A stretch of 64,000 nt of DNA, taken from the sequence record PP400777; one strand, 5' to 3'. The position numbers were made by a program, and so were the translations under genes. The notes below the pieces were generated by a model. The model made no database searches, was not told the origin of the DNA, and saw only the letters and a list, made by a program, of their open reading frames with translations. This stretch comes from Escherichia phage JM10. Below, piece by piece: positions 1 through 64,000 of this stretch; position 1 is the first letter of the stretch, and every line of letters begins with the position of its first letter.

Positions 1-1810
1 ATTCTTTACGAAGTTCTGAATCATCACCCATCAACATTTCAAAGAGTTCTTTCCAATTTTCAGGAAGTTTAACTACGTCGTACACAGGGTTCTGAATCAT
101 TTCACGATATTCTGACTTTTCAAGGGAGCCCAATCCCTTGATGTATCGAATACTATGCTTAGGCAGTGTATCTTTAACTTCTTCATACTCAGCTACAGTA
201 TAAAACCATTTTTGAGTTTTGCCAATTTGTGCAATAATTACAGGCGTTTTAACAAAGCGAATACGTCCTTGTTCGAACAATTCAGGCCAATTACTAAAGA
301 AAGCAAGCAAAGCCGGATAAATACTTCCAAGACCGTCATGATCGGCATCGGTCATAATTGCAATATTACGATAGTTCGTATTCTCTGCCTTTTCACCAAG
401 AATAAGACCTGTGATAGCACAGATATCAAAGAGCTCTTTGTTCTTCATCATATCAGCATATGACATACCCCAGCTATTCATCACCTTACCACGTAACGGG
501 AATCCGCCGTGTAGTTCACGGTCACGAACATCAATGAGATAACCAATTGCAGAATCACCTTCTGTTAAGAACAATGTCGTATCTGCATCTTTACCACATT
601 GGTTAGCTTTAATATGCTTATGAACCTTAGCTTTAGTTGCCTTTTTAGCTGCTTTAGTTTCTGCAGCCTTTTCTGCCGCCAATTTACGAGCTAATGCTGC
701 TTCAATTATAGGCATTAAAACTGCTTCAGAATTCAAAATATTTTTTGCCAATTTTTTTGTATCTAATTTAATATGCGTCCGAATTTCGCCATAAGGACTT
801 GTTAAACGCTCTTTTGTTTGGGAATCAAAACGAAGGTTCTTCATTCCACGAACGAACATTAAGAGAGTGAGACATTCCTTGATGCGCGCTTTAGTCACGT
901 CGATTTTATATTTGCGTTTAATAGCCGGAATTAATTCTTCGCAAATGTCGTCCATCACACATTCAATGTGATGACCACCGTTTTTGGTATGGATGTTATT
1001 CACATAAGTTAAATGACGGAAGCCATCTGGTGACCGTCCAATGGCAATAGAGCATCCGTCTTGTTCTTGAATGATGGTCTCTTCATCAAATTGTTTAGCA
1101 AACTTCTTAAAGTTACCTTGAATCTTTTTGCCATTAAATTTAAATTCAATACCAGGATAAACAACCGCCAATGTTTGGAGACGGTCTATAGTAATATCTT
1201 GGTATATTTTTTCAAATTGATTCATTTCAAAATGTGAGAAATCAGGAATAAACTCGACCTTAGTACCGTTGTTTTTAGACGGCTTAGATTTCCAAGAAAT
1301 ATTATCAGCGTTATTAGAACAATTAACGGTCAATTCATTTTTACCATCTGAAGTAGTGCCAACAAAAGAGACAGAAAAAATATTTGTTAATGAAGAACCG
1401 ACACCGTTTTGTCCACCCGTAACACGTTCTTTGTCGTCACCAAAGTTGCCACCGGCTTTTGTACGTGTCCACGCCGCAACTGGTCCTGGAATTTCTTCTC
1501 CTTCAGGAGTAATAACTGTTTCTTGAGGAATACCTCGACCATTATCTTCAACAGTCACTTTATTAGAATTTAAATCAATACTAACGGAAATTTTATTAGC
1601 ATATTTGAAATTGGTTCGAATAGCTTCGTCTACTGAGTTGTCAATAATTTCATCAATTAATTTGAGAACACCTGCAACATATTTAACCTTTTTAAATTCA
1701 CCGAATAGGAAACGTTCTTGTTCTTCATTGGCAACACTTCCAATATACATGCCAGGACGCTTCAAACAATGCTCTTTATCAGATAGCATTTCAATTTTAT
1801 TATCAATCAT
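1..1810 (-). CDS. 39: DNA topoisomerase II large subunit (GyrB-like), partial; continuous through the region that is a separate gene 60 in T4
   Basis: Hand translation from ATG at 1810: MIDNKIEMLSDKEHCLKRPGMYIG...DNSVDEAI...EDNGRGIP (GHKL ATPase), later EGDSA and IMTDADHDGLGS (Toprim), open to position 1. Absent from ORF track because it has no stop inside the window. Confidence 0.85.
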   Translation of the reverse strand, partial: MIDNKIEMLSDKEHCLKRPGMYIGSVANEEQERFLFGEFKKVKYVAGVLKLIDEIIDNSVDEAIRTNFKYANKISVSIDLNSNKVTVEDNGRGIPQETVITPEGEEIPGPVAAWTRTKAGGNFGDDKERVTGGQNGVGSSLTNIFSVSFVGTTSDGKNELTVNCSNNADNISWKSKPSKNNGTKVEFIPDFSHFEMNQFEKIYQDITIDRLQTLAVVYPGIEFKFNGKKIQGNFKKFAKQFDEETIIQEQDGCSIAIGRSPDGFRHLTYVNNIHTKNGGHHIECVMDDICEELIPAIKRKYKIDVTKARIKECLTLLMFVRGMKNLRFDSQTKERLTSPYGEIRTHIKLDTKKLAKNILNSEAVLMPIIEAALARKLAAEKAAETKAAKKATKAKVHKHIKANQCGKDADTTLFLTEGDSAIGYLIDVRDRELHGGFPLRGKVMNSWGMSYADMMKNKELFDICAITGLILGEKAENTNYRNIAIMTDADHDGLGSIYPALLAFFSNWPELFEQGRIRFVKTPVIIAQIGKTQKWFYTVAEYEEVKDTLPKHSIRYIKGLGSLEKSEYREMIQNPVYDVVKLPENWKELFEMLMGDDSELRKE

Positions 1811-2486
1811 TAGATTTTCTCTCAAATTGCATGACTATATTTTTGTATGAACCTTCCGGAAATCCACGTTTAATGCTTTCTTTAGCAAATTTCCCAACCT
1901 TTGGTTTATCCAATTCTAACCATAATTTATATAAAGCAGATTCATATTCCCATACAGGACTTTTACGATTTTTAAGCCCACACTTTATAAGTGCTTCCTT
2001 TGTATGTTTCTTATTATAAAATGGATTGTTTTTGCCACTCATTGCTTTAGAATGTTCCGGGCGCTTAATTCCATACATCGGATTAAGATCGCCTTTCTTG
2101 ATAACGGATTGTAGTTCAATAGTTTCTTCAGAGTGATTGTGTCCATAAAATGGATTTAACTCTTTTGAAACATCCATACCAAAGCACCCATCGACTGTGG
2201 CATAAGACATGTTGAAAAATTTTTCAGATTTAACCACATTATGCAATTTCTGGTAATACAACTCACAAAACGTCGCTTCTTCCCGTGTATCAAATTCGCC
2301 AATAATACATGAATCAAATAAATGAGGATTATCTTTTATCTCTTTATCATAAATTTGTTTATATTTTTTCGACTTTACCGTACCATGATAGTGATTGTTT
2401 GTATGTTTATCAAGATAAGTAGACCCTATATAAAACGGTGGCAACTTATCGCCTGTGTATATTGTTAAGTATGTTATGTATTTCAT
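1803..2486 (-). CDS. GIY-YIG homing endonuclease with NUMOD3 repeats (Seg-like), free-standing
   Basis: N-terminus YITYLTIYTGDKLPPFYIGST (GIY...YIG); three NUMOD3-like repeats NPFYGHNHSEETIE / NPMYGIKRPEHSKAMSG / NNPFYNKKHTKEA; stop overlaps gene 39 start. Confidence 0.7.
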   Translation of the reverse strand: MKYITYLTIYTGDKLPPFYIGSTYLDKHTNNHYHGTVKSKKYKQIYDKEIKDNPHLFDSCIIGEFDTREEATFCELYYQKLHNVVKSEKFFNMSYATVDGCFGMDVSKELNPFYGHNHSEETIELQSVIKKGDLNPMYGIKRPEHSKAMSGKNNPFYNKKHTKEALIKCGLKNRKSPVWEYESALYKLWLELDKPKVGKFAKESIKRGFPEGSYKNIVMQFERKSND

Positions 2487-2492
2487 AAAGGT

Positions 2493-2519
2493 ATTCTATC
2501 ATCCGAAATCTAAAGCAAA
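2493..2519 (-). promoter_or_regulatory. MotA-dependent middle promoter (MotA box TTTGCTTTA, 12 nt, -10 TAGAAT)
   Basis: Minus strand reads TTTGCTTTAGATTTCGGATGATAGAAT, 7 nt upstream of the ATG at 2486. Confidence 0.55.
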
Positions 2520-2535
2520 AAGGGCCGAAGCCCTT
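2514..2535 (-). terminator. Rho-independent terminator (6-bp GC stem, UUCG loop, U-tract)
   Basis: Minus strand AAGGGC-UUCG-GCCCUU followed by UUUUUG; directly after stop of 2534..2959. Confidence 0.6.
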
Positions 2536-2959
2536 ATTTAAATTTAATTTTCTGAAGTGCATCAATTGCAGCCAAACGTCCTTGTTCACTTTTAACTGTA
2601 ATGACCACATCGCCTGATACGATCACCGAACCATCAACAAATTCTATAGAGCCTTTTTTGAAATCGACAGCTGTATCTGGTTCCTGAACTTCTTCAAAGA
2701 ATTTAAATTCTGCACCATAAAGCAGAATATCACCTTGCATACTATGAATAGTTCGGCCATAATCGCCTACGGCTTCTACAGCAATAACCGAAACACCGTA
2801 ACCAATCATCTCTTCCACAATAAAATCTTTGGACAATAAAGTAGTATGCAGATTAGTATTAAGACGTTTACCAGTCGTATTAAGAATTCTCAAGAAATTA
2901 TCTTCCTGTCCTTTGATAATACGATATTTCTTACCAACTTCAAAACCTTTAAAAGCCAT
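2534..2959 (-). CDS. hypothetical early protein, 141 aa (position and size resemble T4 goF; not verified)
   Basis: ORF track; ATG preceded by SD; followed by terminator. Confidence 0.6.
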   Translation of the reverse strand: MAFKGFEVGKKYRIIKGQEDNFLRILNTTGKRLNTNLHTTLLSKDFIVEEMIGYGVSVIAVEAVGDYGRTIHSMQGDILLYGAEFKFFEEVQEPDTAVDFKKGSIEFVDGSVIVSGDVVITVKSEQGRLAAIDALQKIKFK

Positions 2960-2962
2960 AAT

Positions 2963-3141
2963 TAACCCTTCTTAAGTAAGTCGTAAAAACCACCATTCAC
3001 ATGTTTAGGAGCAGAAACCCGACGAGTAGACAGATGATGACATTCAGGGCAAACATCGTTTTCTCGTTCAGAAATTCTTTTAATTTTTTCATATTCATGA
3101 CCACAATCTTCAGATTGACATTTATAGTCGTATAACGGCAT
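2963..3141 (-). CDS. small zinc-ribbon protein, 58 aa (FmdB-like CxxC...CxxC)
   Basis: Hand translation [59 protein letters not shown]; start overlaps upstream stop (TAATG); below ORF-track size cutoff. Confidence 0.55.
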
Positions 3142-3572
3142 TATTGTTCCTTAAAATGTGCTTTCAACATTTGATACAAAGACCATGCCTGGTCGTTATT
3201 TTCGATAGTAATTGTCATCACCGGAAATTCAGACAATTCGTCAAGTTCACCAGAATCTTGCTCTTCGGACGCTTGATACGGATTTCCCACTTCGTCAAAG
3301 AACTCTGCTTCATTCGTGGAGAGCCAGATAAAGTTTTCATCAAGAATATCACCGCCTGTTGCGTATCCAACCGTGCCAGTAGATGTCACAATTTTAGTAG
3401 GACGACCAAGATGGTCAACATCTAATACTTTAAATGGTTCCATGCCAAGACGTCGTGCATAAATCCCATTATCAGTGTGGCCTTTAATAAACTCTTCTTG
3501 GGCACGTTTATCTTTAAATTGGTACCATGAGTTAACGCGGAATTTATTAGCCATTAGTAAGTTTCCTTCCAA
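3141..3572 (-). CDS. hypothetical protein, 143 aa
   Basis: ORF track; tightly packed minus-strand operon. Confidence 0.55.
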
Positions 3573-3778
3573 TAAGTTGTACCGTTTTCAGTGATTTCAC
3601 GGAAGATACCATAGATAGGCATTTCATCACCGAGTTTTTCGTAAACGTAAACCACTTCAGTGTAGCATAAAAATTCAGTCCAGTTTTTCTGTACAACAAC
3701 TAAATCAGGATTAAACAGAACATCTTCAAACTCATCGATGTTTGAATCAGTAGTTACGTTTTTAATGATTTGACGTTT
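3554..3778 (-). CDS. hypothetical protein (start adjusted to MKRQIIKN; track ORF 3554..3826 extends into the SD/promoter)
   Basis: N-terminal ...SKQEENIM is a translated SD (GAGGAG). Confidence 0.45.
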
Positions 3779-3838
3779 CATAATATTCTCCTCTTGTTTT
3801 GATATGTCTATAGTATCATAGACCATAGTTGTTGTACA

Positions 3839-4363
3839 TCATTTTAGCAAAATAAAATCAACTTGTTCCGCCAATGAACGTCTGAACATTAATTGACAAC
3901 TTCCGAGGATGAAATCAGGTGCTTCATAGACCGCGATGTAGTATCCTTTAGCTTTCAAGAGTTCAACATCCACCTGGTCATCAAACCATGCATAAACCGC
4001 GTCAACACTTTCAAATCCAAAATAGAACCCTTTAGCCCAATCTTCACTCAATTCAAATGTGTGCTCAATTCTATAGTATCTTAAGATATTTTGTTCAAGG
4101 AGTTTGTCTTCATTTACTGTAGGACGATTAGGGACATTATAGTTGTCGCCGTGATGGTAGAAGTTACCTGAGAGTATTCCATGCTTATCAAGGAACTCCC
4201 ATGTTTCTTCAGAGTTGTCGGTGCCCGACCAACCGTATGGCGAACGAGGTTCTTTATTCCAAGAGGTTTCCCAAATTCTGACGGCTTTACCATCTTCGAT
4301 AGCAATTCCTGGTAATGATTCACGTTGAGTACAAAAACTACGTTCTACGCGGTAAACTAACAT
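3839..4363 (-). CDS. hypothetical protein, 174 aa
   Basis: ORF track; own early promoter and SD. Confidence 0.6.
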   Translation of the reverse strand: MLVYRVERSFCTQRESLPGIAIEDGKAVRIWETSWNKEPRSPYGWSGTDNSEETWEFLDKHGILSGNFYHHGDNYNVPNRPTVNEDKLLEQNILRYYRIEHTFELSEDWAKGFYFGFESVDAVYAWFDDQVDVELLKAKGYYIAVYEAPDFILGSCQLMFRRSLAEQVDFILLK

Positions 4364-4389
4364 ATTATTCTCCTCTGGTTGATATAGTT

Positions 4390-4418
4390 ATATTACCAAA
4401 ACCAGAGGAGAAGTAAAC
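4390..4418 (-). promoter_or_regulatory. sigma70-type early promoter (-35 GTTTAC, 17 nt, -10 TAATAT) with spacer/SD inverted repeat
   Basis: Minus strand GTTTACTTCTCCTCTGGTTTTGGTAATAT; spacer CTCCTCTGGTT complementary to AACCAGAGGAG at the SD. Confidence 0.6.
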
Positions 4419-4422
4419 AACT

Positions 4423-4842
4423 TTATGCGAAAGCAGCTGGGCTATATTTTTTAATTTGGAATTCAGGAACTACCATGAACTGTCCAGCGAAAACGATGTT
4501 ATAAAGCTTAACACCATCTTCTACCCAACGGTCGCTAATAAATCCAGCGATTTGCTTAGTTTTCCACGGTGTTCCATCAGTTGCCGCAGCAATAGTGAAT
4601 TCATGGTCTTTTTCAACAGAAACTGATCTGCATAGTCCCCATTTGAACGCTTTTTCTTCTGGTTCAATGAACTGGCTTGAGACGTAGCCAATATTACCAT
4701 TAGCATCACGAACTTTAACTTGGTTATGACCAAAAACCGGATCACTCACAGAAAGAACTTCAACCAACTTACCGGCAACTTTAGAGCGAGAAGCAACAGA
4801 TACATATACGTAATCACCTGTAGAGAGATTTACAATATTCAT
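4423..4842 (-). CDS. hypothetical early protein, paralog 1 of a tandem triplet (motB-region family?)
   Basis: C-terminal block ISDRWVEDGVKLYNIVFAGQFMVVPE shared with the next two genes. Confidence 0.6.
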   Translation of the reverse strand: MNIVNLSTGDYVYVSVASRSKVAGKLVEVLSVSDPVFGHNQVKVRDANGNIGYVSSQFIEPEEKAFKWGLCRSVSVEKDHEFTIAAATDGTPWKTKQIAGFISDRWVEDGVKLYNIVFAGQFMVVPEFQIKKYSPAAFA

Positions 4843-4851
4843 AATAATTCC

Positions 4852-5307
4852 TTAAGCTTTACGAGGAGACACATAGCGAGTGATTTCAGATTCTTTAACA
4901 ACTCGGAAGTCACCTAAGAATACGATATTGTATAACTTTTCACCATCTTCAACCCATTGGTCACTAATGAAGCCACACATAGTATCAGTTTTGCTTGGAT
5001 AGCCGTATTCATCGATGAAGTCAAATTCTTTATCAGTCTGGAATTCAACACCTTTACACAAGGCCCATTTGAACTGTACATTAGGCTCAGTAGAAGCAAA
5101 AGCACCACTCACACGAGTTTCCAGGAATTTAGGACTTACGTAAGCGTACTGAGTATCCTGATGTCCAAAACTAGGAATGATTCGAACTTTAACTTCTTTA
5201 ATACGTCCCATGCCATTAGTACGAAGTCCTACTACTTCAACCAGCTTTCCTGCAGCTTTAGAACGAGACGCTGTCGATACACGTTTAATTTCACCAATAT
5301 TAATCAT
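4852..5307 (-). CDS. hypothetical early protein, paralog 2 (start adjusted to MINIGEIKRV)
   Basis: FISDQWVEDGEKLYNIVFLGDFRVV; track ORF N-terminus translates the promoter. Confidence 0.6.
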   Translation of the reverse strand: MINIGEIKRVSTASRSKAAGKLVEVVGLRTNGMGRIKEVKVRIIPSFGHQDTQYAYVSPKFLETRVSGAFASTEPNVQFKWALCKGVEFQTDKEFDFIDEYGYPSKTDTMCGFISDQWVEDGEKLYNIVFLGDFRVVKESEITRYVSPRKA

Positions 5308-5337
5308 ATTTTTTCTCTCTTTGTTTAAGTTGAATTC

Positions 5338-5367
5338 ATTATACTCCATCCATCCTTGGATGTAAAA
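5338..5367 (-). promoter_or_regulatory. early promoter (-35 TTTTAC, -10 TATAAT)
   Basis: Minus strand TTTTACATCCAAGGATGGATGGAGTATAAT. Confidence 0.55.
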
Positions 5368-5369
5368 CA

Positions 5370-5864
5370 TTAATTAAGAATATTAACTACTGCACTACGT
5401 GGAACAACACTAAAATCACCAGCATGAACAACGTTAATAAGTTCAACACCATCTTCAATCCACTGATCAGTTACCCATCCACTCACTGGACCTGCGAACG
5501 GACGTCGAATTGAAACAGCTTTACACAACAAATCAGTAGGCTCAATAGGCTTAATCAGAGTACCGTACATACAAGCGATATCCATATCAATACAGATGTC
5601 TTTAACGGGTTCTACTTCTTCAATAAACAGTTCAAAGTCGGTGCTTGGAAGGGCGGTAGTAGAAATTGTACCGTATGAATTTTTAATTTCTAAGAATAAC
5701 CAAGGGCCTTCCGTTTGTTTGATGAAGTTAACAATAGTGAAACTATTACCTTGAGTGGCACCTAAAATTTCACAAAACTTTTCATAAGCTCGCACTGAAG
5801 CACCGTACCAGTTGATTTGTTTTTCGTCTTTCAGGATGTAAGTAGCCGTAGTATTGATATTCAT
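5370..5864 (-). CDS. hypothetical early protein, paralog 3 (start adjusted to MNINTTATY)
   Basis: WVTDQWIEDGVELINVVHAGDFSVVP. Confidence 0.6.
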   Translation of the reverse strand: MNINTTATYILKDEKQINWYGASVRAYEKFCEILGATQGNSFTIVNFIKQTEGPWLFLEIKNSYGTISTTALPSTDFELFIEEVEPVKDICIDMDIACMYGTLIKPIEPTDLLCKAVSIRRPFAGPVSGWVTDQWIEDGVELINVVHAGDFSVVPRSAVVNILN

Positions 5865-5894
5865 AATGTTTTCCTGTTTGGTTAAGATAGAAAG

Positions 5895-5924
5895 ATTATA
5901 CTCCAACCATCCTTGGATGTAAAC
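5895..5924 (-). promoter_or_regulatory. early promoter (-35 GTTTAC, 18 nt, -10 TATAAT)
   Basis: Minus strand GTTTACATCCAAGGATGGTTGGAGTATAAT; same spacer as promoters at 5338 and 47417. Confidence 0.6.
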
Positions 5925-5929
5925 TGGTT

Positions 5930-6607
5930 TTATCGCTGTTTTACACTTAACGGGTCAGGATTCTCAGGGACATCTTCAAGGCCAAGCGCATAACGCTGAG
6001 CATATTTTAACATCAAAATATCTTTAGCACAATCATGAATACTATCATGGGCAACGAATCCTTTTAGCGTACCCATCGGTAATGGACACATACTTAATCC
6101 TCGTGTCAACGAGTAAGCTTCGATTGCCGTACGAATATCGCGTTGAGCCCAGAATTTAACCGGTTCTAATTTATCAGTATCAATCTCTGGTTCAAGAACA
6201 CCTTCATCACGATAGAGGTCACGAATCAAATCGACCAATATTGGGAAGTCAAAGCTCATACCACGGCACCACATCTGTGATTTCCATTGGTCAACTTTAT
6301 TAGCTCGGCAATAGTCTAAAAAGATTTTAATGCCTTCAAGCGTAGTGACATCATCTTCAGACGGAGCCAGGTTTTTACGCGCTTCAGCCGATTGTTCTTT
6401 CCACCATTTCATAGTGGATTTAGCGAAAACTCGCTTCCCTTTCTGAGAAGCTAAATTAAATTTAATTCGCTTACCTCGTTGAACAAGTTCTTCAAATGAT
6501 TCAACAACTTCAGGGTCGGAATTATATGCAATAACCGCAAGGTCAATAACAGCCGCTTTTGATGTATTGCCGAATGTTTCAAAATCTATAATAACATCAG
6601 TGCTCAT
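5930..6607 (-). CDS. dexA: exonuclease A (DEDD-type 3'-5' exonuclease)
   Basis: 225 aa; N-terminal VIIDFETFG; T4 synteny next to dda. Confidence 0.8.
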   Translation of the reverse strand: MSTDVIIDFETFGNTSKAAVIDLAVIAYNSDPEVVESFEELVQRGKRIKFNLASQKGKRVFAKSTMKWWKEQSAEARKNLAPSEDDVTTLEGIKIFLDYCRANKVDQWKSQMWCRGMSFDFPILVDLIRDLYRDEGVLEPEIDTDKLEPVKFWAQRDIRTAIEAYSLTRGLSMCPLPMGTLKGFVAHDSIHDCAKDILMLKYAQRYALGLEDVPENPDPLSVKQR

Positions 6608-6616
6608 AATTTTCTC

Positions 6617-7930
6617 TCAAATAAAATGGACGTCAAACCGACCACGAGTTGTGCCGACATACAATAACTGTTTAGCTAATTCTGAATCGGCATAATGGAT
6701 ACACGGCGTATAAACAAAGGCCGTGTCAACAGACATACCCTGGGCCTTATGGAAGGTTGATACTGGTAGTGCCTTCACCTTAGTGAACATACGTTTAGCA
6801 TCCCAGAATTCGCTCCATGGAGCTTTACCACCTTTATTCCAGAATTTGTATGTTTCTGCGGTCTTAGCCAAAAACAAATTGAATTTATAAAGCTCTTCTT
6901 CAGAAGAAATAACCTTTATATCTTCGCGGATGTATTCTTCATCATCCCCGTATGTTTCTACTGTAAGATTCCAGTATCGTATCATATATTCGCCTGAAAC
7001 ACCGCGTGCTTTAACGAATGTAGACGTTTCTACAGCGTCTCGAATACGAACGAATTGCCCGTTATTGAAAAGCATTTCGGTCATATTTTTACCATCTAGC
7101 TTATATGTCTTAGTAAATGGCTCTTGTAGAACAATGACCTCGTCTTTAATAAATGGTTTTTCTGTTTCAAGAAGTTTTCGGCGAATAATTGAATTTAACT
7201 TGTCCACCGACTTATTTGTGAATGCCATCATTCGATTTTCGAAAAGGTCTTCAGGAGTTTTAACGATGTTAAAATAGTTCATCATATACGATTTAAGGTC
7301 TGTATATCCGTGAACACCGTGTCCATCAACTACTTTATCGTAAATCCATTTGCCATTACGAATATCAGTCGCAACATCAATAATTGGTGCATTGCTACGT
7401 TTAACTTCTGTAAGGTCGCATTGCACAAAGTCTTTGTGAGTGAAGAAAGGACTTAGATACGCAGTTGATTCGCCTGGGTCTACCGGACGAATCTGGCATC
7501 GGTCGCCGATTCCAATTACTGTACACCATTTAGGGATACTAGCTAACATTATTTTAAACAGAGAACGGTCGCACATTGACGCTTCATCAAATAACAGTAC
7601 ACGACACAAGGCTAAGTCGGGAACCTTTTTCTGTTCAAACAATACGTTTTCTTCGTATGTAGTTGGGTTGATTTTAAGAATGCTATGAATAGTCGATGCT
7701 TCTTGACCCGCAAGTTTGCTTAGAACCTTTTTAGCAGCATGTGTAGGGGCTGCTAAAATAATACCTGATTCTCCGGCAGAAATAAGAGCTTCAACGATGA
7801 ATCTAGTAAGGGTTGTTTTACCTGTACCAGCGGGCCCATTAATAGTTACGTGATGTTTCTTTTCTTTAATAGCGTTCATAACAACGTTGAAGGCGTTTTT
7901 CTGGCCTTCAGTCAAATCATCAAATGTCAT
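6617..7930 (-). CDS. dda: Dda DNA helicase (SF1)
   Basis: 437 aa; Walker A GPAGTGKTT; Walker B LLFDEASM. Confidence 0.9.
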   Translation of the reverse strand: MTFDDLTEGQKNAFNVVMNAIKEKKHHVTINGPAGTGKTTLTRFIVEALISAGESGIILAAPTHAAKKVLSKLAGQEASTIHSILKINPTTYEENVLFEQKKVPDLALCRVLLFDEASMCDRSLFKIMLASIPKWCTVIGIGDRCQIRPVDPGESTAYLSPFFTHKDFVQCDLTEVKRSNAPIIDVATDIRNGKWIYDKVVDGHGVHGYTDLKSYMMNYFNIVKTPEDLFENRMMAFTNKSVDKLNSIIRRKLLETEKPFIKDEVIVLQEPFTKTYKLDGKNMTEMLFNNGQFVRIRDAVETSTFVKARGVSGEYMIRYWNLTVETYGDDEEYIREDIKVISSEEELYKFNLFLAKTAETYKFWNKGGKAPWSEFWDAKRMFTKVKALPVSTFHKAQGMSVDTAFVYTPCIHYADSELAKQLLYVGTTRGRFDVHFI

Positions 7931-8238
7931 CGTAAAGTCCCTGCAATTGGAATACTAACAATACGGCCTGTGTCCAGAATTCGTTGATACAATCTTTGCG
8001 TCTCCGCATCTAGTTTAATGTGTTTCATTTCAAGCTTATTAAACCAGAACTTACGCGGAGTTTCGACCATTCTTAGAACTCCCATTTTTAAATCTGTTTT
8101 ATACTGCGTTTTCAAAGTATCGAAAACTTTATCTGCAATATCCTTTCTAAAAAATACTGCAGGACGATGCTCATCAAGTGGAACCGGGACAGTAAATCCT
8201 TCCATATCTCGATAAACTATTGCATATACATAAACCAT
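7927..8238 (-). CDS. hypothetical protein, 103 aa (dda.1 position)
   Basis: ORF track; start overlaps dda. Confidence 0.5.
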   Translation of the reverse strand: MVYVYAIVYRDMEGFTVPVPLDEHRPAVFFRKDIADKVFDTLKTQYKTDLKMGVLRMVETPRKFWFNKLEMKHIKLDAETQRLYQRILDTGRIVSIPIAGTLR

Positions 8239-8240
8239 AA

Positions 8241-8987
8241 TTAACCTTTAATCAGTTGGAATAATGATGCGCTAAGTGGTAAGCCACGTTTCAATTTTAA
8301 TTTACCAATGAAACCAATCTTTTCAAAACGTTGCAGACCTTGGATAACTTTATCATATGTATCGAAAAGCGATTCAGCGTCAGTTAATTTAGTTTTAGTT
8401 TTCCAGTCAGAGCCTTTAAGAAGAACGTTGAGTTTAGTAAGTTCATGGCCTTCTGCTTGATGTGAGCCATTAATGCGTGCTTTCAAAGCAACAATTCTAA
8501 GTTTAGATTCGTTAGATAAAGGTTGATTTTTCATCATGTTCGCCATATGCTTAACACGATTTTCACGTTTTGCTCGGATTTTTAAAATAGTACCATAAAC
8601 ATTTTTAATTTGGGCCCATTTCTTCTCGTCGAGATTAAGTTTCTCTACTTTACGGGCAGAAGGATTAGCGATACGTCTTGCAATGGCATCACGTTTCACA
8701 ATAAGTTCTTCTAATGTTAAATCAGAACGAGCCGTGTTATATTTTTTCTTAACTGGGATAACATTACCTTTAATGTAGCCTATATCGTTATTAAAACGTT
8801 CTAAGGATAATTTCTCACCTTCAACAGAGTTATTGAAAGATTCGCCTGAGTAAGCGCAGACCTTTTGATCAAGAATGTTTTTAAGGTAATTAAAGTCTAA
8901 GTTAAAATCCTTAGAGCGTCTCTTCGCAGAAGCTCTGGTGTGGTCAAGACGACGATTGATTTTGTTAATTTTATTATTTGATAACAT
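8241..8987 (-). CDS. srd: hypothetical basic protein, 248 aa (T4 srd position)
   Basis: Size and synteny only. Confidence 0.45.
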   Translation of the reverse strand: MLSNNKINKINRRLDHTRASAKRRSKDFNLDFNYLKNILDQKVCAYSGESFNNSVEGEKLSLERFNNDIGYIKGNVIPVKKKYNTARSDLTLEELIVKRDAIARRIANPSARKVEKLNLDEKKWAQIKNVYGTILKIRAKRENRVKHMANMMKNQPLSNESKLRIVALKARINGSHQAEGHELTKLNVLLKGSDWKTKTKLTDAESLFDTYDKVIQGLQRFEKIGFIGKLKLKRGLPLSASLFQLIKG

Positions 8988-9139
8988 AATATTTTCCTCT
9001 GTCTTACGGACGTTAGGTCATTTAGCTGATAAGCTTATAGTATCATGCCCTCAGGTAGTGTACACTCTTTTTTCATAAAATGCTTTAATTTTTTATGTGT
9101 TATAATGGTTCTGAGTTCCATCCGGTTATTCCAATTCAG

Positions 9140-9748
9140 TCAGTAACTGACAATAGACAGATTCCAGATTGTATAACGTCCATCTTGAATAATAGAATCT
9201 ACACGCAGTGTAGTCCCTATAGGGAGCATAAATTCACATTCGTCGGATATAAGTCTAGCATTAGACCGTCTTGTAGCTTCAGGGAAAGCTCCATTGAACT
9301 CACAAGATGGCGCAGCCAGAATCATGTTAAGCATATGTTCACGGAAGTTGAAAGCAAATGGTGCATCTTTGATGCAGAACATATTAAATGTTCCGTAAAA
9401 ATTATACGAAGCAAAGTTACGTGCTACACCGAACACTGGACTGAAGCTCATTACTCTGTCAAATTTAATAATACTACCAATGCCTTTATCATCAAGTGTG
9501 GCCATAGTTTTCTTAGAGATTCCACGATACATTGTCTCAGGAACAGAAGACGTCCAATTTCTACGAACGATTGAACTTAACTCCTGTTGAATACAGTCTG
9601 GCTTGTTTTCCATACACTGCCACAGTACACTTTGTTCAATGTCGCTGAATTGACTATCAATTTCGTACTGCAATACATCTTGATATTCGGGGTTTTGAGC
9701 ACGACGAACCATTTCTTCAATTTCACACTCGTTATACGGCATAAACAT
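9140..9748 (-). CDS. modA: ADP-ribosyltransferase, ModA/ModB family
   Basis: 202 aa; ...TSSVPETMYRGISKK... paralogous to next gene; synteny. Confidence 0.65.
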   Translation of the reverse strand: MFMPYNECEIEEMVRRAQNPEYQDVLQYEIDSQFSDIEQSVLWQCMENKPDCIQQELSSIVRRNWTSSVPETMYRGISKKTMATLDDKGIGSIIKFDRVMSFSPVFGVARNFASYNFYGTFNMFCIKDAPFAFNFREHMLNMILAAPSCEFNGAFPEATRRSNARLISDECEFMLPIGTTLRVDSIIQDGRYTIWNLSIVSY

Positions 9749-9805
9749 TTAGGTTTCTCCTGTGGTTGATAAAGGTATAGTATCATCATCGGAAGAGTTT
9801 GTACA

Positions 9806-10387
9806 CTAAAAATTCAACATTTTCAAATGAATGATTTTGTATAATCGAGATAAAGGGTCATATTCTAAGTCTTCAATTTCCACAATCTCAAATCTAGAGA
9901 TACCTGAGACCATGTACTCTTGTTCAGATTCAATCATATCTAGGACGTCAACACGCGTTTCTTCCATAACATGCTTAGGGTTCTTTCCGGCGAGTACAAT
10001 GTTAATCATGTTTTGGTAGTAATCAAAAATGAATGGAGCATTCCTGAGACTAAGAATAGTGTACGTCTGATATTCCCATCTCCCAGAGAATTGACGAGCT
10101 GTACTGAAATCAGTTGTGAACGATGTTACTCGTCCAGGAGACCAATGGCATCCAACAGAAAGAAGGGAAAGACGTTCTACTTCTTCTGGAGTTACACCAC
10201 GGTAGAGTTCTACTGGTACTGTAGAAGTCATATGCTTACGAACAAGATGGTCTAATCCATAGTGGAAATCCGGGTCTTCCTTAGAATCGGTGCAAGCCCA
10301 GAGAATGTTTTGTTCTTGGCGGGTGAATTTGCTATCAATCAGATTTGTTAGGTATTCACGTTCTTGAAGTTCAGATTGACATGTCAT
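9806..10387 (-). CDS. modB: ADP-ribosyltransferase, ModA/ModB family
   Basis: 193 aa; ...TSTVPVELYRGVTPE... Confidence 0.65.
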   Translation of the reverse strand: MTCQSELQEREYLTNLIDSKFTRQEQNILWACTDSKEDPDFHYGLDHLVRKHMTSTVPVELYRGVTPEEVERLSLLSVGCHWSPGRVTSFTTDFSTARQFSGRWEYQTYTILSLRNAPFIFDYYQNMINIVLAGKNPKHVMEETRVDVLDMIESEQEYMVSGISRFEIVEIEDLEYDPLSRLYKIIHLKMLNF

Positions 10388-10414
10388 GATAGACCTCCAT
10401 TTAAAGATAAGCCT

Positions 10415-10443
10415 ATCATAACACGAGAGGAGGGAATGTAAAC
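10415..10443 (-). promoter_or_regulatory. early promoter (-35 GTTTAC, 17 nt, -10 TATGAT)
   Basis: Minus strand GTTTACATTCCCTCCTCTCGTGTTATGAT upstream of modB. Confidence 0.6.
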
Positions 10444-10603
10444 TACTTTTTAAGCTTTCCTACTAAAGGTCCATCAGGGCCAGGTTGTTCTAACATGAAT
10501 AAGGACGCTTTAAAAAGCAATGTCAACCCTTTCACCATTCGATACCATGTCTCAAAGTCTTTTTCCTTGATTTCTAGTAAGAATTTCTCTTTCAATTTCT
10601 CTT

Positions 10604-10792
10604 TCATTTCCATGGACTCCATGGTGGAGGGTCGTCATAATAAGATGCAAGGTCTTTCAGGGCTTCAACAGGTAAACTAAAGCCGTGACGTTGTATAATA
10701 CTATCTAGTTCATCAACAAGTTCACTACGATGCACTTTAGGAGCCTCAACTTCAGGCTCGCCAAACATACTCATAAGGTCCATATTATTCAC
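10604..10792 (-). CDS. hypothetical protein, 62 aa
   Basis: ORF track. Confidence 0.4.
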   Translation of the reverse strand: MNNMDLMSMFGEPEVEAPKVHRSELVDELDSIIQRHGFSLPVEALKDLASYYDDPPPWSPWK

Positions 10793-11249
10793 CTAAATAA
10801 AAACTAGGCTGCTCGGAGAATGTTTCTAGCGCTACACCTTTTGTCTTAAAAAATTTCCAAATAGCTCGTTGCAAATGGATTAAATCTGCTAATGATGTAA
10901 TAAAGTATTTTTTGGCAAAATACTTATGGTCTCGCTTTTCAAACAAGTCTAAACGCTTTTCAGGATTCACATAAACGGCATTTTCCGTAGATTCATAACC
11001 TAAGTCCTTTATGCCTTCTTCAAGACTAAACGGAGAATTTTTAGAACGAGTAATAGCTCCAACTCGCTCTACACGAATTTTGTAACCTTTAGGAATCTGC
11101 AATTTGCAGAATTCTTCTACGATATATTGCGGATTATTTAGACTTTTGTTAATGAGAATAGCTATTTCTAGTGGAGTCTTATCTTCTACTGGTATATGTT
11201 TAAATGACTTGGCTTCAAGCAAATACATTTTAAATAACATAGCATCCAT
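10785..11249 (-). CDS. hypothetical protein, 154 aa (mrh region)
   Basis: ORF track; synteny. Confidence 0.5.
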   Translation of the reverse strand: MDAMLFKMYLLEAKSFKHIPVEDKTPLEIAILINKSLNNPQYIVEEFCKLQIPKGYKIRVERVGAITRSKNSPFSLEEGIKDLGYESTENAVYVNPEKRLDLFEKRDHKYFAKKYFITSLADLIHLQRAIWKFFKTKGVALETFSEQPSFYLGE

Positions 11250-11424
11250 TATAATTTCCTCGATGGTTCACCCATATAAAGTTTTACAATACGTTCGCCT
11301 TCATCTTCGACGAGCTTCTCTTCATGTTTCTGGAGTTCTTTGACCATTTTCTCTTCAAAAACATCTAACCAATCTTCTGGTTCGACTCCATCATTCCAAC
11401 TTTTAAACCATTTTACTATTCTGT

Positions 11425-11625
11425 TCATTCACAGCTCCCTGAGCTTGAACCACAATCAGAATAACTTGACCCAGAATCACCAGGCCAAGACGATACGTAT
11501 GAATGATTATAACTTGAAGAGCTTGAAGCATTAACCTGTTTTGTTTTTGGACGAATAACTTCTTCCATCATGCCGTCACCAATGTATTCCCAACTTTTTT
11601 CGTGTGTATCAGGAATAGGCATCAT
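11425..11625 (-). CDS. hypothetical protein with Ser-rich C-terminal tail (start uncertain)
   Basis: ...SSSSSYNHSYVSSWPGDSGSSYSDCGSSSGSCE; track ORF 11425..11748 overlaps the upstream ORF. Confidence 0.35.
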   Translation of the reverse strand: MMPIPDTHEKSWEYIGDGMMEEVIRPKTKQVNASSSSSYNHSYVSSWPGDSGSSYSDCGSSSGSCE

Positions 11626-11638
11626 ACCTTCGCCTGGT

Positions 11639-11866
11639 TTAACAGCAAACAACTTCTTCAGCATCGTAAGCATTAATTGTTCCTCGAACAAAACGAACAC
11701 CACCGTCATCCCAACGGATTTCGGCATTAAATTTGACGTCTTCACCATCCATCATGAATGAGTGTACGACTACATCATCATAATATCCAAGACCGTATTT
11801 CAACGAAACTTCTTGAGCAATCAAAGCACCTAATGTGTTATTAGGTTTAATCCAACGATTTAACAT
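11639..11866 (-). CDS. hypothetical protein (start adjusted to MLNRWIKP)
   Basis: Track ORF 11639..11935; N-terminus translates the SD region. Confidence 0.4.
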   Translation of the reverse strand: MLNRWIKPNNTLGALIAQEVSLKYGLGYYDDVVVHSFMMDGEDVKFNAEIRWDDGGVRFVRGTINAYDAEEVVCC

Positions 11867-11933
11867 ATTGTTCTCCTCTTGAGTAAGTAAAAATATCTTA
11901 ACACAGTTTTTAGTTGTTGTAAACTGTAGAAAC

Positions 11934-11962
11934 AAAAAAAAAAAGGAATCCTTCGGGATTCC
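11934..11962 (-). terminator. Rho-independent terminator downstream of soc
   Basis: Minus strand GGAAUCC-CGAA-GGAUUCC followed by 11 U. Confidence 0.8.
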
Positions 11963-11971
11963 TTAAATTAT

Positions 11972-12208
11972 TTAACCACTTACTGGTGTAGGGGTAAACA
12001 TTGCAGCGTTCTTAGTTTTCCAGTCAGCTGCATCAGAAACTACAGTAGAATATGCAGCCTTTTCAGAAGGAAAGGTCTGATAATGAGAATCTGCAATCCG
12101 ATGTTCGTTTGAATAAATTTCAAACGGTACAGAAACTTCCATACCTTTAACTTCTTTGCCTTCACCAGCCGGATGTGTAAAGGTTTTGATATTAACGTAA
12201 CCACCCAT
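11972..12208 (-). CDS. soc: small outer capsid protein Soc
   Basis: 78 aa; GYVNIKTF...HYQTFPSEKAAYSTV matches T4 Soc from memory. Confidence 0.85.
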   Translation of the reverse strand: MGGYVNIKTFTHPAGEGKEVKGMEVSVPFEIYSNEHRIADSHYQTFPSEKAAYSTVVSDAADWKTKNAAMFTPTPVSG

Positions 12209-12239
12209 AATTAACTCCTTTGTTGTTTAATTACAGGTG

Positions 12240-12247
12240 TATTTATA
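12240..12247 (-). promoter_or_regulatory. late promoter TATAAATA upstream of soc
   Basis: Plus tatttata; 32 nt upstream of soc ATG; SD AAGGAG. Confidence 0.7.
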
Positions 12248-12253
12248 ACTTAA

Positions 12254-12775
12254 TCAGTAACCATTATCCTGGCGTTCAAAGTTGTGTTGGTTTTTCAAGT
12301 AGTAAAGTTTAAAGATTTCTTCAGCGGAAAGACCCAGACCTTGGAACATATTCAGAACAAAGTGGAGGATATCAATCATTTCGAATTTAATTTCAAGCTG
12401 GTCTTCAGGAGACAGTTCATCGATACGACGATTTCGATATTCAGCATGTTGTGCTTTCCATGGCTTCCATACACTGCTGGCGGCTTTTTCACCATTGCTC
12501 ATACCACCAAGTGAAGTCAGCAGTTCACGGAATTCATCATCAATATAATCTTTCTGATTACGCAGCCAATCAACAACATCGCCAGCAGTGGCCAATTCAT
12601 CAGGATGTTTGTTATGTTCAGGCTTGTCATTTGCCAGACGAACCTGTAAAGATTTCTGCATATCAAGCATTACCTGCAGTGGGTCTTTATCTTCGTGAAT
12701 CAGAGCATTAAAATAAGCTTCTTCTGCTTTATCAACACCAGAAATAAGTTGGGAACATTCGTTAAAGTGTGCCAT
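12254..12775 (-). CDS. 56: dCTPase/dUTPase gp56 (MazG-like), start at MAHFNECS
   Basis: Synteny soc-56-61; size ~173 aa. Confidence 0.7.
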   Translation of the reverse strand: MAHFNECSQLISGVDKAEEAYFNALIHEDKDPLQVMLDMQKSLQVRLANDKPEHNKHPDELATAGDVVDWLRNQKDYIDDEFRELLTSLGGMSNGEKAASSVWKPWKAQHAEYRNRRIDELSPEDQLEIKFEMIDILHFVLNMFQGLGLSAEEIFKLYYLKNQHNFERQDNGY

Positions 12776-12864
12776 TATTTTTCCTTTCAATTCAGTATAA
12801 GAGAGTTAATTCTAACATTAATTTTATAAAGCGTAATAAATAATAAGGTAACTAAGGAGATATT

Positions 12865-13062
12865 ATGTTTAAACTTCCATCGTTAATCAACGCTATTAAA
12901 GGCAATAAAAAGAAAACTGCTATCGCTGCAATAGTTGTAGGTGGCATTATTTCATGGAACTTCGGGATTGCACCATTGTTAGTTGCCCATGGTGTTATGG
13001 TTCCTTCTGTTCCATTGGATACTGTAGTTGACCTAGCTTTTGCTGTTATAGGGCTGGTCTAA
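12865..13062 (+). CDS. small hydrophobic membrane protein, 65 aa, plus strand
   Basis: SD ctaaggag 7 nt before ATG; fills the only gap between 56 and 61; TM-like AIAAIVVGGIISWNFGIAPLLVAHGVMV. Confidence 0.55.
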   Translation: MFKLPSLINAIKGNKKKTAIAAIVVGGIISWNFGIAPLLVAHGVMVPSVPLDTVVDLAFAVIGLV

Positions 13063-14081
13063 ATTTTAGAATACTGAGATAATCTCATTTTAGCATGCAA
13101 CCCACTTGAAATATTCTGTTTCATATATTCTAAAATTTCTTGTGGTGTTGCATTTTCTTTCATTACCATATCATTCACATCCTTTGATCTCCATGGAGCT
13201 CGATCCCAGAACATGACACGTTCGCCCGCATCAACTAATCGCTTCATGCGAGCTATAGTATCTGGATGCCTAGGTTCATTATCCATTACCCATACCCGAC
13301 GTTCTTTAAATGGTACCACATCTAAATCTATTGAGCCGCCTGTAATAGCGATTGCATTGGGTATGAATAAACTATCAATAGGGCCTTCCATTACCCAGAC
13401 GTCCCCTTCCTTAACACGTTCAACACCATAAATTTTTGTTGCAGACTCAAACGCTTTAATAGTGATATATTTCTGAGGAGCATCTTTACGAAGTGCACGT
13501 CCTTGGAATGACTCGGCCTTCCCATCTTTATTAAAAATAGGAATCACTAAACGTGGTTCAGGAATCTCTTTCTTATATGTGCCAGGTTGAATCTTGTTGA
13601 CCAATTTAGGCCATTCTAATGTGAACCATAATCTGTTCCATGATTCTTTAGGAATACACCGAGACTTAACATATTTCACAATAGGATGCTCTTCAGGCAA
13701 CTTGTCTAGACGAGAACAAGACGGCAAAGAATTTATAGTCTTTTTCTCCGGTTCTGGTTTATGTTCAGGAACCTTTTCAATTTTTGGTTCCATTCTAGCT
13801 TTTTCTTTACGAACTTCCATTAGATATTCGCGATAAAGCTCTTCATCATACTCCTTTAAGTATCCGGAAATTGTATTGTGGTATTGACAGTTATAGCAAT
13901 GTACATTACCAGGAGTACCGCCATAATACCATCCGCGAGCTTTCATTGCATCTGTCTGGGAGTCGCCACAAACTGGACATCGAAATGTTAATTTAAATGT
14001 GCTTGAATTATTGATTTGTCTAAAACGAGGTAGGTGAGAAAACGCACGATAAGCAAATTCATTATCTATCCATTCAGCCAT
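13059..14081 (-). CDS. 61: DNA primase gp61
   Basis: 340 aa; zinc ribbon CPVCGD...CYNC; TOPRIM-like C-terminus. Confidence 0.9.
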   Translation of the reverse strand: MAEWIDNEFAYRAFSHLPRFRQINNSSTFKLTFRCPVCGDSQTDAMKARGWYYGGTPGNVHCYNCQYHNTISGYLKEYDEELYREYLMEVRKEKARMEPKIEKVPEHKPEPEKKTINSLPSCSRLDKLPEEHPIVKYVKSRCIPKESWNRLWFTLEWPKLVNKIQPGTYKKEIPEPRLVIPIFNKDGKAESFQGRALRKDAPQKYITIKAFESATKIYGVERVKEGDVWVMEGPIDSLFIPNAIAITGGSIDLDVVPFKERRVWVMDNEPRHPDTIARMKRLVDAGERVMFWDRAPWRSKDVNDMVMKENATPQEILEYMKQNISSGLHAKMRLSQYSKI

Positions 14082-14120
14082 AGTATTCTCCAGAGGCCTT
14101 AAATTAATAAGGCCATCTTA

Positions 14121-14615
14121 TCACAACTTATTAATATTTACTTTAATTCGCTTTCTTTTCTTGGAATGAATTTGTTCGGGGCCTTTATTTACGACTGCAC
14201 CTGTAGTTGTTCCTGATGCAATAGCTTGAGGGCTGCCACCTGAATCGCCAGCAACCATATCCTCAAATAAAGGGAGCTCTTTAAATATTTCTTTCTGTTG
14301 TTCTTCCGTAATGTTATAGCGTGAAGCTACAGCACTCCAGGCAGACATCATTGAGGCCATTCCATTAAGACCTGGAACAGTGCTCATCATTCGCTTCATT
14401 GAACGAACTGAAGCATGAAAAGGTGTATACGCCGCTTTCTCTTCGGGAGTGGAAGGGCGTTTAAGAACACTTCCACGTTCATCGATGATTTTGGCTTCAT
14501 ATGCTTTCCATTCGGTAAAAGGTTTTTGCATTAGTCGAATAAACTTATATGCGTAAACAGAATCTATTGCAGTGTTAATAATACCCATAGGTACCTCCTG
14601 AGTATATTTAATCAA
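14121..14615 (-). CDS. hypothetical protein, 164 aa (61.1 position)
   Basis: ORF track. Confidence 0.55.
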   Translation of the reverse strand: MIKYTQEVPMGIINTAIDSVYAYKFIRLMQKPFTEWKAYEAKIIDERGSVLKRPSTPEEKAAYTPFHASVRSMKRMMSTVPGLNGMASMMSAWSAVASRYNITEEQQKEIFKELPLFEDMVAGDSGGSPQAIASGTTTGAVVNKGPEQIHSKKRKRIKVNINKL

Positions 14616-14805
14616 TTACAAAGATTGCTTTGTCGCCATTTATATCTGTGACTTCATATGTAGTGCCTTCATACTGTGGAATATTCCAAATTACACCATC
14701 ATTAGCTTTTACGCTAATATGGTATTGGTGTTTTGAAACAACTTCATAATCTTCAAAACTTGTAAAAACACTAATTTTAGAACCAGTGCAAATTGCAGTA
14801 GTCAT
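14608..14805 (-). CDS. hypothetical protein, 65 aa
   Basis: ORF track. Confidence 0.45.
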   Translation of the reverse strand: MTTAICTGSKISVFTSFEDYEVVSKHQYHISVKANDGVIWNIPQYEGTTYEVTDINGDKAIFVID

Positions 14806-14806
14806 T

Positions 14807-15466
14807 TTAACCTCGATTCATAAATGCATTAAATATTTGGTCATCAACAGAAATTTCTAATTCGACTTCAATTGCTTCAGCCTTTTCTTCAAGTGGTAAT
14901 TCGTATCCACACACTACAATTTTTTCATCGATATCAAAATATACAGAAGCAATACGATTAATGTTATTTTCAGTTAAGTCTAAATCAACATCAACATCTT
15001 TTTGACCTACACTTAAAGGATAACTAATACGGGTTATTTTATTATCTTTAACAAAGAGACCACCAACATACTCTGTACTACGTTTGAAGTTTACACGTTT
15101 CCGAAATGAAAGATATGAGGCATCTTTACCATGAGCCCTGCTCATAGGACATAATGAATAGCTAGAATAAGAGATGTCAAATCCTACACCTTCAATATGA
15201 GCCAACGCGCCATGATTAAACCAATTATAATCATATGCCAAATCCATTATATTGTAATATGTGAAAGGCACAGGATTAACATCATATGTTGTACCTTTAA
15301 AATCTGCCCAGGCAACGATTTCGTTATCTTTAACAATTACAAAAATTACACCAATATGGTATCCGTTATTATTTTCATTCGGCGTTATATTATAACATTG
15401 CGCATTAGGAAATTTACCATATTTAAATGGCGCATTTTTGTGCATATAATAAATCATATTATTCAC
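14807..15466 (-). CDS. hypothetical protein, 219 aa (61.2 position)
   Basis: ORF track. Confidence 0.55.
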   Translation of the reverse strand: MNNMIYYMHKNAPFKYGKFPNAQCYNITPNENNNGYHIGVIFVIVKDNEIVAWADFKGTTYDVNPVPFTYYNIMDLAYDYNWFNHGALAHIEGVGFDISYSSYSLCPMSRAHGKDASYLSFRKRVNFKRSTEYVGGLFVKDNKITRISYPLSVGQKDVDVDLDLTENNINRIASVYFDIDEKIVVCGYELPLEEKAEAIEVELEISVDDQIFNAFMNRG

Positions 15467-15752
15467 CTGTGATTTCGGTTACGATATCTTTGTTATCGAA
15501 ATTAGGGTCACAATACAAAACATAGTTGTACTGCATGATACCGCCAGACTTAAGTTGTTCAACAACTTTATTAACCATATTAGGACGGTCTCGTTTAGTG
15601 ATGTTCATGATATCAGAGAAGATTTGTTGTTCAACATCTTCTTGATTTGCAGTCATTGACCACTCACAGAGGTCTTTATCATAACCTGCCGTAACTGGAG
15701 CCGGTGCACATGATACTGCAAGTAAGATTGCTGCCAATGATAACTTTTTCAT
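15459..15752 (-). CDS. sp: periplasmic protein with signal peptide, 97 aa (spackle-like by size and position)
   Basis: MKKLSLAAILLAVSCAPAPVTA signal peptide. Confidence 0.55.
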   Translation of the reverse strand: MKKLSLAAILLAVSCAPAPVTAGYDKDLCEWSMTANQEDVEQQIFSDIMNITKRDRPNMVNKVVEQLKSGGIMQYNYVLYCDPNFDNKDIVTEITGE

Positions 15753-15815
15753 TTTAACTCCTTAGTTGATTTGATAGGACTACTATACTATAGTCCATCT
15801 ATAATGTAAACAAGT

Positions 15816-16064
15816 TTATTCTTTTTCGCGAATAATAATTACTTGTTGAGGCTGCTGAGCAGATTTCTTTTCGGCAACGATAGACCAAATTAAAGTTCCA
15901 ATCCAACCAATCATCGTCCAGTTAAAGAGTAAAGATACAAAGAAGATTGCTGTTGTGCTTTTTGTGCCACGAATAAGTGCGATTACCCAAGGCAACATGT
16001 AAATGATGATTGAACCAATACCTGCGATTAAAACTGCTACTGAACTAGCTACGAATAATTCCAT
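15816..16064 (-). CDS. small membrane protein, superinfection-immunity (Imm)-like
   Basis: 82 aa, two TM; WVIALIRGTKSTTAIFFVSLLFNWTMIGWIGTLIWS. Confidence 0.5.
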   Translation of the reverse strand: MELFVASSVAVLIAGIGSIIIYMLPWVIALIRGTKSTTAIFFVSLLFNWTMIGWIGTLIWSIVAEKKSAQQPQQVIIIREKE

Positions 16065-16125
16065 GTTAATTTCCTCTTGATTTGTTATGTTTATAGTATC
16101 TTATTTTAACTTTGGTGTAAACCAA

Positions 16126-16494
16126 TTAATTAAATTTGTTTAAACGTTCAATACACTGGACGTAGTTATTCGCGATTTGTTTCTGGGTAGGCTCTTTACC
16201 AGTTGTTTCAACATAGCGAATGAATGCGATTTCAGTAGCCTGTAAGCAATGTTCTTTAACGCGTTGTTCTTTTGACAATGCTACAGTATCAGAGTCACGA
16301 TAACGTTGAGCATGGGCATCAGCTTGAATCATTCGATTACCTACAGTAACCGGGTCTTCCACTTCAACTTTAGGTTGTTCATATTGTTTAACATTCGGAT
16401 TGTAAATCAGTTGGCCAACGTTATTAGGAATAAAGCCATGGGCACCACATCCGGTTAATCCGAACACCATTGCTAAAGCGATTAATTTTTTCAT
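16126..16494 (-). CDS. lipoprotein, 122 aa
   Basis: MKKLIALAMVFGLTGC lipobox. Confidence 0.6.
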   Translation of the reverse strand: MKKLIALAMVFGLTGCGAHGFIPNNVGQLIYNPNVKQYEQPKVEVEDPVTVGNRMIQADAHAQRYRDSDTVALSKEQRVKEHCLQATEIAFIRYVETTGKEPTQKQIANNYVQCIERLNKFN

Positions 16495-16554
16495 TTCAAT
16501 TTCCTCTGTAGTTGATAGAAAGATAGTAACACAGTATGTGGTGCTTGTAAACAG

Positions 16555-16806
16555 CTATTTTAAACTTTTGCGAAATTTGCGTTTTTCTTGACGAATCTGT
16601 CGTTTAGTAGGACGTACAGCAAATTTAACGAAGTCTACTTTGCCGTGTGGAAACTTTTCAGATGCTTCACAGTCCATCATTAGTTCCCATCCTTCCAGAA
16701 TAAGAGCTTTCCATTGTGTAGTTGATGCAAATTCATATGTTGATGGTTTAAACACAGTTGAATACATATTATCCTCTGAAATCAGCTTCAAAAACTTTCT
16801 CGTCAT
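16555..16806 (-). CDS. small basic protein with C-terminal VRPTKRQ-R motif
   Basis: ...FAVRPTKRQIRQEKRKFRKSLK; paralog at 44823..45020. Confidence 0.5.
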   Translation of the reverse strand: MTRKFLKLISEDNMYSTVFKPSTYEFASTTQWKALILEGWELMMDCEASEKFPHGKVDFVKFAVRPTKRQIRQEKRKFRKSLK

Positions 16807-16960
16807 TAATAAATGCTTTAACTAATGTTTTGTTCACTTCAGCAAGTTGTACCGTAACCCACTCGATTTCTTCGCGATCACCTGATAACATCATATCTTT
16901 AGTGAACATCTCACCGCTTTTAAACCAACCGATAAAAGTAACTTTAGTTAATTTGCTCAT
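16769..16960 (-). CDS. dmd: small protein, 63 aa, Dmd-like (antitoxin gene 61.5 of T4) by size and N-terminal sequence
   Basis: MSKLTKVTFIGWFKSGEMFTKDMM...; from memory only. Confidence 0.45.
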   Translation of the reverse strand: MSKLTKVTFIGWFKSGEMFTKDMMLSGDREEIEWVTVQLAEVNKTLVKAFINDEKVFEADFRG

Positions 16961-17274
16961 ATTTCCTCACAGAATGCCCATTCAGCATGATAAACTGTAG
17001 CACCTTTAGTATCATTCATTTGAACTACATCTACCGGAGAAATTACTCGATAGAGACGTGGTTCACCTCCATAAGAGCGTGCTGCTCGTCCTGCATAAAT
17101 CTTTGCTAAACCGATATCTTCAGTAAAGAATACACGATCCAAGTTTTTCTTACGTCCAGTTTCAGACAGAACTCCTGTTTCTTCAGGAGGACAAAGCATG
17201 TTTTCGATGTTAGCTGAACTACTTGAGCCGTGATAAAAAATCTTAAATTCTGCTTTACAATCGATGGTTTTCAT
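16957..17274 (-). CDS. hypothetical protein, 105 aa
   Basis: ORF track; early promoter and SD upstream. Confidence 0.55.
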   Translation of the reverse strand: MKTIDCKAEFKIFYHGSSSSANIENMLCPPEETGVLSETGRKKNLDRVFFTEDIGLAKIYAGRAARSYGGEPRLYRVISPVDVVQMNDTKGATVYHAEWAFCEEI

Positions 17275-17300
17275 TTTGTTCTCCAGTAGTTGATAGGTCT

Positions 17301-17329
17301 ATAATAACACAACTACTGGAGAAGTAAAC
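17301..17329 (-). promoter_or_regulatory. early promoter (-35 GTTTAC, 17 nt, TGnTATTAT) with spacer/SD inverted repeat
   Basis: Minus strand GTTTACTTCTCCAGTAGTTGTGTTATTAT; CTCCAGTAGTTG (17281-17292) complementary to CAACTACTGGAG (17311-17322). Confidence 0.65.
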
Positions 17330-17704
17330 TTAAAAACGTAATTTAGATATATCTGCGTTGATTTCGTTTTGGTTTGCGTCGTATGCAATTAAACGAACCG
17401 CTTTAGATGGGTCATTCAATGCATAGAAATGATGGAACATTGCTCGAACGATATCACCATTTACGAGTTCTACCTGGATAGGAGAACCTTTTTCGAGTTG
17501 GAAATGTTCATAAGCTTTGATGGTTCGTAGATAATCAAGTTTTTGATTTCCGGCTCCAACAATTTGTACGATACGTTTGCCAATGTTTTCCATACGAGAT
17601 ACAATAGTTTTAGGAGCAAGAATAACGTAGGTTGCCAGCGGAGAAACTACTTCAACAGTTGTGTTTTCGGTGATTGCAGTAAAAATTGCTTGAGACATAT
17701 TCAT
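17330..17704 (-). CDS. hypothetical protein, 124 aa
   Basis: ORF track. Confidence 0.55.
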   Translation of the reverse strand: MNMSQAIFTAITENTTVEVVSPLATYVILAPKTIVSRMENIGKRIVQIVGAGNQKLDYLRTIKAYEHFQLEKGSPIQVELVNGDIVRAMFHHFYALNDPSKAVRLIAYDANQNEINADISKLRF

Positions 17705-17733
17705 AATGTTTTCCTCTTGGTTGGTGTAAGTAC

Positions 17734-17763
17734 ATCATATCATGCCTAGAGGAAGATGTAAAC
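17734..17763 (-). promoter_or_regulatory. early promoter (-35 GTTTAC, 18 nt, -10 TATGAT)
   Basis: Minus strand GTTTACATCTTCCTCTAGGCATGATATGAT. Confidence 0.5.
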
Positions 17764-17767
17764 CCCG

Positions 17768-17792
17768 AAAGGAGACCGAAGTCTCCTTTTTA
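17768..17792. terminator. GC-rich hairpin after gene 41; U-tract is on the plus-strand side (orientation ambiguous)
   Basis: Plus aaaggagac-cgaa-gtctccttt then tttatt; on minus strand the loop is UUCG but 3' flank is UUUCGGGG. Confidence 0.4.
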
Positions 17793-19235
17793 TTAAAATT
17801 TTAGCTCATTGGCTAAGCTATCTAGGTCAGCCCGTGTTGCTTTGGCTTTACCTACGCGTTCCGTACGATTCACCTCTGCCTGACGCATCTGAGCACCTGC
17901 GTTTTCATTTACTGTGTTAGGTGTGTTCATGCCTTCTTGCTCAATCTCAATCCATTTCTGGTTGCCTTTACGTACACCCATCAGGAATTTATTCCACTTA
18001 TTCTTATCACCGTATCGTGATTTGATTTGTTTGATAAGTTGTTGTTCAGCTTGTGCAAGTTCTTCGGTTTCAATTACAGCCAACATGAAATCTGCCGTTG
18101 CTGGTAAACCTGCTGATTCTGCGATATCACTCATGTTCATGTCTGAAGCATCCCATGCTGCACGTCCTACTTGAGCTGCGGTCCATAGAACTGTTTCAGA
18201 TTCTACTGCTAATGCACGAAGTTCTTCTGCGATAGCTTTAACTAAGGTGTAGCTATTTTCAGTGTAAACTCTGATACGACAAGACCCACAAATACCTAAG
18301 TAATCAACCATGATTACAGATGGCACAAAGTTCTTCTTAAGTTTTAACTCATTAAGCAATGCACGAAATGTATTAGCGTTAGCTCCACCAGTAGGATACT
18401 GTTTAACTACTAAACGTCCTAATGTGGATTTTGAACGCCATTTTTCCATCTTGGCTTTATATTCAGCATAAGATACGTTACCATCATCGATATCATCGAG
18501 TGATACGTCAAGCATGTTTGCATCTATACGCTTAGCACAAACTTCTTCAGCCATTTCCATGGAAATATAAAGAACATTATGACCTGTTTGAAGATAATCT
18601 GCAGCAAGTGAACAAAGGCCTAAAGATTTACCAACGTTAACACCGGCCATTAAAACATTTAGTGTACCTGTTTCAGCACCACCTTTAGTGATTTTATTCA
18701 AAATGTTTAATTTGAACGGGACCTTACGTGCTTTATTTAGATAAGAAAGCCAGCGTGCTTCATAGTCTTCCATCCAGTCATGTCCAACATAACTATCGAA
18801 CGAAATTGAAAGTGCTTGACGCATAATATCAGGAATAGCTCCTACGTCAGGCATTTTCTTGTTACGTTGTTCTGGAGGTAGTTCAGCATTAGACTGAATC
18901 TCAATGATTTTGGACGTAGCATTATACATCGCTTTTTGCTGGACATATTTCTCAGTTTCTTTAACCAACCATTCGTGGTCTTCAGGAGTATCAGCCAATT
19001 TTTCAATTAGGTCTGAAGTTCCTTTATATTCGGCTTCAGTTAAAGAACTGTTATCTAAAGCCACCTTTAACGCATTGATAGATGGCATTGCATTATATTC
19101 GTTAACGTGGCTCTTTATAATTTTAAAGACATTTTTTGCCGGTCCACGCTCAAAGTAATCAGAATCCATATAAGGCCAGACCTTAGAAAAATAAGCCTGA
19201 TCATATACGAGATGAGACAAAATAATTTCTACCAC
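17793..19235 (-). CDS. 41: replicative DNA helicase gp41 (DnaB family)
   Basis: 480 aa; Walker A AGVNVGKS; synteny. Confidence 0.9.
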   Translation of the reverse strand: MVEIILSHLVYDQAYFSKVWPYMDSDYFERGPAKNVFKIIKSHVNEYNAMPSINALKVALDNSSLTEAEYKGTSDLIEKLADTPEDHEWLVKETEKYVQQKAMYNATSKIIEIQSNAELPPEQRNKKMPDVGAIPDIMRQALSISFDSYVGHDWMEDYEARWLSYLNKARKVPFKLNILNKITKGGAETGTLNVLMAGVNVGKSLGLCSLAADYLQTGHNVLYISMEMAEEVCAKRIDANMLDVSLDDIDDGNVSYAEYKAKMEKWRSKSTLGRLVVKQYPTGGANANTFRALLNELKLKKNFVPSVIMVDYLGICGSCRIRVYTENSYTLVKAIAEELRALAVESETVLWTAAQVGRAAWDASDMNMSDIAESAGLPATADFMLAVIETEELAQAEQQLIKQIKSRYGDKNKWNKFLMGVRKGNQKWIEIEQEGMNTPNTVNENAGAQMRQAEVNRTERVGKAKATRADLDSLANELKF

Positions 19236-19244
19236 GATAACTCC

Positions 19245-19607
19245 TTAAAAGAATTTAAATTTTTTCTTGGTTCGTTCATTAAAAGCTTGTTGTACTTGCA
19301 TTGTAACACATTTTTCAACATGTGGTGCAAGTTCTGCTTTTCTGTCCTGGTCAAGAACTGCAAAGTCCATTACGATTTTACCATCAACCCAGTCTAGTTT
19401 TGTAATATAGACTATATGATGAGAACCGTCTTCAAGTGTAATCAGAATCTCTTGAATGACATTTTCCATTGCTGAACGGATAATTTTAAGAGATTCATTA
19501 AACACTCGTTCTTTGCGAATGTCTTCCCCTTCCGAAGAAGGGGATTCATCAACGATTTCTAGATTTAAATCATCGAGATTATTCATCGAAATCTTCCATT
19601 TCGTCAA
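19245..19607 (-). CDS. 40: hypothetical protein, 120 aa (gene 40 position)
   Basis: Synteny between 41 and uvsX. Confidence 0.5.
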   Translation of the reverse strand: MTKWKISMNNLDDLNLEIVDESPSSEGEDIRKERVFNESLKIIRSAMENVIQEILITLEDGSHHIVYITKLDWVDGKIVMDFAVLDQDRKAELAPHVEKCVTMQVQQAFNERTKKKFKFF

Positions 19608-20751
19608 GGTCGTTTTCTATATCTGCTGCAGACGGAGCATCAGAAGTTTTAACCGGAACTTTAGTTGTTGCTTTGCAATTAATAAGGTCGTTAACAGCGT
19701 CATCAACTTCTTTAATAGAAGAGATAGCACCTAGTTTATATTTAGTTTCAATTGCATCTCGGAAAGGCTTATGTTTAAACAACGGCCCCCAGAATTCTAC
19801 ACAATCAGTAGCTTTAGCACGCCATGATTTTTCTTCACGAATCATTTCACCTGTTTCTTCGTCAAGGAATTCACGAGCATACCACCCGGCTTTAGGCTTA
19901 ACTACAAAACCAATTTCAGTTGCCATTTCTAACAAGCCACTGAATGGGTCAATACCGCCATCAAAATTAACCGTGATCGGGAAAGTAGATTTTTCTTTAA
20001 CAGTACGAGATTTTTCAGCTTTCAACGTGAAGTCATAACCGGTCAATTCTGTACCTTCTTTAACCTGACGTTTAGAGATAAAAAATACCGTGTTGGCAGA
20101 ATAAAGAATACCTGTACCACCGCCCATAATCTCTTTAGGATACAATCCGCCGATTTCCATTGCGGTATGGTTAATTGCAACACACGGAATATCTTTAATA
20201 GTCAGATACGGGGTCACAATACGGAAAAGAGATTTAAGTGCCTTAGCACGAGACATATCACCTACAACTTTCTCGTTCAACGCATCTTCGGTTTCTTTCT
20301 TAGATGCAGTATTACCGATTGAATCGATAAAGATAATAACTTTATCACCACGTTCAATCGCGTCAAGCTGATTAGTCATATCGACTTTAAGTTGTTCGAC
20401 AGATTGAATCGGAGTATGAACTACACGGTCTAAATCAACACCCATTGAACGAAAATAAGATTCTGAAGCACCGAATTCTGAGTCATAAAACAAACAGATT
20501 GCATCTTTATATTTCTTCATATACGCTGCAACCATAGTTAGTCCAAACAATGTTTTAAAATGTTTAGAAGGTGCAGCAAAAATAGTCAAGCCTGATTGCA
20601 ATCCTGCATTCAGAGCACCGCCTAGTGCAATATTCAACATCGGAATACGAGTAGGGACTTCATCACGATTATTAAACAGCTTAGACTTAGTCAAGTCTGC
20701 AGTCATTTTAGAAGTAGAAGCTTTAATCAGACGAGATTTTAAATCAGACAT
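19579..20751 (-). CDS. uvsX: UvsX recombinase (RecA family)
   Basis: 390 aa; RecA-like core; synteny. Confidence 0.9.
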   Translation of the reverse strand: MSDLKSRLIKASTSKMTADLTKSKLFNNRDEVPTRIPMLNIALGGALNAGLQSGLTIFAAPSKHFKTLFGLTMVAAYMKKYKDAICLFYDSEFGASESYFRSMGVDLDRVVHTPIQSVEQLKVDMTNQLDAIERGDKVIIFIDSIGNTASKKETEDALNEKVVGDMSRAKALKSLFRIVTPYLTIKDIPCVAINHTAMEIGGLYPKEIMGGGTGILYSANTVFFISKRQVKEGTELTGYDFTLKAEKSRTVKEKSTFPITVNFDGGIDPFSGLLEMATEIGFVVKPKAGWYAREFLDEETGEMIREEKSWRAKATDCVEFWGPLFKHKPFRDAIETKYKLGAISSIKEVDDAVNDLINCKATTKVPVKTSDAPSAADIENDLDEMEDFDE

Positions 20752-20850
20752 TGTATTTTTTCCATAGGCATCATTATATTTTACTCATGTTTAAAAGATA
20801 AGACGATTATATACTAAGGGTTATACAGCATTTAAAACTTTAAATGGCTC

Positions 20851-21399
20851 TTAACGAGCCCATTTGATGATTTCTGTAATCAAATCATTACGTTCGCTTG
20901 CATTAAATCCTATAACTTTGTTAGCACCATCATGATTAAGTAATTGATACGTTTGGATTTTGTTATGAATTGCAAACTCTTCAAAATGTGAAATGACTGT
21001 ATTAAAACCGAATGAAGACAAAGTAATAAGATCGTCTTCAAAACTTTCAGTCATTTCGTTACGTGTTAAAATAATTGTGAACACATCATGGTTTTGGCAA
21101 AGACGAACATAATCCTGTTCATAAACGTCAAGAACCGAGTCCGCATCTTGTCGAATACGTCCATAAACCCAGTTACTAATATATCCACGGTCTAATAGAT
21201 AAATCTTAGTAGGGTCTAAATAATTCAACATCGTTTCGAAACAGCCAACTTCATTTCGAGACTTAACATCGAAACGTCCATCAACTGTTCGTTTAGGGAA
21301 ATCAATCTTTACATATCTTTCACTAATTTCCATTATGTCATTAATGAAAGTTGTTTTACCAGCATTATCCGGGCCATCTACTAAAATAATTTTAGCCAT
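20851..21399 (-). CDS. thymidylate-kinase-like P-loop nucleotide kinase
   Basis: 182 aa; P-loop ILVDGPDNAGKTT; DRY-like motif LDRGYISNWVYG. Confidence 0.55.
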   Translation of the reverse strand: MAKIILVDGPDNAGKTTFINDIMEISERYVKIDFPKRTVDGRFDVKSRNEVGCFETMLNYLDPTKIYLLDRGYISNWVYGRIRQDADSVLDVYEQDYVRLCQNHDVFTIILTRNEMTESFEDDLITLSSFGFNTVISHFEEFAIHNKIQTYQLLNHDGANKVIGFNASERNDLITEIIKWAR

Positions 21400-21400
21400 T

Positions 21401-22300
21401 TTATTCCTCGATTACGACATCTTCGTATTTAGGTATATTATACGGTGAAGAAATTAAAGCGTTAAAGTAGATGAACTCACCAAGACCTGGATGGAATACT
21501 TCTTCAGGATTTTCGAAATATTGAATCTTCGGACGTCCTTTAAGAATTTGATAGTACTCAGTTTTAGTTGGTTTAAAAATTCGAATCAACGCTTCTTCAG
21601 GATACTTATTTCTGTCGAAGCTATTATTTGGATCGGTTATATAAAGCGGTTGGCCTAATTGAATTGCACATTCAACCACTTGTTCAAAACGATAGCACGG
21701 GTCACTAATTCGAAATGGATGAAAAATACCATCTAGATGAATAGGAGCCAAATCACCTACAAGACGCTGCATGATGGAAGGACGTATAACTTTCTGCGTT
21801 ACGATAATCTTATTACCATCTGCACCTGCGTTAACCAGCACTTCTTTTTGACGTTCATTCAACACAGTAGTTTGAAGTGAACGATTAACCGACAACATAT
21901 CAGTTTTTAAGAATTCGTCAATATAAAAACGTGGTTTATTAGGGTCTGCAGTGATATTGAAATTGAATTCCACATCAAAAGCGCCGTCATATCCGGTGAT
22001 ATCTGTGATTAGAAAATCACAATCATAATAAGCAATTAATGAATCAACCACAAATTCATTTTCAGACCAGAAATATTTACGAGTGTTATACGCGTTATCT
22101 TTATACCATAATGGAACAAACTTAAATTCTGGGAAAAGACGTTCGCATTCTTTAATATCGGATGCATTACGTGGATATGTAATCACATCGCCTGGATTAG
22201 CACGGTGCAAATGAAGTTGGAAGTTGCCATCCTTAAGGATAGCATACTGTCCAGTTTCATAAGACCGCATACTCAAAATAGGTACGCGGAAAATAGCCAT
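21401..22300 (-). CDS. hypothetical protein, 299 aa, at the T4 beta-gt position; candidate sugar transferase (inference)
   Basis: No motif recognised by eye; translationally coupled between gene 42 and the Tmk-like gene. Confidence 0.5.
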   Translation of the reverse strand: MAIFRVPILSMRSYETGQYAILKDGNFQLHLHRANPGDVITYPRNASDIKECERLFPEFKFVPLWYKDNAYNTRKYFWSENEFVVDSLIAYYDCDFLITDITGYDGAFDVEFNFNITADPNKPRFYIDEFLKTDMLSVNRSLQTTVLNERQKEVLVNAGADGNKIIVTQKVIRPSIMQRLVGDLAPIHLDGIFHPFRISDPCYRFEQVVECAIQLGQPLYITDPNNSFDRNKYPEEALIRIFKPTKTEYYQILKGRPKIQYFENPEEVFHPGLGEFIYFNALISSPYNIPKYEDVVIEE

Positions 22301-23016
22301 TAGTCAAGGAATCCTTTAACATAATCAAAATCACGTTCAAACACATGGGCACTTACCATGGTATGAGTATAATCACCAACTTCTACACCACATTCGTTAG
22401 CGATATAATGAAGTAATTTTCCTTGGAGATAAAAATCCAACTGCATAACAACAGCACAGTTCTGAGAACGCATATGACAGTGGGTATAAAGCTTACCATC
22501 ACGAATATAATAAGTCACTGAGTCAGTACATGGATATTCAAGCGTTTCGTCTGAATCAAGCAAAGCCTGATCAGAACTTTCTAGAATTTGGAACACAACT
22601 CTTCGAGAGTTAGGCTTCTCTTTAAGTTCTTTTAGAAGAGTTGGTAATTGGGCCGCAATGCGAGGACCATAGAAAGTGTTGAAGTTCGCCGGCAAAACAT
22701 CTGATTTTGGTTTAGAAATAAATTTAGCGACATTAGGATATGCCTTAAACGCTTCTTCTGCGTTGGTACCACCAGAAATCATAAACTTCCAGAAGTCTTC
22801 GGCATATTCATAAGAGATGCGGTTAATACGTGGGTCGGTCATTTTGAATGATGATGGAGTGTCAACAACTACTGTCATAGACCCAATTTCATTACAACGT
22901 CCAATACGAGAATCAGTTACGAATTCCGGGTTTTCTAAAATTTCACGATTGACTGCTTTAAATGCGGTTTGAAAATCTGCGGCTTTGATATATTTCATTG
23001 TGTTATGTTTTCCCAT
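22300..23016 (-). CDS. 42: dCMP hydroxymethylase (thymidylate-synthase fold)
   Basis: 238 aa; PCTDSVTYYIRDGKLYTHCHMRSQNCAVVMQLDF...CGVEVGDYTHTMVSAHVF parallels TS PCH..FQFYV.DGKL.CQLYQRS.D; synteny. Confidence 0.75.
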   Translation of the reverse strand: MGKHNTMKYIKAADFQTAFKAVNREILENPEFVTDSRIGRCNEIGSMTVVVDTPSSFKMTDPRINRISYEYAEDFWKFMISGGTNAEEAFKAYPNVAKFISKPKSDVLPANFNTFYGPRIAAQLPTLLKELKEKPNSRRVVFQILESSDQALLDSDETLEYPCTDSVTYYIRDGKLYTHCHMRSQNCAVVMQLDFYLQGKLLHYIANECGVEVGDYTHTMVSAHVFERDFDYVKGFLD

Positions 23017-23058
23017 GTTTACCTCAATACAATTTATTATATACTCAATTCGTAAAGC

Positions 23059-23298
23059 TTATTTGAATTTCTTGACAATGTTGATATAACGTAAAGCTTC
23101 AGCATCGATACTTCCAAGAACACTATGAAGAAATGCATCAGCGTAGTATTCCAATTGAACAGGTTCTTTAATCACTTTAGCCGCTTTAGTTTCAAACAGG
23201 CCCATCAGGGCCTGTTTAAGAATTTGTTCATTAGTGTTCAGTTTCATAGTCAAAATCTCTTCATTAAGTTGGTGGTTAAAAGTTTTTCTAGAAATCAT
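23059..23298 (-). CDS. hypothetical protein, 79 aa
   Basis: ORF track. Confidence 0.45.
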   Translation of the reverse strand: MISRKTFNHQLNEEILTMKLNTNEQILKQALMGLFETKAAKVIKEPVQLEYYADAFLHSVLGSIDAEALRYINIVKKFK

Positions 23299-24455
23299 TC
23301 CGGGTACCTCAAAGCGTCATCAGAGTTAGTTATATCAATAATAGATATAGAGTTTTCTGCTAACCCGTTTTTAGATAATTGACGTTTATAATATCTTTCA
23401 CAATATGTACACGTCGTCCCGCAGATTTCATTAGCACAATCGAAATCTGGATGTCTGAACCACCTTTTTTCTAAAAAGCCATCTAACAAAGAGGTTTCAA
23501 TATTTACTGTATGTGAAAACTCAGTTTCGTTTTCAAGAGTGAAAATAGTCTCTAAAGGCTTCCACAGTTCTAACAAATTACCTTCAAACTTTTCAGAAGC
23601 GTATGCTTCAAGAACTTTCAAAATGTAGTCTGTACTACCTGTACGTCCTGAAACTTTGAATTGAGTGATACCAATATCATTATAAAGTTTCAAATCTTGA
23701 GGACGAACAAAACGAGTTCTCAACCAGTTAAATGGGTCTGTATCACGAGCTTTAATACAGTGCTGCATAGGATATCCGTTTAAGGATTTAGCATCATCAG
23801 CTGTAACATCAGTACTATGGAAAATATAGCAAGAGTCACGATAGCTACAATGTGTTGTATACCCTTTACCAGCATTAGAACAGAACTCATTTACAAGAAC
23901 TTCAAATATTATATTGTTCTTATTGCAAAACTCTGCTGCACGCTTCAGGAAAGAAACTGAACGGTTCTTATGAATTCCACAGCAGACCTTTTTGATATTA
24001 TATTGGTCATGCAAGTATTTGATTTGAGTTACAGCATCGACATGTAGAATTGTTGAAACTTCAATCTCAATGTCTTTATTGACTTCACGAACAATTTCCA
24101 TAACAACAGGGTTAGCGATAGTAATACGCCATACGCCTATTGACCAAAGATACTGAACATAATCCTGAATAGCTTTCTTCTTCCACTCAACTAGTTCTCT
24201 TTTTGAACCAGGATTTATCGTGTTGAGTGTATAGTTAAAGCAAATACCTAATTCGTTACAACGTTTAACGTAATCTTCTAACATCTTTTTGTCAACGTCA
24301 GGAAGCCTAAAATCAGGTCTGGCTGCTACAAAAGCCATTTCTCTTGTAGAGCCGTATACTTCGTTTATCAAGCTATTAGGATAAGTTTTATTGAGCTCTA
24401 CGATTTTATCAAGAAGAGCTAAATCAAAATTCGTTCCGATTTTAAAAGTATTCAT
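23295..24455 (-). CDS. hypothetical Cys-rich protein, 386 aa; candidate modification enzyme (inference)
   Basis: C-terminal cluster DFDCANEICGTTCTYCERYY (contains CxxxCxxC); inside the sugar operon. Confidence 0.5.
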   Translation of the reverse strand: MNTFKIGTNFDLALLDKIVELNKTYPNSLINEVYGSTREMAFVAARPDFRLPDVDKKMLEDYVKRCNELGICFNYTLNTINPGSKRELVEWKKKAIQDYVQYLWSIGVWRITIANPVVMEIVREVNKDIEIEVSTILHVDAVTQIKYLHDQYNIKKVCCGIHKNRSVSFLKRAAEFCNKNNIIFEVLVNEFCSNAGKGYTTHCSYRDSCYIFHSTDVTADDAKSLNGYPMQHCIKARDTDPFNWLRTRFVRPQDLKLYNDIGITQFKVSGRTGSTDYILKVLEAYASEKFEGNLLELWKPLETIFTLENETEFSHTVNIETSLLDGFLEKRWFRHPDFDCANEICGTTCTYCERYYKRQLSKNGLAENSISIIDITNSDDALRYPE

Positions 24456-24511
24456 TTTTTTGCATCTCGCGTTAATTGATGCGATGGTTTTTGCAGGTCT
24501 TACTTAAATTA

Positions 24512-24898
24512 TTATAGATTAGGTTTATATGATTTAAATGTTTCGAATTCGCCTTTATTCATAAGAGCTTTGAATTCGTCAGGACGCATAGCTTTGTCGT
24601 CGATAATCCAATCATATACTGGTTTATGTGTTAGCAAATTATGGTACTTCAAGCCAATGTTTGCCAAGTTCTGAATCAGACTTGGGAGAATGTCAATTGC
24701 TATACGTCCAGGACCTACTGACTTCATACCGCGAGCAGTGTAAAGCGTTATTGTATGCCCTGCATCATACAGAGCATTAATGGCAGACACCATTTCGACG
24801 TCTGGTTTGAAGTTCACGTAATCACGATTGTTATTCCACTCTGTTATACAATCATCGACATCAAAACAAAGATTAAGCATGTTTTCTACACGGTGCAT
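24512..24898 (-). CDS. HAD-superfamily phosphatase (sugar-phosphate phosphatase-like)
   Basis: Motif I LCFDVDDCIT near N-terminus; start probably at an internal Met overlapping the upstream stop. Confidence 0.6.
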   Translation of the reverse strand: MHRVENMLNLCFDVDDCITEWNNNRDYVNFKPDVEMVSAINALYDAGHTITLYTARGMKSVGPGRIAIDILPSLIQNLANIGLKYHNLLTHKPVYDWIIDDKAMRPDEFKALMNKGEFETFKSYKPNL

Positions 24899-26583
24899 TA
24901 GATTCGTTCCCATTGATGAGTGATATCGCCACCGATTGGACGATAGGAAACACCAGTTTCTTTATCAGTTAGTACCCATTTACCAGGATTTTTTGTAATC
25001 AGAGTAGCCGTTACAGGTTCTGCTACGTCATAACTAATAGAGCCGTCCTGAAGTACACGGCCCATGTTACGTAATTGCTTAGTCAGAAGTTCCATACCTT
25101 TATAATATGCGGCTACCGCTTTAAGTGGATTATTCTTGAAATAACCACCTAATGCAATCCAGATAATTGCCACTGCCAAATGATGATACTCGTTAAACGA
25201 ACTCATCTTTCCATATTTGTAAACTAATGGATTGATGTTAATAGTCACATTACAAGTTGTTTCATCAATAGTAAACTGTCCCCAGGTCGGATTAGCATTG
25301 AATTCATCATAACCTGAAACAGCATAAAGCACTTTAGCTTCATCATACAATTTTGGCCCGTAAATCTTGGTTTCGCCAAAATATCCACGAGGGTCGATAA
25401 ACTTGACTTCGCCGTTATCAGTAATCATAGTATTACTGAAGTTCGGGTCACCGTGAATAACAGAGTACTGCCCCTGAGAACGGTTATGATAACGAATAAG
25501 GTGTTCTAAAGCTTGTTTCAGCATTGGCTTCAGACGTCCAATCTTAGTGTAGTTCACATGTGTGATTTTACCAAATGAATCAATCAATGGTTGAATGCTT
25601 TCACAACGATCAATAACTTTCGTATAGAATTCTTTAGTGAAATCACGACGAACAGTTTCAGGACTTACAAAATAAGTGTCTGTGCTGAATTTCAGTGCAT
25701 CTAAAATTGCATCAACAATTTGTGGACGAGCAAGACTTGATTTGGATTTAATATATTCAAATGCCGGCTTACCTTTAATGCGTTCCATTTCAAAGTTATT
25801 TTCATTAACAGAAACTAACTGAGGAACTGAATCTGATTTCACTTTAAGATACCATGAAATCTCATCTTTCTGAAGAGCTCGACCTTGTTCAGTTAATGCG
25901 AATTTAGTTACAGTTTCTTCACCAATTTCAACTGCATTAAAACTACGATTAAGTTCACGAACTTCATGAGCTTTTTCAAGTTTAGGCATATCACCTAAAT
26001 CAATTATATTCATAAGCTCTGATTTATTGAATGCGCCGCTGTAAAGGAATTCTACAAAATCACGTCCTTTGCAGTATTCATGAATTTCCTCATCGGTAGA
26101 ACCCATATAGAATTCCCAGTCTTTGAACTGATAAATTCCTACAACATTACCACCTGTTGAACCTACGTTAGTGATATTTTCACCGTCGAAATTATAGCGA
26201 CATTCGTCACCCTTAACATAGATTGCGTTGACATTCCAAGACCATGAACCAAAATCAGGAATAATATCGCACCAGTTAACAATTACGTTATGGCCATCTA
26301 AATCTTTGTGTAATTTAGCAAGAGCATAAGCAGATCCGTATGCTTCATCAACTGTACGAATAGTCACATTGAACCCTTCTTGCTCACAATAAGCTCGAAC
26401 AGTTTCAGCAAATTTTGAATGAACTACTACAATAATTTCATCTGCGCCAAGGTCAGAATAAATTGTATACAAATTGCTCAGAATAGTGTCTTGTTTATAG
26501 TTAACAAGCACCTTAGGAATATGATGCGTTATTGGATACAAACGAGTTGCCAGTCCAGCACCAAGAATAACAGCTTTTTTCAT
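24898..26583 (-). CDS. bifunctional sugar-1-phosphate nucleotidyltransferase (N-terminal) / protein-kinase-like sugar kinase (C-terminal)
   Basis: 561 aa; N-terminus MKKAVILGAGLATRLYPIT (RmlA-like G-x-G-T-R-L); C-terminal HGDPNFSN (HGDxxxxN) and FIDPRG (APH/choline-kinase family). Confidence 0.7.
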   Translation of the reverse strand: MKKAVILGAGLATRLYPITHHIPKVLVNYKQDTILSNLYTIYSDLGADEIIVVVHSKFAETVRAYCEQEGFNVTIRTVDEAYGSAYALAKLHKDLDGHNVIVNWCDIIPDFGSWSWNVNAIYVKGDECRYNFDGENITNVGSTGGNVVGIYQFKDWEFYMGSTDEEIHEYCKGRDFVEFLYSGAFNKSELMNIIDLGDMPKLEKAHEVRELNRSFNAVEIGEETVTKFALTEQGRALQKDEISWYLKVKSDSVPQLVSVNENNFEMERIKGKPAFEYIKSKSSLARPQIVDAILDALKFSTDTYFVSPETVRRDFTKEFYTKVIDRCESIQPLIDSFGKITHVNYTKIGRLKPMLKQALEHLIRYHNRSQGQYSVIHGDPNFSNTMITDNGEVKFIDPRGYFGETKIYGPKLYDEAKVLYAVSGYDEFNANPTWGQFTIDETTCNVTININPLVYKYGKMSSFNEYHHLAVAIIWIALGGYFKNNPLKAVAAYYKGMELLTKQLRNMGRVLQDGSISYDVAEPVTATLITKNPGKWVLTDKETGVSYRPIGGDITHQWERI

Positions 26584-26624
26584 GTTGTGGTCCTCATTGG
26601 TAAGTAGGAGTATTGTACACTATT

Positions 26625-26768
26625 CTAGTTAAAGCATTCATACTTCGCTTGTAGTCCAATCATAATCCATCCGATTATAAGAGTCGGAACCATTACTGGA
26701 GCCGTTAAGCTCCAGTAGATAGTCATGACAAGCATCAATAGTAAAAGTCCTATTGTTATTGCTTTCAT
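26625..26768 (-). CDS. small membrane protein, 47 aa
   Basis: Hand translation MKAITIGLLLLMLVMTIYWSLTAPVMVPTLIIGWIMIGLQAKYECFN; ATGA start/stop overlap with the SIS gene; SD GAGG. Confidence 0.45.
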   Translation of the reverse strand: MKAITIGLLLLMLVMTIYWSLTAPVMVPTLIIGWIMIGLQAKYECFN

Positions 26769-27400
26769 TGCTCGCCTCGTAACATGGCACCTAGTGCACC
26801 GCCTGGATGGAACTTAAGGAAGTCATTAGAGGTAAATCCACGTTCAGACGAAAGGTTGATAGCAAACGTATCGATAAGCGCTAACAACAATGTAGTGGAC
26901 ATAGTCGGAGCCAGAGAATTCTCATCAACCTCTACTGCGATGCCTGTACAGAACGTATAATCAAAAAGAGCTTCGTATTCTTGTGGAATGTCAGGGTTAC
27001 AATGTAACAGAATCTGTTTAACCTGAGGACGAATCATACGAAGATGTTTAGCAACACCTATCATTTCTTCAGTCTTACCAGAACGACTGATGTGAACTAA
27101 TACATCATTAGGTGCAATAAATCCTGCGTCACCATGAGAATAATGCCCGGTGTTCAAATACATGCTAGGAATACCGAGTGAAGCAAAAGTCTCGGAAGCT
27201 TTAGTTGCGATATTAGCATTCTTACCAACACCTGTAATAATTACTCGGCTTTCATAATTACTAAGTCCCGGGCGTCGAAGAGTTTCTAGAATAGCATTAT
27301 AACGAGCAGGGTTTTGACTAATTACTTTGGCCATAGCGGCCAAAGAAGAAGCTTGTTTTATGATTGCGTCAATAGCGATAGTAATAGGAGTAGTTTTCAT
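26765..27400 (-). CDS. SIS-domain sugar-phosphate isomerase (arabinose-5-phosphate isomerase KdsD/GutQ-like, no CBS domains)
   Basis: 211 aa; VIITGVGKNANIA, SRSGKTEE, HPGGALG. Confidence 0.7.
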   Translation of the reverse strand: MKTTPITIAIDAIIKQASSLAAMAKVISQNPARYNAILETLRRPGLSNYESRVIITGVGKNANIATKASETFASLGIPSMYLNTGHYSHGDAGFIAPNDVLVHISRSGKTEEMIGVAKHLRMIRPQVKQILLHCNPDIPQEYEALFDYTFCTGIAVEVDENSLAPTMSTTLLLALIDTFAINLSSERGFTSNDFLKFHPGGALGAMLRGEQ

Positions 27401-27440
27401 ATTTCTCTCATTTAATTAGTTTACCGTCCATGACATTATA

Positions 27441-30152
27441 TCAAAAATCGAACATATCGAACAGAGATGCTTTCTTCTCGTAATCGAGTTTCGCTGCTGA
27501 TGTGAATCCTTCAAGTGGTTTAATAAATGTCTTCTCAAGGAGAACAGTGTAGTCCATCCAATGAAGTACGTCGTCTTTAATTAAATCTGTGATTTCAGTG
27601 CCAGAAGGCCATGCGATACATTTATCACCGAATGGGTTTCCTTCACGTAAAGGCAGAACATATACTTTTTCACCTTCTACAACTTGCGGTGCATCGATAT
27701 TACCTTTGATAGCCCGGTTATACGTCAGAATTCCACGAATATGGAACGGGCATTTGGGACCAGGGAATCCACCGACATCATATTTAGCAATGTTATTCGC
27801 AGAAGATACCGACGCGATGCTAATATAATTCAATTGACGGAATTCTTTTTCAAACTCTTTAAAATATTCTTGTAATGATTCTTCACCTTCTTGAAGCATA
27901 CGACGAATACATTCTTTAAGAGCTTTCTGTACTGCTTTAGGGGTCGAAGATTTCTGAGTCTCTAGACCCATGATTTTGAGTTTAGGCTCAGCGTAACGAG
28001 TGCCTTCCATATCCCACACGTTTAATGCATAACGTTTCTTACCAGTCCAGAATCCACCAATACCTTTAGAACCGAGCGGAGGACCAGCGATAGCTTCTCG
28101 GTCCATGAACATTAAGTGTTGTTTATTGTTCATGTATTCACACATTTCACGGAAACCTCTATCAATAGCAGGTTCCATACGTTCACGAGCGAACTTATCT
28201 AAGAAGTCTACCCAATGGTTGGTATCACGGAATTTAGATTCACCAACCTTATCGATAATTTTATCAGCAGATACGTAAATAGAGTCTGTATCACCATAAA
28301 GAACGAAAGCTTCACCTTCTGTACCACAAACTTCATTCAGATATTCATTAACTTTACGTTCAATCCACTGTAAAGCCATTTGCCCGAATGTTGTGATTGC
28401 AGTAGCATTACGCAAATCATAATAACGGAACCAAACGTTTCCAAGTGCACCATAAAGCGAGTTGATGAGCAATTTACGGTTAATCTGTGCAGTCATACCT
28501 GCAACTTCAGTACGTTGAGCTCTAAACAACATTTCATTAAGAGATTTAGCAGACAACTTTTTAATCTTTTCTTTAATCTCAACGCTGAAGTCGAAACGAT
28601 AATCAACATCTAACGGTTCGTCAACAGAAAGATTAGGATTATGCAATGCCTCTTTAATTATTTCACCATTACGTTGAGCTGCAAGCATGTAACCTTTATG
28701 TTCTTTACGTTGATTAAAGACCTTAGTGATTTCAGTTGGAACTACACCATCACGGTCTTTATAATACATCATGCCGTTAGGAGAACAACTGTACACATCT
28801 GAAGGACGTTCAGCGATTGCGTTAATATAATCATGCAGTGGAGCTACTTTAAACGTTCCTGCTATTGTTTCCGGGCTAATATTCACTTGGCGAATAATAC
28901 TTGGATACAGAGATGTAAGGTCGAAACTCATTACATATTTGTATCGATTTGGAATAGGTTCCTTAACAAAAGCGCCAGGATAAGGTTGAACTGGGTGAGA
29001 ACGACCTTGTGGAATCACCTTGTTCTGTTCTTTAAGGCTATTAAAAATAATAGCATCCCATGTTTTAATTGGGCTAAACACAGATTGAATCTGTATCTTA
29101 GCATAATAACCCATGTCCAAACTCAAGTTGATGAACTGACGCTTAGCATCAATTTGCAATACACGATACACGTCGATAATGTTATAAGAAATATATCGTT
29201 GGTGATTGCTTTCACGAAGCTTAGAAATAGGGCCGTCATATTTCAGTTTACCAACGTTCAATTCAAATTCTGAAATGTAATCCAGAGAATACGACGGTTG
29301 ATTGGTAAAAGAGAATTTTTTGTAAAGGTCAATGTAATCAAGAACAGAGATACCGAACAATGTAATGATTTCACGAGAACCATACATGTTTTCGATAACT
29401 TTAACACGAGTTTTACGATGTGGTGATAAACGTTTCGCAGTAGATTCGCCAAAAATATTCTTGATTCGGTTATACACATATGGAATATCAAATGACTCAA
29501 CGTTCCATCCAGTCAAAATGACAGGAGTTTTCTGTTGCCAGAAGTTGAGATATTCCATCAACAATTCTTTTTCGTTATCGAACGGCATATAAATGATTTT
29601 ATCAATAATTTCGGATGGAACTTCATCACCGCCTTGTTCTTGAAGCTTAGCCGCAATTTCGATAGACCATTCTTCTACATTACCATACGGAGAATTCAAT
29701 AGATCAAATACGTAGAACCTGTCGTCAATTGAGTCATAATGGGTGATAGCATCAATCGGATGTTTTGCTTGTGACGGCTCAGGGAACCCATCCGGAGATG
29801 TTACTTCGATGTCGAAGTTAGCCACACGAATTTTTGTATGGTCGTATTTGATTTCATAGTTATAAGTGTCAGACAAATACGCCAATTTGAAATCGTCCAT
29901 GCCAAGTGCTTCAAGTCCGATATCTTCCATGCGTTTAATCCATTGGGAGGCATCACGCATATTAGCGAACAACTTACGAGTACACGGCTTACCGTAGATA
30001 TCGAAATATTTCGTAGCCTGACTTTCTGGACAATGAGCAAACAGTGATGGTTTATATTCTACTTCACGAGTACGTTCACGGCCATTAGAATCGATGTAAC
30101 GTTCAAAAATTGAATCACCAATCTGTTCAACCGTTAAGTAAAATTCTTTCAT
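27441..30152 (-). CDS. 43: DNA polymerase gp43 (family B)
   Basis: 903 aa; exonuclease and polymerase motifs (YGDTDS); synteny. Confidence 0.95.
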   Translation of the reverse strand: MKEFYLTVEQIGDSIFERYIDSNGRERTREVEYKPSLFAHCPESQATKYFDIYGKPCTRKLFANMRDASQWIKRMEDIGLEALGMDDFKLAYLSDTYNYEIKYDHTKIRVANFDIEVTSPDGFPEPSQAKHPIDAITHYDSIDDRFYVFDLLNSPYGNVEEWSIEIAAKLQEQGGDEVPSEIIDKIIYMPFDNEKELLMEYLNFWQQKTPVILTGWNVESFDIPYVYNRIKNIFGESTAKRLSPHRKTRVKVIENMYGSREIITLFGISVLDYIDLYKKFSFTNQPSYSLDYISEFELNVGKLKYDGPISKLRESNHQRYISYNIIDVYRVLQIDAKRQFINLSLDMGYYAKIQIQSVFSPIKTWDAIIFNSLKEQNKVIPQGRSHPVQPYPGAFVKEPIPNRYKYVMSFDLTSLYPSIIRQVNISPETIAGTFKVAPLHDYINAIAERPSDVYSCSPNGMMYYKDRDGVVPTEITKVFNQRKEHKGYMLAAQRNGEIIKEALHNPNLSVDEPLDVDYRFDFSVEIKEKIKKLSAKSLNEMLFRAQRTEVAGMTAQINRKLLINSLYGALGNVWFRYYDLRNATAITTFGQMALQWIERKVNEYLNEVCGTEGEAFVLYGDTDSIYVSADKIIDKVGESKFRDTNHWVDFLDKFARERMEPAIDRGFREMCEYMNNKQHLMFMDREAIAGPPLGSKGIGGFWTGKKRYALNVWDMEGTRYAEPKLKIMGLETQKSSTPKAVQKALKECIRRMLQEGEESLQEYFKEFEKEFRQLNYISIASVSSANNIAKYDVGGFPGPKCPFHIRGILTYNRAIKGNIDAPQVVEGEKVYVLPLREGNPFGDKCIAWPSGTEITDLIKDDVLHWMDYTVLLEKTFIKPLEGFTSAAKLDYEKKASLFDMFDF

Positions 30153-30199
30153 TTAATTTCCTTTAGACGAGTTATTGTCTTTTGTTTGTTGATGAACTT

Positions 30200-30230
30200 A
30201 TTATACTCCAAATGGGACCGAAGTCCCATT
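30200..30230 (-). promoter_or_regulatory. stem-loop (UUCG loop) plus TATAAT-like element in the regA-43 intergenic region; candidate gene 43 regulatory structure
   Basis: Minus strand AAUGGGAC-UUCG-GUCCCAUU then UGGAGUAUAAU; about 50 nt upstream of gene 43 ATG. Confidence 0.35.
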
Positions 30231-30233
30231 GCT

Positions 30234-30602
30234 TTAATTACCAATTGTATATTTTGCTTTCAAAGTCCAGTCATCTTTCTGTTTAAAAGAGATAACACGG
30301 AAGTTATTAGTAAGGCCAAACAGATCTTCACGAGCAGAGTCTTCAATAACAATCAATCCCCAGTCTTCAAGCAACTGGGCAATCGAATCACGTCGCTTAT
30401 AGTCTTCACCGTCAATATCAACCTGACGTCCATCCATACGCAACATTTCTTTAAAGTGGACGATGTAGTATTTACCTTGCTTTTGGAGGATATGACAGGA
30501 CTGATAAAGAACTTTATCCTTGTTATTAGCGATGCCCATACGGGTCAAAGTCTCTTTGACTTTCAGAAAATCTTCGGGGTTCTTCAATTTAATTTCAATC
30601 AT
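30234..30602 (-). CDS. regA: translational repressor RegA
   Basis: MIEIKLKNPEDFLKVKETLTRMGIANNKDKVLYQSCHILQK matches T4 RegA from memory. Confidence 0.9.
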   Translation of the reverse strand: MIEIKLKNPEDFLKVKETLTRMGIANNKDKVLYQSCHILQKQGKYYIVHFKEMLRMDGRQVDIDGEDYKRRDSIAQLLEDWGLIVIEDSAREDLFGLTNNFRVISFKQKDDWTLKAKYTIGN

Positions 30603-30604
30603 TT

Positions 30605-31168
30605 TTACCATTCCAATGCTAATTTTTTAAATTGTTTTTGTTCTTTCACATTTTTTGTAACTTCTTTGAGAAACTCATCAGTGACCATGGCCTTCAGTTC
30701 TTTAAGGACTATTGACAACTTGTTATTTTTTTCAAGGAGCCGCTTATACTCAGTAGCATCATTCATGTTGATTGTGTAATGTTTCATCAACAGTTTGATA
30801 ACTAGTAACTCTGAAGTGTCTTCGACTAGTTTAGCCCATTTAGAGAATCGACGACCACGAGGAATTGCCGCCATCATATAGTTGAAGTGTGCTTCATCAC
30901 TTAATTCGGAACCGACTAAGTTCATCATGTAAACAGCTGGCATACATTCTGGGAACTGGGATAATGAGTTCTCAACCATAAATTTTGAGTAGTCGACCTG
31001 AGCAATTGACATAGATTTCTTTTCATTAATAGCATTAATGATTTTAAAGAATTCATTCTCAGGTTTTTCTTTAAACATGTCAGCACATTTTTGAATCGCA
31101 TCAGCGTCATTAGACTTCCATGCAATTTGGTGCTCGTTAAGCTGGACGTCATCATCGAATAAGTTCAT
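30605..31168 (-). CDS. 62: clamp loader small subunit gp62
   Basis: 187 aa; synteny 44-62-regA. Confidence 0.8.
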
Positions 31169-31169
31169 A

Positions 31170-32132
31170 TTATTTCCAAGTCAGTTCGCAGGTCAGTTGA
31201 AGAAGCATATACATAACATGTAATTCAATATTACTTGCTAGTCCATGAAACTTATTGTTTTCGCCTGCAATTTCATAAAGCGAAATAATACTTTTACCAG
31301 GTGCAACTTGGTCATAACATTCTGAAACTAATTTATCGATGAACCATGAATAATCTGCGGCATATTTTGGAGCTAATGCACGAAGCTGTTTGATATCTTT
31401 GTTCTTCATTGCTTCGATAACATCAGAGACTGTGCCACGGTCATTAGTTACGATAGACAAAATACCCGCATCAAGAACACCTTTAGACGAGTACTGGTCT
31501 AATTGACCAATTGTACGACGAAAGTCCGGGAAGTTCTTTTTAACCAGAGCTGCAACAACTTTCATATCAGCGATTTCGATATTTTCGTTCTTACAGATTT
31601 CAACCATGCGATGAATCATTTTCTTCATCATTGAGATTTTATCTTCTTCGGTTGGACGTCCGAATTCGATAACTCGACAACGACTGCGTAACGGTTCGAT
31701 AATTCCATCGATGTTGTTGGCAGTAATAATAATAGAACAGTTACTAGAGAATTCTTCCATGAATGTACGAAGGTGCCGTTGTGATTCAGCAAGGCCACTA
31801 CGGTCAAATTCATCGATAACGATAACTTTCGGCTTGCCTTCCATTGAGACTGAACGAGCGAATGCAGTTAACGGACCACGCACAAAATCAATCTTACAAT
31901 CAGAACCGTTGACGAACATCATTTCGGCATTGATATCATTACATAATGCTTTTGCTACGGTTGTTTTACCTGTACCAGGAGAAGGAGAGTGCAAAATAAT
32001 ATGAGGAAGTTTTCCTTTAGATACTAAAGACTTGAATGTTTCATGGTCATACGCAGGCAGAATACATTCGTCAATGGAAGAAGGACGATATTTCTGTTCT
32101 AGAATGTGTTCTTTGGAATTGATAGTAATCAT
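31170..32132 (-). CDS. 44: clamp loader ATPase gp44 (AAA+)
   Basis: 320 aa; Walker [11 protein letters not shown]; Walker B VIVIDEFD. Confidence 0.9.
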
Positions 32133-32207
32133 GTAATTTTCCTCATTATCATTAAACTGGAGGATTTCTCCTCCATAATCGTATCACAATAAACGTAAAG
32201 CTTTGAC

Positions 32208-32894
32208 TTAGAAGTCGTGAGTAGAATCGGCTTCCATCGCAATAACATAACTTACTTGAGAGCTTTCAAACTTAGCTGCAACTTTATCACCAGATCCCCA
32301 CAACATTACTTTATAGTTACCTGGCTGGATTTTCATATTAGCCATATTGATTACGAAGTTAAAGTTATTAGAACCGTCATAATCAGTAAGAGTCAAAGAA
32401 TACTTAGGACGAGTTAGTCCGGAATCTTCAACTTTATTATAGCCATTGATAACAATTTTACCATCTTTATTTGTAATAGCAATTGTATCAATCTGAAGAC
32501 CACGTGAAACTCGAAGTAATTGTTGAAGGTCTTCGGCTTTAATTTCAGTAATCACAGAAGCCACTGGGAATTGAATTGGCTTATTAGGAAAAACAATGGT
32601 GCTCTTGTCAGCGGCAGGCCAATAAACTGTGGAACGTGTATCTGCAATTTTAATATTGCCATCAGTGTGCATTGAAATTTCAGCATCATCAGACACTAGA
32701 CTCAAAATGCTTAAGAAGCTATTCAAATCATAAAGTGCTACGTCAAAATCAATTTCATCAGAGATATTTGCTTCCGCATAAGTGGTGCCATTAACTGCAC
32801 GAGTCATAATAAATTTACCTTGACTCAGCAGAATGCCGGAGTTAATAGAGGCAAAGTTTTTCAGAATAGCGATAGTATCTTTAGACAGTTTCAT
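32208..32894 (-). CDS. 45: sliding clamp gp45 (start at MKLSKDT)
   Basis: Near-identical to T4 gp45 from memory (FIMTRAVNGTTYAEANISD...EADSTHDF). Confidence 0.9.
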   Translation of the reverse strand: MKLSKDTIAILKNFASINSGILLSQGKFIMTRAVNGTTYAEANISDEIDFDVALYDLNSFLSILSLVSDDAEISMHTDGNIKIADTRSTVYWPAADKSTIVFPNKPIQFPVASVITEIKAEDLQQLLRVSRGLQIDTIAITNKDGKIVINGYNKVEDSGLTRPKYSLTLTDYDGSNNFNFVINMANMKIQPGNYKVMLWGSGDKVAAKFESSQVSYVIAMEADSTHDF

Positions 32895-32936
32895 TTTATT
32901 TCCTTTCAAGACAATTCAAAGTTTATAACAAATTTA

Positions 32937-33353
32937 TTATGCAGCAACCATCTGCTTTTTAATAGCTTCAGGCAGTGATTCAATATATTCTGGAATTTTA
33001 GAAGCAACAATTTCGCCAGCTGCAATTAGTTGTTCGTCGGCATCAACACAGTAGAAATCTTCAAGGCGTTCAGAACCGTCTTTATCAAGAACGATTTTAG
33101 CACCTGCTTCGATAGAATCTTTATAGTGCTTACGCATCAAATGAATCCACATATCAGACACATCGTTATCAATAAAACCATAAATCATAAAACGAGTTTC
33201 TTGTGGCAAAGATTGGAGTTTTTTAGCACTTGCGTCATCACAATGCAGGACCCATGCTTTACGAACACGATTATGGTTATGCGGGTTAGCGTCAGTACGG
33301 ATAGAAGTAACTTTCAGATCAGCAGCAGTGAAACCTTTAGCAGTAGTAAACAT
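32937..33353 (-). CDS. rpbA: hypothetical protein, 138 aa (T4 rpbA position)
   Basis: Synteny between 45 and 46. Confidence 0.5.
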   Translation of the reverse strand: MFTTAKGFTAADLKVTSIRTDANPHNHNRVRKAWVLHCDDASAKKLQSLPQETRFMIYGFIDNDVSDMWIHLMRKHYKDSIEAGAKIVLDKDGSERLEDFYCVDADEQLIAAGEIVASKIPEYIESLPEAIKKQMVAA

Positions 33354-33365
33354 ATTATTTCTCTC

Positions 33366-33566
33366 TTATTCGTAGAAGTCGGTAACTGTCCATGCGGAAT
33401 TGCGATTAGACATTATTTTATTATACTCATCTTTAAAAGCAGATTTGAGCATTTGTTCAGTAACAATATGTTCTTCACCTGAAAACGTATTGGTCAAAAC
33501 ATATTTTTTAATTTCAGGGACAACTAGAAGATGTTGGCCAGTTGAATACTCCATGTTGTTCTCCAT
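33366..33566 (-). CDS. hypothetical protein, 66 aa (45.2 position)
   Basis: ORF track. Confidence 0.45.
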   Translation of the reverse strand: MENNMEYSTGQHLLVVPEIKKYVLTNTFSGEEHIVTEQMLKSAFKDEYNKIMSNRNSAWTVTDFYE

Positions 33567-33608
33567 TTAATTTGATGTGGTCATTATAACCACATCATGT
33601 TAAAGCGT

Positions 33609-35297
33609 TTATGAAACAGTCATTACCGTAAATCGTCCAACTTTGCTCATTTGAAGATGTTGTCCATAAGCTTGTGGGTCATGGTCTCTGTGACTAATTA
33701 TAAACACGTTTGCATCGGTTAGAGAGTTAAGAATTGTTGAAATAGCTTTAATACCTTCAGAATCAGTCGCGGAATCCATGACTTCGTCCATAATTAATGT
33801 ATTGATTCTAACACCAGAGACCTTTTCAGCGATATCTCGCCATGTAAACAACAATGCGATATCGATACGTGCCTTTTCACCTTGACTAAATGAAGCATAA
33901 CTGAATTCTTCACGTCCACGTGATTTTATAGATTCATTGAATTCTTCGTCAATAGAAAACACATAATCAGCTTCCATGATTTTAAGATAATGGTTAATCT
34001 GCTTGTTGAACAGAGGCACATATTTTTTAATGATAGCACCTTTAATACCAGAATCTTTTAACATATCTGTGATAATACCACGATGGTATTTTTCAAGAAC
34101 GATATCCGATTTTGTTTTAATGATTTTATCAAGTTCTTTTTGAAGCAAAGCTATCTCATCGGCATGGTCGATAAATTCCGCCGAGGCTTGTTCTATTGCA
34201 GCTTTAACTTTCTTAGCTTTATCAATAGTGGCAATCATTGCTTGTTTCTTGGTACGAATATCAGATGCAAGGTCCTGTTTAGTCTTAACATTAGCTCTAT
34301 ATTCGTCCACTAGGACACTCAGATTATCTCTGTGACATGTAAGTTGCTCGAATGAGTGATTACATTCGTGAAGCTTATCGGTAATCTTAGAGACAATAGG
34401 ATCACCCTGGTGCAACTGCGATGCACAAGTAGGACATGTACCACCATCATGATACATCTTAATAACTTTGTTATACGAGTCAATTTTAGATTTAATCAAG
34501 AATGCTTCTTGTCCGATCTTGTTGAATGCCTCAGTAGGGTCTTCATCAAGAACGATATTAAGTAGACGCTCGTTAGCTTCTTCGATTTCTGCTTTTAATG
34601 AACGAGCTTCTTTGGCTAGGTCGTCATACATATTCTGTAGACGCGCTACATTATCACCAGATAATTTCTTTTGACGTTCGATATTCTCGTTATAAATCTT
34701 AATTTGTTGGATAATACCATCTTTCTTGGCATCGAGAACTTGTCCCTGGGAATTAAGTTCTCGAACTTGAGACTTATTGATTTTATCCATTTCAGCGAGT
34801 GTGCCGACTTCTAAAAGGTCTTCGACAAGTTTTCTACGAGCAGGGGTGCTAAGAGCCATGAAAGGGGTATACCCTGCCGTCCCAAGCACAACGATTTGTT
34901 TAAAAGACGCGTATGACATTCCGATGCTACGTTCAAATTCTTCTTGGAAGTCACGACTGCTGGCAGATTCATCGAGACGAACACCGTCAACGGAGATTTC
35001 GAAAATATTGGGCTTTTGGCCACGTCTAATGAAGTATTTTTTATCATCGAATTCCATCCAAAGCTCAACTAAGAGCTCTTTCTTGTTCGTGCTATTAATG
35101 ATTTGTCCTTTCTTAACATCACGAAATGGTTTACCGAAAAGTCCGAAAGTAATGGCTTCTAACATCGTAGATTTACCACCGCCATTTTTACCAGTGATTA
35201 ATGTCTTTTGGACTTTATCTAATTGGATATCAATAGGATTCCCACCTACCGACATGATGTTTTGATAACGAACACGATTTAATTTAAATGATTTCAT
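33609..35297 (-). CDS. 46: recombination endonuclease subunit gp46 (Rad50/SbcC-like ATPase)
   Basis: 562 aa; Walker A GKNGGGKST; coiled-coil middle; C-terminal ABC signature region. Confidence 0.9.
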   Translation of the reverse strand: MKSFKLNRVRYQNIMSVGGNPIDIQLDKVQKTLITGKNGGGKSTMLEAITFGLFGKPFRDVKKGQIINSTNKKELLVELWMEFDDKKYFIRRGQKPNIFEISVDGVRLDESASSRDFQEEFERSIGMSYASFKQIVVLGTAGYTPFMALSTPARRKLVEDLLEVGTLAEMDKINKSQVRELNSQGQVLDAKKDGIIQQIKIYNENIERQKKLSGDNVARLQNMYDDLAKEARSLKAEIEEANERLLNIVLDEDPTEAFNKIGQEAFLIKSKIDSYNKVIKMYHDGGTCPTCASQLHQGDPIVSKITDKLHECNHSFEQLTCHRDNLSVLVDEYRANVKTKQDLASDIRTKKQAMIATIDKAKKVKAAIEQASAEFIDHADEIALLQKELDKIIKTKSDIVLEKYHRGIITDMLKDSGIKGAIIKKYVPLFNKQINHYLKIMEADYVFSIDEEFNESIKSRGREEFSYASFSQGEKARIDIALLFTWRDIAEKVSGVRINTLIMDEVMDSATDSEGIKAISTILNSLTDANVFIISHRDHDPQAYGQHLQMSKVGRFTVMTVS

Positions 35298-35548
35298 ATG
35301 TATTCTCTTCGAATGAAGTCCTCTACATATTTTAACATGTCATCCCTATCAGCAAAATATTCATCTAGTTCTGCATACATAACAACACCTGGTGCGTACT
35401 CACAGGTAACATATATTGTTCCAAAGAAACGAGGAGTTGATTCCTCGTAATTCTCAGTCCATTCAACGATACCAATATAACCGTCACCAATACTAAATTC
35501 ATGACGATGGATTTCATAATCAGTCTTCGTCATTATACGCATCCTCAA
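35294..35548 (-). CDS. hypothetical protein, 84 aa (46.1 position)
   Basis: ORF track. Confidence 0.45.
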   Translation of the reverse strand: MRMRIMTKTDYEIHRHEFSIGDGYIGIVEWTENYEESTPRFFGTIYVTCEYAPGVVMYAELDEYFADRDDMLKYVEDFIRREYI

Positions 35549-35774
35549 TACACGCTTCAGCCATTTTAAGAATAGAGCCGGGAGTATCGTTGTCCATTAT
35601 ATTAAAGCTAAATTCAATAGCCCAGTCGGTGCAGACATGAACTGCTTTAACTTCATTGCCTTCAACACGTAATGGTTCAATCCAATACTTGATAGTGTTC
35701 TCGAATCCATCATCTTTAACGTCTATTTCAACTTCAAGCCCAAGACCAGCATTATTAAATTCATCTAAAGTCAT
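35520..35774 (-). CDS. hypothetical protein, 84 aa (46.2 position)
   Basis: ORF track. Confidence 0.45.
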   Translation of the reverse strand: MTLDEFNNAGLGLEVEIDVKDDGFENTIKYWIEPLRVEGNEVKAVHVCTDWAIEFSFNIMDNDTPGSILKMAEACIEDAYNDED

Positions 35775-36790
35775 TGTGTCGCCTCAATATAAAGTTCGTT
35801 GGAATATTTGACCAGCGCTTCTCTGTCTTCGTCTGAGATATCTGGAATCGCGTCAATATATTCTTTAATGATATCTTGAAGTGATTTAATCTCGATTTCC
35901 TGGTCGTCATCAGATTCAACACTGTTATCAACTTTAGAAACCATACGAAGAGAGTGAACTACTTTTTCAAGTTCAGATTCAAACTTAGTCAACTCTGAAT
36001 CAATTTCTGATACTATAACACGTACGGCTAGATTAGTATAATCAGAATAATTGATTTTGCCTTTAAATGGATAAGTGATTCGTCGATGCCATGTTGTTTC
36101 ATTAGGAATAAATTCCATACGTTCAACATCAGTGTCAAATACCCAGAATCCGCGAGGGTCGTTCTCATCACCTGCAGTAAGGGTCCATGGTGTCCCAATA
36201 TATTTGACGTTAGCCGCTTCAGAGATTGTGTGGAAGTGGCCGGACCAGACTTGTTTATAGGTCTTTAAGAAATCAGGTTCAAGCCCGTGAGACTTCATCC
36301 CTTTATAGAAATAAAAGCCATTCAGTTCCCAATGACCAACACAATACGCGGCAGAAGAAGTCTTGATGTGCTCTAAGATTTCACCTGTATTTTCTTCGCA
36401 CATCCATGGAACGATATCAATCAGACATCCGTCAAAATCTACAGTAGTCGGATGCTCGTAAATAGTAAAGTTTTCAAATTGAGTTAACAATTCAGAAACA
36501 GTGTTAGGTGTTATTGTATTCTTAAACGCCATGTCATGGTTTCCTATCGTGACATGAACGTGAATGCCTGCTTTAGAAATCATATCAACGATTTCACGAT
36601 TGAATTCCATTGTACGATGTGTTATTGCTTTACGGACGTCAAACCAATCACCGTACTGAATCCAAGTTTTAATCCCGTGTTTCTTAGAGTATTCAATTGC
36701 TTGACGAATACCGTCACGTTGAATATCTTGAACCCATGGGTCGTCTTGTTTGACTCCGATATGGAAGTCGCCTAAGTGCAAAATTTTCAT
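35771..36790 (-). CDS. 47: recombination nuclease subunit gp47 (Mre11/SbcD-like phosphoesterase)
   Basis: 339 aa; MKILHLGDFHIG; GNHD. Confidence 0.9.
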   Translation of the reverse strand: MKILHLGDFHIGVKQDDPWVQDIQRDGIRQAIEYSKKHGIKTWIQYGDWFDVRKAITHRTMEFNREIVDMISKAGIHVHVTIGNHDMAFKNTITPNTVSELLTQFENFTIYEHPTTVDFDGCLIDIVPWMCEENTGEILEHIKTSSAAYCVGHWELNGFYFYKGMKSHGLEPDFLKTYKQVWSGHFHTISEAANVKYIGTPWTLTAGDENDPRGFWVFDTDVERMEFIPNETTWHRRITYPFKGKINYSDYTNLAVRVIVSEIDSELTKFESELEKVVHSLRMVSKVDNSVESDDDQEIEIKSLQDIIKEYIDAIPDISDEDREALVKYSNELYIEATQ

Positions 36791-36813
36791 ATTATTTCCT
36801 CATTAGTTAATTC

Positions 36814-36839
36814 ATTCTATCATCCGTTTATAAAGCAAA
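36814..36839 (-). promoter_or_regulatory. MotA-dependent middle promoter upstream of gene 47 (TTTGCTTTA, 11 nt, TAGAAT)
   Basis: Minus strand TTTGCTTTATAAACGGATGATAGAAT. Confidence 0.6.
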
Positions 36840-36860
36840 AAAGGAACTCCGAAGAGTTCC
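36837..36860 (-). terminator. Rho-independent terminator (UUCG loop, U6)
   Basis: Minus strand GGAACUC-UUCG-GAGUUCC-UUUUUU. Confidence 0.65.
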
Positions 36861-37033
36861 TATCCACATAGTACACCGTACAAAGGCTCATTTGAACTTT
36901 TAAATCGAATGGGCTTGTATGTAATAGTTCCTTCGGCTTTAGCTTTATCGTAAGACTCTTTAAAACGTCTCATTCTTTCTGCTTTGCCTTTACGGATTTT
37001 ATCGAAATTTTCAGAGGTCAGGTCGTTCGTCAT
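36860..37033 (-). CDS. small basic protein, 57 aa
   Basis: Hand translation MTNDLTSENFDKIRKGKAERMRRFKESYDKAKAEGTITYKPIRFKSSNEPLYGVLCG; ends at the terminator; below track cutoff. Confidence 0.4.
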   Translation of the reverse strand: MTNDLTSENFDKIRKGKAERMRRFKESYDKAKAEGTITYKPIRFKSSNEPLYGVLCG

Positions 37034-37072
37034 GCATAATCATCTCTCAGAAAATACCTAAACCGATTTCTC

Positions 37073-37294
37073 TCATCGTTTCCACCATTTCTTAACTTGA
37101 AATGAATCAACCCACACGAGTTGTTTTGGGTCAGCCTTTACAATAGGCGGACAAATTTCTGTAATAGAACCGTCGTGATATTCCTTTTCAGAGATTTTAA
37201 CACAAAGAGGACCTCCCAATTTAAGGGTGAACCCTGCGTTCAGCTTCAGACGTTTAAACTTTGTTTGAACTAGCGCCATTAATGATGTCCTCAA
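37073..37294 (-). CDS. hypothetical protein, 73 aa
   Basis: ORF track; overlaps next ORF, start uncertain. Confidence 0.35.
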   Translation of the reverse strand: MRTSLMALVQTKFKRLKLNAGFTLKLGGPLCVKISEKEYHDGSITEICPPIVKADPKQLVWVDSFQVKKWWKR

Positions 37295-37577
37295 TAGCCT
37301 GACGTGTAGTAACCCACTGGATTTTAATTAACTTGTCATTATATGGTTGTCGTAGAATATCCCGAGATTTCTTAATAGCATATTCGTAAGCTTCGAAGTT
37401 GTTTTTAATTGCTGCTTCTTGAGCATGAGCATAAAGACGGTTTAGTTCAAAACGATTCTTTTTAAGAATCTTTTCGGATTTTTTACGTGCTTCAGCTTCA
37501 TTTTTCTTTTGGATTTCTTGTAGCATTTTAGCTACTGCATCTTCTGCTTCTTTATTTTCAATAATCTCGGTAGTCAT
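37254..37577 (-). CDS. hypothetical helical, Lys/Glu-rich protein, 107 aa
   Basis: ORF track. Confidence 0.45.
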   Translation of the reverse strand: MTTEIIENKEAEDAVAKMLQEIQKKNEAEARKKSEKILKKNRFELNRLYAHAQEAAIKNNFEAYEYAIKKSRDILRQPYNDKLIKIQWVTTRQAIEDIINGASSNKV

Positions 37578-37578
37578 A

Positions 37579-37794
37579 TTATCTCATTAAATTAAAATAA
37601 AAACGTCCATCCTCTTCAATACAGAACTCATACTCAACCGGAGTCCCATTTATCGAAAATGACACGTCATGTGGGTTCAAAGGGTCGATGTCAAAATTAA
37701 TTTTAAATTCACGACCCAACAATTTTACCAAATAAGGGATTGCTTCGTCAAAAGGTTCTTCTAAGTAGTTAGAGATGTCAATTGTCATCCTCAT
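37579..37794 (-). CDS. hypothetical protein (start adjusted downstream of gene 55 stop)
   Basis: Track ORF 37579..37872 overlaps gene 55 by about 95 nt. Confidence 0.4.
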
Positions 37795-38353
37795 ATAAAA
37801 AATCCAAACTAGGCGAATCGCTAACAACTTCCTTCTTTTCAGCCCCAGGAGCTTTATAAGCGGATTCTTCATAACGCGTCATTTTATCGTAGATGTCTTG
37901 AATAAACGTTTCATCTACCAACGCTACCATATCATCGTCATGACTGTCGTAGACATTATGAACGAAGTAACTATATTTCTTTGCAACTTCCTTACGTTCT
38001 TTTTTGATACGTTGGACAAAAGCATTAAAACAAGCTCGAGTTATGTATGCATGTGGGTTATTGTACTTAGTTTCGTCGAAATTATGAAGTCCCTTAATAG
38101 AGGCTTCAATACCATCTGCAATCATCTCCTGCTTCCAAGACTGGGTATATCCTGAAAAGTTGAAACGTTTGGACAGGCCTTCGGCGATAAGCATAATTGC
38201 TAAACCGATGGTATCATTCTGACGAATAATTTTGTTTGGGTCTTTATTATTTAAGAGCTCCTTTTTCCACTCGATTATAGCGGCGAGAAGCTCTTTATTA
38301 TTCACATAGTTATTTTTATGTTTTTGTTCAGTCATAAGTACCTCTTGGCTCAA
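37778..38353 (-). CDS. 55: late-transcription sigma factor gp55
   Basis: 191 aa; synteny; sequence pattern recalled from T4 gp55. Confidence 0.85.
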
Positions 38354-38490
38354 TTCATAGGTCTATTATATCATAATATTTAGAGACCTATCTTAAAGCA
38401 CGAGATACTATCAAAGATACGTAACTTTCATAAAGTTGTCGACTTAAAATTCACTAAACTTTTCTTCGGTTATAGCGATTCAAGATAGTT

Positions 38491-38718
38491 TCATTCTATT
38501 TCCTTTGCTGCAAATAAGGCAGCATCCAACGAATCAAATTGGTCAACAAAATCAATATTTAACGCATCGTCAACCGTAGCATATAACCACCATTGTTTGA
38601 ATTCATATTCAAGAATAAATCCAGGACCTTCAATCTGAGGAAGACCTAGGCTATTTGTACCAACTTCGTAACCAGCTAGACGCAGGTCATTAATCAAAGT
38701 TTCTGTTAATACGCTCAT
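38491..38718 (-). CDS. hypothetical protein, 75 aa (55.x region)
   Basis: ORF track. Confidence 0.45.
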   Translation of the reverse strand: MSVLTETLINDLRLAGYEVGTNSLGLPQIEGPGFILEYEFKQWWLYATVDDALNIDFVDQFDSLDAALFAAKEIE

Positions 38719-39086
38719 TTTGCCGCCTTAACAATTTTCAGGTCAACGAATTTTTTCTTACGCTGATTTTTCATACGACGGATAGTCTTTTCAGAGATTT
38801 CATGTTTCTGATAAGCTTTAGATTCAACACCAAATGCAGCAACGTCAAATTCAGAAAGAATATATTGTACTAGAATTTCGCGAATAGAATTACGTCCAAT
38901 TTTCTGGTCGTGTTTTTGCATGATTTCATAAAGACGGAATTCCCACGCGTCAAGAACTTGAGGAGTAACAATATTGCCGGATTCCAGAAGAGCAACAACT
39001 TTATCGAAAGCGAAAGAATTAACTACGTTTTTGATTTTAGTAGACATATTATTTTCCTCGGTTATTTTATTATCCAATGAGAGCAT
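38715..39086 (-). CDS. hypothetical protein, 123 aa
   Basis: ORF track. Confidence 0.5.
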   Translation of the reverse strand: MLSLDNKITEENNMSTKIKNVVNSFAFDKVVALLESGNIVTPQVLDAWEFRLYEIMQKHDQKIGRNSIREILVQYILSEFDVAAFGVESKAYQKHEISEKTIRRMKNQRKKKFVDLKIVKAAK

Positions 39087-39116
39087 TATACTCTGCTCTC
39101 AAGAGTTTGTAAATCG

Positions 39117-39329
39117 TTATCCGAACTTTTTAGCGCCTTTCCAGCCTTCGTACATAACTGCACAAGTCAGTAGTACAGCGTGCTGGCATTCTTTGTATTT
39201 GTAAATCCAGAACCAGCGTAAGAAGTCTTCATCCTCAACACCGTTGAGTTTCATATTGGCAAAGAATTCGGCACGTTCTTCACGAAGCTTTTGCGATAAC
39301 ATAGATTCAGGATTCATTTTGTGTTCCAC
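39117..39329 (-). CDS. hypothetical protein, 70 aa
   Basis: ORF track. Confidence 0.4.
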   Translation of the reverse strand: MEHKMNPESMLSQKLREERAEFFANMKLNGVEDEDFLRWFWIYKYKECQHAVLLTCAVMYEGWKGAKKFG

Positions 39330-39541
39330 GCCCCATTTTCATCGATGAACTTAATCCAGTCATTTACAGACCATTTAGTTGTATCACCCTTTGAATTAAC
39401 ATTTAAAGTATATAATCCATGCTTAAAAAGCATTCGTTTTATATTCATAATTTCCTCAACTGTAACGATAACATTCGTTAGCTTTACGTTTGGCTTCAGT
39501 ATGAGAAGTATTATAATCATAATCTTCTTTACTGTAAACAT
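39314..39541 (-). CDS. hypothetical protein, 75 aa
   Basis: ORF track. Confidence 0.4.
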   Translation of the reverse strand: MFTVKKIMIIILLILKPNVKLTNVIVTVEEIMNIKRMLFKHGLYTLNVNSKGDTTKWSVNDWIKFIDENGAWNTK

Positions 39542-39776
39542 CTTTTTTCAACTTACGAACTTCTTTGCGGAGTTGTCGATTCATTTCGTTCTTGACTTCA
39601 GAATCAACGCCTTTCATACGTTTCCATTTATCTGAGCGGAAAATGTTTTCAACCATGTCTTTGTGGCTAACACCGTCAGGAGCTTTACGTTTACCAAAAT
39701 AGTCATAATCACGAACTTTCAAATCTTTACGACGATACGTTTTACCCATAAGTACCTCAGAGGTTGATTGATACAA
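39456..39776 (-). CDS. hypothetical basic protein, 106 aa
   Basis: ORF track; overlaps neighbours, start uncertain. Confidence 0.4.
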   Translation of the reverse strand: MYQSTSEVLMGKTYRRKDLKVRDYDYFGKRKAPDGVSHKDMVENIFRSDKWKRMKGVDSEVKNEMNRQLRKEVRKLKKDVYSKEDYDYNTSHTEAKRKANECYRYS

Positions 39777-40005
39777 CGCGTTTGATAAAATTCACTTCAC
39801 TTACTGAAAGGTCTTTAAGACCGATTGATTCTAAACGCTGAATAAAAGTCAACATTGGGATATAGTCCCAATGTGTTTTAGACGTTTGATAAGTACGGAC
39901 GCCATTAGCAATTTCAACGTTCAAATCGGAAATGGTAACGAATACCGGTCGCTCATCATTAACTTTAAGGGTTAGAACAACTTTCTTTGAATCTAAACTA
40001 ATCAT
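39757..40005 (-). CDS. hypothetical protein, 82 aa
   Basis: ORF track. Confidence 0.45.
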   Translation of the reverse strand: MISLDSKKVVLTLKVNDERPVFVTISDLNVEIANGVRTYQTSKTHWDYIPMLTFIQRLESIGLKDLSVSEVNFIKRVVSINL

Positions 40006-40304
40006 GGCTTAATTTCCTTCGCAATTGAACAGAAGATACCACGGTCACAAAGCATTTCACCAATTTCTGGATATTTGATTGAACGGTACCAAACATCCAG
40101 GCTTGAAACTCTGGTTATCTGTACTGCATTACCGTTGACAGAATAGTACTGGTCAACCTTAATTTCTTTATCTTCAATTGTCATTTTATTTTCCTCTATA
40201 GTAGATGGTTTAATCTTAACACATCTATTGAGGATGTAAACTGTTTTATGAAAATATTTTTGTTTTGAGAGGGGCACAAGGAGATAGTGAAGTGAAGATT
40301 CCAA
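40002..40304 (-). CDS. hypothetical protein, 100 aa
   Basis: ORF track. Confidence 0.45.
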   Translation of the reverse strand: MESSLHYLLVPLSKQKYFHKTVYILNRCVKIKPSTIEENKMTIEDKEIKVDQYYSVNGNAVQITRVSSLDVWYRSIKYPEIGEMLCDRGIFCSIAKEIKP

Positions 40305-40349
40305 TGGATTATATTAGAAATGAGATAAAGAAGACCAGGCGGCACCTGG

Positions 40350-40658
40350 TCAATCTTCTATGATATCAGAGTCATATCCTAATGAAATCAAGGACTTTTT
40401 AAACTCTGCAATATTCTTTTGTTTCTTATCATTTAAAAATATGACAGGATAACGAATATTAAGTGAAGTGAATCCTGCACGTTTAGCAAGAGATACGATT
40501 AAAGGACGGTCATATTCAATCTTACCATTATTAGTGAGGACTTTATAAAATGTATAAGGAGCATTGAGTTCCTTTAAAAGTTTTGTAACAGTATAACATC
40601 CTGGACAACGTCCAACTTCTTCAGGGATGCCATAAATTTCAATCTTGTTGTGTTCCAC
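40350..40658 (-). CDS. nrdH: glutaredoxin-like protein NrdH
   Basis: 102 aa; CPGC redox motif near N-terminus; synteny with nrdG/nrdD. Confidence 0.7.
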   Translation of the reverse strand: MEHNKIEIYGIPEEVGRCPGCYTVTKLLKELNAPYTFYKVLTNNGKIEYDRPLIVSLAKRAGFTSLNIRYPVIFLNDKKQKNIAEFKKSLISLGYDSDIIED

Positions 40659-40660
40659 AA

Positions 40661-40873
40661 TTATTCCTTGCCAAGAACAGAATTCAGTTTATTAGTAATT
40701 TTGTCCAAACGTTCATTGAATTCGCTGGAGGATAAACCCTTTTCCGGAGAAATTAAACTAATCATGAAAAATACAACAGTAAAAGGAATAAGAAAAATAG
40801 CTCCAACTGCCATAAACAAAAAGAACGTTACAGTTGTAAGAAAATCAGCTAAACCTTTACGAAATTTATACAT
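40661..40873 (-). CDS. small membrane protein, 70 aa
   Basis: TM segments FLFMAVGAIFLIPFTVVFFMISLI. Confidence 0.45.
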   Translation of the reverse strand: MYKFRKGLADFLTTVTFFLFMAVGAIFLIPFTVVFFMISLISPEKGLSSSEFNERLDKITNKLNSVLGKE

Positions 40874-40983
40874 ATTTACCCTTAATTAACTAAGCATTGA
40901 TAAGCACTAAACTATATTGCGAATAAAATTCTGGACCAAAACGAAAAATCATATCATTTATAGTATCCATAATGTAATTCAAT

Positions 40984-41454
40984 TTAATCATGTTTCCACA
41001 CCCCATCAGTATTTGACCAAAGTCGCTGATTATCTGATCCTCGCCACAGCTTTTTAGTCGGAAGATTTTTCTCATACTTCCCATCAATAATAACATCAAC
41101 ATATTTAAGCATTTCTAGTTGTTTAATATCTTCAAACTTATATCCTGTCCACAACCAAATGCTTTTATTTGGATAAAGATTTTTAATAGTTTGAACCACA
41201 GAGTGAATCACATCTCTGTTATCAGGATAGAGAGGGTCACCTCCGGTTATAGTCAATCCTTCTATATAATCATTATTCAAACATTCAATTAATTGTTCTA
41301 GTGTTTCACCAGTGAATGGAATACCATTTCTAGCATTCCATGTTGATTTATTATAACACCCTTCGCATTTATGCAAACAACCTGTGACGAAAAGAACGAC
41401 CCTGCAACCAGGGCCATTCACAAAATCGCAAGGATAAAATCTATCATAATTCAT
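40984..41454 (-). CDS. nrdG: anaerobic ribonucleotide reductase activating protein NrdG (radical SAM)
   Basis: 156 aa; CDFVNGPGCRVVLFVTGCLHKCEGCYN. Confidence 0.9.
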   Translation of the reverse strand: MNYDRFYPCDFVNGPGCRVVLFVTGCLHKCEGCYNKSTWNARNGIPFTGETLEQLIECLNNDYIEGLTITGGDPLYPDNRDVIHSVVQTIKNLYPNKSIWLWTGYKFEDIKQLEMLKYVDVIIDGKYEKNLPTKKLWRGSDNQRLWSNTDGVWKHD

Positions 41455-42756
41455 TGGTGTTTAACCCTATGCATGATTTCTTTATTTTTACCAAGATTAA
41501 ATCCGCGTTCGTTCGGATTTCCCAAATAACCGCATGTTCTTCTTATGGTGTTCATCTTTTTAGGATCACTTTCTCCACAAACTGAACAAACAAATCCGTT
41601 TTCAGTAGGAGTCATTTCATGGGTACTTCCACATGTAAAACATTTATCTACTGGCATATTAACACCAAAATAATCTAAATGTTGTGCAGCATAATCCCAG
41701 ACAGCCTCAAGTCCCTTTAAATTGTTTTTCATATCTGGAAGTTCAACATAAGAAATGTGACCACCTGTCGCAATGAAATGATATGGCGCTTCACGAGAAA
41801 TCTTTTCAAACGGAGTAATATTTTCTTCTACTGAAACATGGAAACTGTTAGTGTACCAGCCTTTATCGGTGACATCCTTTACACTTCCATATTTTTCTGT
41901 ATCAAGTTTACAGAAGCGATAACAAAGGTTTTCAGCAGGAGTAGAATATAAACTAAAAGCAAATCCAGTTCTTTCAGACCACTGTTTAAGATGAGCATTC
42001 ATTTTAGTTAAAATTTCTTGTCCAATATCACGACCGACAAGAATATTCAATTCGTGAATACCGATGTATCCCAAAGACACTGAACTTCTACCGTTTTTAA
42101 ATAACTCAATTATGTCGTCATCAGGTTTAAGACGAACCCCGAATGCACCTTCTTGGTAAAGAATAGGAGCTACAGTTGCTTTAACACCCTTTAAAGAACT
42201 AATTCTACACATCAAGGCTTCAAAACACAGATCCATTCGTTCATTAAATAGCTCAACAAATTTCTGTTCATTGAACTGTGTTCCAATATAAGAATCTAAC
42301 GCAATACGAGGAAGATTCAATGTTACAACACCAAGATTATTACGTCCGTCAAGAATTTCATTTCCAGTTGAATCTTTCCATACACTCAAGAAACTACGAC
42401 AGCCCATTGGAGAAACTGGAACTGAAGAACCAGTAATAGCTTTATTATTCTTAGCTGAAATAATATCAGGATACATCCTTTTGCTTGCGCACTCTAAAGC
42501 AAGTTGCTTAATGTCGTAATTCGGATCGTCTTTATAAAGATTAACGCCTTCTTCAACGAACATAACAAGCTTAGGGAAAATAGGAGTTATCCCATCACGT
42601 CCAAGACCTTTAATACGATTTTTCAGAATTGCTTTCTGAATCATTCGTTCGGTCCAGTCAGTTCCCGTACCAAATGTAATTGTTACAAAAGGAGTCTGTC
42701 CGTTTGAACTGAAAAGTGTATTTACTTCATCATTATATTCAGCATGAGTCGCAAAT
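41451..42756 (-). CDS. nrdD: anaerobic ribonucleotide reductase NrdD, exon 2 (5' boundary approximate)
   Basis: C-terminal zinc ribbon CFTCGSTHE...CSVCG and glycyl-radical region; ends KNKEIMHRVKHQ; upstream exon separated by about 1 kb. Confidence 0.8.
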
Positions 42757-43527
42757 TCATGCCCGTTTATATGAAACAACAAAATTTGGATAGTCCATAG
42801 ATATGCAACGTTCTTTTATAGTGCTAGGATGAAAATTTAGCGCTTTAGCTGCTTCTATATAAGACGTATACTTAATACCGTCAACAACCACATATTCAGG
42901 AACTTTATGAATAGTAGTCTTAATACTCAAAACAAGAGGATGAGTTTCGACTTCACTTTCAGTGCAATTTAAATATTCCGCTGCTTTTTTAAAACTTCTA
43001 AAAGTTTTATTTTTAAGCTTTATCGATACTTGTTTTTTACTTTTTCGACTATTGATATTATTTTGCACATGTTCCTTAGATCTTCCGTTTTTAGCATAAT
43101 ATTCAGCTACAGAAGATTTTATATTGTTTTTATGAGATTCGGATAACACTTTACCCTTATGAGCATCTCTTAATTTTTGAATATGTTCTTCAGTATCCGG
43201 ATGCTTATAAAACTTTTTACCGCCTATGGATTTATTTAAACATTTTTTGCTATAAAAATATTTACGTATGACCTCTTCTTCATGTTTTAATGCATCTTTA
43301 TAACTATCAAATGTTTTTAAAATTATCCATTTAGTAGGTGTATCAGTTTTTAAGCGTTCATTTATATACTTAGATGACGTTGTGTAAGTTTTCCAGTTTG
43401 TGGGCTTGTTTTTAATTGTTCTAAATTTTTTATAACCGATATAAATGTCGCCATTAGAAAACTTAACTAAGTATGTAAATGCGTCTTTATCTTTTATTTT
43501 AGTACAACGTCTTTTTATCCATTTCAT
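42757..43527 (-). CDS. intron-encoded GIY-YIG homing endonuclease (I-TevII-like)
   Basis: 256 aa; DAFTYLVKFSNGDIYIGYKK (GIY-YIG); NUMOD3-like AHKGKVLSESHKNNI; inside the nrdD intron. Confidence 0.75.
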   Translation of the reverse strand: MKWIKRRCTKIKDKDAFTYLVKFSNGDIYIGYKKFRTIKNKPTNWKTYTTSSKYINERLKTDTPTKWIILKTFDSYKDALKHEEEVIRKYFYSKKCLNKSIGGKKFYKHPDTEEHIQKLRDAHKGKVLSESHKNNIKSSVAEYYAKNGRSKEHVQNNINSRKSKKQVSIKLKNKTFRSFKKAAEYLNCTESEVETHPLVLSIKTTIHKVPEYVVVDGIKYTSYIEAAKALNFHPSTIKERCISMDYPNFVVSYKRA

Positions 43528-43790
43528 TGTTTCACCTCGTATTCATAAGATAATCTTATTTATACAAGATGACTGCTGCATGTCGCCATGCAGATTAGAC
43601 TATATCTTCATCTTTCGATGCCGGCCGTTTCGAATAGCATTAGCTTCTATTCTACACCGCTACATTCATCACGGTTAGTCGTTAGGCATTTAGTTCAAAA
43701 GAACATTTAGCACGGGATTGTCTACTAGAGAGGTTCCCCGTTTAGACCGGTTTTACATGAGCCTGAATTAAATTAACTCATACGCCTGGA
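42757..43790 (-). mobile_element. group I self-splicing intron interrupting nrdD (boundaries approximate)
   Basis: NrdD reading frame broken between 42782 and 43768; intron RNA contains CUAAACGGGGAACCUCUCUAGUAGACAAUCCCGUGCUAAAU, recalled as T4 nrdD (sunY) intron core. Confidence 0.75.
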
Positions 43791-44313
43791 ATGCATCGTA
43801 TACATCTTTTTCTGTTTTAGATTGAGCATAATTCAACGCATCAGCGATTTGCCATTTTTCTGCATCCTCAATATGTTTTGCATAGGTGCGTTTAACATAA
43901 GGAGAAAGAACTTTATCTACATTCGCAAATGTAGTTCCGCCATACTGGTGTGAAGCAACTTGTGCGGTAATTTGTGCCATAATTGCAGTAGCAACACCAA
44001 TAGATTTAGGCGTTTCAATTTGAGCATTGCCTAATTTAAATCCATTCTCAAGCATCCCCTTTAAATCGACTAAACAGCAATTGGTAAACGGAAGAGCAGG
44101 AGAATAATCAATATCATGCATGTGAATGATTCCACTTTCATGCGCATTCATAATAAAAGACGGGACCATATTTTTGGCAATGTGCTTAGACACAATACCA
44201 GCCATAAGGTCCCGTTGAGTTGGAAAAACACGAGAATCTTTATTAGCATTCTCGTTTAAAAGATCTTTATTAGTTTTATGAATCAGTCCTTCAATTTCTT
44301 TTTCAATTTTCAT
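43768..44313 (-). CDS. nrdD: anaerobic ribonucleotide reductase NrdD, exon 1 (3' boundary approximate)
   Basis: 181-aa ORF ending inside the intron; exon 1 plus exon 2 total about 605 aa. Confidence 0.8.
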   Translation of the reverse strand: MKIEKEIEGLIHKTNKDLLNENANKDSRVFPTQRDLMAGIVSKHIAKNMVPSFIMNAHESGIIHMHDIDYSPALPFTNCCLVDLKGMLENGFKLGNAQIETPKSIGVATAIMAQITAQVASHQYGGTTFANVDKVLSPYVKRTYAKHIEDAEKWQIADALNYAQSKTEKDVYDAFQAYELI

Positions 44314-44783
44314 TTTAAACTCTTTCTAAGCTGCTTTTTGAATGAAGCTATTAATTGTGTTTTAGTATCAGATTCATTATATTCAAATCCTCTTTGAAGC
44401 ATCTCAGCCATCATTTCCTCTTTACCTAGTCTTGAGAACTCTTTAGTTTTGTCTGGAACAAAATTAGGATGGATATTATTATCAGAATAATCTTGTTTCA
44501 AATAAGCAAGAAGAGCTTCAAGCCATTCGAGGTAGTCAACATCACGTCCTTTAAGACCGGAACGGTTGAACTTATGCTTCATTTGACCTTCTGCTGCGTT
44601 GCACAGATTACAGAGTAATCCACGAACTCTACCGGCTTTTGGCCCGTTTAATTCGTGGTCGTGGTCAAGATGGTTACCTTGAACATCAGGGTCTAATTCA
44701 CGGTGGCAAATAGGACACTTACCGTTCTGTGCATCATAAAATTTTTGTTTTTCTTCTTTATATTTTGCGCCTGATAATAACAT
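44310..44783 (-). CDS. 49: recombination endonuclease VII (Holliday junction resolvase) gp49
   Basis: 157 aa; KCPICHRELDPDVQGNHLDHDHELNGPKAGRVRGLLCNLCNAAEG; near-identical to T4 gp49 from memory. Confidence 0.95.
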   Translation of the reverse strand: MLLSGAKYKEEKQKFYDAQNGKCPICHRELDPDVQGNHLDHDHELNGPKAGRVRGLLCNLCNAAEGQMKHKFNRSGLKGRDVDYLEWLEALLAYLKQDYSDNNIHPNFVPDKTKEFSRLGKEEMMAEMLQRGFEYNESDTKTQLIASFKKQLRKSLK

Positions 44784-44822
44784 GATAAACCCTTACCTTA
44801 AATAGATAAGGGTATTTATAAT

Positions 44823-45020
44823 TTAGTAAACGTTATAAAAGTTACGATGAGAACGTTTAGCTTTGCGAAGCTGACGTTTAGTAGGACGAACTGTAAATGG
44901 TTGTCCAGAGAAAAAATTCGGATCGGTTTTAATAAGCAAATACCAATCATGCTTGCCATTTTTTAATAAACGGTACAATAATTTAACTTGCATAATAATC
45001 TCTTCCCATTTCCATGTCAA
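44823..45020 (-). CDS. small basic protein with C-terminal VRPTKRQ-R motif, 65 aa
   Basis: ...FTVRPTKRQLRKAKRSHRNFYNVY; paralog at 16555..16806. Confidence 0.5.
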   Translation of the reverse strand: MTWKWEEIIMQVKLLYRLLKNGKHDWYLLIKTDPNFFSGQPFTVRPTKRQLRKAKRSHRNFYNVY

Positions 45021-45121
45021 TTAATTCATTTATTGAAGGCTCATCATAACATGTTTCTTCGTCGTTGTAAACTGTTTCGACGTCTGGCTCGACAGTCTCC
45101 CATCGAGCCGAATACCACGGT

Positions 45122-45457
45122 TTAACCGCGGAGTTTATTGAGCTCTTCATAATCAATCCAGGATTCTAGTCCGGATGGCAAAGCTGATTCAATGTTCCAC
45201 AGAAGCTCTTCGATGGCTTGTAGGCGATTATATTCTTCAACAGTAATAGTAACCATTGTTTCAGGCTTTTTAACCAACATGTCATTCATCAGAATATACA
45301 GGTCTTCACAAACAGCCGGGTCGTCCCATGTCCATATTTCAGCATCTCGAACCAATGAAGTCGGAATCGAATTTAAAACTTCAAGCTTAGTAGGAGCGTC
45401 AGGGCCAAGAAGAGTTGCTACAAATTTATATGCTTTGGCGAAATCAATATTGTTCAT
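45122..45457 (-). CDS. hypothetical acidic protein, 111 aa
   Basis: ORF track. Confidence 0.5.
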   Translation of the reverse strand: MNNIDFAKAYKFVATLLGPDAPTKLEVLNSIPTSLVRDAEIWTWDDPAVCEDLYILMNDMLVKKPETMVTITVEEYNRLQAIEELLWNIESALPSGLESWIDYEELNKLRG

Positions 45458-45717
45458 TTAAAATATTCTCGCAGTTGGTCAAATCCACCAATATGACTTC
45501 CGTCAGGAGCAAACACTTGAGGCATAGTCAATCCGACTTGTGATTCACGCCCAAGCTTAACCAGAAGCTCAGCAATTTTCTCATCATCGAACACACCTTT
45601 TTCTGGCATAACATTAATGAATTCGAACGGCTGTTTCTTAACAGCCAGCAATCGTTTCGCATTATCACAATAAATGCATTTATGAATAGTAGAGTCATAA
45701 CCGTACACTTTAAACAT
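45454..45717 (-). CDS. nrdC: glutaredoxin/thioredoxin NrdC (start at MFKVYG)
   Basis: YGYDSTIHKCIYCDNAKRLL...GGFDQLREYFK matches T4 NrdC from memory. Confidence 0.9.
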   Translation of the reverse strand: MFKVYGYDSTIHKCIYCDNAKRLLAVKKQPFEFINVMPEKGVFDDEKIAELLVKLGRESQVGLTMPQVFAPDGSHIGGFDQLREYFK

Positions 45718-46123
45718 TATTTTTCCTTTCATCGATTAAATATGCAACACCAAATACAATACATGTAATAAAACCTGTGATACCGATAGAGAACATCAAC
45801 ACTGTACCAAAGAACCAAATCAGGTTATCTTTAGTAGTTTGTTTGATATCCATCTCACGAATTTCTATAGCTATCGTATCACCTTTATTCAGAAGCGTAT
45901 AAAATGATGGAGATACATGCCTGTCAAAAACTCGTCCTTGTTCATCTTTATAAACTGCAATAAATTCTAATTTAGAATATTTTCCTGTAGATTGTCCTGA
46001 GATTAGCTCTACTACCTCCACAGGAATTACTTTAGTTTCCATATAAGTATTCTGGCTGTTCCAAATGAATGGAATAATGGCAAAAACTAAAGCTGCGATA
46101 AAACAACGAAGGCTATATCTCAT
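45710..46123 (-). CDS. membrane protein, 137 aa
   Basis: N- and C-terminal TM helices. Confidence 0.5.
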   Translation of the reverse strand: MRYSLRCFIAALVFAIIPFIWNSQNTYMETKVIPVEVVELISGQSTGKYSKLEFIAVYKDEQGRVFDRHVSPSFYTLLNKGDTIAIEIREMDIKQTTKDNLIWFFGTVLMFSIGITGFITCIVFGVAYLIDERKNNV

Positions 46124-46428
46124 TATAATGTTCTCTCAAATTTGTGGAAGCATTTACGACATTTCAATTTCAAGTTATCAGTGGTCCAGTTAACCAGTTG
46201 GACTTGGATAGTTCCACATTCCGGACATGGGTGTTTTGCTGCCGATTTGGCAGCATTTTCACGTCGTTCAACCATTTTCATTATTTCGTCCCATGCCGGA
46301 GGAACGAACTCTTCTTCACCGTGGATTTTATTTCTCTGAACAAATTCAATCTTTGAACTATCGTCAATAAACTTAACCAAGCGGTGACTAGTGTTCATAT
46401 CAATATCCTCTAAAAGACGTAGGTTCAT
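46123..46428 (-). CDS. zinc-ribbon protein, 101 aa
   Basis: CPECG...CRKC. Confidence 0.5.
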   Translation of the reverse strand: MNLRLLEDIDMNTSHRLVKFIDDSSKIEFVQRNKIHGEEEFVPPAWDEIMKMVERRENAAKSAAKHPCPECGTIQVQLVNWTTDNLKLKCRKCFHKFERTL

Positions 46429-47378
46429 TATAACACCTCAATGGCATTTCGTAAACCATCCGCTTTCGCATTCAGAGCTTTTAACGATTTAGTCTGTTCT
46501 TTAATCTGAGCTTCGACTTCTTTCAGACGAGATTTGAGATATTCGCGTTCTTCTCTTAAGTTATCAACTTTTTCTGCTTTAGGCTCTTTAATAGGCTTAG
46601 GTTTATACGTATTAGGGTTCTTCAGCTTAATTTGAATACGAGAACTGAATAACATTGAACCGTTATCTTCGGATTCGTCGAACGTTTCAACAACATCCAT
46701 AGTCTCTAACAATGTAATAAGTTTATAAGACAACGAACGAACGGTTTTGTTATGCTTATTAATTTCTTCGGCTTTCATGGTACCGAGATTACGTGAGTAG
46801 TAATAAGGAACCTGGATATCAATTGACAATGATGCGTTACCATTACCAGTTGGTTTGAATACTGCAGTAACCCAATCTTTAACATGAACTTTATTTGTAC
46901 GACCATCACCGCCTGTGAATAATTTACGAGAATGTTTAAAAAGCATATTCACTTGGTTATTGAATTCACAAGCAAATTTATCAGCAAATTTAGTTTCAGG
47001 AATGGTAGAGAACCAATCAGCCAAATGAGCCTTTTTAACATCATTAACAATAGTGAATTCAACCAAATCGGTTTTAGATGTCACAGATTTAATAAAGCTC
47101 GGCTTCATAAAGTTTTTGATGTTATCACGAGCTACAGTAGAAGATAATAAACGAGAACGTTTGAACCATTGAAGCAGTGTCCCTAATGAATGAGAATATG
47201 CATTCTGAGTATCTTTACAGATATGATTTTCTTGGCCTGTGTATGTACCAAAATCGCGAAGAATACCACTTACTACATCTCGGTGTGGAACATCAAATCC
47301 TAGTGCACCAGAAGCGCGCTGAGCATGAACGTTAGCGATAAGACCGGCAAAGTATTCAATGTAATGTGAACGTGTCAT
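46428..47378 (-). CDS. hypothetical protein with C-terminal coiled coil, 316 aa
   Basis: ORF track; own early promoter. Confidence 0.6.
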   Translation of the reverse strand: MTRSHYIEYFAGLIANVHAQRASGALGFDVPHRDVVSGILRDFGTYTGQENHICKDTQNAYSHSLGTLLQWFKRSRLLSSTVARDNIKNFMKPSFIKSVTSKTDLVEFTIVNDVKKAHLADWFSTIPETKFADKFACEFNNQVNMLFKHSRKLFTGGDGRTNKVHVKDWVTAVFKPTGNGNASLSIDIQVPYYYSRNLGTMKAEEINKHNKTVRSLSYKLITLLETMDVVETFDESEDNGSMLFSSRIQIKLKNPNTYKPKPIKEPKAEKVDNLREEREYLKSRLKEVEAQIKEQTKSLKALNAKADGLRNAIEVL

Positions 47379-47416
47379 AATATTTTCCTCTCGTTAAGAT
47401 AGAAAGATTATACTCC

Positions 47417-47445
47417 AACCATCCTTGGTTGTACATCATTCCTTA
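47417..47445 (-). promoter_or_regulatory. early promoter (-35 TGTACA, -10 TATAAT), same spacer cassette as promoters at 5338 and 5895
   Basis: Minus strand TGTACAACCAAGGATGGTTGGAGTATAAT. Confidence 0.5.
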
Positions 47446-48431
47446 AGAAGTTTTACTACCTGAATAAGATTAGCTCGTTCTGTTTTATTTTTACCATTTA
47501 AGCCTGCTAATCGTGAGATTTCATAGTCAGTCTGTTGAATAGTTACATTAAGTTCGTTAATCAAAGCTTCAAAGTATTTGATTTGCTCAGCATGTTTTGA
47601 TTCAAATTTCTGAACCGGAATAACGTCTTGGTTCAGTTCATCAATAAGGTCTTTAAGAGCATCTTCTTGGTTGATATCATATTCAACTTCTTTTATTTCT
47701 TCAGCGAGCTCGTCTTTATATCTAACGTCTTTTAGTCCTGGTGCTGGTCCTGAAATCTCTTCTTTAAGAGTACAAACATATCCAATACGGTATCCAATGC
47801 CGTCTCGCTTGATATCAACTTCGTCGATAAATCCACAATGTTTAAGACCGGAGCCGATTAGGTCAAAATATCCTTGACGTCGTCCTTCAAACGTTACACG
47901 AACTACTAAAACGGTTTTACCTGCAACCTTTTGAAGCTCGCATTTATAAAAGTCTGTTGAACCTGAATAACGCGGATGAGTTTTAAAGTTCATCTGACGA
48001 TCTAGACCCATTTGTAAGCGTGCTGATACAGCCAGAAAACGTGTTTGGTTCTCGTTAAGATGAGCAACAATCCATTTCAAAGGCATTTTACCCTGTTCAC
48101 GACCGAACAAATCAGTACGTCCTAAATTACGCAGGATATTGTTAGAGTTAATCATCGACAGAATGTTAAGTTTATTCAGCGCGCTGAAGATTCCATCGGC
48201 CATTGATTTTCCGTAACCTTTACACGCTTTAATAAGTGCTCGCGGTAGATTAGTATAGATTTCAGGCGGCATATGAAAATCAAATTTACTAACCAGTAAT
48301 TGATGAACTTGGATAGCAATTTGTTCATAATTAAGTGCTCTGCGATCGTTATGGTCTTTAAACCACACTTTAATCTGTGAAGCACATAAACCGTTAATTT
48401 CATGTTTTACCGCATCAGATGTAATGCTCAT
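47436..48431 (-). CDS. hypothetical protein with C-terminal coiled coil, 331 aa
   Basis: ORF track. Confidence 0.6.
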   Translation of the reverse strand: MSITSDAVKHEINGLCASQIKVWFKDHNDRRALNYEQIAIQVHQLLVSKFDFHMPPEIYTNLPRALIKACKGYGKSMADGIFSALNKLNILSMINSNNILRNLGRTDLFGREQGKMPLKWIVAHLNENQTRFLAVSARLQMGLDRQMNFKTHPRYSGSTDFYKCELQKVAGKTVLVVRVTFEGRRQGYFDLIGSGLKHCGFIDEVDIKRDGIGYRIGYVCTLKEEISGPAPGLKDVRYKDELAEEIKEVEYDINQEDALKDLIDELNQDVIPVQKFESKHAEQIKYFEALINELNVTIQQTDYEISRLAGLNGKNKTERANLIQVVKLLKE

Positions 48432-48493
48432 AACTATTTCCTCAGATTGAATTGGAACTCAAAACCATTATAACCCGTCCTTGGGTAAAGCGT

Positions 48494-49021
48494 TTATGCG
48501 TGAACCGTCTTTAAACGTTCTTCAAATTTCCGAAGAGTACTAATACGTTCTGCTTTCTGTTTTGTATAGTTTGCAATACGTTCTGAAGTGAGAGCGTATC
48601 GTTCGTTTACTGTTTCTTTCATGAAGTCAGGGATTTCACGAGAAGCTTTAATTTCATCAAACTTATCGAGTACTGCCTGGTCTTCAGCGATTAAATTTTC
48701 GTACATCTCGATATCTTTCTTGATAAACTCGATATCTTCCTGGGTTACTTTGGATAAATGAGATGCTTTATCCTTTTTGTACTGCTCGTTAGTTTCACGA
48801 GACCAGAATAATGTACGTTTTTTGTTAGTGTTTTTGTAGACTTCCACAATTCCAACCGAATCGATGATAACAATCCAATTCCAGCGAGATTTGAAAATCT
48901 GACCTCCGTCCACGGTAATCTCGTTACCATAAGCAACGTCATTAAAGAACTTGCTTTGTGCTTCAGATTTAAATTTACCGTCGTTATAATTTACCAGGTT
49001 GAAAATATCTTTAGCGTTCAT
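48494..49021 (-). CDS. hypothetical protein, 175 aa
   Basis: ORF track; early promoter and SD upstream. Confidence 0.55.
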   Translation of the reverse strand: MNAKDIFNLVNYNDGKFKSEAQSKFFNDVAYGNEITVDGGQIFKSRWNWIVIIDSVGIVEVYKNTNKKRTLFWSRETNEQYKKDKASHLSKVTQEDIEFIKKDIEMYENLIAEDQAVLDKFDEIKASREIPDFMKETVNERYALTSERIANYTKQKAERISTLRKFEERLKTVHA

Positions 49022-49048
49022 GTTTTACCTCCAGTAGTTGATAGGTCT

Positions 49049-49077
49049 ATAATAACATAACCGTAGACCTTGTAAAC
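49049..49077 (-). promoter_or_regulatory. early promoter (-35 GTTTAC, 17 nt, TGTTATTAT)
   Basis: Minus strand GTTTACAAGGTCTACGGTTATGTTATTAT. Confidence 0.6.
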
Positions 49078-49079
49078 AA

Positions 49080-49367
49080 CTAAAAGAAACTTTTTTCGGT
49101 ATTTTTTCCACTGAACCAAACAGACTTCGGGATTTTTTGTAATTTTTCAGATTTAAGTTTCTCTTCCTGTTCTTTCTTATATACACCCTTGTCGTACTGG
49201 AGCATCTCTATGGCATTCTTTTGCAAACGATCTAAGGTAATTAAGGCTTTAGTTTTTCCTTTCAAGGAAGAGTCCTGGCGAACCTCCTCACTATATTGCA
49301 TCGTAGAACTAACCATACGATGAGCATAGAGTTCGACTGCGGCTTTAATTTTTTGCATAAAATCCAT
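49080..49367 (-). CDS. hypothetical protein, 95 aa
   Basis: ORF track. Confidence 0.45.
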   Translation of the reverse strand: MDFMQKIKAAVELYAHRMVSSTMQYSEEVRQDSSLKGKTKALITLDRLQKNAIEMLQYDKGVYKKEQEEKLKSEKLQKIPKSVWFSGKNTEKSFF

Positions 49368-49505
49368 AACATATCCTCTTTGATTTGTACATCATTATTT
49401 TTAAATATTTCTATGCCCTCAGTAGGTTCCTGGTGTCCTTCTTTGAGGTAAGCCATATGATTATTCATCTTTATGGCTTTTGTTACCTCAGAACTTCCTA
49501 TAAGC

Positions 49506-50507
49506 TTATTTCAGTAAAGTTACTTCAGAGATTTCCTCCCAACCATCTTTATCAGTTGAAATAAAATCTGCTACATAAAGAGCCGTACGTAATGATACAT
49601 TGCGAAGACGAGATACGTTAGCCTTCATCCAGGACAATGCTTTATACGTTTCTGCATCCGTCAGACCACGTTTCTGCATCATGTCAGTAGATAATATTAC
49701 ATCTTCAACTCGAACCATAATCTCTTCATTAGAGTGTACTCCAAGGTCCAAATACACTGAACGAGATACTAAAGCTTGAAGGTGTGGAGCAAGTTTAGAA
49801 CCGCGTTCTAACTCTTTATCGATATCAACGTTTGTAATGAAAACGATAGTACCTTCAAACTCAAATTCTTTATCAATACCCTTATCATCGAGATAAGATG
49901 ACGCAGTGCTCCAACAAACTTTGCGTTTATCTCCGGTATCTAATGCTGCTTTAAGAAGGTTCAAGATGTCCATATCTGAGAATACGTCAACGTCGTCGAT
50001 TAAGAGAACGCTGTCTGCATCACGGTTGAGCCAAAGTTGTTCGTAAAGGCCGATACCAGAGATTTTACCATTAATGCTTTTGTATTTGATGAAACCATTA
50101 TCATTAGCATTATTAAGCGCTTTATCCAGAGAATACGTCTTACCAATACCGGCTGCACCTGAAATAATGAGTGAACGAATTTTGCCATCAATAATGCCAT
50201 TCGTCATCATGTTCATTACTTTAAAGCGTTTGTTGATACGAGTTTTCATATCTTCAGTGCTTTCAACAACTGCAACCGGTGACGTCTCAACTCCTTCCAT
50301 TACGATGTCTGATTTGAAGACCCATACTCCACGTTCAGAACCATCAATCATAACGAAAATTTTACCATCACCTAAGTGGGAACATTCAGGATTAAGCTTT
50401 GCCGGGAACCAGGTCTTTGTGGCGACATAAGAACCAGAGATTTCGTTATTACGGTAGATACCTTTTTTGATTTGAACGTTGAACATTTTATTCTCCAATT
50501 TACTCAT
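49506..50507 (-). CDS. P-loop ATPase (AAA-like), 333 aa
   Basis: Walker A ISGAAGIGKTYS; Walker B VLLIDDVDVF. Confidence 0.6.
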   Translation of the reverse strand: MSKLENKMFNVQIKKGIYRNNEISGSYVATKTWFPAKLNPECSHLGDGKIFVMIDGSERGVWVFKSDIVMEGVETSPVAVVESTEDMKTRINKRFKVMNMMTNGIIDGKIRSLIISGAAGIGKTYSLDKALNNANDNGFIKYKSINGKISGIGLYEQLWLNRDADSVLLIDDVDVFSDMDILNLLKAALDTGDKRKVCWSTASSYLDDKGIDKEFEFEGTIVFITNVDIDKELERGSKLAPHLQALVSRSVYLDLGVHSNEEIMVRVEDVILSTDMMQKRGLTDAETYKALSWMKANVSRLRNVSLRTALYVADFISTDKDGWEEISEVTLLK

Positions 50508-50524
50508 TTCGTTTCGATAGGTCT

Positions 50525-50553
50525 ATAATAACATGTTTAAAGCAAAAGTAAAC
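50525..50553 (-). promoter_or_regulatory. early promoter (-35 GTTTAC, 17 nt, TGTTATTAT)
   Basis: Minus strand GTTTACTTTTGCTTTAAACATGTTATTAT. Confidence 0.55.
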
Positions 50554-50555
50554 AA

Positions 50556-50774
50556 TTATTTGCGACGAGATTTTTTGGTAAGAGGTTGAAAGAACACTGC
50601 TTTACCGGCTGGGGTTAAGGTGACTCGTAACGCATTACCGATTCCTAAGGATGCTTTAACTAGACCTTTAGCTTTCAGTTCACCGAATGCTTGACGTTGG
50701 TCTGCATCACGAGTGTTAACCATAAGACCTTTATCACCAGTTTCACGAATCATTTCTAACATTTTGGTTTTCAT
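50556..50774 (-). CDS. small protein, 72 aa (start adjusted to MKTKMLEM)
   Basis: Track ORF 50556..50831 N-terminus translates promoter/SD. Confidence 0.45.
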   Translation of the reverse strand: MKTKMLEMIRETGDKGLMVNTRDADQRQAFGELKAKGLVKASLGIGNALRVTLTPAGKAVFFQPLTKKSRRK

Positions 50775-50882
50775 TTTGTTCTCCTCTTGTTTTGATAGGT
50801 CTATAATAACATATCCTAAAAGCATGTACACTACTTTTTAAAAATATTTTGACCCCCTAAAGGGACCCGAAGGTCCCCACAT

Positions 50883-51164
50883 TTACTTATCGCACTTAGC
50901 AACATAATTAGGCATATCACAGAATACGGAGCGAGTAACTACTCGACCCTTTGACCATGCTTCAGTTGCTTGTCCGGCCGTGCTATTAATATAGCTTGAT
51001 TTAATGTTCTCAATACCCTGAGAATGTGATGCATTTACCGAACCATTAGAAGGCCCAGAAGTCTGGTTACCACCAGCTCCTGTACTACCGTTGGCTGCAC
51101 CCGTGGTAGCACCAACAGAGAATGCCATCATTACTGCGAATAAACCAATTACTAATTTTTTCAT
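50883..51164 (-). CDS. secreted Gly/Ser-rich small protein with signal peptide, 93 aa
   Basis: MKKLVIGLFAVMMAFSVGA signal; late promoter TATAAATA 33 nt upstream. Confidence 0.55.
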   Translation of the reverse strand: MKKLVIGLFAVMMAFSVGATTGAANGSTGAGGNQTSGPSNGSVNASHSQGIENIKSSYINSTAGQATEAWSKGRVVTRSVFCDMPNYVAKCDK

Positions 51165-51195
51165 ATTTACCTCAAGTTAATGGTTATTTATCTAT

Positions 51196-52182
51196 TTATT
51201 TATAGTAAGAATTATGATTTTCGAGATAGACTTGCTCAAGGAAATCATCCCAGAAACTCATATCTACTTTTTGTTGCATACCATTCTTGGCAGCTTGTTC
51301 CGATGCTTGTTCAACTTGGTCAACGATATCTTCTAGGAATTCTTGTACAGTTTTAAACGTATGTTTACCAAGCTTAACATCGAGAATAAATGGAGCATCC
51401 TGAAGTGGGTAAACCAGGTCGCCGGTTTTGTAAATTTCCAATAATTGAAGTCCACCACGACATGCATGACTCAATGCTTTCCAGTCAATACCTTCGTTGG
51501 CTTCAGCCTTACGAGCACGTTCGCCATAGTTCTCTTCCAGTTTAACCAGGATGGCATTGAACTCTTTATTGGTTAACGTATCTTGGAATTTACGGTCTAA
51601 CAGATTATAGAATGTTTGCTTACCTGTTTTCTCGTTTTCGGTTTCAACCCACGAAGCAAATTCACCTACAGGCAGAACATTCTTCATATGTGATAAACGA
51701 ATTACTGCACCATTATCAAAGTATTGTCCCCATTCATTAGAACGTTTAAGGGCTTGACGAAGAACAGCCAGTCGAGAACCCTTGACACCGTATTTAGAAG
51801 CTTGCTTACGGACATACCCTAAATAAGATTTCATGTTAGTGGTATAGAAACGAGACCTGTTATCTTGAATATACTTCCATACATCAGGCAAATCAGATTT
51901 AACTACTAGACTTTGTGGAGTGTGAAGCATATCTAATGCGACGGTTTCACCATCCGCAGCTAGTTTAAAGAAATATTTGAGACTATATAACTCATGGTCC
52001 ACGTCGTCTTTTGTGTTCTTAGAAGATGTGTTATTCGTGTTCTTGCTCATGTGTTCTTTAACGTTACCGGACAAGATATCACGAGCATGAGGGACATAAA
52101 TTTCTTTAAAATCGACGTCAGATTCAGGAGTAGACGTTCCATAAAGGTGGCTACCAAAGTAAGCCTTAACAATCGTTTTCAT
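51196..52182 (-). CDS. nucleotidyltransferase (Pol-beta superfamily) with C-terminal helical domain, 328 aa
   Basis: N-terminal YFGSHLYGTSTPESDVDF (G-S...D-x-D) and third acidic residue in VALDMLH. Confidence 0.55.
   Translation of the reverse strand: MKTIVKAYFGSHLYGTSTPESDVDFKEIYVPHARDILSGNVKEHMSKNTNNTSSKNTKDDVDHELYSLKYFFKLAADGETVALDMLHTPQSLVVKSDLPDVWKYIQDNRSRFYTTNMKSYLGYVRKQASKYGVKGSRLAVLRQALKRSNEWGQYFDNGAVIRLSHMKNVLPVGEFASWVETENEKTGKQTFYNLLDRKFQDTLTNKEFNAILVKLEENYGERARKAEANEGIDWKALSHACRGGLQLLEIYKTGDLVYPLQDAPFILDVKLGKHTFKTVQEFLEDIVDQVEQASEQAAKNGMQQKVDMSFWDDFLEQVYLENHNSYYK
51197..51204 (-). promoter_or_regulatory. late promoter TATAAATA upstream of the secreted-protein gene
   Basis: Plus tatttata at 51197-51204. 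Confidence 0.5.
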
Positions 52183-52580
52183 TATTTAGCCTTATATTCA
52201 AGAGTAGGACAGACTTTTTCTTTACGAGCTTTAAGGTATTCACCTATTAATGATTTCTTACGTTCAATAGGCTCAAGTCCATTTTTAATTCGTTCTTGGT
52301 TTTGCGCAATGAGCTCAATTTCTTTATAATATTTTCTGTCGTTATATTTGTCTAACAACCAAGACGGACCAATTACTAACCCGGTAGCAATAAAATCCAT
52401 GACTGCTACAATTAAAATGCCTAAACCAATTGAAGCCGGAACTAATGTCCATAGACTGCTAAAAACAAAGAATTTAGTTAAAATTTCCTGGCAAATGATT
52501 GTGACTGCTGCTAAAATCACAAATCCAATAATTGAAGCAGCCAATACCGGGATTAACGTTTTCCAAAAATAAGCACACAA
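52182..52580 (-). CDS. membrane protein, about 3 TM; start codon uncertain (track ORF begins at TTG)
   Basis: TM segments LIPVLAASIIGFVILAAVTIIC and LGILIVAVMDFIATGLVIG; stop overlaps the NTase start. Confidence 0.4.
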   Translation of the reverse strand: MCAYFWKTLIPVLAASIIGFVILAAVTIICQEILTKFFVFSSLWTLVPASIGLGILIVAVMDFIATGLVIGPSWLLDKYNDRKYYKEIELIAQNQERIKNGLEPIERKKSLIGEYLKARKEKVCPTLEYKAK

Positions 52581-52664
52581 CGTTTTCGGACGATTCTATG
52601 TACTATTGAACGCGGTATAAAGTTTAAAGTGCCAAGAGTTTTCATTGATAATCATAATAATTCC

Positions 52665-53207
52665 TTATTTCAAAGTTGGGATAATAGAATCGAGATAAGC
52701 TTTAAGAGCAACTGCCTCATCTTTGTCTAATGTAATGATATGTTGACGAAGGTCATCAATTTGGCGAATAACTACGACATCACCATCTTCATAAGAAGGA
52801 TTAACGCCTAGGACTGTTGTATAGTCAGGGCGGTCCTGATTTGTAATAAAAGCATTACGGCATTTAGCCCATTGAAGTTTGGCCTTTTTGGCTGTTTCAG
52901 ATTCCATGAATTCTTTCACCTTAGTGACAAATGTTTTCCAATTATTAATAGAAAAACATTCATCTTCGGTTTCGATATTAACCCCACTATAAAGTCCGTG
53001 ATAAAAACGAACTTGAAGGTCTTCATCAATGTTAATTACAGATGCATGACCCGGTGGATTGAGTTTCAAAATCTTGTCTAGTTCCATAGGAAGAATAGTA
53101 ACAACATCATCTTCTTGCGTCAGAACGTACGCATAACCACGTTTTTCGATACATAAATCACCAAACAACTCAGTCGTTTCAATTACAGTTTTCATATTAT
53201 TCACCAA
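52665..53207 (-). CDS. hypothetical protein, 180 aa
   Basis: ORF track. Confidence 0.55.
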   Translation of the reverse strand: MVNNMKTVIETTELFGDLCIEKRGYAYVLTQEDDVVTILPMELDKILKLNPPGHASVINIDEDLQVRFYHGLYSGVNIETEDECFSINNWKTFVTKVKEFMESETAKKAKLQWAKCRNAFITNQDRPDYTTVLGVNPSYEDGDVVVIRQIDDLRQHIITLDKDEAVALKAYLDSIIPTLK

Positions 53208-53295
53208 TTAAAGTTTCAACAAAATTCACCAAATCATTCTGACGAGCATCAACCTGATTTCTATAAAAATTAAATAAGATTAGCTTGTTCACAGG

Positions 53296-53406
53296 TCATT
53301 TTACCATACTCGCTTCAATAAGATTCATTACACCATTTACCATGTTATACGTAAACATCGGATAATTGTATTGTATCACAACGTATACGATAAGCAAAAG
53401 TTTCAT
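53296..53406 (-). CDS. possible small hydrophobic peptide, 36 aa
   Basis: Hand translation MKLLLIVYVVIQYNYPMFTYNMVNGVMNLIEASMVK; SD GGAG; own early promoter; below track cutoff. Confidence 0.3.
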   Translation of the reverse strand: MKLLLIVYVVIQYNYPMFTYNMVNGVMNLIEASMVK

Positions 53407-53425
53407 TTTGTTCTCCATTTGTTTT

Positions 53426-53464
53426 GGTAGGACTACTATAACATAGTCCTACCAAGTTGTAAAC
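53426..53464 (-). promoter_or_regulatory. early promoter with perfect 10-bp palindrome flanking the -10
   Basis: Plus ggtaggacta-ctataaca-tagtcctacc; -35 GTTTAC at 53459-53464. Confidence 0.5.
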
Positions 53465-53697
53465 TACCGATTGTGTTTTAAATGTTGATAAAGTTCTTCA
53501 ACTTGTTTAGGGTCCAAAACAATTAAGTCATTTTCTTGACGAAGATAAATCCATCCCTTATCCCCAGGACCATTTTTACAAAACATCACCACCATATCAT
53601 CATCTTTAGCGCTTTCAGGTAAAAGTTCAAGTACACCGTCTTCAGATTTTCCAGTATAATCGTAAAGCATAATATCCTCACATAATCTCGTTAACAT
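53464..53697 (-). CDS. hypothetical protein, 77 aa
   Basis: ORF track. Confidence 0.45.
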   Translation of the reverse strand: MLTRLCEDIMLYDYTGKSEDGVLELLPESAKDDDMVVMFCKNGPGDKGWIYLRQENDLIVLDPKQVEELYQHLKHNR

Positions 53698-53926
53698 ACA
53701 TTTGCAATTCGGTGTGGGCGTCAGCCATCTTTTTCATAGCTCTGTTAATGTCGATGTCTCCATCTTCGCAACCATGAGCATTTTCCCAATCAGATACCGC
53801 ATTAGCGTACTCTTCAATCAAAAACATTAACTTAGAAATTTTTTCTTTACGTGACATAACGTTCTCCTCTAGTAAGTAAGGTTTACTATAACACAACCTG
53901 AGGAGAAGTAAACTGATAGATGCCAA
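53678..53926 (-). CDS. hypothetical protein, 82 aa
   Basis: ORF track. Confidence 0.45.
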   Translation of the reverse strand: MASISLLLLRLCYSKPYLLEENVMSRKEKISKLMFLIEEYANAVSDWENAHGCEDGDIDINRAMKKMADAHTELQMYVNEIM

Positions 53927-53958
53927 AAAGCCCCAACCTTTCGGAAGGGGCTAGTAAA

Positions 53959-54261
53959 TTAGATAGATGTAGGCTCTAATTTTATTTTCATGAACTCAGC
54001 AAATTGTCTGGCAGTTTTTATGCCTTGTTCATGACATTCAAATGCATCATCACAGGGGCTATTTTTGTAATGCTTTGCCATATACTTATAGAATTTTTCA
54101 GAATTCTCGACATTTTGAATTTCAAACAAAGTATATACGTTTTTAATCCCTGATTCCATAAAGTTATCAAAATATGGGTCGATATATGCAGTACCAACGA
54201 TAGGAGTTGTTGCTGCAAAAAACCACAGCATCGCCATGACAGCTATCGCTCTTAAGGCCAT
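53959..54261 (-). CDS. rI: lysis inhibition regulator RI (periplasmic antiholin-like)
   Basis: 100 aa; N-terminal signal-anchor; DPYFDNFMESGIKNVYTLFE...NSPCDDAFEC matches T4 RI pattern from memory. Confidence 0.8.
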   Translation of the reverse strand: MALRAIAVMAMLWFFAATTPIVGTAYIDPYFDNFMESGIKNVYTLFEIQNVENSEKFYKYMAKHYKNSPCDDAFECHEQGIKTARQFAEFMKIKLEPTSI

Positions 54262-54273
54262 ATAGGCCTCCTG

Positions 54274-54486
54274 TTAATTTTGGCCAGTATTTATTTTTCG
54301 CCTTTGGACGGCCTTAACATCTGTGAGGTATTTTTCCAGCTTGCGCTTGCGTGTATAATCAGCTTTAGAACCAGTTTGACGGATATCCTCGTTTAAATGA
54401 GAAATAGAATGTCCTAATTCTCTTCGGATTTCATCCAATTGGGTTACAGTAAGATTACGAAGTTGTCTTTCGTTTAATTGCTGCAT
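54274..54486 (-). CDS. hypothetical protein, 70 aa
   Basis: ORF track; between rI and tk. Confidence 0.45.
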
Positions 54487-54513
54487 ATATACCTCTTGGT
54501 TAGATATTAGTAT

Positions 54514-55095
54514 TTATAACAACCCTGTCAAATCATTCCAATGCTTCCGGCATAATGACACGTATCTATCGGTATCACCAATTTCAATTTGACTGCCATC
54601 TGTAATTGGAAGTCCGTCTTCCGTGACTCTAGCTACCATTGTGGCCTTTTTACCGCAATGACAGACACCTTTAAGTTCAACAAGCTTATCGGCAATAGCC
54701 ATTAATGCTTGAGAACCTTCAAATAGATTACCTTTAAAATCTGTTCGTAGTCCATATGCCATTACCGGCACATTGTATACGTCAACAATACGACTAAGTT
54801 GATACACCTTTTCAGTAGTTAAGAACTGAGCTTCGTCAACAAATACACAATGAATATCCTTTTGTGCTGCAGCCCATTTATAGAATTCAAAGATATCCAT
54901 GTCTTTTGTAATTATATTGGCATCCTGACGAATACCAATACGAGAGACTATTTCACCTTTTGAATCACGAGTATCAATAGCCGGTTTAAGAACTAATACA
55001 CCCATGCCACGTTCTTTATAGTTATGTGCGGCAGTAAGTAATGAAGCAGACTTACCGGCGTTCATAGCGGCATATGTAAAAATTAAACTAGCCAT
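54514..55095 (-). CDS. tk: thymidine kinase
   Basis: 193 aa; P-loop MNAGKS; C-terminal zinc motif CHCG...CRKH. Confidence 0.9.
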   Translation of the reverse strand: MASLIFTYAAMNAGKSASLLTAAHNYKERGMGVLVLKPAIDTRDSKGEIVSRIGIRQDANIITKDMDIFEFYKWAAAQKDIHCVFVDEAQFLTTEKVYQLSRIVDVYNVPVMAYGLRTDFKGNLFEGSQALMAIADKLVELKGVCHCGKKATMVARVTEDGLPITDGSQIEIGDTDRYVSLCRKHWNDLTGLL

Positions 55096-55104
55096 AAGAG
55101 TCCC

Positions 55105-55287
55105 TTATAGTGAATTCACGTAGTCAATGAGTTCTTGTTCTTTCCTGTCAAATGATTCCATCAATGCGTGATATTCTTCGTCCGTCAAAGGAGCATATTC
55201 ATCGTACGCATTGGTGGCTGCTTGTTCATCCAATAGGTCATGGATAAGTTCGAACAGTTTAGCTTTCTCTTCTTTAGTTAATTTCAT
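55105..55287 (-). CDS. hypothetical acidic protein, 60 aa
   Basis: ORF track. Confidence 0.45.
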   Translation of the reverse strand: MKLTKEEKAKLFELIHDLLDEQAATNAYDEYAPLTDEEYHALMESFDRKEQELIDYVNSL

Positions 55288-55778
55288 TTAGGTTCCAAAT
55301 CAACAATCACAATTTCTAGTTTAGTGGAATACGTATCTAAAATCTCTTCGATGACATCCCAGTTTCCACCACCAATACCTGCACCAATTCTTGGCATATA
55401 AATTACAGGCTTTGTTATCTTATTCTTTCCGAATTCATTTAATTCTATTATACAATTCATTAAAGCAGAGTACTCAAAATTAGGTCCCGGCTCAAACTGT
55501 GTATAAAGATTAAAGCAATAAGCTTTATGGGTCTTAAAATATTTTTCATAAACCGAATAAGACCCGAGTTTAGACTCATCTCCGAATTCGGTTTGAAGTT
55601 TATCGGCTTCCAGAATTTTTGGATAAGCCTTTGCTAATTGTCCTGCTACACCAGCGCCCATTGTATGAAAACAATTACACCCATGCGCAATATTATTACC
55701 TTTAGAAAACAGGGCGACAATATCGCCCTTGATATAGTTTTTAATCACTTGCTGCAAGTCCTCTAGTATAAGAGTCAA
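55284..55778 (-). CDS. macro-domain protein (ADP-ribose binding/hydrolase-like)
   Basis: 164 aa; NIAHGCNCFHTMGAGVAGQLAKAYP and GAGIGGG. Confidence 0.6.
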   Translation of the reverse strand: MTLILEDLQQVIKNYIKGDIVALFSKGNNIAHGCNCFHTMGAGVAGQLAKAYPKILEADKLQTEFGDESKLGSYSVYEKYFKTHKAYCFNLYTQFEPGPNFEYSALMNCIIELNEFGKNKITKPVIYMPRIGAGIGGGNWDVIEEILDTYSTKLEIVIVDLEPK

Positions 55779-56088
55779 CTAGGCGGTCCACCATAGAATT
55801 GCATGCTGCCTTATCTTTAGGTTCCGCCACCGAGCATTCTAATATTTGCCATTTTTTATAGTATCTTTTAATTAAGGTAGACGCCTTGAACCTACTAGAC
55901 GCCCCATCTTTTTCTCCGTCTTTATACGCATATAACAATTTTTGTGAAAAATCTACTTTACACTCTTGACTTTTACCACAATAATCAGACGCCGTTCTGT
56001 TTGTATACTCCGTTACATCAGTATATGTAGTATTAGCAAGAGCGTTAAATGAAACCAAGCCAACTATTAAAGCCAACATTTTGGTCAT
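55741..56088 (-). CDS. vs: secreted protein, 115 aa (T4 vs position)
   Basis: Signal peptide MTKMLALIVGLVSFNALA; synteny. Confidence 0.5.
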   Translation of the reverse strand: MTKMLALIVGLVSFNALANTTYTDVTEYTNRTASDYCGKSQECKVDFSQKLLYAYKDGEKDGASSRFKASTLIKRYYKKWQILECSVAEPKDKAACNSMVDRLVDSYTRGLAASD

Positions 56089-56627
56089 TCTTTTATTTCC
56101 AGTAGTTTATTTGATTTAAGGTAATTAGCCTTTTCTAGGACTTCAGAAGCATATTTACTTCCAGCACTTGTCTTCCATCCTGCATTATATGAGGATATAG
56201 CTTTTCTTATATCCCCGTTATGTATATTTAACCAATAAGAAAATTCGATATAAGCCCATCTGGCTGAATTAGACCGCTTAGATAGCATTTTCTTAATTTG
56301 GGCATCAGTCATATTATAACCAAGCTGGTTAATTCTTGCCCTCATTGTCGGTAGATAATTTTGGAACATTCCATACGCATGGTGACCTTTCTTATCTTTA
56401 AGATTAATACCGGCAGATGATTCCTGCCATAGTATTGCGGCCATTATGTATCCAAGTCCTTTCTTATGCATATTTTCATGCGTTTTAAATTTTCCGTCCT
56501 TAGAAAACTGTTCCCCAAACTGATAAGCATAATTCAAGTTATCGAGTTGGACATTACTAAAAGTATGCTCGGAGCTATGTGCTGATAATGAAAGAGCAAA
56601 TAGACCAGCGAGTAGTGCTTTTCTCAT
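56085..56627 (-). CDS. secreted lytic-transglycosylase-like protein (vs.1 position)
   Basis: Signal peptide; AAILWQESSAG catalytic-Glu context. Confidence 0.55.
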   Translation of the reverse strand: MRKALLAGLFALSLSAHSSEHTFSNVQLDNLNYAYQFGEQFSKDGKFKTHENMHKKGLGYIMAAILWQESSAGINLKDKKGHHAYGMFQNYLPTMRARINQLGYNMTDAQIKKMLSKRSNSARWAYIEFSYWLNIHNGDIRKAISSYNAGWKTSAGSKYASEVLEKANYLKSNKLLEIKE

Positions 56628-56635
56628 GTTTACCT

Positions 56636-57094
56636 CTAGATTTTAATCACTGCTTTAGAAGCTTTTCCTGGTAGTCGTTTATTGTTAATAATAGCCATTC
56701 TGCATTGAAGAGACTTCATTTTGAATGCTGGATTTTCGCGACAAACTGTAAGTCCTAACCAAAGATTTCCATCAGTTATTTCTAAACGGCCTGGGCGATA
56801 TTCGACACCTTCGACAAAATCTTCATCAACATCTGGACGTGCCGGCATTGATAAAAATTCTGCAACTTCTTTAACATGATTTTTTACTTTATGAAATAAT
56901 TCAAAAACGTAATTCTCATCTATTTCTCTCTGGATGGCACGATCTAAGAGATGTTGAGAATACTTGATATGAAAGCCTGGTAGTCCAAGAGACTTTGCAG
57001 CATCTTTTATACTGGCATTTATTTTGCGGAACTCCGTTTCAAAGATTCGACGGAGTTTATTACGGCGGATAAAAACGTCTGAATTGATAGTCAT
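56636..57094 (-). CDS. regB: endoribonuclease RegB
   Basis: 152 aa; MTINSDVFIRRNKLRR...YSQHLLDRAIQREIDE...LQCRMAIINNKRLPGKASKAVIK matches T4 RegB from memory. Confidence 0.9.
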   Translation of the reverse strand: MTINSDVFIRRNKLRRIFETEFRKINASIKDAAKSLGLPGFHIKYSQHLLDRAIQREIDENYVFELFHKVKNHVKEVAEFLSMPARPDVDEDFVEGVEYRPGRLEITDGNLWLGLTVCRENPAFKMKSLQCRMAIINNKRLPGKASKAVIKI

Positions 57095-57122
57095 TTTGAT
57101 TTCTCCTCTAGTTGACAGGTCT

Positions 57123-57151
57123 ATAGTAACACAACTAGAGGAGAAGTAAAC
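57123..57151 (-). promoter_or_regulatory. early promoter upstream of regB with perfect 12-bp spacer/SD inverted repeat
   Basis: Minus strand GTTTACTTCTCCTCTAGTTGTGTTACTAT; CTCCTCTAGTTG (57103-57114, SD) complementary to CAACTAGAGGAG (57132-57143). Confidence 0.65.
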
Positions 57152-57155
57152 TACT

Positions 57156-57371
57156 TTATTGATAAAATGGAGTTAAAGCCCAAGATTCTTTAGATACTAT
57201 ATTGGCGAAATGCCTCATCTCTTCGATTTGGCGACGACGCTGGTCAGCATAGTCTTCTTCGCCTTCTTCCTTACAATCTTCAAGGTCTTCTTCAAGATAC
57301 TTTAAGTATTCACTACAAATTTTGTTGACCTTTTCTTGAAAGTCCAATAACCCAGTAATAGTAGAAGCCAT
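57156..57371 (-). CDS. hypothetical acidic protein, 71 aa
   Basis: ORF track. Confidence 0.45.
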   Translation of the reverse strand: MASTITGLLDFQEKVNKICSEYLKYLEEDLEDCKEEGEEDYADQRRRQIEEMRHFANIVSKESWALTPFYQ

Positions 57372-57373
57372 TA

Positions 57374-57637
57374 GTATTTTTCCTCAGGTCGAAATACTGC
57401 ACGACATGCCCACATGCTGGCTTCTTTTAGATGTTGCTTAGCATACTTAAGAGCCTGCACTGCATCCATATCTTCTTTGGTTTGTTGCTCTGTTTCATTT
57501 TCTTTCAAGATATATGCTTCTTCAATCAGAGCATCAAACAACAATCCAAGACGGACTTCGGCATCTTTAATAGCGTTCACTTTACCGATTTTATCATCGG
57601 TATGCGGCTTGTAGCCTTTGATGTCTTCAATCGACAT
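57374..57637 (-). CDS. hypothetical protein (start adjusted to MSIEDIKGYK)
   Basis: Track ORF 57371..57805 overlaps next ORF. Confidence 0.4.
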
Positions 57638-57851
57638 AAGGAATTTCCTCATCAGTGGCAAGGTCATATTCGACCAATTGGATAGGCTCATTAATACCAT
57701 ATCCACGTACAGTGATATCAGTTGACGGATATTTTCCAGTAATATCACCCGTTCTAAATGCTTCAATGAATGATTGCTCGCCTGAGCAACTAAACCAGGC
57801 GGCAAAACATTTTAAAACATCTTCAGACCCTTCTATAATCAATTTAGCCAT
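57627..57851 (-). CDS. hypothetical protein, 74 aa
   Basis: ORF track. Confidence 0.45.
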   Translation of the reverse strand: MAKLIIEGSEDVLKCFAAWFSCSGEQSFIEAFRTGDITGKYPSTDITVRGYGINEPIQLVEYDLATDEEIPYVD

Positions 57852-58213
57852 TATAGACTCTCAGTAAAGGTACGAGCGATAACGTCGCGCTGCTGTTCCG
57901 GAGTCAGAGAGTTAAAGCGAACTGCATAACCGGATACACGGATGGTCAGCTGCGGATATTTTTCCGGATGCTTAACTGCATCTTCCAGAGTTTCACGACG
58001 CAGAACGTTAACGTTCAGATGTTGACCACCTTCAATTTTAACTTTAGGTTGATGTTCAATTTCAATTTCACGGGCATGCAAACCGTAGAAAATTTCCGGG
58101 TCTACAATAGCGTCTTCTTTAAAAGTCTTAGAGACAATAATCCGGGCTTGAGTACCGTCTTCAAAATAAATAGTGCCTTTATGCGCACCTTCAAGAATTT
58201 GATATGCTTTCAT
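57851..58213 (-). CDS. autonomous glycyl radical cofactor (GrcA/YfiD-like)
   Basis: 120 aa; C-terminal half [59 protein letters not shown] recalled as essentially identical to E. coli GrcA, including RVSGY. Confidence 0.8.
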
Positions 58214-58219
58214 ATAACC

Positions 58220-58528
58220 TCAATTAGAAAATAAATTTATCCAAGTTTTTTCTTTAATCAAAAATGGGTCGGAATTAAACGCCATTAAACTTTGAGTGAT
58301 TAATCCCTTAAATGGCCCATCAATAAATTCCATTTTGAAATGCGGAATACTAGTCATCAACCGTGCATTAGGAGCAGTACAAAGAACCTGCTGCCCTGCG
58401 AACGGACCTTTAGTCAAACGATATCGTTTAGGTTTAAAATGGTAAATCTCGTAATTTTCTACAAGAGCCCTTTTATTGCATACTGGGCTGTTATAACAAT
58501 ATTCAAAAACTTCAATAGTGGTCATCAT
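58220..58528 (-). CDS. hypothetical protein (start adjusted to MMTTIEVF)
   Basis: Track ORF 58220..58591. Confidence 0.4.
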   Translation of the reverse strand: MMTTIEVFEYCYNSPVCNKRALVENYEIYHFKPKRYRLTKGPFAGQQVLCTAPNARLMTSIPHFKMEFIDGPFKGLITQSLMAFNSDPFLIKEKTWINLFSN

Positions 58529-59064
58529 TGCATTCCAATCACAAAAAATTGAGGACGAGCAATACCGCCGATGCAATATTTGCTTTTGCAACAGTGTTGG
58601 ACTGTTTTAATATGGACATTGTAAATCTTATCCATATCAGGAGCTTTAATAGGCTCGTCAATTATGTACAGAATACGAGAAAGCGTTAATCCACGGAATT
58701 TAGAACCTTCATTGCCAATAAAACTACGAACAGAATCAGTAAATAAACGGAATCGAATATCATCGCTAGAATAACGAGAAAATTCTTTTTTAATGTTGCC
58801 AGCAGAAATTTTAGCATAAGCTGAAGTATTAGAAAGAACAATAACAGTTCCGCCATCATACAACCAATTAGCAGCGAAGTTAGTCACAGCAATTGATTTA
58901 CCTGATTGTCTGCCGCCGTCTAAACGAAGTGTACAGTACTGCTTGAGTACATCTTCAAATGGTGGGACATAACCGTTCTTACAAATTTCTTCTACTCTAG
59001 CATCAGAATGGTGTGTAAAAGCATTCATCAGGGATAGATAAGGTCCAGTTAAAAATGTTCTCAT
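58525..59064 (-). CDS. P-loop NTPase, 179 aa
   Basis: Walker A DGGRQSGKS; Walker B ILYIIDEP. Confidence 0.55.
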   Translation of the reverse strand: MRTFLTGPYLSLMNAFTHHSDARVEEICKNGYVPPFEDVLKQYCTLRLDGGRQSGKSIAVTNFAANWLYDGGTVIVLSNTSAYAKISAGNIKKEFSRYSSDDIRFRLFTDSVRSFIGNEGSKFRGLTLSRILYIIDEPIKAPDMDKIYNVHIKTVQHCCKSKYCIGGIARPQFFVIGMQ

Positions 59065-59177
59065 TTAGTTTCTCTTTTAGGTTGGGCCATTCCGTGGCGC
59101 ATGAATTGTCCATTTCTGTATTTACCCCTCCAAGTAATTATGAATATACTATCACAATTCTAGGAGAAAGTAAACTG

Positions 59178-59480
59178 TTATTTACCTTTAATTACTTTAG
59201 CTGCTTCGATAGCCGCTTGCTGAAGGTCATCCATAGACATACCGAATTTAGAAGCAAAGTTATCAATTTTCTTTTCGACAGCATTCAAAGGCTTTGCCTG
59301 TTTACCTTCATTAGCGCCAGGAAGAGCGAGAATACGCTCTTTGTCAATATAAAGGCTTACAAGTTTCTTACGGTCTTTATCGGACAAATCATGAAATGAA
59401 TGGGCCTTTTTATTTATAGCGGCTTCTAATTTACCTGCACTCACTCGCGCTTCAGTAATAAATTCTTGATAGGTTTTCAT
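59178..59480 (-). CDS. internal protein (IPII-like) with capsid-targeting N-terminus
   Basis: 100 aa; starts MKTYQEFITEA. Confidence 0.7.
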   Translation of the reverse strand: MKTYQEFITEARVSAGKLEAAINKKAHSFHDLSDKDRKKLVSLYIDKERILALPGANEGKQAKPLNAVEKKIDNFASKFGMSMDDLQQAAIEAAKVIKGK

Positions 59481-59508
59481 GTGTTTCCTTGTTTGTTTTG
59501 ATAGAGTA

Positions 59509-59538
59509 ATTATACCATATTAATACTTAAGCGTAAAC
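59509..59538 (-). promoter_or_regulatory. early promoter (-35 GTTTAC, 18 nt, -10 TATAAT)
   Basis: Plus attata 59509-59514 and gtaaac 59533-59538. Confidence 0.5.
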
Positions 59539-59541
59539 CGT

Positions 59542-59804
59542 TTAAGCTTTACCGCCAGAAATAATTCCGAAGTTGTTAAAATCATATCCAATATCGTCAA
59601 CATCTACTTTAGGACTTGCTACAACATAAGCAATTTCACTACGTTTTGCATAGGTGTTTTGATTTCTTTACCATCGCCACCTAAGAAAGAATACCCATTA
59701 CGTTTTAATGAGCCAAAGTCTTCCGCATCACCAATGAAAGCTTTAACTTTAAATTTAGGACCTTTGGCATCTGCTTCAACGATAAATTCTTGATACATTT
59801 TCAT
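59542..59804 (-). pseudogene. internal-protein paralog interrupted by an apparent frameshift
   Basis: 61-aa ORF begins MKMYQEFIVEA and stops at 59619; an adjacent frame is open from 59667 to 59542 (RNQNTYAKRSEIAYVVASPKVDVDDIGYDFNNFGIISGGKA); A/T runs near 59643-59660. Confidence 0.4.
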
Positions 59805-59971
59805 TTTTCCTTAGTAAATTGATTTACCAAAGTATTTGTACCAAGTCGGGCGTTGAGCAATTTTTTATCTAAGCGTGCTTGACTTATCGCAATGGACGCT
59901 TCGGACGGGTCATAATTTCCTCCAAGTAGTTGATGAATGTATAGTATCAAAACCCTTGGAGGAAGTAAACA

Positions 59972-60253
59972 CTATTTTTCTGAAGCGCCTGAAATATATT
60001 TTTCAAGACGTTGTTTCATCAGCGAGCCGTTCTTAGCAATTTCTTCCGGTTTATCGCACATACGCAACAAGGCTTCAAGCTTAACGATATCACTGGTGCG
60101 CTCAAATTTGCGAGTATCTATCTTACTAGCAAGTTCAGAAATACGTGCTAATAGACTTTCAGCTTCAACCAAAGCTGCACCTAGCTTAGTTGCAAATGTG
60201 TCAGTAGCTTCGTTAAGAATAGATTCTGATAAAAATTCACTATATGTTTTCAT
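59972..60253 (-). CDS. internal protein (IPIII-position) with capsid-targeting N-terminus (start at [11 protein letters not shown])
   Basis: MKTYSEFL; synteny adjacent to e. Confidence 0.6.
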
Positions 60254-60738
60254 ATATACGCTTTCCAAGTTCCTGTTTTAAATGTTGAGATTACGCGTTT
60301 CGCGCGATTAGGTGTCTGACGATACCATTTAGATTGGGCTAGATTTACTGCCGCCTCGTCCCAACGTTTCTGTTGAAGCATACGAAGAGAATTAGTAAAA
60401 CCGGCGACGCCTGCTACACCCATTTGGAAGACCATATTGACCAATGCACATCGACGAACCGCATCTAAAGAATCATATACCGGTTTAAGTTTAGCATTAC
60501 CCAAGATTCCGCGAACGGCTTTATCAACGTCTTCATTAAATAGCTTTTCAGCCTCATCAAGGGTAATTGTACCGTTGCATTTACGACCGATAATTCTGTC
60601 AAGTTCAGCTTTAGCTACGGCTAAAGACGGGTTCTTTGTTACTAAATGGCCTATGCCAATCGTCCAAAAGCCTTCAGTGTCTTTATATAAAGTCAGTCTA
60701 AGACCTTCGTCATTACGAAGCATTTCAAATATATTCAT
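60250..60738 (-). CDS. e: lysozyme (endolysin), start at MNIFEML
   Basis: [31 protein letters not shown]...[29 protein letters not shown] matches T4 lysozyme from memory. Confidence 0.95.
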
Positions 60739-60740
60739 AA

Positions 60741-60764
60741 TACCTCCCACGTTTATAGGAGGTA
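60741..60764 (-). promoter_or_regulatory. SD-sequestering hairpin with embedded late-promoter-like TATAAACG upstream of e
   Basis: Minus strand UACCUCC-UAUAAACGU-GGGAGGUA; 3' arm is the SD GGGAGG. Confidence 0.6.
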
Positions 60765-60772
60765 TTTATTAC

Positions 60773-61231
60773 TTATAGGAGGGTAGTGAGCACCTTATAT
60801 AATGATTTGCCCATTACATATTCCCATTGAGAAGGTTTAATTAAAGCGAATGCATCAAATTCAGGAATCTGTCGTCCGTCTGGGAATGTATGATAGGAAT
60901 TACAAACACTGTTTCTGAATTGCTCGTGCTCTACAGGGATGGTATATTGGAACAGATGAATATTCTTATTGTCTGAGTAATGATGTTCACCTAGGTCTTT
61001 CAGGAAGGCAGGGTCATATTGTGTAAACCCAGTTTCTTCTTCGCATTCACGAATAGCGGCTTCAATAGGAGATTCGCCAGGTTCGACACGGCCTTTAGGA
61101 ATATCCCACCGATGGGCTAATGCACCTTTAGGACGAGAACCAGTTACACGCCCCATGAATAATTCTTTATCTTTGGTAAGGAAAATAATACCGGCTGATA
61201 GTTCTTTCACTTTATTTTTCTTACTCATCAT
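60773..61231 (-). CDS. nudE: Nudix hydrolase
   Basis: 152 aa; Nudix box GRVEPGESPIEAAIRECEEETGF. Confidence 0.85.
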   Translation of the reverse strand: MMSKKNKVKELSAGIIFLTKDKELFMGRVTGSRPKGALAHRWDIPKGRVEPGESPIEAAIRECEEETGFTQYDPAFLKDLGEHHYSDNKNIHLFQYTIPVEHEQFRNSVCNSYHTFPDGRQIPEFDAFALIKPSQWEYVMGKSLYKVLTTLL

Positions 61232-61472
61232 CTCGGTCCAATGATTTGGCCATTAATTCGGACATAAATTCTTCAAGGCGCGTTTCTTTAGATGGACTTT
61301 CACTATTAGAGATCGCAAGTTTGTAATCTGCAATAGGACAGAACATATCAAGGTCCATATTAAGGTCGTCTTTGATTTTTTCTTCTGACACATCTTTATC
61401 GTATGTGTACAGATAACTATCACATGATTCTGATTTAATGTAAATTGCTATACTCATCTCAAATTCCTGCAT
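61221..61472 (-). CDS. hypothetical acidic protein, 83 aa
   Basis: ORF track. Confidence 0.45.
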   Translation of the reverse strand: MQEFEMSIAIYIKSESCDSYLYTYDKDVSEEKIKDDLNMDLDMFCPIADYKLAISNSESPSKETRLEEFMSELMAKSLDRDDE

Positions 61473-61945
61473 TCGGTAATAAAACGTTCAACTTCATTAT
61501 TCTTGGCTTTTATCTTGTCTTTATGTTCTTGTAAACTACTTTTAATAAGATTAATAATGATGCCTACAGTACCTCCACCAATAATACCACCAATAATACT
61601 TACAATAGTAGATGATAATAAGATAGCGATAATATCTAGTACAGCAAAGGCACTTACTTTAGTACTAAAAAACCATACCGACGGTACAAATATAATCCAT
61701 CCTGTTATCCATTGGCACTTATTGAAAAACTTTTCAAGCTCAGCTTGGGTTGTTCGTATTACTTCATCGATAGGTTGATATCCATTAATGTATCTGTTCA
61801 CGATAATACCTGCTGGTTTGTCGATTTTAAATGCTTGACAATGGTGTTTCACTAAGTAGGATGGACATCCTGTCCAATCTACTGAATAGTATGAAATACC
61901 TTCGTCGCCATCGCCCATGTTTGACCAGTGAATTTTCTGTATCAT
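61454..61945 (-). CDS. membrane protein with Gly-zipper TM region, 163 aa
   Basis: TM IIFVPSVWFFS... and IIGGIIGGGTVGIIINLI. Confidence 0.5.
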   Translation of the reverse strand: MIQKIHWSNMGDGDEGISYYSVDWTGCPSYLVKHHCQAFKIDKPAGIIVNRYINGYQPIDEVIRTTQAELEKFFNKCQWITGWIIFVPSVWFFSTKVSAFAVLDIIAILLSSTIVSIIGGIIGGGTVGIIINLIKSSLQEHKDKIKAKNNEVERFITECRNLR

Positions 61946-62631
61946 TACCAGCCTTCCATAGGGAATTCCAGATAAACTTGGGCATTGACACGAATTTCAT
62001 TGGTAATCTTTTTAACTCGGTCTGTACTACGAGATACACGTCCGAACCAACGCCATCCGTTACTAATTGCACGAGAACCAGTGTGCCATGTTTGCCAATC
62101 AAACTGAAGAAGAGTACGATCTGGAGCTTCCCATTTCTCTAGTTCACCTTTTTCAATTTTTTCGAGGACTTCTTTGTGCCACTGACGATAGATAAGTTCG
62201 CCATCAGGAATCTGACTGAACTCTGCAGTTCCTGTTGCAAAATGAGTAGGACACACATCAGCGTTAACAAGACCAAGAATATGTTCAGACAAATAGCGAG
62301 GATTGTCATAGTCAGGTTGTCCTGCAGTAATAAAGTGTTGACCAACTGGAATATCAGGGCGAGGAACATCATCATGGTGATATCCAGGAATAGCAGGGTA
62401 CCAGCCAGGCATCAGCATGTGGACTCGTGAATCAAATACTACATCCGAGTCTTTCCAATCGTCAGGAAGATTTTGGATAAAGCTACGAGTAATTGGGCCG
62501 CCATTATCAAAAGCAAAATTTAAATCGCAGTTAAAGAACATAGGCTCGTTTTTAATCTGGTCGTTTTTAATCGCATGAGCAAAACCACCTACTGCACGAG
62601 CTTGACTATTAAACACTTTAGAACTATTCAT
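61945..62631 (-). CDS. hypothetical protein, 228 aa
   Basis: ORF track; coupled start/stop. Confidence 0.55.
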   Translation of the reverse strand: MNSSKVFNSQARAVGGFAHAIKNDQIKNEPMFFNCDLNFAFDNGGPITRSFIQNLPDDWKDSDVVFDSRVHMLMPGWYPAIPGYHHDDVPRPDIPVGQHFITAGQPDYDNPRYLSEHILGLVNADVCPTHFATGTAEFSQIPDGELIYRQWHKEVLEKIEKGELEKWEAPDRTLLQFDWQTWHTGSRAISNGWRWFGRVSRSTDRVKKITNEIRVNAQVYLEFPMEGW

Positions 62632-62632
62632 A

Positions 62633-62938
62633 TTATTTTCCTCGGCATTCTTTAATGAAATTTTCTAGATTGGTAGATTCAATAGCTTTTTTACGAGCTT
62701 CTGCGTGTTCTTCTTCGGACAATTTACATTTATAATTGACCCAGACATTATGGTCAAAACTAGTCGTGGCATATAATAACAAAGCTCCGACGAATAATAA
62801 AAACGGTGATAAGAATACAAAACCAGGAACACCATCCATACTGTAAGCCTTTTGTAATACTGCAACAGAAAGAGCTACGTAAAAAGGTGTTGCAAATATT
62901 GTAAAAAGACCGATTCGATTGGTTTCGCCTAATTTCAT
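62633..62938 (-). CDS. membrane protein, 101 aa
   Basis: Two TM helices; palindrome-containing early promoter upstream. Confidence 0.5.
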   Translation of the reverse strand: MKLGETNRIGLFTIFATPFYVALSVAVLQKAYSMDGVPGFVFLSPFLLFVGALLLYATTSFDHNVWVNYKCKLSEEEHAEARKKAIESTNLENFIKECRGK

Positions 62939-62959
62939 AATATTCTCCTCATGTTTTAA

Positions 62960-62996
62960 TAGGACTACTATAACATAGTCCTATAATTGTGTAAAC
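62960..62996 (-). promoter_or_regulatory. early promoter with TAGGACTA/TAGTCCTA palindrome flanking the -10
   Basis: Plus taggacta-ctataaca-tagtccta; -35 GTTTAC at 62991-62996. Confidence 0.5.
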
Positions 62997-63008
62997 AGTT
63001 TTGCGAAA

Positions 63009-63965
63009 TTATTTGAAAGGTTTTACAATATTGAAATTTTGTTTGAAACGTTTGACGTAATCATCATGTCCTAAGCTTTGGTACATACTTACTACTTTGC
63101 TGTAGTTTTCCCAGGCATACTCACGGAACCAACCGGAGGTTATGCTTGTACAGACTTTTTCCAATGCCATCATGAAACTGGCTTCAGGGTTAATTTTAAA
63201 GTCATTAGGAATCTGAGAACGTTCTAATGCTAGTACACATGATTCTTCATATACACCGGCCAATTTGACCATTTCTGGTAACGATTCGAACTTCTCGCGT
63301 GAGGTCATTACTTCAGAACCATCTTTCATGTAAAATGTATAAGCCGGACGGTCTGTTAGTGCAATGGCTTCGTGAATAGTATCGTGGTCATATGTATAGA
63401 TGTCATCTTTAAAGAACGCACTTTTAGAAGTGTCAAGAACCGGGTGAGCATAGTTCAAGGTTTCTTTCTGGCGTTTCAGCATAATTTCGGTAAGTTCATC
63501 GTTCAGTGTAACACCTTTACCACGAAGATACTGAATATGGTTCATAGTCTTTAAAAAGAATGGATTATTTTTCTTGAAACGATGAGACATCTTAATTGCA
63601 AGACATATCTCAGGAGTTGCCCAGTAAAACCCGTTCAAACGGTCTTTAGTCAAATTTTTCTTGGCGTATTTTAAAAGGTCATAAGAAGACGTGAAATCTT
63701 CAGGAGTGAGTTCACCGACTAATTCACGGACATTAGTGATTGCCGGAACAATATATGCTTCAAAATGAGTTTCGCGTCCATTATGGAAGCATTTGAAAAC
63801 TTGGACATCAGGGTTATCTTGGTGAACATATACACCCATCATTTGATTTTTGAATGCATTCCAAGAACATTGGTCCGCAATAAAGTCCCAATCACTATTT
63901 TTAATAGCGCTAGAATCAATAAGACCGTGATAGTGAAGTGCACGAGAACCAATAACCAACATCAT
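63009..63965 (-). CDS. hypothetical protein, 318 aa, N-terminus weakly nucleotidyltransferase-like
   Basis: MMLVIGSRALHYHGLIDSSAIKNSDWDFI (G-S...S-D-x-D); speculative. Confidence 0.5.
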   Translation of the reverse strand: MMLVIGSRALHYHGLIDSSAIKNSDWDFIADQCSWNAFKNQMMGVYVHQDNPDVQVFKCFHNGRETHFEAYIVPAITNVRELVGELTPEDFTSSYDLLKYAKKNLTKDRLNGFYWATPEICLAIKMSHRFKKNNPFFLKTMNHIQYLRGKGVTLNDELTEIMLKRQKETLNYAHPVLDTSKSAFFKDDIYTYDHDTIHEAIALTDRPAYTFYMKDGSEVMTSREKFESLPEMVKLAGVYEESCVLALERSQIPNDFKINPEASFMMALEKVCTSITSGWFREYAWENYSKVVSMYQSLGHDDYVKRFKQNFNIVKPFK

Positions 63966-64000
63966 AATATTTTCCTCGGATTAATTCATTAACTTAAATT

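Follow-up and report, generated by a model that had tools for sequence, protein, structure and literature searches.

A group I intron with an I-TevII-like endonuclease gene at the T4 nrdD (sunY) site of Escherichia phage JM10

The interrupted nrdD gene

The window analyzed here is a 64,000-nt stretch of Escherichia phage JM10 (PP400777), a T4-like phage (Tequatrovirus), and its local gene order of 49, nrdD, nrdG and nrdH is that of T4. The reading frame of nrdD is broken by an insertion that harbors a further open reading frame (ORF); the insertion, this ORF and both NrdD parts all lie on the minus strand. The 1.3-kb intron region shares 98.7–99.5% identity with ~40 sequenced Tequatrovirus phages of Escherichia, Shigella, Salmonella and Proteus. 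The main features are as follows.

43776..44313, minus strand: nrdD exon 1 (538 nt; codons 1-179 and base 1 of codon 180)
44313..43768, minus strand: upstream NrdD ORF (181 aa; Pfam NRDD profile positions 1-141, 3e-40)
42731..43775, minus strand: group I intron (1045 nt; first base T43775, terminal G42731)
42757..43527, minus strand: I-TevII-like homing endonuclease gene, assigned by ORF and homology (256 aa)
42782..41451, minus strand: downstream NrdD ORF (TTG-initiated, in the NrdD frame)
41451..42730, minus strand: nrdD exon 2 (1280 nt including the stop codon)

The upstream ORF terminates at a TAA codon (43770..43768) inside the intron, two codons past exon 1. The downstream ORF covers positions 145-562 of the Pfam NRDD profile in addition to the Gly_radical (glycine-radical) domain. 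Its extension up to 42782 is chance in-frame intron sequence, and its first 17 codons have no counterpart in intact NrdD. The original prediction had the NrdD frame stop at 43768 and resume near 42750; the upstream ORF does stop there, and the downstream frame is open from 42782, with exon 2 beginning at 42730. The 256-aa ORF that it placed in the gap was found at 43527..42757.

Splice junctions

The ends of both exons (T43776 of exon 1 and A42730 of exon 2) were set by alignment with T4 and with phage VEc20, whose nrdD allele lacks the intron, giving the junction sequence GAGT/TAATT...ATAATG/ATGAAG, where slashes mark the splice sites. In VEc20 the exons align exactly, TATGA(G/A)T being followed directly by ATGAAGTAAATA, with the entire intron as a single gap. 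A 400-nt query of the predicted spliced junction matched a single place, with at least 80% coverage, in each of 620 phage records. Excision of 43775..42731 leaves a 1818-nt coding sequence for a 605-aa NrdD, which is colinear over residues 1–605 with the 605-residue T4 NrdD crystal chain (PDB 1H78) and gapless at the junction (AFQAYE-Y-EVNTLFSS). In the annotation of T4, nrdD is a join of two pieces that covers 2851 nt and has I-TevII inside; its intron is therefore 1033 nt long, and its exons have the same lengths, 538 and 1280 nt.

Both termini bear the marks of a group I intron. At the 5' splice site, ATGAGU of the exon (43781..43776) forms a helix with GCUCAU (43762..43757) whose last pair is U43776.G, the group I 5' splice-site signature, and the intron closes with a terminal G. 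This residue, G42731, is the first frame-compatible G that gives back the conserved NrdD sequence. For P10, TTCA of the P1 loop could pair with TGAA (exon 2, positions 2-5) over ~4 bp at most, and T4 does not keep this pairing.

The original prediction placed the intron at 42757-43790 and held that its junctions could not be set from sequence. Comparison with intronless alleles, which it had itself named as a check, does set them: nrdD is contiguous across the junction in ~620 records as well as in VEc20. Because three independent checks agree, namely the VEc20 alignment, the 620-record junction and the colinearity with 1H78, the span is corrected to 42731–43775, which extends 26 nt past the ORF stop at one end and falls 15 nt short of the earlier upper limit at the other.

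Architecture of the ribozyme core

A covariance-model search for group I introns, the other computational check named with the original prediction, matched Rfam RF00028 (Intron_gpI) at 43811..43576 on the minus strand with a score of 70.9 bits, where the gathering score is 50 (E 1.3e-17), and covered the model in full, positions 1-253 of 253; this is far beyond chance. This match was obtained from a 1.5-kb slice (42500..44000) searched alone. Scans of the whole window against Rfam gave no match to the intron, either at gathering thresholds or at E 0.01 or better, which we attribute to the speed filters of Infernal, laxer for short inputs. Since the slice gives an E-value of 1.3e-17, the whole-window null is not taken against the intron; it does show that scans of this kind can silently miss a 70-bit group I intron. 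A match to the Vg1 ribozyme at 42668..42795 was dismissed as noise, its score being 20 bits where 90 is the cut-off (E 7.7). Motif searches of the window for further introns of the same family, using the invariant core strings GATATAGTCT and TAAATGCCNAACGACTA, each returned one full match only, that of the present intron.

The first 200 nt of the intron, upstream of the ORF, form the catalytic core, which comprises the following elements.

43576..43775, minus strand: catalytic core, from the 3' strand of P1 to P9
43781..43776 / 43762..43757, minus strand: P1, with the U.G pair at the splice site
43750..43745 / 43626..43621, minus strand: P3
43741..43736 / 43717..43712, minus strand: P4
43731..43729 / 43723..43721, minus strand: P5
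43711..43710 / 43687..43686, minus strand: P6
43704..43701 / 43696..43693, minus strand: P6a
43680..43676 / 43602..43598, minus strand: P7
43675..43672 / 43659..43656, minus strand: P7.1 (ACCG/CGGT)
43652..43647 / 43637..43632, minus strand: P7.2 (GAATAG/CTATTC)
43620..43617 / 43612..43609, minus strand: P8
43593..43587 / 43582..43576, minus strand: P9

The minimum-free-energy fold recovers every nested helix, namely P1, P3-P6a, P7.1, P7.2, P8 and P9, and both helices of the P3/P7 pseudoknot are present in the core. The presence of P7.1 and P7.2 between P7 and the 3' strand of P3 assigns the intron to subgroup IA, the class likewise given to the T4 nrdD intron in the T4 annotation.

Comparison of the helices against those of the T4 nrdD intron revealed that 40 of 58 pairs are identical, 17 differ by compensatory changes and one by a one-sided change, while none is broken. 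The compensatory changes are spread over P3 (two), P4 (two), P6a (three), P7.1 (two), P7.2 (three), P8 (one) and P9.2 (four). The strands were assigned by hand in each sequence, so the count of compensatory pairs leans towards pairing, a point that counts against the intron; the helices were tabulated sequence by sequence because a MAFFT alignment sets several of the variable hairpins out of register. P3–P8 and P9.2 are also kept, each time with sequences of their own, in the td intron of Gelderlandvirus SEA1 and in the terL intron of Aeromonas phage 4L372D.

The 3' tail

The intron ends in a 47-nt tail composed of the P9.2 hairpin, then CUGAAUAUAAUG, then the 3' splice site.

42742..42762, minus strand: P9.2-type terminal hairpin (GCATGA/TCATGC, folded), just 5' of the 3' splice site

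The stop codon of the endonuclease gene, TGA (42759..42757), forms part of the 5' strand of this hairpin. The P9.2 stem is kept as GTAGAG/CTCTAC in T4, TTGAG/CTCAA in SEA1 td and GAGAGG/CCTCTC in Aeromonas phage 4L372D. A terminator-like match on the plus strand at 42742..42762 is the P9.2 hairpin seen from the other strand, and no terminator. From P9 to the terminal G the distance is ~845 nt, with the ORF and its putative expression signals in between; the T4 sunY intron is unusual in having so long a separation.

The I-TevII-like endonuclease

The 256-aa protein aligns with T4 I-TevII over its full length with 144 of 257 residues identical (56%, E 1e-101), and it also matches PHROG 314, ‘homing endonuclease’ (3.6e-29). 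Membership in the I-TevII family is solid at this level of similarity. The domain models gave the following scores.

PF19835 (SegE_GIY-YIG): 26.6 bits, cut-off 25, a narrow pass
NUMOD1: 25.3 bits, cut-off 22.8, above
PF01541 (GIY-YIG): 10.3 bits, cut-off 22.6, E 0.9, below

The failure of the generic PF01541 model counts against the proposed element, as does BLASTP of the ORF against I-TevI, which gave no significant match. A GIY-YIG motif can be read by eye at residues 17-32 (FTY...IYIGY). The GIY-YIG assignment of the present protein comes mainly from the established classification of the I-TevII family as GIY-YIG (PMC2988022). The original prediction of GIY-YIG and NUMOD3-like motifs finds some support for GIY-YIG, in the narrow pass of PF19835 and in the similarity to I-TevII; NUMOD3, with a cut-off of 20.4, is not reported by Pfam for the protein, which has NUMOD1 reported in its stead. 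A NUMOD3-like segment, PDTEEHIQKLRDAHKGK at residues 110-126, is recognized by eye only, and the aligned segment of T4 I-TevII scores 18.8 bits for NUMOD3, likewise under the cut-off. The predicted layout is a GIY-YIG family domain at the N-terminus followed by a NUMOD1/helix-turn-helix C-terminal part. No solved structure in the PDB was detectable by sequence for the 256-aa protein.

Putative expression signals of the endonuclease gene

The short spacer between P9 and the ORF carries the putative expression signals of the endonuclease.

43532..43572, minus strand: hairpin sequestering the ribosome-binding site (-17.3 kcal/mol, z -5.4)
43557..43564, minus strand: TATAAATA, an exact match to the T4 late-promoter consensus, in the 5' half of that hairpin

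The 3' arm of the hairpin covers the Shine-Dalgarno sequence GAGG (43538..43535) of the endonuclease gene, and the equivalent hairpin of T4 has a folding energy of -15.5 kcal/mol (z -5.4). An RNA beginning just downstream of TATAAATA folds with only -1.3 kcal/mol and leaves the ribosome-binding site free. As TATAAATA occurs six times in the window, which is not above chance, the argument for a late promoter here is one of position and homology alone. The annotation of phage SA20RB gives a late promoter at the same site, and an arrangement of late promoter and hairpin has been described for T4 I-TevII (PMC2988022). For T4 I-TevII an ‘operator’ resembling the homing site has also been suggested upstream of the ORF (PMC2988022). 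A search for its equivalent upstream of the window ORF gave a best ungapped match of 14/22, reached by 473 of 2000 shuffles, and this candidate was rejected.

A second allele at the T4 site

The intron shares with the T4 nrdD (sunY) intron its host gene, insertion site and exon lengths. They both have a compact P1-P9 core without a P2 extension, an ORF downstream of P9, P9.2 as the terminal hairpin and a 3' end of the form CUGAAxAxAxUG, in addition to the layout of late promoter and ribosome-binding-site hairpin and an endonuclease homologous over its full length. Despite sharing this architecture, they differ in sequence. The window intron is 12 nt longer (1045 versus 1033 nt), its core is ~72% identical to that of the T4-type nrdD intron, and its endonuclease, 56% identical, has 256 residues compared to 258 in T4. 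The stems of P3, P4, P6a, P7.1, P7.2, P8 and P9.2 have been rewritten in a compensatory manner; moreover, P7.2 exceeds its T4 nrdD counterpart by 7 nt, P8 has 2 bp fewer than in T4 nrdD, and the endonuclease stop codon falls within the P9.2 stem, whereas that of T4 lies in the P9.2 loop. By sequence comparison, the intron is an orthologue of the T4 intron at the same site and yet a distinct allele.

Used as a megablast query, the T4 intron returned 25 records, all at least 99.7% identical, and the window type is not among them. The window allele is present at full length in ~43 GenBank phage records, against ~25 for the T4 allele. At the protein level, a search of 50,697 phage records found the window-type endonuclease (at least 95% identity) in 44. 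A second class of ~56% identity is the T4 type, including a truncated copy in phage U5, and no intermediates between the two classes occur among the 50,697 records. Decayed forms of the window allele exist as well: phage 215Ecol030PP has a 479-nt intron from which most of the ORF is deleted, and phages F1 and FN carry a frameshifted ORF. Such a patchy presence, set against ~620 intronless relatives, is the pattern to be expected of a homing element that passes through cycles of gain and decay.

We found no description of the window allele in the literature that was searched. Most public genomes with this allele are mis-annotated, showing two nrdD genes and a ‘hypothetical protein’ or ‘homing endonuclease’, and the exact junction now makes a correct join annotation possible. 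The two discrete alleles at one site, of which the uncharacterized one is the commoner, offer a small natural system for studying endonuclease competition and the exchange of intron domains.

Proposed mechanism and alternative readings

Taken at a probability of about 93%, the locus holds a mobile subgroup IA group I intron in nrdD, at exactly the T4 nrdD (sunY) site, with an I-TevII-like endonuclease ORF. The central claim of the original prediction, a group I intron with a GIY-YIG-family endonuclease ORF that splits nrdD, is borne out by the Rfam match, the helices, the 605-aa NrdD restored by excision and the intronless alleles. The element is real and ordinary, of a kind already known, for the T-even nrdD intron with I-TevII is a classic system. 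Its mildly novel angles are limited to the uncharacterized second allele and an apparently mosaic ribozyme core.

We propose, by homology with T4, that the pre-mRNA would fold into the P1-P9 core at the intron's 5' end, and that an external guanosine would attack after U43776, the residue in the U.G pair of P1. The 3' splice site, ~845 nt past P9, would be brought in by the P9.2 hairpin and the terminal G42731, and ligation of the exons would give the mRNA for the 605-aa NrdD. During mixed infection, the 256-aa enzyme of the I-TevII family, encoded between P9 and P9.2, may cut intronless nrdD, and repair of the cut allele would copy the intron in. For I-TevII of T4, cleavage falls 13-15 nt downstream of the insertion site. 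Synthesis of the endonuclease would probably be delayed to late infection: in read-through transcripts the hairpin would bury the Shine-Dalgarno sequence, and transcripts from the putative late promoter at TATAAATA, lacking the 5' arm of the hairpin, would be translatable.

The same anatomy might instead belong to a decaying element that has lost the function of its ribozyme, its endonuclease or both and is kept through a dispensable nrdD or through residual splicing. In favor of this reading are the decayed copies of this very allele, from which 215Ecol030PP has lost the endonuclease gene and in which F1 and FN have it frameshifted, as well as the weak GIY-YIG signal of the ORF in generic models. 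The nrdD gene is dispensable in aerobic growth, so there may be little selective pressure to splice it efficiently, which also counts against a working intron. The window copy, however, retains all core helices, the U.G pair and the terminal G, scores well over the RF00028 threshold and has an intact 256-aa ORF that is 100% identical to that of many independent isolates; we consider decay an unlikely account of it.

Still less credible, and highly improbable in our judgment, is a truly split gene, in which the two NrdD parts would be translated separately into a two-piece enzyme and the insert would be a free-standing endonuclease gene only. Most public records, with two separate nrdD coding sequences beside a ‘homing endonuclease’, depict the locus in this way, and the TTG-initiated ORF in the NrdD frame, open from 42782, could serve for the second part. 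Against this stand the group I core placed exactly at the nrdD break, the stop of the upstream ORF two codons inside the intron and the 17 initial codons of the downstream ORF that are intron. Colinearity with T4 NrdD is regained only by the precise removal of 1045 nt, and the orthologous T4 insertion is an experimentally established intron (PMC2988022).

A possible mosaic core

The nrdD intron also shows resemblance to introns in other genes. Its core contains a stretch, unique in the window, that is identical to td introns.

43705..43746, minus strand: 42-nt td-identical stretch (end of P3, P4, P5 and start of P6)

This stretch is 100% identical to the td intron of RB3 (AY262153), to many Tequatrovirus td introns and to that of Gelderlandvirus SEA1. 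Identities by segment differ among the relatives.

P1 and its loop: T4 nrdD 20/24, td 11/24, Aeromonas 4L372D terL 9/24
43746..43705: T4 nrdD 32/42, td 42/42, Aeromonas 4L372D terL 32/42
P7.1: T4 nrdD 15/20, td 6–7/20, Aeromonas 4L372D terL 19/20
P7.2: T4 nrdD 10/24, td 10–11/24, Aeromonas 4L372D terL 18/24

The td introns, both the T-even ones with I-TevI and the ORF-less one of SEA1, belong to the same intron family as the window intron. The segment from J6/7 to P7 agrees with T4 td at 17/17 positions and with SEA1 td at 16/17, and the latter has the P6a stem GTTC/GAAC in common with the window. They differ in the host gene and in P1; in addition, a P2 hairpin is present in the td intron, whose ORF is located in P6a. 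The large terminase intron of Aeromonas phage 4L372D is closer to the window than T4 nrdD is in P7.1 and P7.2, and it has in common with the window intron a P9.2 hairpin whose loop is of GCGA type, as well as the CUGAACAUAA 3' end. Compared to the window intron, it resides in another gene and another phage group, it has a longer P5 and a longer P9.1, and the annotation of the interval lists no endonuclease gene.

On its simplest reading, the 42-nt identity with td suggests that related introns have recombined; alternatively, P4–P6 may have been retained from an ancestor. A broader proposal, which we hold tentatively and at slightly less than even odds, is that the intron is a natural mosaic: its exon-pairing end, 3' tail and endonuclease would be of nrdD type, P4-P6 would have been imported from a td-type intron, and P7.1 and P7.2 would resemble those of the Aeromonas terminase intron, while the endonuclease would perhaps recognize or cut the shared nrdD site differently. 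Such a mosaic would mean that domains had been shuffled in the wild between co-resident phage introns, and a different endonuclease specificity would make the two types competing alleles at one homing site. Domain shuffling between phage introns was reportedly described by Bryk and Belfort in 1990 in laboratory T4 crosses, and to our knowledge it has so far been shown in such crosses only.

The td-identical string may also explain why the original prediction took the core for that of the T4 nrdD intron: a core does lie upstream of the ORF, whereas its sequence is not that of T4, being only ~72% identical and having the 42-nt stretch of td.

Apparently mosaic core of the nrdD intron, and its relatives

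Within the core of the nrdD intron, one stretch of 42 nt (43705..43746, minus strand) is 100% identical to the td introns of T-even phages and Gelderlandvirus, whereas the T4 nrdD intron carries 10 differences from the window intron within the same stretch. Helices P7.1 and P7.2 of the catalytic core (43632..43675) are nearest to those of an Aeromonas phage terminase-gene intron. Together, the td-like stretch and the Aeromonas-like P7.1 and P7.2 suggest that domains have been exchanged between introns.

Related group I cores were identified in three other phage genes, listed below with the coordinates of each locus.

Group I cores in other phage genes
L008 1498..2249, Vequintavirus SYGMH1: core in nrdD, at a position unlike that in the window, with a 169-aa endonuclease ORF
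L010 1461..1706, Gelderlandvirus SEA1: ORF-less intron in td, ~244 nt
L009 1490..1872, Aeromonas phage 4L372D: core in the large terminase gene

Allele distribution, decay and exon flanks

The window allele, which is distinct from the T4-type allele at the same nrdD site, also occurs in decayed forms. In phage 215Ecol030PP (L003 1201..1679), the intron is 479 nt long, an internal deletion having taken out the greater part of its endonuclease ORF, and in phages F1 and FN (database matches H138 and H139) the endonuclease ORF is frameshifted and annotated as two hypothetical proteins.

Comparison of the exon flanks (43776..43975 and 42531..42730, 400 nt in total) revealed that intronless alleles reach at most 96.3% identity to them, compared to 98.7-99.5% over intron plus flanks for the intron-bearing records. 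These identities are consistent with co-conversion, in which flanking exon sequence would have moved along with the intron.

Downstream, nrdG follows directly after nrdD and overlaps its stop codon:
40984..41454, minus strand, nrdG
Comparison with the T4 locus (L002 2907..3539) showed that the window lacks mobC here, the free-standing HNH endonuclease gene that separates nrdD from nrdG in both T4 and phage SA20RB.

Detection and annotation of the intron

Rfam cmscan of the whole 64-kb window did not find the group I intron in either the "gathering" or the "evalue" mode, whereas cmscan of a 1.5-kb slice gave a hit to it at 43576..43811 with 70.9 bits (E 1.3e-17). Because the slice scores what the whole-window search misses, a whole-window negative is unreliable for group I introns.

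Among the GenBank and RefSeq records that match 42600..43900 and have the window allele, almost all present nrdD as two separate CDSs; a join with "I-TevII" is used in T4-type records only. In SYGMH1, SEA1 and 4L372D (three of three), the annotation divides the interrupted gene into two separate CDSs instead of showing one spliced gene, the td halves of SEA1 being named as separate genes "td2" and "td1".

Follow-up and report, generated by a model that had tools for sequence, protein, structure and literature searches.

Does the nucleotidyltransferase gene of Escherichia phage JM10 form a two-gene module with the small membrane-protein gene that it overlaps, or are the two genes separate? The locus lies in a window of 64,000 nt (sequence record PP400777), the whole stretch of DNA analysed here, and the source phage is T4-like (Mosigvirus). 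The original prediction, made without database searches, described a Pol-beta-type nucleotidyltransferase (NTase) translationally coupled to a multi-span membrane protein, and suggested a phage-carried exclusion or anti-defence module rather than a replication function. Both open reading frames (ORFs) of that prediction are present in the ORF list on the minus strand. Coordinates of the features are reported in Table 1.

Table 1. Features of the NTase locus in the JM10 window
Feature	Coordinates	Strand	Remarks
NTase gene	51196..52182	-	328 aa; ORF list, T4 NrdC.11 orthology and RlaP (PF10127)
NTase catalytic core	51997..52155	-	G10-S11, D22, D24 and D62; invariant in 69 homologs
G10-S11	52155..52150	-	Invariant in 69 diverse homologs
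D22	52119..52117	-	Invariant in 69 diverse homologs
D24	52113..52111	-	Invariant in 69 diverse homologs
D62, probable third carboxylate	51999..51997	-	Invariant, 69/69; beta-strand 61–67 (AlphaFold model)
D84 (VALDMLH)	51931..51933	-	D in 65/69; helix 80–86 (AlphaFold model)
TAATG junction, membrane-frame stop and NTase start	52180..52184	-	One shared base; read from sequence
Membrane-protein frame (phrog_944)	52182..52655	-	157 codons, 2 TM; SA79RD alignment, translation, family searches and structure model
In-frame TAG, codon 20 of membrane gene	52596..52598	-	TGG (Trp) in 7/7 close relatives
TTG, codon 26 of true membrane frame	52578..52580	-	Start in ORF list; no Shine-Dalgarno
AAGGA Shine-Dalgarno of membrane gene	52662..52666	-	6 nt upstream of family ATG (52655..52653); read from sequence
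MobD.1-like gene, T4 y05I family	52665..53207	-	180 aa; T4_y05I_N E 2.7e-41, T4_y05I_C E 1.5e-19 (Pfam)
93-aa ORF with signal peptide	50883..51164	-	3′ of NTase gene; last gene before terminator; "hypothetical protein" in relatives
Terminator-like hairpin ending the unit	50851..50867	-	Rho-independent terminator annotated at same place in SA79RD
Early-type promoter-like site upstream of the unit	53435..53463	-	TTTACA, 17-nt spacer, TATAGT, TG before second hexamer; consensus match

Identity and architecture of the nucleotidyltransferase

The 328-aa product is 78% identical to T4 NrdC.11 over its full length. It matches the Pfam family RlaP (PF10127) at 50.2 bits (E 3.7e-13; cutoff 23), with a model that covers only residues 6–136, the N-terminal ~130 residues. 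The same family is matched by 68 of 69 diverse homologs, and a precomputed PF10127 match is present in all close homologs. The protein also matches phrog_388, "nucleotidyltransferase" (E 3e-125), and full-length homology extends to 3,306 clusters at 50% identity. By sequence, the protein is thus the counterpart (ortholog) in Mosigvirus of T4 NrdC.11 and an RlaP-family Pol-beta nucleotidyltransferase, in agreement with the enzyme type first proposed. Databases annotate it as a NrdC.11 ortholog, and the biochemistry of its family has just been described.

Above-threshold family membership is specific to RlaP. Generic NTase domains gave sub-threshold Pfam matches only, and NTP_transf_2 scored 13.6 against a cutoff of 21. 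The CD-NTase, MNT/AbiEii, OAS and CCA-adding families had been put forward for comparison, and no model of these families matches the NTase. Pfam searches gave no CD-NTase, SMODS or OAS match for the NTase at E up to 1 or for the 69 homologs, and none of these proteins matched the PolyA_pol-type head domain of CCA-adding enzymes and poly(A) polymerases. The NCBIfam MntA model scored 13.3 bits against a cutoff of 60, MNT/AbiEii models gave no match, and a HEPN-like neighbour is absent from the locus. PADLOC defence models matched neither the NTase nor its family, and sequence and profile searches of PDB chains found no relative.

The ORF starts MKTIVKAYFGSHLYGTSTPESDVDF and carries at its N-terminus the minimal NTase signature that had been predicted. 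The Pol-beta signature is complete, with hG[GS], Dh[DE]h and, on the core strand that follows, a third carboxylate, by model topology probably D62. The original prediction assigned the third acidic residue to D84. That candidate is less likely: in the AlphaFold model (pLDDT 93.8) it lies in a helix and it is conserved in 65 of 69 homologs, whereas D62 lies on a strand and is conserved in all 69. Invariance and modelled strand topology make D62 the most likely third catalytic carboxylate. A long helical C-terminal part had also been described; in the model, helices make up most of the C-terminal ~230 aa, and residues 176–200 form a three-strand beta insert. The helical domain contains the invariant basic residues R222, K235, R242 and K270. 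The C-terminal tail is variable among homologs, and no C-terminal Tyr is kept. The modelled order of NTase domain, helical domain and terminal helix fits the layout described for Pseudomonas PfRlaP. Compared by description, PfRlaP and PaRlaP share with the JM10 protein the Pfam family and an NTase domain with three conserved Asp residues.

The membrane gene and its amber codon

The upstream ORF encodes a hydrophobic product, as predicted, and of the two or three TM helices first suggested the structure model and hydropathy give two. The frame matches the phrog_944 "membrane protein" profile (E 3e-35) and, the stop apart, is 98% identical to intact 157-aa Mosigvirus proteins. The family has conserved residues H9, C27, Y29, K147 and C149 and an S7-W8-H9 motif that is invariant or nearly so. 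In the structure model, the N-terminal (SWH...C.Y) and C-terminal (K.K.CP) motifs meet in one small domain. Some members of the phrog_944 family have an N-terminal extension of ~100 aa. The protein belongs to a conserved phage inner-membrane family whose members are, on the model, two-TM hairpins.

The true family frame begins at the ATG at 52655 and is interrupted in JM10 at codon 20. The TTG start given in the original prediction is an artefact, because this nonsense codon lies upstream of it in the true frame. All copies of the membrane gene examined are intact except that of JM10. The TAG allele was found in no phage record (156 matching; best 98.3% identity over 121 nt) and in no IMG/VR contig. 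The JM10 frame differs from most close relatives at 10–22 nt over 474 nt, and the 137 codons after the TAG remain open. A sequencing error might account for the TAG, as might a minority variant that became fixed during assembly. Read as it stands, the change from TGG to TAG means that the membrane protein is probably not made full length, and in JM10 its gene would be expected to have lost its function.

The predicted overlap of the NTase start with the upstream stop was confirmed, with one base shared in TAATG, and the NTase ATG is preceded at a distance of 7 nt by a weak Shine-Dalgarno, AAGG. The next gene upstream of the membrane frame, in the same transcription unit, is the MobD.1-like gene. 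Promoter-like sites in the region are no more numerous than in shuffled sequence, and the promoter assignment in Table 1 is therefore weak.

Gene neighbourhoods in related phages

Neighbourhoods were tallied at 73 phage RlaP loci. The membrane gene is adjacent to the NTase gene at 11 loci, separated from it by one gene at 19 and by two or more at 11, so that 1–3 unrelated genes split the two at 30 loci; it is absent from 32. It lies <2 kb upstream on the same strand at 41 of the 73 loci, Acinetobacter phages included, and a profile search found it in about 41–44 RlaP loci with variable spacing. Contigs L096 and L089 encode the membrane gene without RlaP. A 305-aa ORF that follows the membrane gene in L096 was examined as a divergent NTase and is not one. 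The membrane family comprises 64–77 clusters at 90% identity, from a different, word-limited search, against 3,306 NTase clusters at 50% identity. A 1- or 4-nt stop/start overlap occurs upstream of the NTase gene at 47 of the 73 loci, and at 36 of these 47 the upstream gene is not the membrane gene.

JM10 and T4 NrdC.11 (NP_049709) share the Pfam family and the gene order tk - rI - mobD.x - nrdC.11 - nrdC.10. The HNH homing endonuclease gene mobD is directly upstream of nrdC.11 in T4, where JM10 has the membrane gene; no membrane-gene homolog was detected in the 18 kb of T4 searched, and mobD fills the slot. T4 also lacks the 93-aa secreted-protein gene found downstream in JM10, and the two NTases differ in length by 8 residues around residues 150–165. 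Thus, the membrane gene is a common but non-obligate neighbour of the NTase gene, and is a separate gene. Since the overlap occurs whatever gene lies upstream, the one-base overlap is ordinary T4-type gene packing. The position of the membrane gene <2 kb upstream at more than half of the loci leaves room for a looser functional link.

RNA-repair genes were also located. No RNA ligase or kinase gene is present in the NTase transcription unit, and such genes are not strongly enriched beside distant phage RlaP loci (Pfam, 100 neighbour proteins; RNA ligase 2/100). T4 NrdC.11 likewise has no RNA-repair neighbours, yet is filed in RlaP by the literature. Contig L088 has its RlaP gene overlapping a gene for an AAA_33 kinase, with Rnl1- and Rnl2-type ligases encoded 3–5 kb away. 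In SA79RD, a close relative, RNA ligase A and the pseT region are encoded elsewhere in the genome.

Alternative readings and a proposed role in RNA repair

The original prediction made the pair depend on translation of the upstream ORF, and in JM10 the pair fails because the amber codon interrupts that ORF. It is fairly unlikely that the membrane gene is still expressed there, through an error at the TAG, host suppression or ribosomes restarting 15 nt further on at the TTG, with coupling to the NTase kept. The frame is otherwise intact, with one G-to-A difference that creates the TAG, and the start-capable TTG follows closely; however, no Shine-Dalgarno precedes this TTG, and restart there would lose the S7-W8-H9 motif. 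The window contains no tRNA genes, so no suppressor is encoded in it. A two-TM protein that is a genuine RlaP partner, whether a membrane-anchored RNA-repair sensor or regulator or a Hailong-like channel gated by the NTase product, with T4 and JM10 as natural knock-outs, is very improbable. An NTase product that gates the membrane protein as a Hailong-like signalling pair, acting in phage-borne exclusion or keeping a host HalA-type channel closed as a decoy, is hardly likely at all. The Hailong gene order given in PMC13434031 is identical, membrane protein and then NTase, and at the 41 loci counted above the membrane gene has the same orientation upstream of the NTase gene. However, Hailong is an obligate two-gene operon, whereas adjacency of the JM10 type occurs at only 11 of 73 loci. 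At the others the genes are separated (30) or the membrane gene is missing (32), T4 lacks it too, L096 and L089 carry it but no NTase gene beside it, and the two families differ in size by the unlike searches given above. HalB (PDB 9dbh; 217 aa) is described there as priming oligo-dA on its own tyrosine (Tan et al. 2025 via PMC13434031). The JM10 NTase has no sequence or profile similarity to HalB, its homologs conserve neither an equivalent Tyr for priming nor the C-terminal tail, and its family has no PADLOC match. The membrane protein shows no similarity by sequence or fold to HalA, with its ion-channel domain and DNA-binding crown. A signalling, exclusion or toxin-antitoxin module is accordingly not upheld, given RlaP membership, no defence-model match and a membrane gene that is not a fixed partner.

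The NTase may instead act alone on another substrate, by RNA tailing or tagging for regulation or decay, by ANT/KNTase-like adenylylation, or by tRNA 3′ CCA repair; this is considered unlikely. Bacterial RlaPs label many cellular RNAs with little NTP specificity (PMC12776372), and the local neighbourhood lacks an RNA-repair gene, both of which would fit such a role. Against it, Pfam membership is RlaP-specific with generic NTase domains below threshold, and the CCA-adding/poly(A) polymerase family gave no match. Bacterial RlaPs label neither protein nor DNA (PMC12776372), and the basic residues that are invariant in the helical domain agree with the positively charged cleft for RNA described in PfRlaP (PMC12776372).

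The NTase is probably an accessory counter-defence RNA-repair enzyme of the NrdC.11/RlaP type, with the membrane gene separate from it. T4 NrdC.11 is included in RlaP cluster 5 in a 2025 preprint (PMC12776372). In that work, PfRlaP and PaRlaP added 1–2 NMP to RNA 3′-OH ends, preferred Mn2+ and cleaved-tRNA mimics, and did not act on DNA or protein; the product was usable by 5′-phosphate ligases (PMC12776372). In jumbo phages, the distribution of RlaP mirrors that of RNA ligase (PMC7824862), and the T4 nrdC.11-mobD.3 block is deletable (PMC9825161). The activity assigned to the phage enzyme is taken from Pseudomonas RlaPs of another sequence cluster (1a, against 5 for the phage proteins), which are encoded in RtcB-RtcA RNA-repair operons (PMC12776372), whereas the phage gene adjoins no RNA ligase. 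Its RNA substrate and the link to RloC-type damage are likewise suggested by the bacterial RlaPs.

In the proposed mechanism, the NTase would add one or two nucleotides, untemplated, to a broken RNA 3′-OH. This addition would matter for tRNA halves that a RloC-type host anticodon nuclease has also trimmed by one nucleotide. Phage polynucleotide kinase and the 5′-phosphate RNA ligase Rnl1, the likely partner ligase where Pseudomonas RlaP would use RtcB, could then reseal a full-length tRNA. A role in phage-host conflict, which the original prediction favoured over replication, would thus be the likeliest for the NTase.

Many GenBank records call this NTase "thioredoxin"; the correct name would be "RlaP-family RNA nucleotidyltransferase". 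Conservation of the two-TM family, which has invariant His and Cys residues, extends over T4-like phages with several different hosts, and the JM10 nonsense allele, if it causes the expected loss of function, would make the membrane gene dispensable for propagation. T4-like phages carry RlaP, Pnk and Rnl1 together, and so may provide a natural system in which to test RlaP against RloC-type "cut-and-trim" anticodon nucleases.

Identity and active site of the nucleotidyltransferase

The window belongs to a T4-like Mosigvirus phage (RB69 group), and the ~3-kb stretch around the nucleotidyltransferase (NTase) and membrane genes is 96–97% identical to many Mosigvirus phages. All genes of the region are on the minus strand (Table). 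The transcription unit appears to run through small ORFs, a MobD.1-like gene (y05I family), the membrane gene, the NTase gene and a 93-aa ORF. The slot of this last ORF is empty in T4, and its product gave only a sub-threshold YbgS-like match. The only matches of the adjoining NrdC.10-like protein were to AAA/STAND models, all below threshold; some records name it "helicase loader" with no clear basis.

Features of the NTase region of phage JM10
Feature	Position	Strand	Remarks
NrdC.10-like gene	49506-50507	-	333 aa; Walker A motif (GAAGIGKT)
Terminator-like hairpin	50867..50851	-	3' of the 93-aa secreted-protein gene; coincides with a terminator annotated in close relative SA79RD
93-aa ORF	50883-51164	-	Signal peptide; Gly/Asn/Ser-rich; between NTase and NrdC.10-like genes
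NTase gene	51196..52182	-	328-aa ORF, N-terminus MKTIVKAYFGSHLYGTSTPESDVDF
Membrane gene, mechanical ORF call	52182..52580	-	TTG start, 132 aa
Membrane gene codon 20	52598..52596	-	TAG
Early-type promoter-like site	53463..53435	-	Sequence match; such sites no commoner here than in shuffled sequence
163-aa ORF	61454-61945	-	Weak match (E 5e-4) to membrane-family profile

The NTase is 78% identical over its full length to T4 NrdC.11 and occupies the same locus in the gene order tk - rI - mobD.x - nrdC.11 - nrdC.10. It matched Pfam RlaP (PF10127) at 50.2 bits (cutoff 23) and phrog_388 "nucleotidyltransferase" with an E value of 3e-125. An exhaustive HMMER scan found homologs in 3,306 clusters at 50% identity, full length almost throughout among the best 150. 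RlaP was independently matched by 68 of 69 diverse homologs, whose remaining Pfam matches were weak and to generic NTase domains. No CD-NTase, OAS, CCA-adding, MNT/MntA or AbiEii model matched the family, nor did any PADLOC defence model. The NTase is of an already known kind: an RlaP, orthologous to T4 NrdC.11. Many GenBank and UniRef records call NrdC.11 orthologs "thioredoxin", apparently a label inherited from the gene name nrdC.x; Pfam assigns them RlaP.

Alignment of the 69 homologs identified invariant residues G10, S11, S21, D22, D24, D62, Y131, R222, K235, R242, K270 and G272. The N-terminal NTase signature of the original prediction is real, with catalytic D22 and D24 invariant. In an AlphaFold model built from the 69 sequences (pLDDT 93.8, pTM 0.83), D22 and D24 sit where strand 23-30 begins, and D62 is on strand 61-67 at the canonical third-carboxylate position. 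D84, previously read as the third acid (VALDMLH), is inside helix 80-86 and is D in 65/69 sequences. That assignment was probably mistaken, and the third catalytic acid is probably D62. The C-terminal two thirds are helical as described, except for a small beta insert at 176-200.

The membrane gene and its TAG codon

The mechanical ORF matched only the C-terminal part of the phrog_944 "membrane protein" profile because the true frame begins at ATG 52655 and is broken by the TAG at codon 20. Alignment with SA79RD defined this frame, which has 157 codons and an AAGGA Shine-Dalgarno sequence six bases before the ATG. Codon 20 is TGG in all seven close relatives (7/7), and the gene is intact (157 aa) in all relatives with near-identical NTases. 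The 121-nt stretch around the TAG had no identical copy in 156 matching phage records (best 98.3%), and the 23-mer bearing it was not found in IMG/VR. No Shine-Dalgarno sequence was found upstream of the TTG, and restart there would yield a product missing S7-W8-H9. Unless a base-calling error produced the TAG, this genome most likely carries a nonsense allele of the gene.

The family carries an N-terminal motif, I-N-x-x-S-W-H ... P-x-S-L-C-x-Y-F-W, and a C-terminal motif, K-A-[RK]-K-x-K-x-C-P; H9, C27, Y29, K147 and C149 are invariant. A moderately confident model (pLDDT 78.7) folds the protein into a hairpin of two TM helices (26-65 and 68 to about 100), the second of which extends on to residue 124. 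Strands 2-4 and 153-155 are paired, so both motifs would make one small domain. The upstream ORF therefore belongs to a real family with two TM helices, where two or three were predicted, and with a different start. The 163-aa ORF, which is without a Pfam match, could be a distant paralog or a chance match.

Linkage of the two genes

The original prediction read the two genes as a possible exclusion or anti-defence module, likened to signalling and toxin-antitoxin pairs. Their stop/start overlap is present: the NTase ATG and the TAA of the upstream ORF have one base in common (TAATG, 52180-52184). Membrane-family genes were sought by profile search at 79 IMG/VR loci with RlaP homologs (40-98% identity), and neighbours were tallied at the 73 with a placeable NTase start. 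The membrane gene was adjacent at 11, separated by one gene at 19 and by two or more at 11, and absent from 32. Overlaps of 1 or 4 nt with the NTase occurred at 47/73 loci, but in 36 of these 47 the upstream gene was not the membrane gene, which indicates ordinary T4-type gene packing and provides no evidence of a module. At three loci (L060 and L062, 3657-4004; L064, 3645-4004), the start of an RlaP about 47% identical is overlapped by 4 nt by another ORF, 115-119 aa long with a single TM helix, which is not related to the 157-aa family.

No membrane-family homolog was found within 18 kb in T4 by profile search. There, the HNH homing endonuclease gene mobD occupies the slot between mobD.1 and nrdC.11 (14430-15209 of the T4 locus, L002), which suggests that this mobile element displaced the membrane gene. 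In a Tequatrovirus, an Acinetobacter phage and others, more distant members of the membrane family are still upstream of RlaP; these genomes keep the whole order vs - tk - rI - ... - nrdC.11, so the placement reflects shared synteny. On contigs L096 (5001-5459) and L089 (5001-5321), which do not look T4-like, the membrane gene is present and RlaP was not found within 5 kb; one gene adjoins a GmrSD_N protein and the other is on a 387-kb contig.

The anti-phage system Hailong combines an NTase (HalB) and a membrane ion channel (HalA) in the same gene order (PMC13434031). A Hailong-like signalling pair is nevertheless not supported: neither protein showed sequence or profile similarity to PDB chains, the NTase C-terminal tail is variable, the NTase has no conserved tyrosine that could serve for priming, and adjacency is not kept. 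The NTase resembles HalB in the Pol-beta fold that the two share. A functional partnership between the NTase and the two-TM protein is very improbable.

Predicted role of the phage RlaP

A December 2025 preprint (PMC12776372) assigned T4 NrdC.11 to RlaP cluster 5. Two Pseudomonas RlaPs extended RNA 3'-OH ends by one or two NMPs, with a preference for Mn2+; in a mimic of cleaved tRNA they favoured the 5' half, and they did not act on DNA or protein. Aminoacylation was partly regained for tRNA short of one anticodon-loop nucleotide. The product is directly usable by T4-type 5'-phosphate ligases, and RlaP was proposed as an antidote to "smart" ribotoxins such as the host anticodon nuclease RloC (PMC12776372). 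Because the NTase family is RlaP, we infer that the phage protein may act by RNA repair.

In jumbo phages, RlaP distribution tracks that of RNA ligases (PMC7824862). A close relative of JM10 has RNA ligase A and the pseT region at another place in the genome. The clearest phage-side link between RlaP and RNA-repair enzymes among the loci seen is on L088, a divergent T4-like metagenomic contig. Its RlaP gene overlaps one for an AAA_33 kinase, 3-5 kb from ligase genes of the Rnl1 and Rnl2 types. The region (2351-9008) carries, in this order, an Rnl2-type ligase, an Rnl1-type ligase, a membrane-family gene, Thy1 and the overlapping AAA_33 kinase and RlaP genes. An RNA ligase neighbourhood is not general in phages; ligases were only 2/100 neighbour proteins at distant RlaP loci.

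The observation behind the original prediction is partly confirmed, whereas its reading as a signalling or toxin-antitoxin pair is not supported. The T4 nrdC.11-mobD.3 block is deletable (PMC9825161), which fits the expectation for an accessory conflict gene, and a role of the NTase in phage-host conflict, as first suggested, is likely.

Follow-up and report, generated by a model that had tools for sequence, protein, structure and literature searches.

Palindromes around the -10 element of early promoters in an RB69-like phage are best read as RNA stem-loops of a PeSL-type cassette

At three early promoters in a 64,000-nucleotide stretch of phage DNA (the window, meaning the whole stretch analyzed), the same inverted repeat surrounds the -10 element, which raises the question of whether it is an operator for a dimeric DNA-binding protein or a hairpin in RNA that reads into the promoter from upstream. 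An earlier note on this DNA had offered both readings. The source phage is, judged from its sequence, an RB69-like T-even phage of the genus Mosigvirus, and the 2 kb around the palindrome are 96 to 98% identical to those of about 150 Escherichia and Shigella phages of that genus. Small insertions and deletions distinguish the window from the nearest complete genomes, which suggests that its own genome is a mosaic.

A search of the window for GGACTA-N8-TAGTCC returned exactly three matches (53430-53449, 62962-62981, and 15777-15796), whereas 0.00 were expected by chance (100 dinucleotide-preserving shuffles), and allowing up to two mismatches added no copies within the 64 kb. The three-copy dyad is thus real. 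The coordinates first given for it are correct for the arms at two sites, A and B, but the third, C, lies at 15777-15796 rather than at 15785-15804, a displacement of 8 nt. Similarly, the description of a perfect palindrome holds for A, a 12+12-nt inverted repeat (53424-53435 and 53444-53455) with 8 nt between its arms, and for B, a 9+9-nt repeat at 62959-62984, but at C complementarity is perfect over 6+6 nt only (ATGGACTA versus TAGTCCTA on the gene strand). A general listing of inverted repeats in the window consists mostly of AT-rich overlapping palindromes, and A is the only one of these sites that it confirms. Sites D and E are further dyad-type promoters beyond the three originally noted, such that the window holds three exact and two variant copies with three kinds of arm.

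Site A, 53424..53464, minus strand: predicted early promoter with embedded stem-loop (from inverted repeat, promoter scan, and folding); GTTTAC at 53464-53459 and -10 TATAGT at 53440-53435; 5' arm at 53444-53455, in the spacer, and 3' arm at 53424-53435 (-7 to +5); probable start near 53428; downstream gene, a 36-aa ORF at 53296-53406 (phrog_3515).

Site B, 62959..62996, minus strand: predicted early promoter with embedded stem-loop (from repeat, promoter scan, and folding); GTTTAC at 62996-62991 and -10 TATAGT at 62972-62967; arms at 62976-62984 and 62959-62967; probable start near 62960; downstream gene at 62633-62938 (101 aa, phrog_9798).

Site C, 15775..15811, minus strand: predicted early promoter with a weaker embedded stem-loop (from repeat, promoter scan, and folding); GTTTAC at 15811-15806 and -10 TATAGT at 15787-15782; perfect 6-bp arms at 15791-15796 and 15777-15782; located between imm (15816-16064) and the spackle gene sp (15459-15752).

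Site D, 39078..39114, minus strand: 8/8/8 geometry (arm, loop, and arm) with different arms, ATTTAC-N7-TGAGAGCA-gagtataa-TGCTCTCA; dyad TGAGAGCA-N8-TGCTCTCA at 39078-39101; -10 TATAAT at 39090-39085; promoter scan, 11/12; downstream ORF at 38715-39047 (phrog_1475).

Site E, 49043..49077, minus strand: looser relative, AGGTCTA-N14-TAGACCT; GTTTAC at 49077-49072; arms AGGTCTA at 49064-49070 and TAGACCT at 49043-49049, bracketing the -10 with a 14-nt loop.

The early genes at A, B, and C are all on the minus strand, and those downstream are mutually unrelated (the phrog_3515 ORF, the phrog_9798 protein, and spackle); in general, genes that follow dyad sites are small and mostly of unassigned function. 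The TAG stop of the ORF upstream of site A (53466-53464) shares its G with GTTTAC. Annotated neighbors of this site in related phages include tk, rI, and small unnamed ORFs. Several records label the adjoining 30-aa ORF "helicase loader" (PQ480333.1; locus L001, 3298-3390), which looks like an annotation artifact, since gp59 of phage JS09 (22125-22763) is distant and lies beside gene 32. Elsewhere in the window, at about 52182, a nucleotidyltransferase ORF (51196-52182) abuts a membrane-protein ORF (52182-52580), and the homing endonuclease gene that occupies this position in NRG-P0074 (locus L001, 1501-2283) is missing. On the minus strand at about 59480-59538, a promoter at 59538 precedes an ORF starting MKTYQ, a start that presumably resembles the leader of T-even internal proteins; the Ip10 and IpII genes are annotated in the matching region of JS09.

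On the gene strand, A, B, and C read GTTTAC-N7-[TAGGACTA]-[TGTTATAG]-[TAGTCCTA]. All three contain TTTACA-17-TATAGT (that is, GTTTAC-N18-TATAGT) and score 10/12 in the promoter scan, and A and B also possess a TG extended -10 (TGn). The regions upstream of dyad promoters are A/T-rich. GTTTAC is the T4 early -35 motif (PMC1524935), and the RB69 orthologue of site A is the predicted early promoter Pe:57689 (Nolan 2006, Additional file 3). The assignment of these sites as promoters is borne out, and A, B, and C are supported as predicted early promoters of the T4 type.

Nolan et al. (PMC1524935) number the hexamer -12 to -7 and report that RB69 early promoters have C at -3 to -1, and by this geometry the start would fall at the last A of TAGTCCTA. 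The 8-nt left arm begins exactly 7 nt from GTTTAC at all three sites and fills the promoter spacer (about -25 to -18), the extended -10 forms the 8-nt loop TGTTATAG, and positions -7 to about +1 make up the right arm. Cassettes can therefore be sought in a precise register of 8-nt arm, 8-nt loop (the extended -10), and 8-nt arm. The axis of the dyad lies between -12 and -11, the upstream edge of the hexamer, and its earlier description as centered on the -10 is approximately correct. The intergenic gaps at A, B, and C are 57, 70, and 63 nt, each of them wholly occupied by the cassette.

Folded as RNA, the hairpins have predicted energies of -20.6 kcal/mol at A (z = -4.8), -15.2 kcal/mol at B (z = -3.5), -11.1 kcal/mol at C (z = -1.7), and -12.7 kcal/mol at E (z = -1.8). 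Dyad stems are 8 to 13 bp long, straddle the -10, and enclose loops of 6 to 8 nt. They end 10 to 20 nt short of the Shine-Dalgarno sequence and, leaving it uncovered, would not gate translation as other promoter hairpins in the window could. Because the 5' arm is in the spacer and the 3' arm ends at about +1, the transcript of the promoter itself would lack the hairpin, and only RNA reading through from the upstream gene should be able to form it.

Canonical intrinsic termination is unlikely, since the stems are followed not by a U-tract but by A-rich tails (such as CCAAAACAAAUGG), and none of them was flagged at these sites in the terminator scan. The definition of a rho-independent terminator, a G+C-rich stem and then a U-run, does not fit them on the same two grounds. 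For phage SA35RD, the record lists the site A orthologue as a rho-independent terminator (OL960577.1, 57380-57421; locus L429, 410-451); this annotation derives from WebGeSTer/TransTermHP, yet that hairpin also has no U-tract after it. Rfam returned no match at the gathering score anywhere in the window and chance-level matches at E values up to 1 near site A. A loop resembling the gp43 operator (UAAC) was dropped as a candidate, this sequence being present only on the antisense strand of the loop, and translational coupling through a terminating ribosome was weighed among the discarded readings.

Scans of IMG/VR and BLAST searches detect the cassette in many T4-like phages, where it precedes different genes. 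Mosigvirus genomes have 6 to 10 dyad places each, whereas Tequatrovirus, Dhakavirus, CC31-like, and Acinetobacter phages have single ones; no copy occurs within the 4 kb of T4 that were examined (50-54 kb). In 100 kb, JS09 contains nine dyad promoters, whose arms share one register but have at least six different sequences, and the arms of site D (TGAGAGCA/TGCTCTCA) also precede ndd in that phage.

The variation among these copies indicates which property of the arms is maintained. In a first pass, one arm was fixed in the search pattern and the other was read off, and the variants recovered were nearly all transitions that produce G.U on the gene strand (TAGGACTG, TAGGATTA, TAGGGCTA, TGGTCCTA, and TAGTTCTA), the exception being ATGGACTA at site C. 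Right arms with T for A (AGTCC) were always accompanied by left arms with the matching A (GGACT). Patterns leaving both arms free yielded mostly random matches in IMG/VR, with four promoter sequences gained among the matches listed. Covariation was assessed in 43 distinct T4-like promoters, aligned without gaps over a 12-bp stem. In this set, 81.8% of cells are paired, as opposed to 74.5% in shuffles (0 of 500 as high), and pairing is only 25 to 52% when the 3' partner is slid. Both sides vary in 9 of the 12 stem pairs, and cells with changes on both sides number 41, as opposed to 13.5 in shuffles (0 of 500). Entire arms are replaced with complementarity kept (AGGACTA/TAGTCCT, AGGGCCA/TGGCCCT, AGGAGCA/TGCTCCT, AGGGTTA/TAGCCCT, AAGACTA/TAGTCTT, and TGAGAGCA/TGCTCTCA), and the outer pairs alternate between GG/CC and GA/TC. 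Across the window and JS09, 12 of 59 promoter-like sites pair at 7 or more of 8 positions in the exact 8/8/8 register, compared with about 3 of 354 slid-register controls. The right arm overlaps the promoter consensus from about -6 to +1 (TAGaCCTA elsewhere), and part of its conservation is therefore owed to the promoter.

These patterns provide good support for selection on the pairing of one strand, the gene strand, with the sequence of the arms free to vary, that is, for a structural constraint, and the strand so constrained is probably RNA. Among the inner nine pairs, the gene strand has 30 G.U and 10 A.C cells, a suggestive bias in counts of cells, many of which come from related sequences. 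Because single-stranded DNA hairpins also tolerate G.T wobble, the asymmetry reveals that the sense strand behaves as a single strand, not that this strand is RNA. Selection on pairing of the gene strand nevertheless points to a job in RNA rather than in duplex DNA.

The same data bear on the operator reading, in which a dimeric phage or host protein binds over the -10 and shuts off some early promoters. Its appeal is that a perfect palindrome of 8 to 12 bp overlaps the -10 at three unlinked promoters and that the same arms recur in many Mosigvirus genomes, at 6 to 10 places each; moreover, the mechanism by which T4 early promoters are shut off is described as not fully understood in the cited portions of two reviews (PMC3014915 and PMC2988021). 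Against a fixed operator stand the covariation of the arms and the presence of several arm versions in one genome, other complementary sequences occupying the same register (at least six versions in JS09), which argue for a single-strand structure. The outer stem pairs covary freely (GG/CC versus GA/TC). The bias of deviations toward G.U on one strand, although its counts are not phylogenetically independent, would be meaningless for duplex DNA. The half-site centers are 16 bp apart, or about 1.5 helical turns, which would place them on opposite faces of the helix, and the dyad is present in a minority of early promoters only. Of the two readings first proposed, the operator is thus disfavored, and the hairpin in read-through RNA, which fits both the anatomy and the covariation, is the better.

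The recurrence of the same arms at unlinked loci had been taken as an argument for function, which is valid only in part, since cassettes of about 45 bp are copied and recombined between loci. This is most evident at site B, where the window has one promoter and JS09 has two, situated around an extra 66-aa ORF (JS09_048). Relative to JS09 (KF582788.2, 102471-102734), the window is without a 263-bp module consisting of JS09_048 and one promoter. The remaining promoter is a hybrid: its upstream flank and GTTTAC are those of the first JS09 promoter, its dyad and leader those of the second, and the junction is in the -35 (62990-62996). Among 14 records spread across the 161 that match, site B has three architectures: the single-promoter form of the window, a form with a 268-bp insertion, and one in which homology starts at query position 185 or 197, corresponding to the -35 or the left arm. 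Tandem dyad promoters around one small ORF also occur in phiE142 (locus L005), where they are 328 bp apart, and tandem cassettes around one ORF occur in JS09. The site A module has both flanks unlike those of JS09, although most relatives conserve it; at site C, between imm and sp, conservation extends to 154 of 155 records; and together C and A are conserved junctions in about 130 to 154 Mosigvirus records. From these alignments, the cassette can be a crossover point, but not at every locus.

The dyad also fits a broader tendency in this genome for promoter spacers to pair with the leader downstream. The window has 22 GTTTAC promoters, and in about 9 of them the spacer is complementary to the Shine-Dalgarno region of the gene that follows, as in the promoter at 57151 (TTCTCCTCTAGTTG ... 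CAACTAGAGGAGAA). Minus-strand promoters of this class have GTTTAC starts at 4418, 17329, 53913, and 57151, with more at 59970, 59175, 40241, 17763, and 10443. Their spacers read TTCTCC..., and the stems extend up to 14 bp, with energies of -21 to -23 kcal/mol over a promoter segment of about 75 nt. Duplexes between spacers and their downstream regions average -11.2 kcal/mol when matched and -7.0 kcal/mol when mismatched (permutation test, P < 5e-5). One T4 promoter (record position 53943) shows spacer/Shine-Dalgarno pairing as well. At such promoters, the predicted read-through RNA would bury the ribosome binding site and the transcript of the promoter itself would not, a predicted pairing that makes sense only at the RNA level. 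Because the use of the spacer as a 5' arm is common in the genome and is sensible only as RNA in the Shine-Dalgarno class, the RNA reading of the dyad gains support by analogy. The literature searched contained no description of spacer/Shine-Dalgarno pairing at early promoters and no transcript-end maps for T4-like phages. A different cassette, TACATCCAAGGATGGnTGGAGTATAAT, occurs in three copies on the minus strand (5338-5364, 5895-5921, and 47407-47433; 0.00 expected by chance), two of which are in tandem, 557 nt apart.

Considering all of these features, the palindrome is probably the stem-loop half of a cassette of the PeSL type and may serve as a boundary element on read-through RNA. A PeSL combines an early promoter with a stem-loop, mostly between the -35 and -10 or over the -10, and with a Shine-Dalgarno sequence (PMC2839356). 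Each cassette of 57 to 70 nt would unite a strong T4-type early promoter, a stem-loop around its -10, and the Shine-Dalgarno sequence that serves the gene downstream. Transcripts arriving from the upstream gene would fold the stem just before the next ribosome binding site, and the element most likely works as RNA on these read-through transcripts. Our best guess is that the stem-loop marks the boundary between neighboring early cistrons, either by attenuating read-through or by providing a stable 3' end or processing point, which is the role proposed for PeSL stem-loops in the cited portions of Arbiol 2010 (PMC2839356) and Comeau 2014 (PMC4122927). We infer the transcription start, the read-through RNA, and the boundary function, and what the hairpin does at the RNA level is guesswork. 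Occurring at many loci, the cassette of about 45 bp would also offer homology for the insertion, deletion, or exchange of small early genes.

A broader possibility, offered tentatively, is that a 5' arm carried in the spacer is a genome-wide design of RB69-like early promoters, with RNA structure set by where the transcript starts. Were this so, promoter-proximal transcripts would be unstructured, and read-through RNA would form one of two hairpins: a boundary hairpin in the dyad class (about 4 or 5 of 22 to 26 promoters) or, at about 9 of 22, one that buries the Shine-Dalgarno sequence. The promoter of each small early gene would then be essentially its sole source of expression, and shut-off of the early promoters would silence the gene despite upstream RNA crossing it. 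Spacers acting generally as 5' arms, including those of the Shine-Dalgarno-burying class, may be the more interesting lead.

Other explanations account for less of the evidence. An unlikely one, although the best of those remaining, is that the repeat is a recombination signal in DNA, with a hairpin or cruciform in the phage DNA (in single-stranded replication or recombination intermediates) targeting the exchange of small genes. Such a signal accords with the junction at site B, where several lineages have their breakpoints at the -35 or left arm, and with the small ORF flanked by tandem dyad promoters in phiE142; the strand bias does not count against it, given the tolerance of G.T wobble in single-stranded DNA hairpins. 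Mini-circles arise at the PeSLs of RB49/phi1, for which a recombination protein binding the stem-loop has been speculated (PMC2839356, in the cited portions). But exchange by homology requires identity, not self-complementarity, and leaves the compensatory changes unexplained; moreover, most relatives keep sites C and A as stable junctions, and the same spacer-arm design is used by the Shine-Dalgarno hairpins, where it is sensible only as RNA.

Less probable still is a frozen accident, whereby three copies of one promoter cassette were spread by duplication and recombination and the palindrome is functionless. Movement of cassettes between loci is demonstrated, the three copies have about 40 nt in common outside the arms (the -35, the spacing, the loop, and the 5' leader), and the right arm differs from the general promoter consensus TAGACCTA at one base, all as an accident of copying would have it. 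However, functionless copies would not be expected to show compensatory substitutions at 9 of 12 pairs, pairing far above both shuffled and slid controls, different arms in an identical register, or the invariable matching of AGTCC right arms by GGACT left arms. Finally, an operator for an undiscovered repressor of early promoters is very improbable for the reasons given above, and much less likely than the genome-wide spacer design.

The comparison with known systems leads to the same preference for the PeSL-type stem-loop. Classical operators, such as those of LexA or of the lambda type, keep the sequence of their half-sites, which are usually about 1 or 2 helical turns apart. The dyads described here share with them the symmetry over the core promoter, but in the dyads the arm sequence drifts while pairing stays, and the half-sites are 1.5 turns apart.

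A closer parallel in anatomy is provided by T4 genes e, soc, 49, and I-TevI, at which a late promoter is located in the 5' strand of an inhibitory RNA structure, as described in the cited portions of Uzan and Miller 2010 (PMC3014915). There, as at the dyads, the promoter is in the DNA of the 5' arm, such that its own transcripts are without this arm and longer transcripts from upstream fold. Those promoters, however, are late and their structures sequester the ribosome binding site, whereas the dyad promoters are early and would leave the Shine-Dalgarno sequence free. The early promoters of the window whose spacers pair with the Shine-Dalgarno region share the principle of these T4 genes. Promoter/stem-loop elements also flank the internal-protein (IP) genes of T-even phages (Repoila et al. 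1994, via the cited portions of PMC2839356). By the description in that paper, these elements resemble the dyads in having T4-type early promoters, weaker AT-rich stem-loops, and a part in the shuffling of small genes, but differ in being confined to IP loci.

The nearest match is to the PeSLs themselves. In the cited portions of PMC2839356, those of RB49/phi1 have demonstrated promoter and terminator activity, generate mini-circles by recombination, and are repeated in plastic regions of the genome; those of T4/PST combine TTTACW-N17-TAYWAT promoters with AGNA-loop-TCNT stems (PMC4122927, cited portions). The catalogues in these portions cover RB49/phi1, T4/PST, and KVP40/nt-1 and not RB69-like phages, and contain neither a covariation analysis nor an analysis of gene-strand G.U pairs (PMC2839356 and PMC4122927). 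The stems differ to some extent: those of RB49 are G/C-rich (GGGG...CCCC) and act as terminators, whereas the dyad stems are A/U-richer and without a U-tract, and those of PST are placed "just upstream" of the promoter (PMC4122927, Fig. 3 legend, the part cited), whereas the dyads straddle the -10 in a fixed 8/8/8 register. In other respects the likeness is close. The AGNA...TCNT stems of T4/PST match AGGA(CTA)...(TAG)TCCT here, and A, B, and C each combine an intergenic promoter and stem-loop with the Shine-Dalgarno sequence and start of the next gene. As with PeSLs, there are many copies per genome, mostly before small genes of unassigned function, and close relatives differ by insertions, deletions, and swaps, which are seen here at site B and partly at A, but not at C. 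By sequence, several features of a PeSL are present: an early promoter and a stable stem-loop at the -10, intergenic and repeated in the genome. If this holds, then rather than a site for a new regulator to bind, the palindrome is the RB69-group version of a known cassette, already proposed to insulate and shuffle the small early genes of T4-type phages, and these sites would be annotated as early promoters with an embedded stem-loop rather than as operators or plain terminators. A, B, and C are best read as a predicted RB69-group variant of the PeSL kind.

Follow-up and report, generated by a model that had tools for sequence, protein, structure and literature searches.

Does the small gene at positions 57,851..58,213 on the minus strand of Escherichia phage JM10 (record PP400777) contain a piece of host DNA, and which enzyme does its product serve? 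A preliminary description of the 64,000-nt stretch of phage DNA analysed here, referred to as the window, proposed a GrcA-type glycyl-radical protein with a recently acquired host C-terminal module. The protein was suggested to repair either the class III ribonucleotide reductase (RNR) NrdD or the host pyruvate formate-lyase (PFL), PflB.

The open reading frame (ORF) extends from ATG to TAA and encodes a stand-alone glycyl-radical "spare part" protein of 120 residues, with matches in Pfam, T4, PDB, and PHROG. The sole domain found by the Pfam search is Gly_radical (PF01228, residues 60-101, E=2e-18), and the protein belongs to the ~14 kDa class of small stand-alone proteins that are essentially a C-terminal glycyl-radical domain. 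It contains the PFL-type motif RVSGYAVRF, in which the radical glycine is retained as Gly95 (codon 57,929..57,931, minus strand). By alignment, this predicted radical site is equivalent to G102 of GrcA and G734 of PflB. The top PDB match in the HMMER search, covering residues 21-120, is GrcA (6OWR, E=1.8e-42), and pyruvate formate-lyase ranks next. PHROG 1209 spans the full length of the protein, and the phage proteins constitute a family of their own there.

The flanking sequences are compact. The vs.7 homolog (58,223-58,528) adjoins the gene upstream, and a Shine-Dalgarno-like GAGG, read from the sequence, is located just past its stop codon at 58,218..58,221 (minus strand), 4 nt 5′ of the ATG. 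Downstream, the stop codon shares a base with the start codon of the vs.5 homolog (57,627-57,851), forming TAATG. A scan for consensus promoters and terminators around the gene revealed no dedicated promoter, with 7 signals found against a shuffle expectation of 8.0. Since no separate promoter rises above chance, the gene is probably co-transcribed with vs.7. No tRNA was detected by ARAGORN.

The window protein has the same length as T4 Vs.6 and is identical to it at 113 of 120 residues (94%). A tblastn comparison with the T4 proteins places the ORF between the vs.7 and vs.5 homologs of the tk-vs-regB-e region, with similarity over the full length, as is characteristic of the vs.6 orthologous group. 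The assignment to the GrcA type and the relation to the described T4 homolog are thus borne out by sequence, length, and neighbours. The two copies also share RVSGYAVRF, the E. coli-like 3′ tract, and the 5′ junction described below. Their seven amino acid differences comprise six in the N-terminal part and R73H, which is private to T4. In addition, the window carries a Mosigvirus-type allele (EDAIV...HQPKV), the flanks of which are only ~56-80% identical to T4. The T4 RefSeq label for vs.6 is "autonomous glycyl radical cofactor GrcA", and near-identical copies of the window ORF are already annotated as GrcA in GenBank. The phage homologs of vs.6 number ~1500. Nolan et al. 2006 (PMC1524935) name vs.6 as one of the small number of ORFs conserved in every T4-like genome of their comparison. 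Both gene and function, as T4 vs.6 or Y06I, are therefore already known.

The phage itself is T4-like, and the window is 96-97% identical to Tequatrovirus genomes from 30 to 54 kb. Within this Tequatrovirus backbone, the vs.7-vs.6-vs.5-vs.4 block is of the Mosigvirus type. Segments of the block are 95-100% identical to RPN187, phiC120, and MM02, and 56-80% identical to the T4-type Tequatrovirus flanks. The ORF and its counterpart in Escherichia phage FL23 are 99.4% identical.

At the protein level, the comparison with E. coli GrcA (YfiD; PDB 6OWR; TIGR04365) gives 74 identities over 100 positions (BLASTP). The 60 residues from E61 to L120 are 100% identical to GrcA 68-127, a match slightly longer than the 58 residues quoted in the preliminary description. 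Both proteins are stand-alone, of ~14 kDa, and of a shared fold family, and both presumably have PflA and PflB as partners. In contrast, the phage protein is 7 residues shorter, and its N-terminal 59 residues are weakly similar. It is encoded in a lytic phage beside small phage ORFs, whereas E. coli grcA adjoins ung. The N-terminal half had been regarded as different from GrcA, and it is indeed divergent but not unrelated: HMM homology begins at residues 18-21, and residues 18-120 align with positions 23-126 of TIGR04365, the NCBIfam equivalog model of bacterial GrcA. The window protein scores 158.6 bits on this model, below the cutoff of 170, because its N-terminal part is divergent; E. coli GrcA scores 233.9 bits.

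The glycyl-radical domain of the window protein is 77% identical (49/64) to residues 697-760 of PflB. This C-terminal domain of PflB (PDB 1H16, 2PFL) includes the G734 motif and is the piece that the spare part replaces. Unlike PflB, the phage protein is a separate polypeptide with an N-terminal domain of its own, and it lacks the catalytic barrel and Cys418/419.

At the nucleotide level, the ORF consists of three parts. The 5′ part (ORF nt 1-178; 58,036..58,213, minus strand) is of the phage type and is homologous to, but diverged from, the N-terminal region of GrcA. It is conserved in the copies of Tequatro-, Mosig-, Jiaoda-, Slopek-, Pseudoteven-, and Karamviruses, which share a stretch of 19 residues. 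The middle part (ORF nt 179-353; 57,861..58,035, minus strand) encodes the glycyl-radical domain from I60 to T117, and it is identical to nt 200-374 of E. coli grcA at 174 of 175 positions. The longest exact run comprises 158 nt (57,861-58,018), and the sole mismatch is CAC>CAT at 58,019. Directly upstream of this tract, only 31 of 60 nt (ORF nt 120-179; ~52%) are identical to E. coli grcA. The 3′ end, GAG AGT CTA TAA (57,851..57,860, minus strand), is again of the phage type and has three synonymous differences from E. coli, all of them common to the Slopekvirus and Pseudotevenvirus copies. This end varies among the alleles of E. coli phages, with GAA AGT TTG in T4, GAG AGC CTG in OES_C-2, and GAG AGC CTA in RPN187.

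The tract has a G+C content of 0.49, against 0.36 for the N-terminal part and 0.37 for the whole window. The nucleotide alignment with host grcA that had been proposed as a check thus yields near-identity rather than distant similarity. Together with the sharp 5′ breakpoint and the difference in G+C content, it confirms the recent acquisition of a host C-terminal module. Over the last 186 nt of the ORF, E. coli grcA is matched at 181 positions by the phage, at 172 by Citrobacter amalonaticus grcA, and at ~160-166 by most other Enterobacterales. Since even the Citrobacter gene reaches only 172/186, constraint on the protein does not suffice, and the near-identity is far beyond chance and exceeds what such constraint produces. 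The transfer proceeded from host to phage, because the tract deviates in G+C content and because the E. coli allele, which is continuous with the N-terminal part of its gene, fits the enterobacterial series. The sharpness of the 5′ breakpoint shows that the tract was imported into an older phage homolog. The N-terminal part is itself homologous to GrcA and conserved across phage genera, and the event is therefore the replacement (gene conversion) of part of an old phage gene, not a domain fusion.

High identity to E. coli would also be expected if host reads had been merged into a phage contig, and nothing else speaks for such an artefact. The tract lies in frame within a conserved phage ORF and is flanked on either side by sequence of the phage type. 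About 630 independent phage records, the T4 reference among them, contain an E. coli-type tract with 96-99.5% identity to nt 200-384 of E. coli grcA. In addition, the grcA genes of all 5426 complete E. coli genomes are 96.8-97.8% identical to the last 186 nt of the ORF and none is 100% identical, a fixed difference. An assembly or contamination artefact was rejected on these grounds, and its probability is negligible.

The origin of the tract was compared across phage groups using 190 listed bacterial grcA alleles, of which 81 stem from a scan of GTDB genomes; the others were obtained by scanning metagenomes for a pattern aimed at alleles of bacteria other than E. coli. The K. pneumoniae allele occurs on 10 contigs and encodes exactly the protein GRCA_KLEP7. 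Identity was counted over a 171-nt core of the tract. The window and T4 each have 170 identities to E. coli grcA and 149 to K. pneumoniae grcA, and the Mosigvirus RPN187 has 171 and 150. The order is reversed in Jiaodavirus, whose members are Klebsiella phages, with 151 identities to E. coli and 166 to K. pneumoniae in PSE-D1, 149 and 165 in 15882-3, 145 and 161 in AM_K2, 146 and 160 in KpV477, 147 and 160 in Ra_O-1, and 140 and 153 in PKO111. For scale, E. coli and K. pneumoniae grcA share 150 core positions, K. pneumoniae and the K. oxytoca type share 158, and E. coli and Citrobacter share 158.

K. pneumoniae grcA is the top match among the 190 listed alleles for all six Jiaodaviruses (153-166/171). 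The 81 listed genome-scan alleles, which do not include K. pneumoniae, contain no Jiaodavirus donor above 87%. The K. pneumoniae gene is matched by 138 phage records at 90-97%, with the same boundaries (nt 199/202-374). The Jiaodavirus copies have a GC3 of 0.58-0.63 in the tract and 0.20-0.25 in the N-terminal part, and they carry the Klebsiella-type LLDAVEH in place of the E. coli-type LEDAVKH. The tract thus came from at least two donors, with Escherichia grcA contributing to Tequatrovirus and Mosigvirus, and K. pneumoniae grcA to Jiaodavirus. The tract does not follow the host in all phage groups: among the 190 listed alleles, a set without Cronobacter, the host of leE, there is no near-identical donor (≤86%) for the Slopek-, Pseudoteven-, Karam-, Krisch-, and T5-type copies. 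The E. coli-type tract is also found in Tequatroviruses isolated on Yersinia or Serratia.

These comparisons bear on whether an old single acquisition could have been preserved by strong selection on the nucleotide sequence, through codon usage or mRNA structure, without any recombination. Across Enterobacterales, the domain hardly varies in amino acid sequence, which constrains first and second codon positions, and grcA is abundantly expressed in E. coli. However, bacterial orthologs under equal constraint differ from E. coli at 13-29 of the 171 core positions, and the phage copies of other genera differ at 26-35. Selection of this kind would also have to produce a fall in identity from 174/175 to ~52% within a few bases and a jump in GC3 between the halves of one ORF. 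In Jiaodavirus, the synonymous states are those of K. pneumoniae and not of E. coli. Synonymous sites of the tract have changed faster among bacteria than between phage and host, the reverse of what this reading requires. Preservation by selection is thus highly unlikely, and an import of the tract by recombination is the preferred reading.

The age of the tract can be judged from the alignment of the window with T4. In segments of 90 nt, identity is 97-100% in the tract, with the peak exactly over it, and ~40-97%, mostly 55-90%, in the aligned flanks. The tract is alike in its identity to the RPN187, phiC120, MM02, and T4-type alleles (97-99.4%). The N-terminal part differs from that of T4 at 19/179 positions, and the tract at 2/172 (Fisher p=1.5e-4); for third codon positions, the counts are 13/59 and 3/60, respectively (p=0.007). 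In summary, the window and T4 diverge by 10-45% in the flanks and by only ~1% in the tract. In the phages of E. coli, the tract is much younger than the surrounding phage DNA.

Each allele of the E. coli phages departs from the E. coli sequence by 0-1 change, and the alleles do not share phage-specific changes. At the 3′ end, E. coli-type and phage-type states are mixed differently from phage to phage, a pattern based on 3-4 synonymous sites only. These data favour repeated or continuing conversion of the tract from host to phage. A first import would provide ~175 bp of near-perfect homology, and this would allow re-conversion in later infections. The radical domain would then match the enterobacterial lineage in which the phage circulates, being of the Escherichia type in Tequatrovirus and Mosigvirus and of the K. 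pneumoniae type in Jiaodavirus. The proposal that the 3′ half of vs.6 is kept in step with host grcA by recurrent homologous recombination with the host chromosome has roughly an even chance of being correct.

A single or ancient import into one lineage, followed by spread of the tract through recombination among co-infecting T4-like phages and without ongoing host conversion, is a possible but not a probable explanation. One import per donor with subsequent short-patch spread between phages may also account for the data. T4-like genomes are mosaic, as is seen in the window, where the Mosigvirus-type vs.7-vs.4 block is set in a Tequatrovirus backbone. The 5′ junction is identical in all alleles, so that one junction is common to all those of E. 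coli phages, and the CAT variant of the tract is common to the window, phiC120, MM02, and FL23. Inside Jiaodavirus, the N-terminal part and the tract have diverged to a similar extent, with third-position differences between AM_K2 and PKO111 of 10/59 and 12/60, respectively. Independent conversion within this genus is thus unsupported, and the Jiaodavirus copies would fit a single import before the radiation of the genus.

Several observations are at odds with a single import and spread. At least two donors, Escherichia and K. pneumoniae, are required. The island of near-identity between T4-type and Mosigvirus-type alleles coincides with the host-homologous tract and not with arbitrary phage-phage boundaries. 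The closeness of each allele to E. coli, without shared phage-specific changes, also argues against descent from one phage copy. Two variants of G10400, at positions 303 and 357, are found in Escherichia alleles as well, but both are C>T, and this observation is therefore suggestive and weak. Recurrent conversion by the host gene remains the favoured reading for the E. coli phages.

Taken as a whole, the ORF is very probably the vs.6/Y06I ortholog, an autonomous glycyl-radical cofactor for host PFL, in which the DNA of the radical domain has been overwritten by host grcA. The overwriting of the old phage homolog occurred by homologous recombination (gene conversion). The converted tract starts exactly where the phage and host genes become alignable (EGGQH) and extends to a few codons before the stop codon.

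YfiD and T4 Y06I restore oxygen-cleaved PFL after the activating enzyme PFL-AE installs the glycyl radical, according to the account of Wagner et al. 2001 (BBRC 285:456) given in PMC8683613. PMC12338860 likewise attributes PFL repair by T4 Y06I to that study, and it describes the roles of G102 and G734 and the transfer of the radical from GrcA G102 to PflB C419. YfiD and Y06I are the only two validated spare-part proteins (PMC8683613). By analogy with its 94% identical T4 ortholog, the window allele is predicted to rescue oxygen-cleaved PFL. The host activase PflA (PFL-AE) would install the radical on Gly95 of the phage protein. The protein would then dock on host PFL whose C-terminal radical domain has been cut by oxygen at Gly734. 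The missing radical domain would thereby be supplied, and the conversion of pyruvate into acetyl-CoA plus formate would be restored during infection under microaerobic or fluctuating oxygen.

Both nrdG and nrdD are present in the window, as had been stated in the preliminary description. The class III RNR activase gene nrdG (40,984..41,454, minus strand) contains the Pfam domains Fer4_12 and Radical_SAM. The class III RNR gene nrdD (41,451..44,313, minus strand) is split into 41,451-42,782 and 43,768-44,313, with Pfam NRDD positions 1-141 and 145-562 found on the two ORFs. The insertion that splits nrdD carries an ORF for a GIY-YIG/NUMOD1 endonuclease (42,757-43,527). A search of the whole window against Rfam at gathering thresholds gave zero matches, including no group I intron in the split nrdD.

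The location of nrdD and nrdG ~14-17 kb away in the window raises the alternative that the protein, activated by phage NrdG, serves as a spare part for NrdD of the phage itself. It would then take the place of the C-terminal radical domain of NrdD once oxygen has cleaved the enzyme. On the basis of the Pfam domain in common, Nolan et al. 2006 (PMC1524935) suggested that vs.6 has a role in nucleotide metabolism, and spare parts for other glycyl-radical enzymes are a subject of speculation in PMC8683613. However, the window protein has no significant similarity to the NrdD of the window (best E=6, BLASTP). NrdD has the radical loop RRTCGYLGNP, preceded by the Cys-rich motifs CFTCG...CSVCG, and is unlike RVSGYAVRF; the window protein has neither an RxCGY loop nor similarity to the NrdD C-terminus. 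Its domain instead resembles the PflB tail and is identical to that of host GrcA. The DNA of the tract is copied from the host's PFL-specific cofactor gene, and PFL is the only validated partner of Y06I (PMC8683613). Direct repair of NrdD was rejected on the sequence, with a PFL-type domain and no detectable similarity to NrdD, and it is very unlikely to be the function of the protein. Of the two targets originally suggested, PflB is consequently retained, in line with what is reported for T4 Y06I, and NrdD is not.

A connection between PFL repair and NrdD may nevertheless exist through formate, which is the reductant of class III RNR (PMC4493059). Since PFL produces formate, its upkeep could feed anaerobic dNTP synthesis by the phage. 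The benefit to the phage would probably consist of a continued anaerobic energy supply and of formate for phage NrdD. Under low oxygen, the maintenance of PFL may thus be tied to the formate-dependent NrdD of the phage.

The closest described evolutionary analog of the vs.6 tract is provided by the psbA and psbD genes of cyanophages (Sullivan et al. 2006, PMC1484495; Zeidner et al. 2005). These are also phage copies of host metabolic genes, with patchy G+C content, segments exchanged with the host, and clustering by host range. The exchange in vs.6 differs in comprising a single tract of ~175 nt that has sharp boundaries and is almost the same as host grcA. It also concerns another protein family, in T-even phages of enterobacteria, with two host genera contributing to sister phage genera. 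No description of the vs.6/grcA nucleotide mosaic was found in the literature searched on Y06I/YfiD, on GrcA and phage, and on gene conversion in T4-like phages, a scope that did not extend to the older key papers. The host-derived, host-tracking tract of vs.6 is apparently undescribed so far.

As a gene, vs.6 adds nothing new and is of modest interest; the host-tracking tract is of moderate interest. In a lytic T-even phage, ~175 nt are essentially host DNA and are younger than their surroundings, and phages of Klebsiella carry the K. pneumoniae version. If conversion is ongoing, the tract would be a natural marker of the host lineage in which a T4-like phage recently replicated. It would also offer a tractable system in which recombination of a virulent phage with its host's chromosome could be measured. 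In that case, an auxiliary metabolic gene would be kept compatible with PflA and PflB by copying, and not by selection of point mutations. If recurrent conversion is true, vs.6 and grcA would represent a natural and measurable instance in which a gene of a lytic phage and a gene of its host evolve in concert.

The DNA of phage JM10 around vs.6, which encodes its GrcA-type glycyl-radical spare-part protein, is mosaic between genera. The block comprising vs.7, vs.6, vs.5 and vs.4 (window positions ~57400-58780) has 95-100% identity to the Mosigvirus phages RPN187, phiC120, and MM02, but only 56-80% to T4. In contrast, the stretch at 30000-54000 has 96-97% identity to Tequatrovirus genomes.

Next to this block, the vs.8 homolog (58528-59126, minus strand) consists of two pieces in different frames, which match amino acids 18-35 and 38-219 of T4 Vs.8. 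Its longest ORF has 179 amino acids, whereas T4 Vs.8 has 219, and the two-frame match together with this shorter length indicates that the gene may be frameshifted or truncated at its N-terminus. The gene order in the window is vs.8, ipII, denV remnant, and e, while that of T4 is vs.8, denV, ipII, ipIII, and e. Endonuclease V is represented only by a C-terminal remnant of denV (59814-59938, minus strand), which covers amino acids 96-137 in two reading frames, and an intact denV appears to be absent from the vs.8-e locus.

The region 59178-60268 comprises three small minus-strand ORFs. The product of the first (59178-59480) shares 94% identity with T4 IpII. At or near their listed starts, the first has MKTYQEFI, the second (59619-59804) MKMYQEFI, and the third (59972-60268), after a five-residue, TTG-initiated extension, MKTYSEFL. 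Their common N-terminus resembles the sequence that targets T4 internal proteins to the capsid, and this resemblance suggests an internal-protein gene set of variable make-up.

The class III ribonucleotide reductase gene nrdD (41451-44313, minus strand) is in two parts. Pfam NRDD positions 1-141 lie on the ORF at 43768-44313 and positions 145-562 at 41451-42782, both on the minus strand. Between them is a GIY-YIG/NUMOD1 homing-endonuclease-like ORF (42757-43527). The arrangement is like that of the T4 nrdD intron with I-TevIII; an Rfam search at the gathering threshold found no group I intron in the split gene.

GrcA-like proteins are also present in the unrelated T5-like siphoviruses and Krischvirus/RB49-type phages. 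The T5 gene (locus L008, 320-688) adjoins tRNA genes, and that of Krischvirus JEP8 is at 267-683 of locus L009. Their tracts have about 72-79% identity to bacterial grcA, and these copies look older or separately gained, without recent conversion. Two bacterial database records stand out as odd. In Klebsiella sp. WOUb02, a 'plasmid' of 275 kb (NZ_CP170105.1, L030) bears grcA, which is normally chromosomal. The genome of 'Vagococcus sp. WN89Y' (NZ_JBQPOM010000029.1, L039) has an enterobacterial grcA, whose product is 91% identical to E. coli GrcA and falls in the 90% cluster of K. pneumoniae GrcA; this is probably contamination or mislabelling.

The grcA-like tract of the Jiaodavirus PSE-D1 (L096), isolated on Salmonella, is of the K. 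pneumoniae type (166/171, versus 147 for Salmonella grcA). Tequatroviruses isolated on Serratia and Yersinia (H94, H104) have the E. coli-type tract at 96.8-97.8% identity. Raoultella phage Ra_O-1 (L224) was grouped with the cases in which the tract follows the lineage host over the isolation host. Judged from these sequences, tract type mirrors the usual host of the phage lineage, not the host of isolation.
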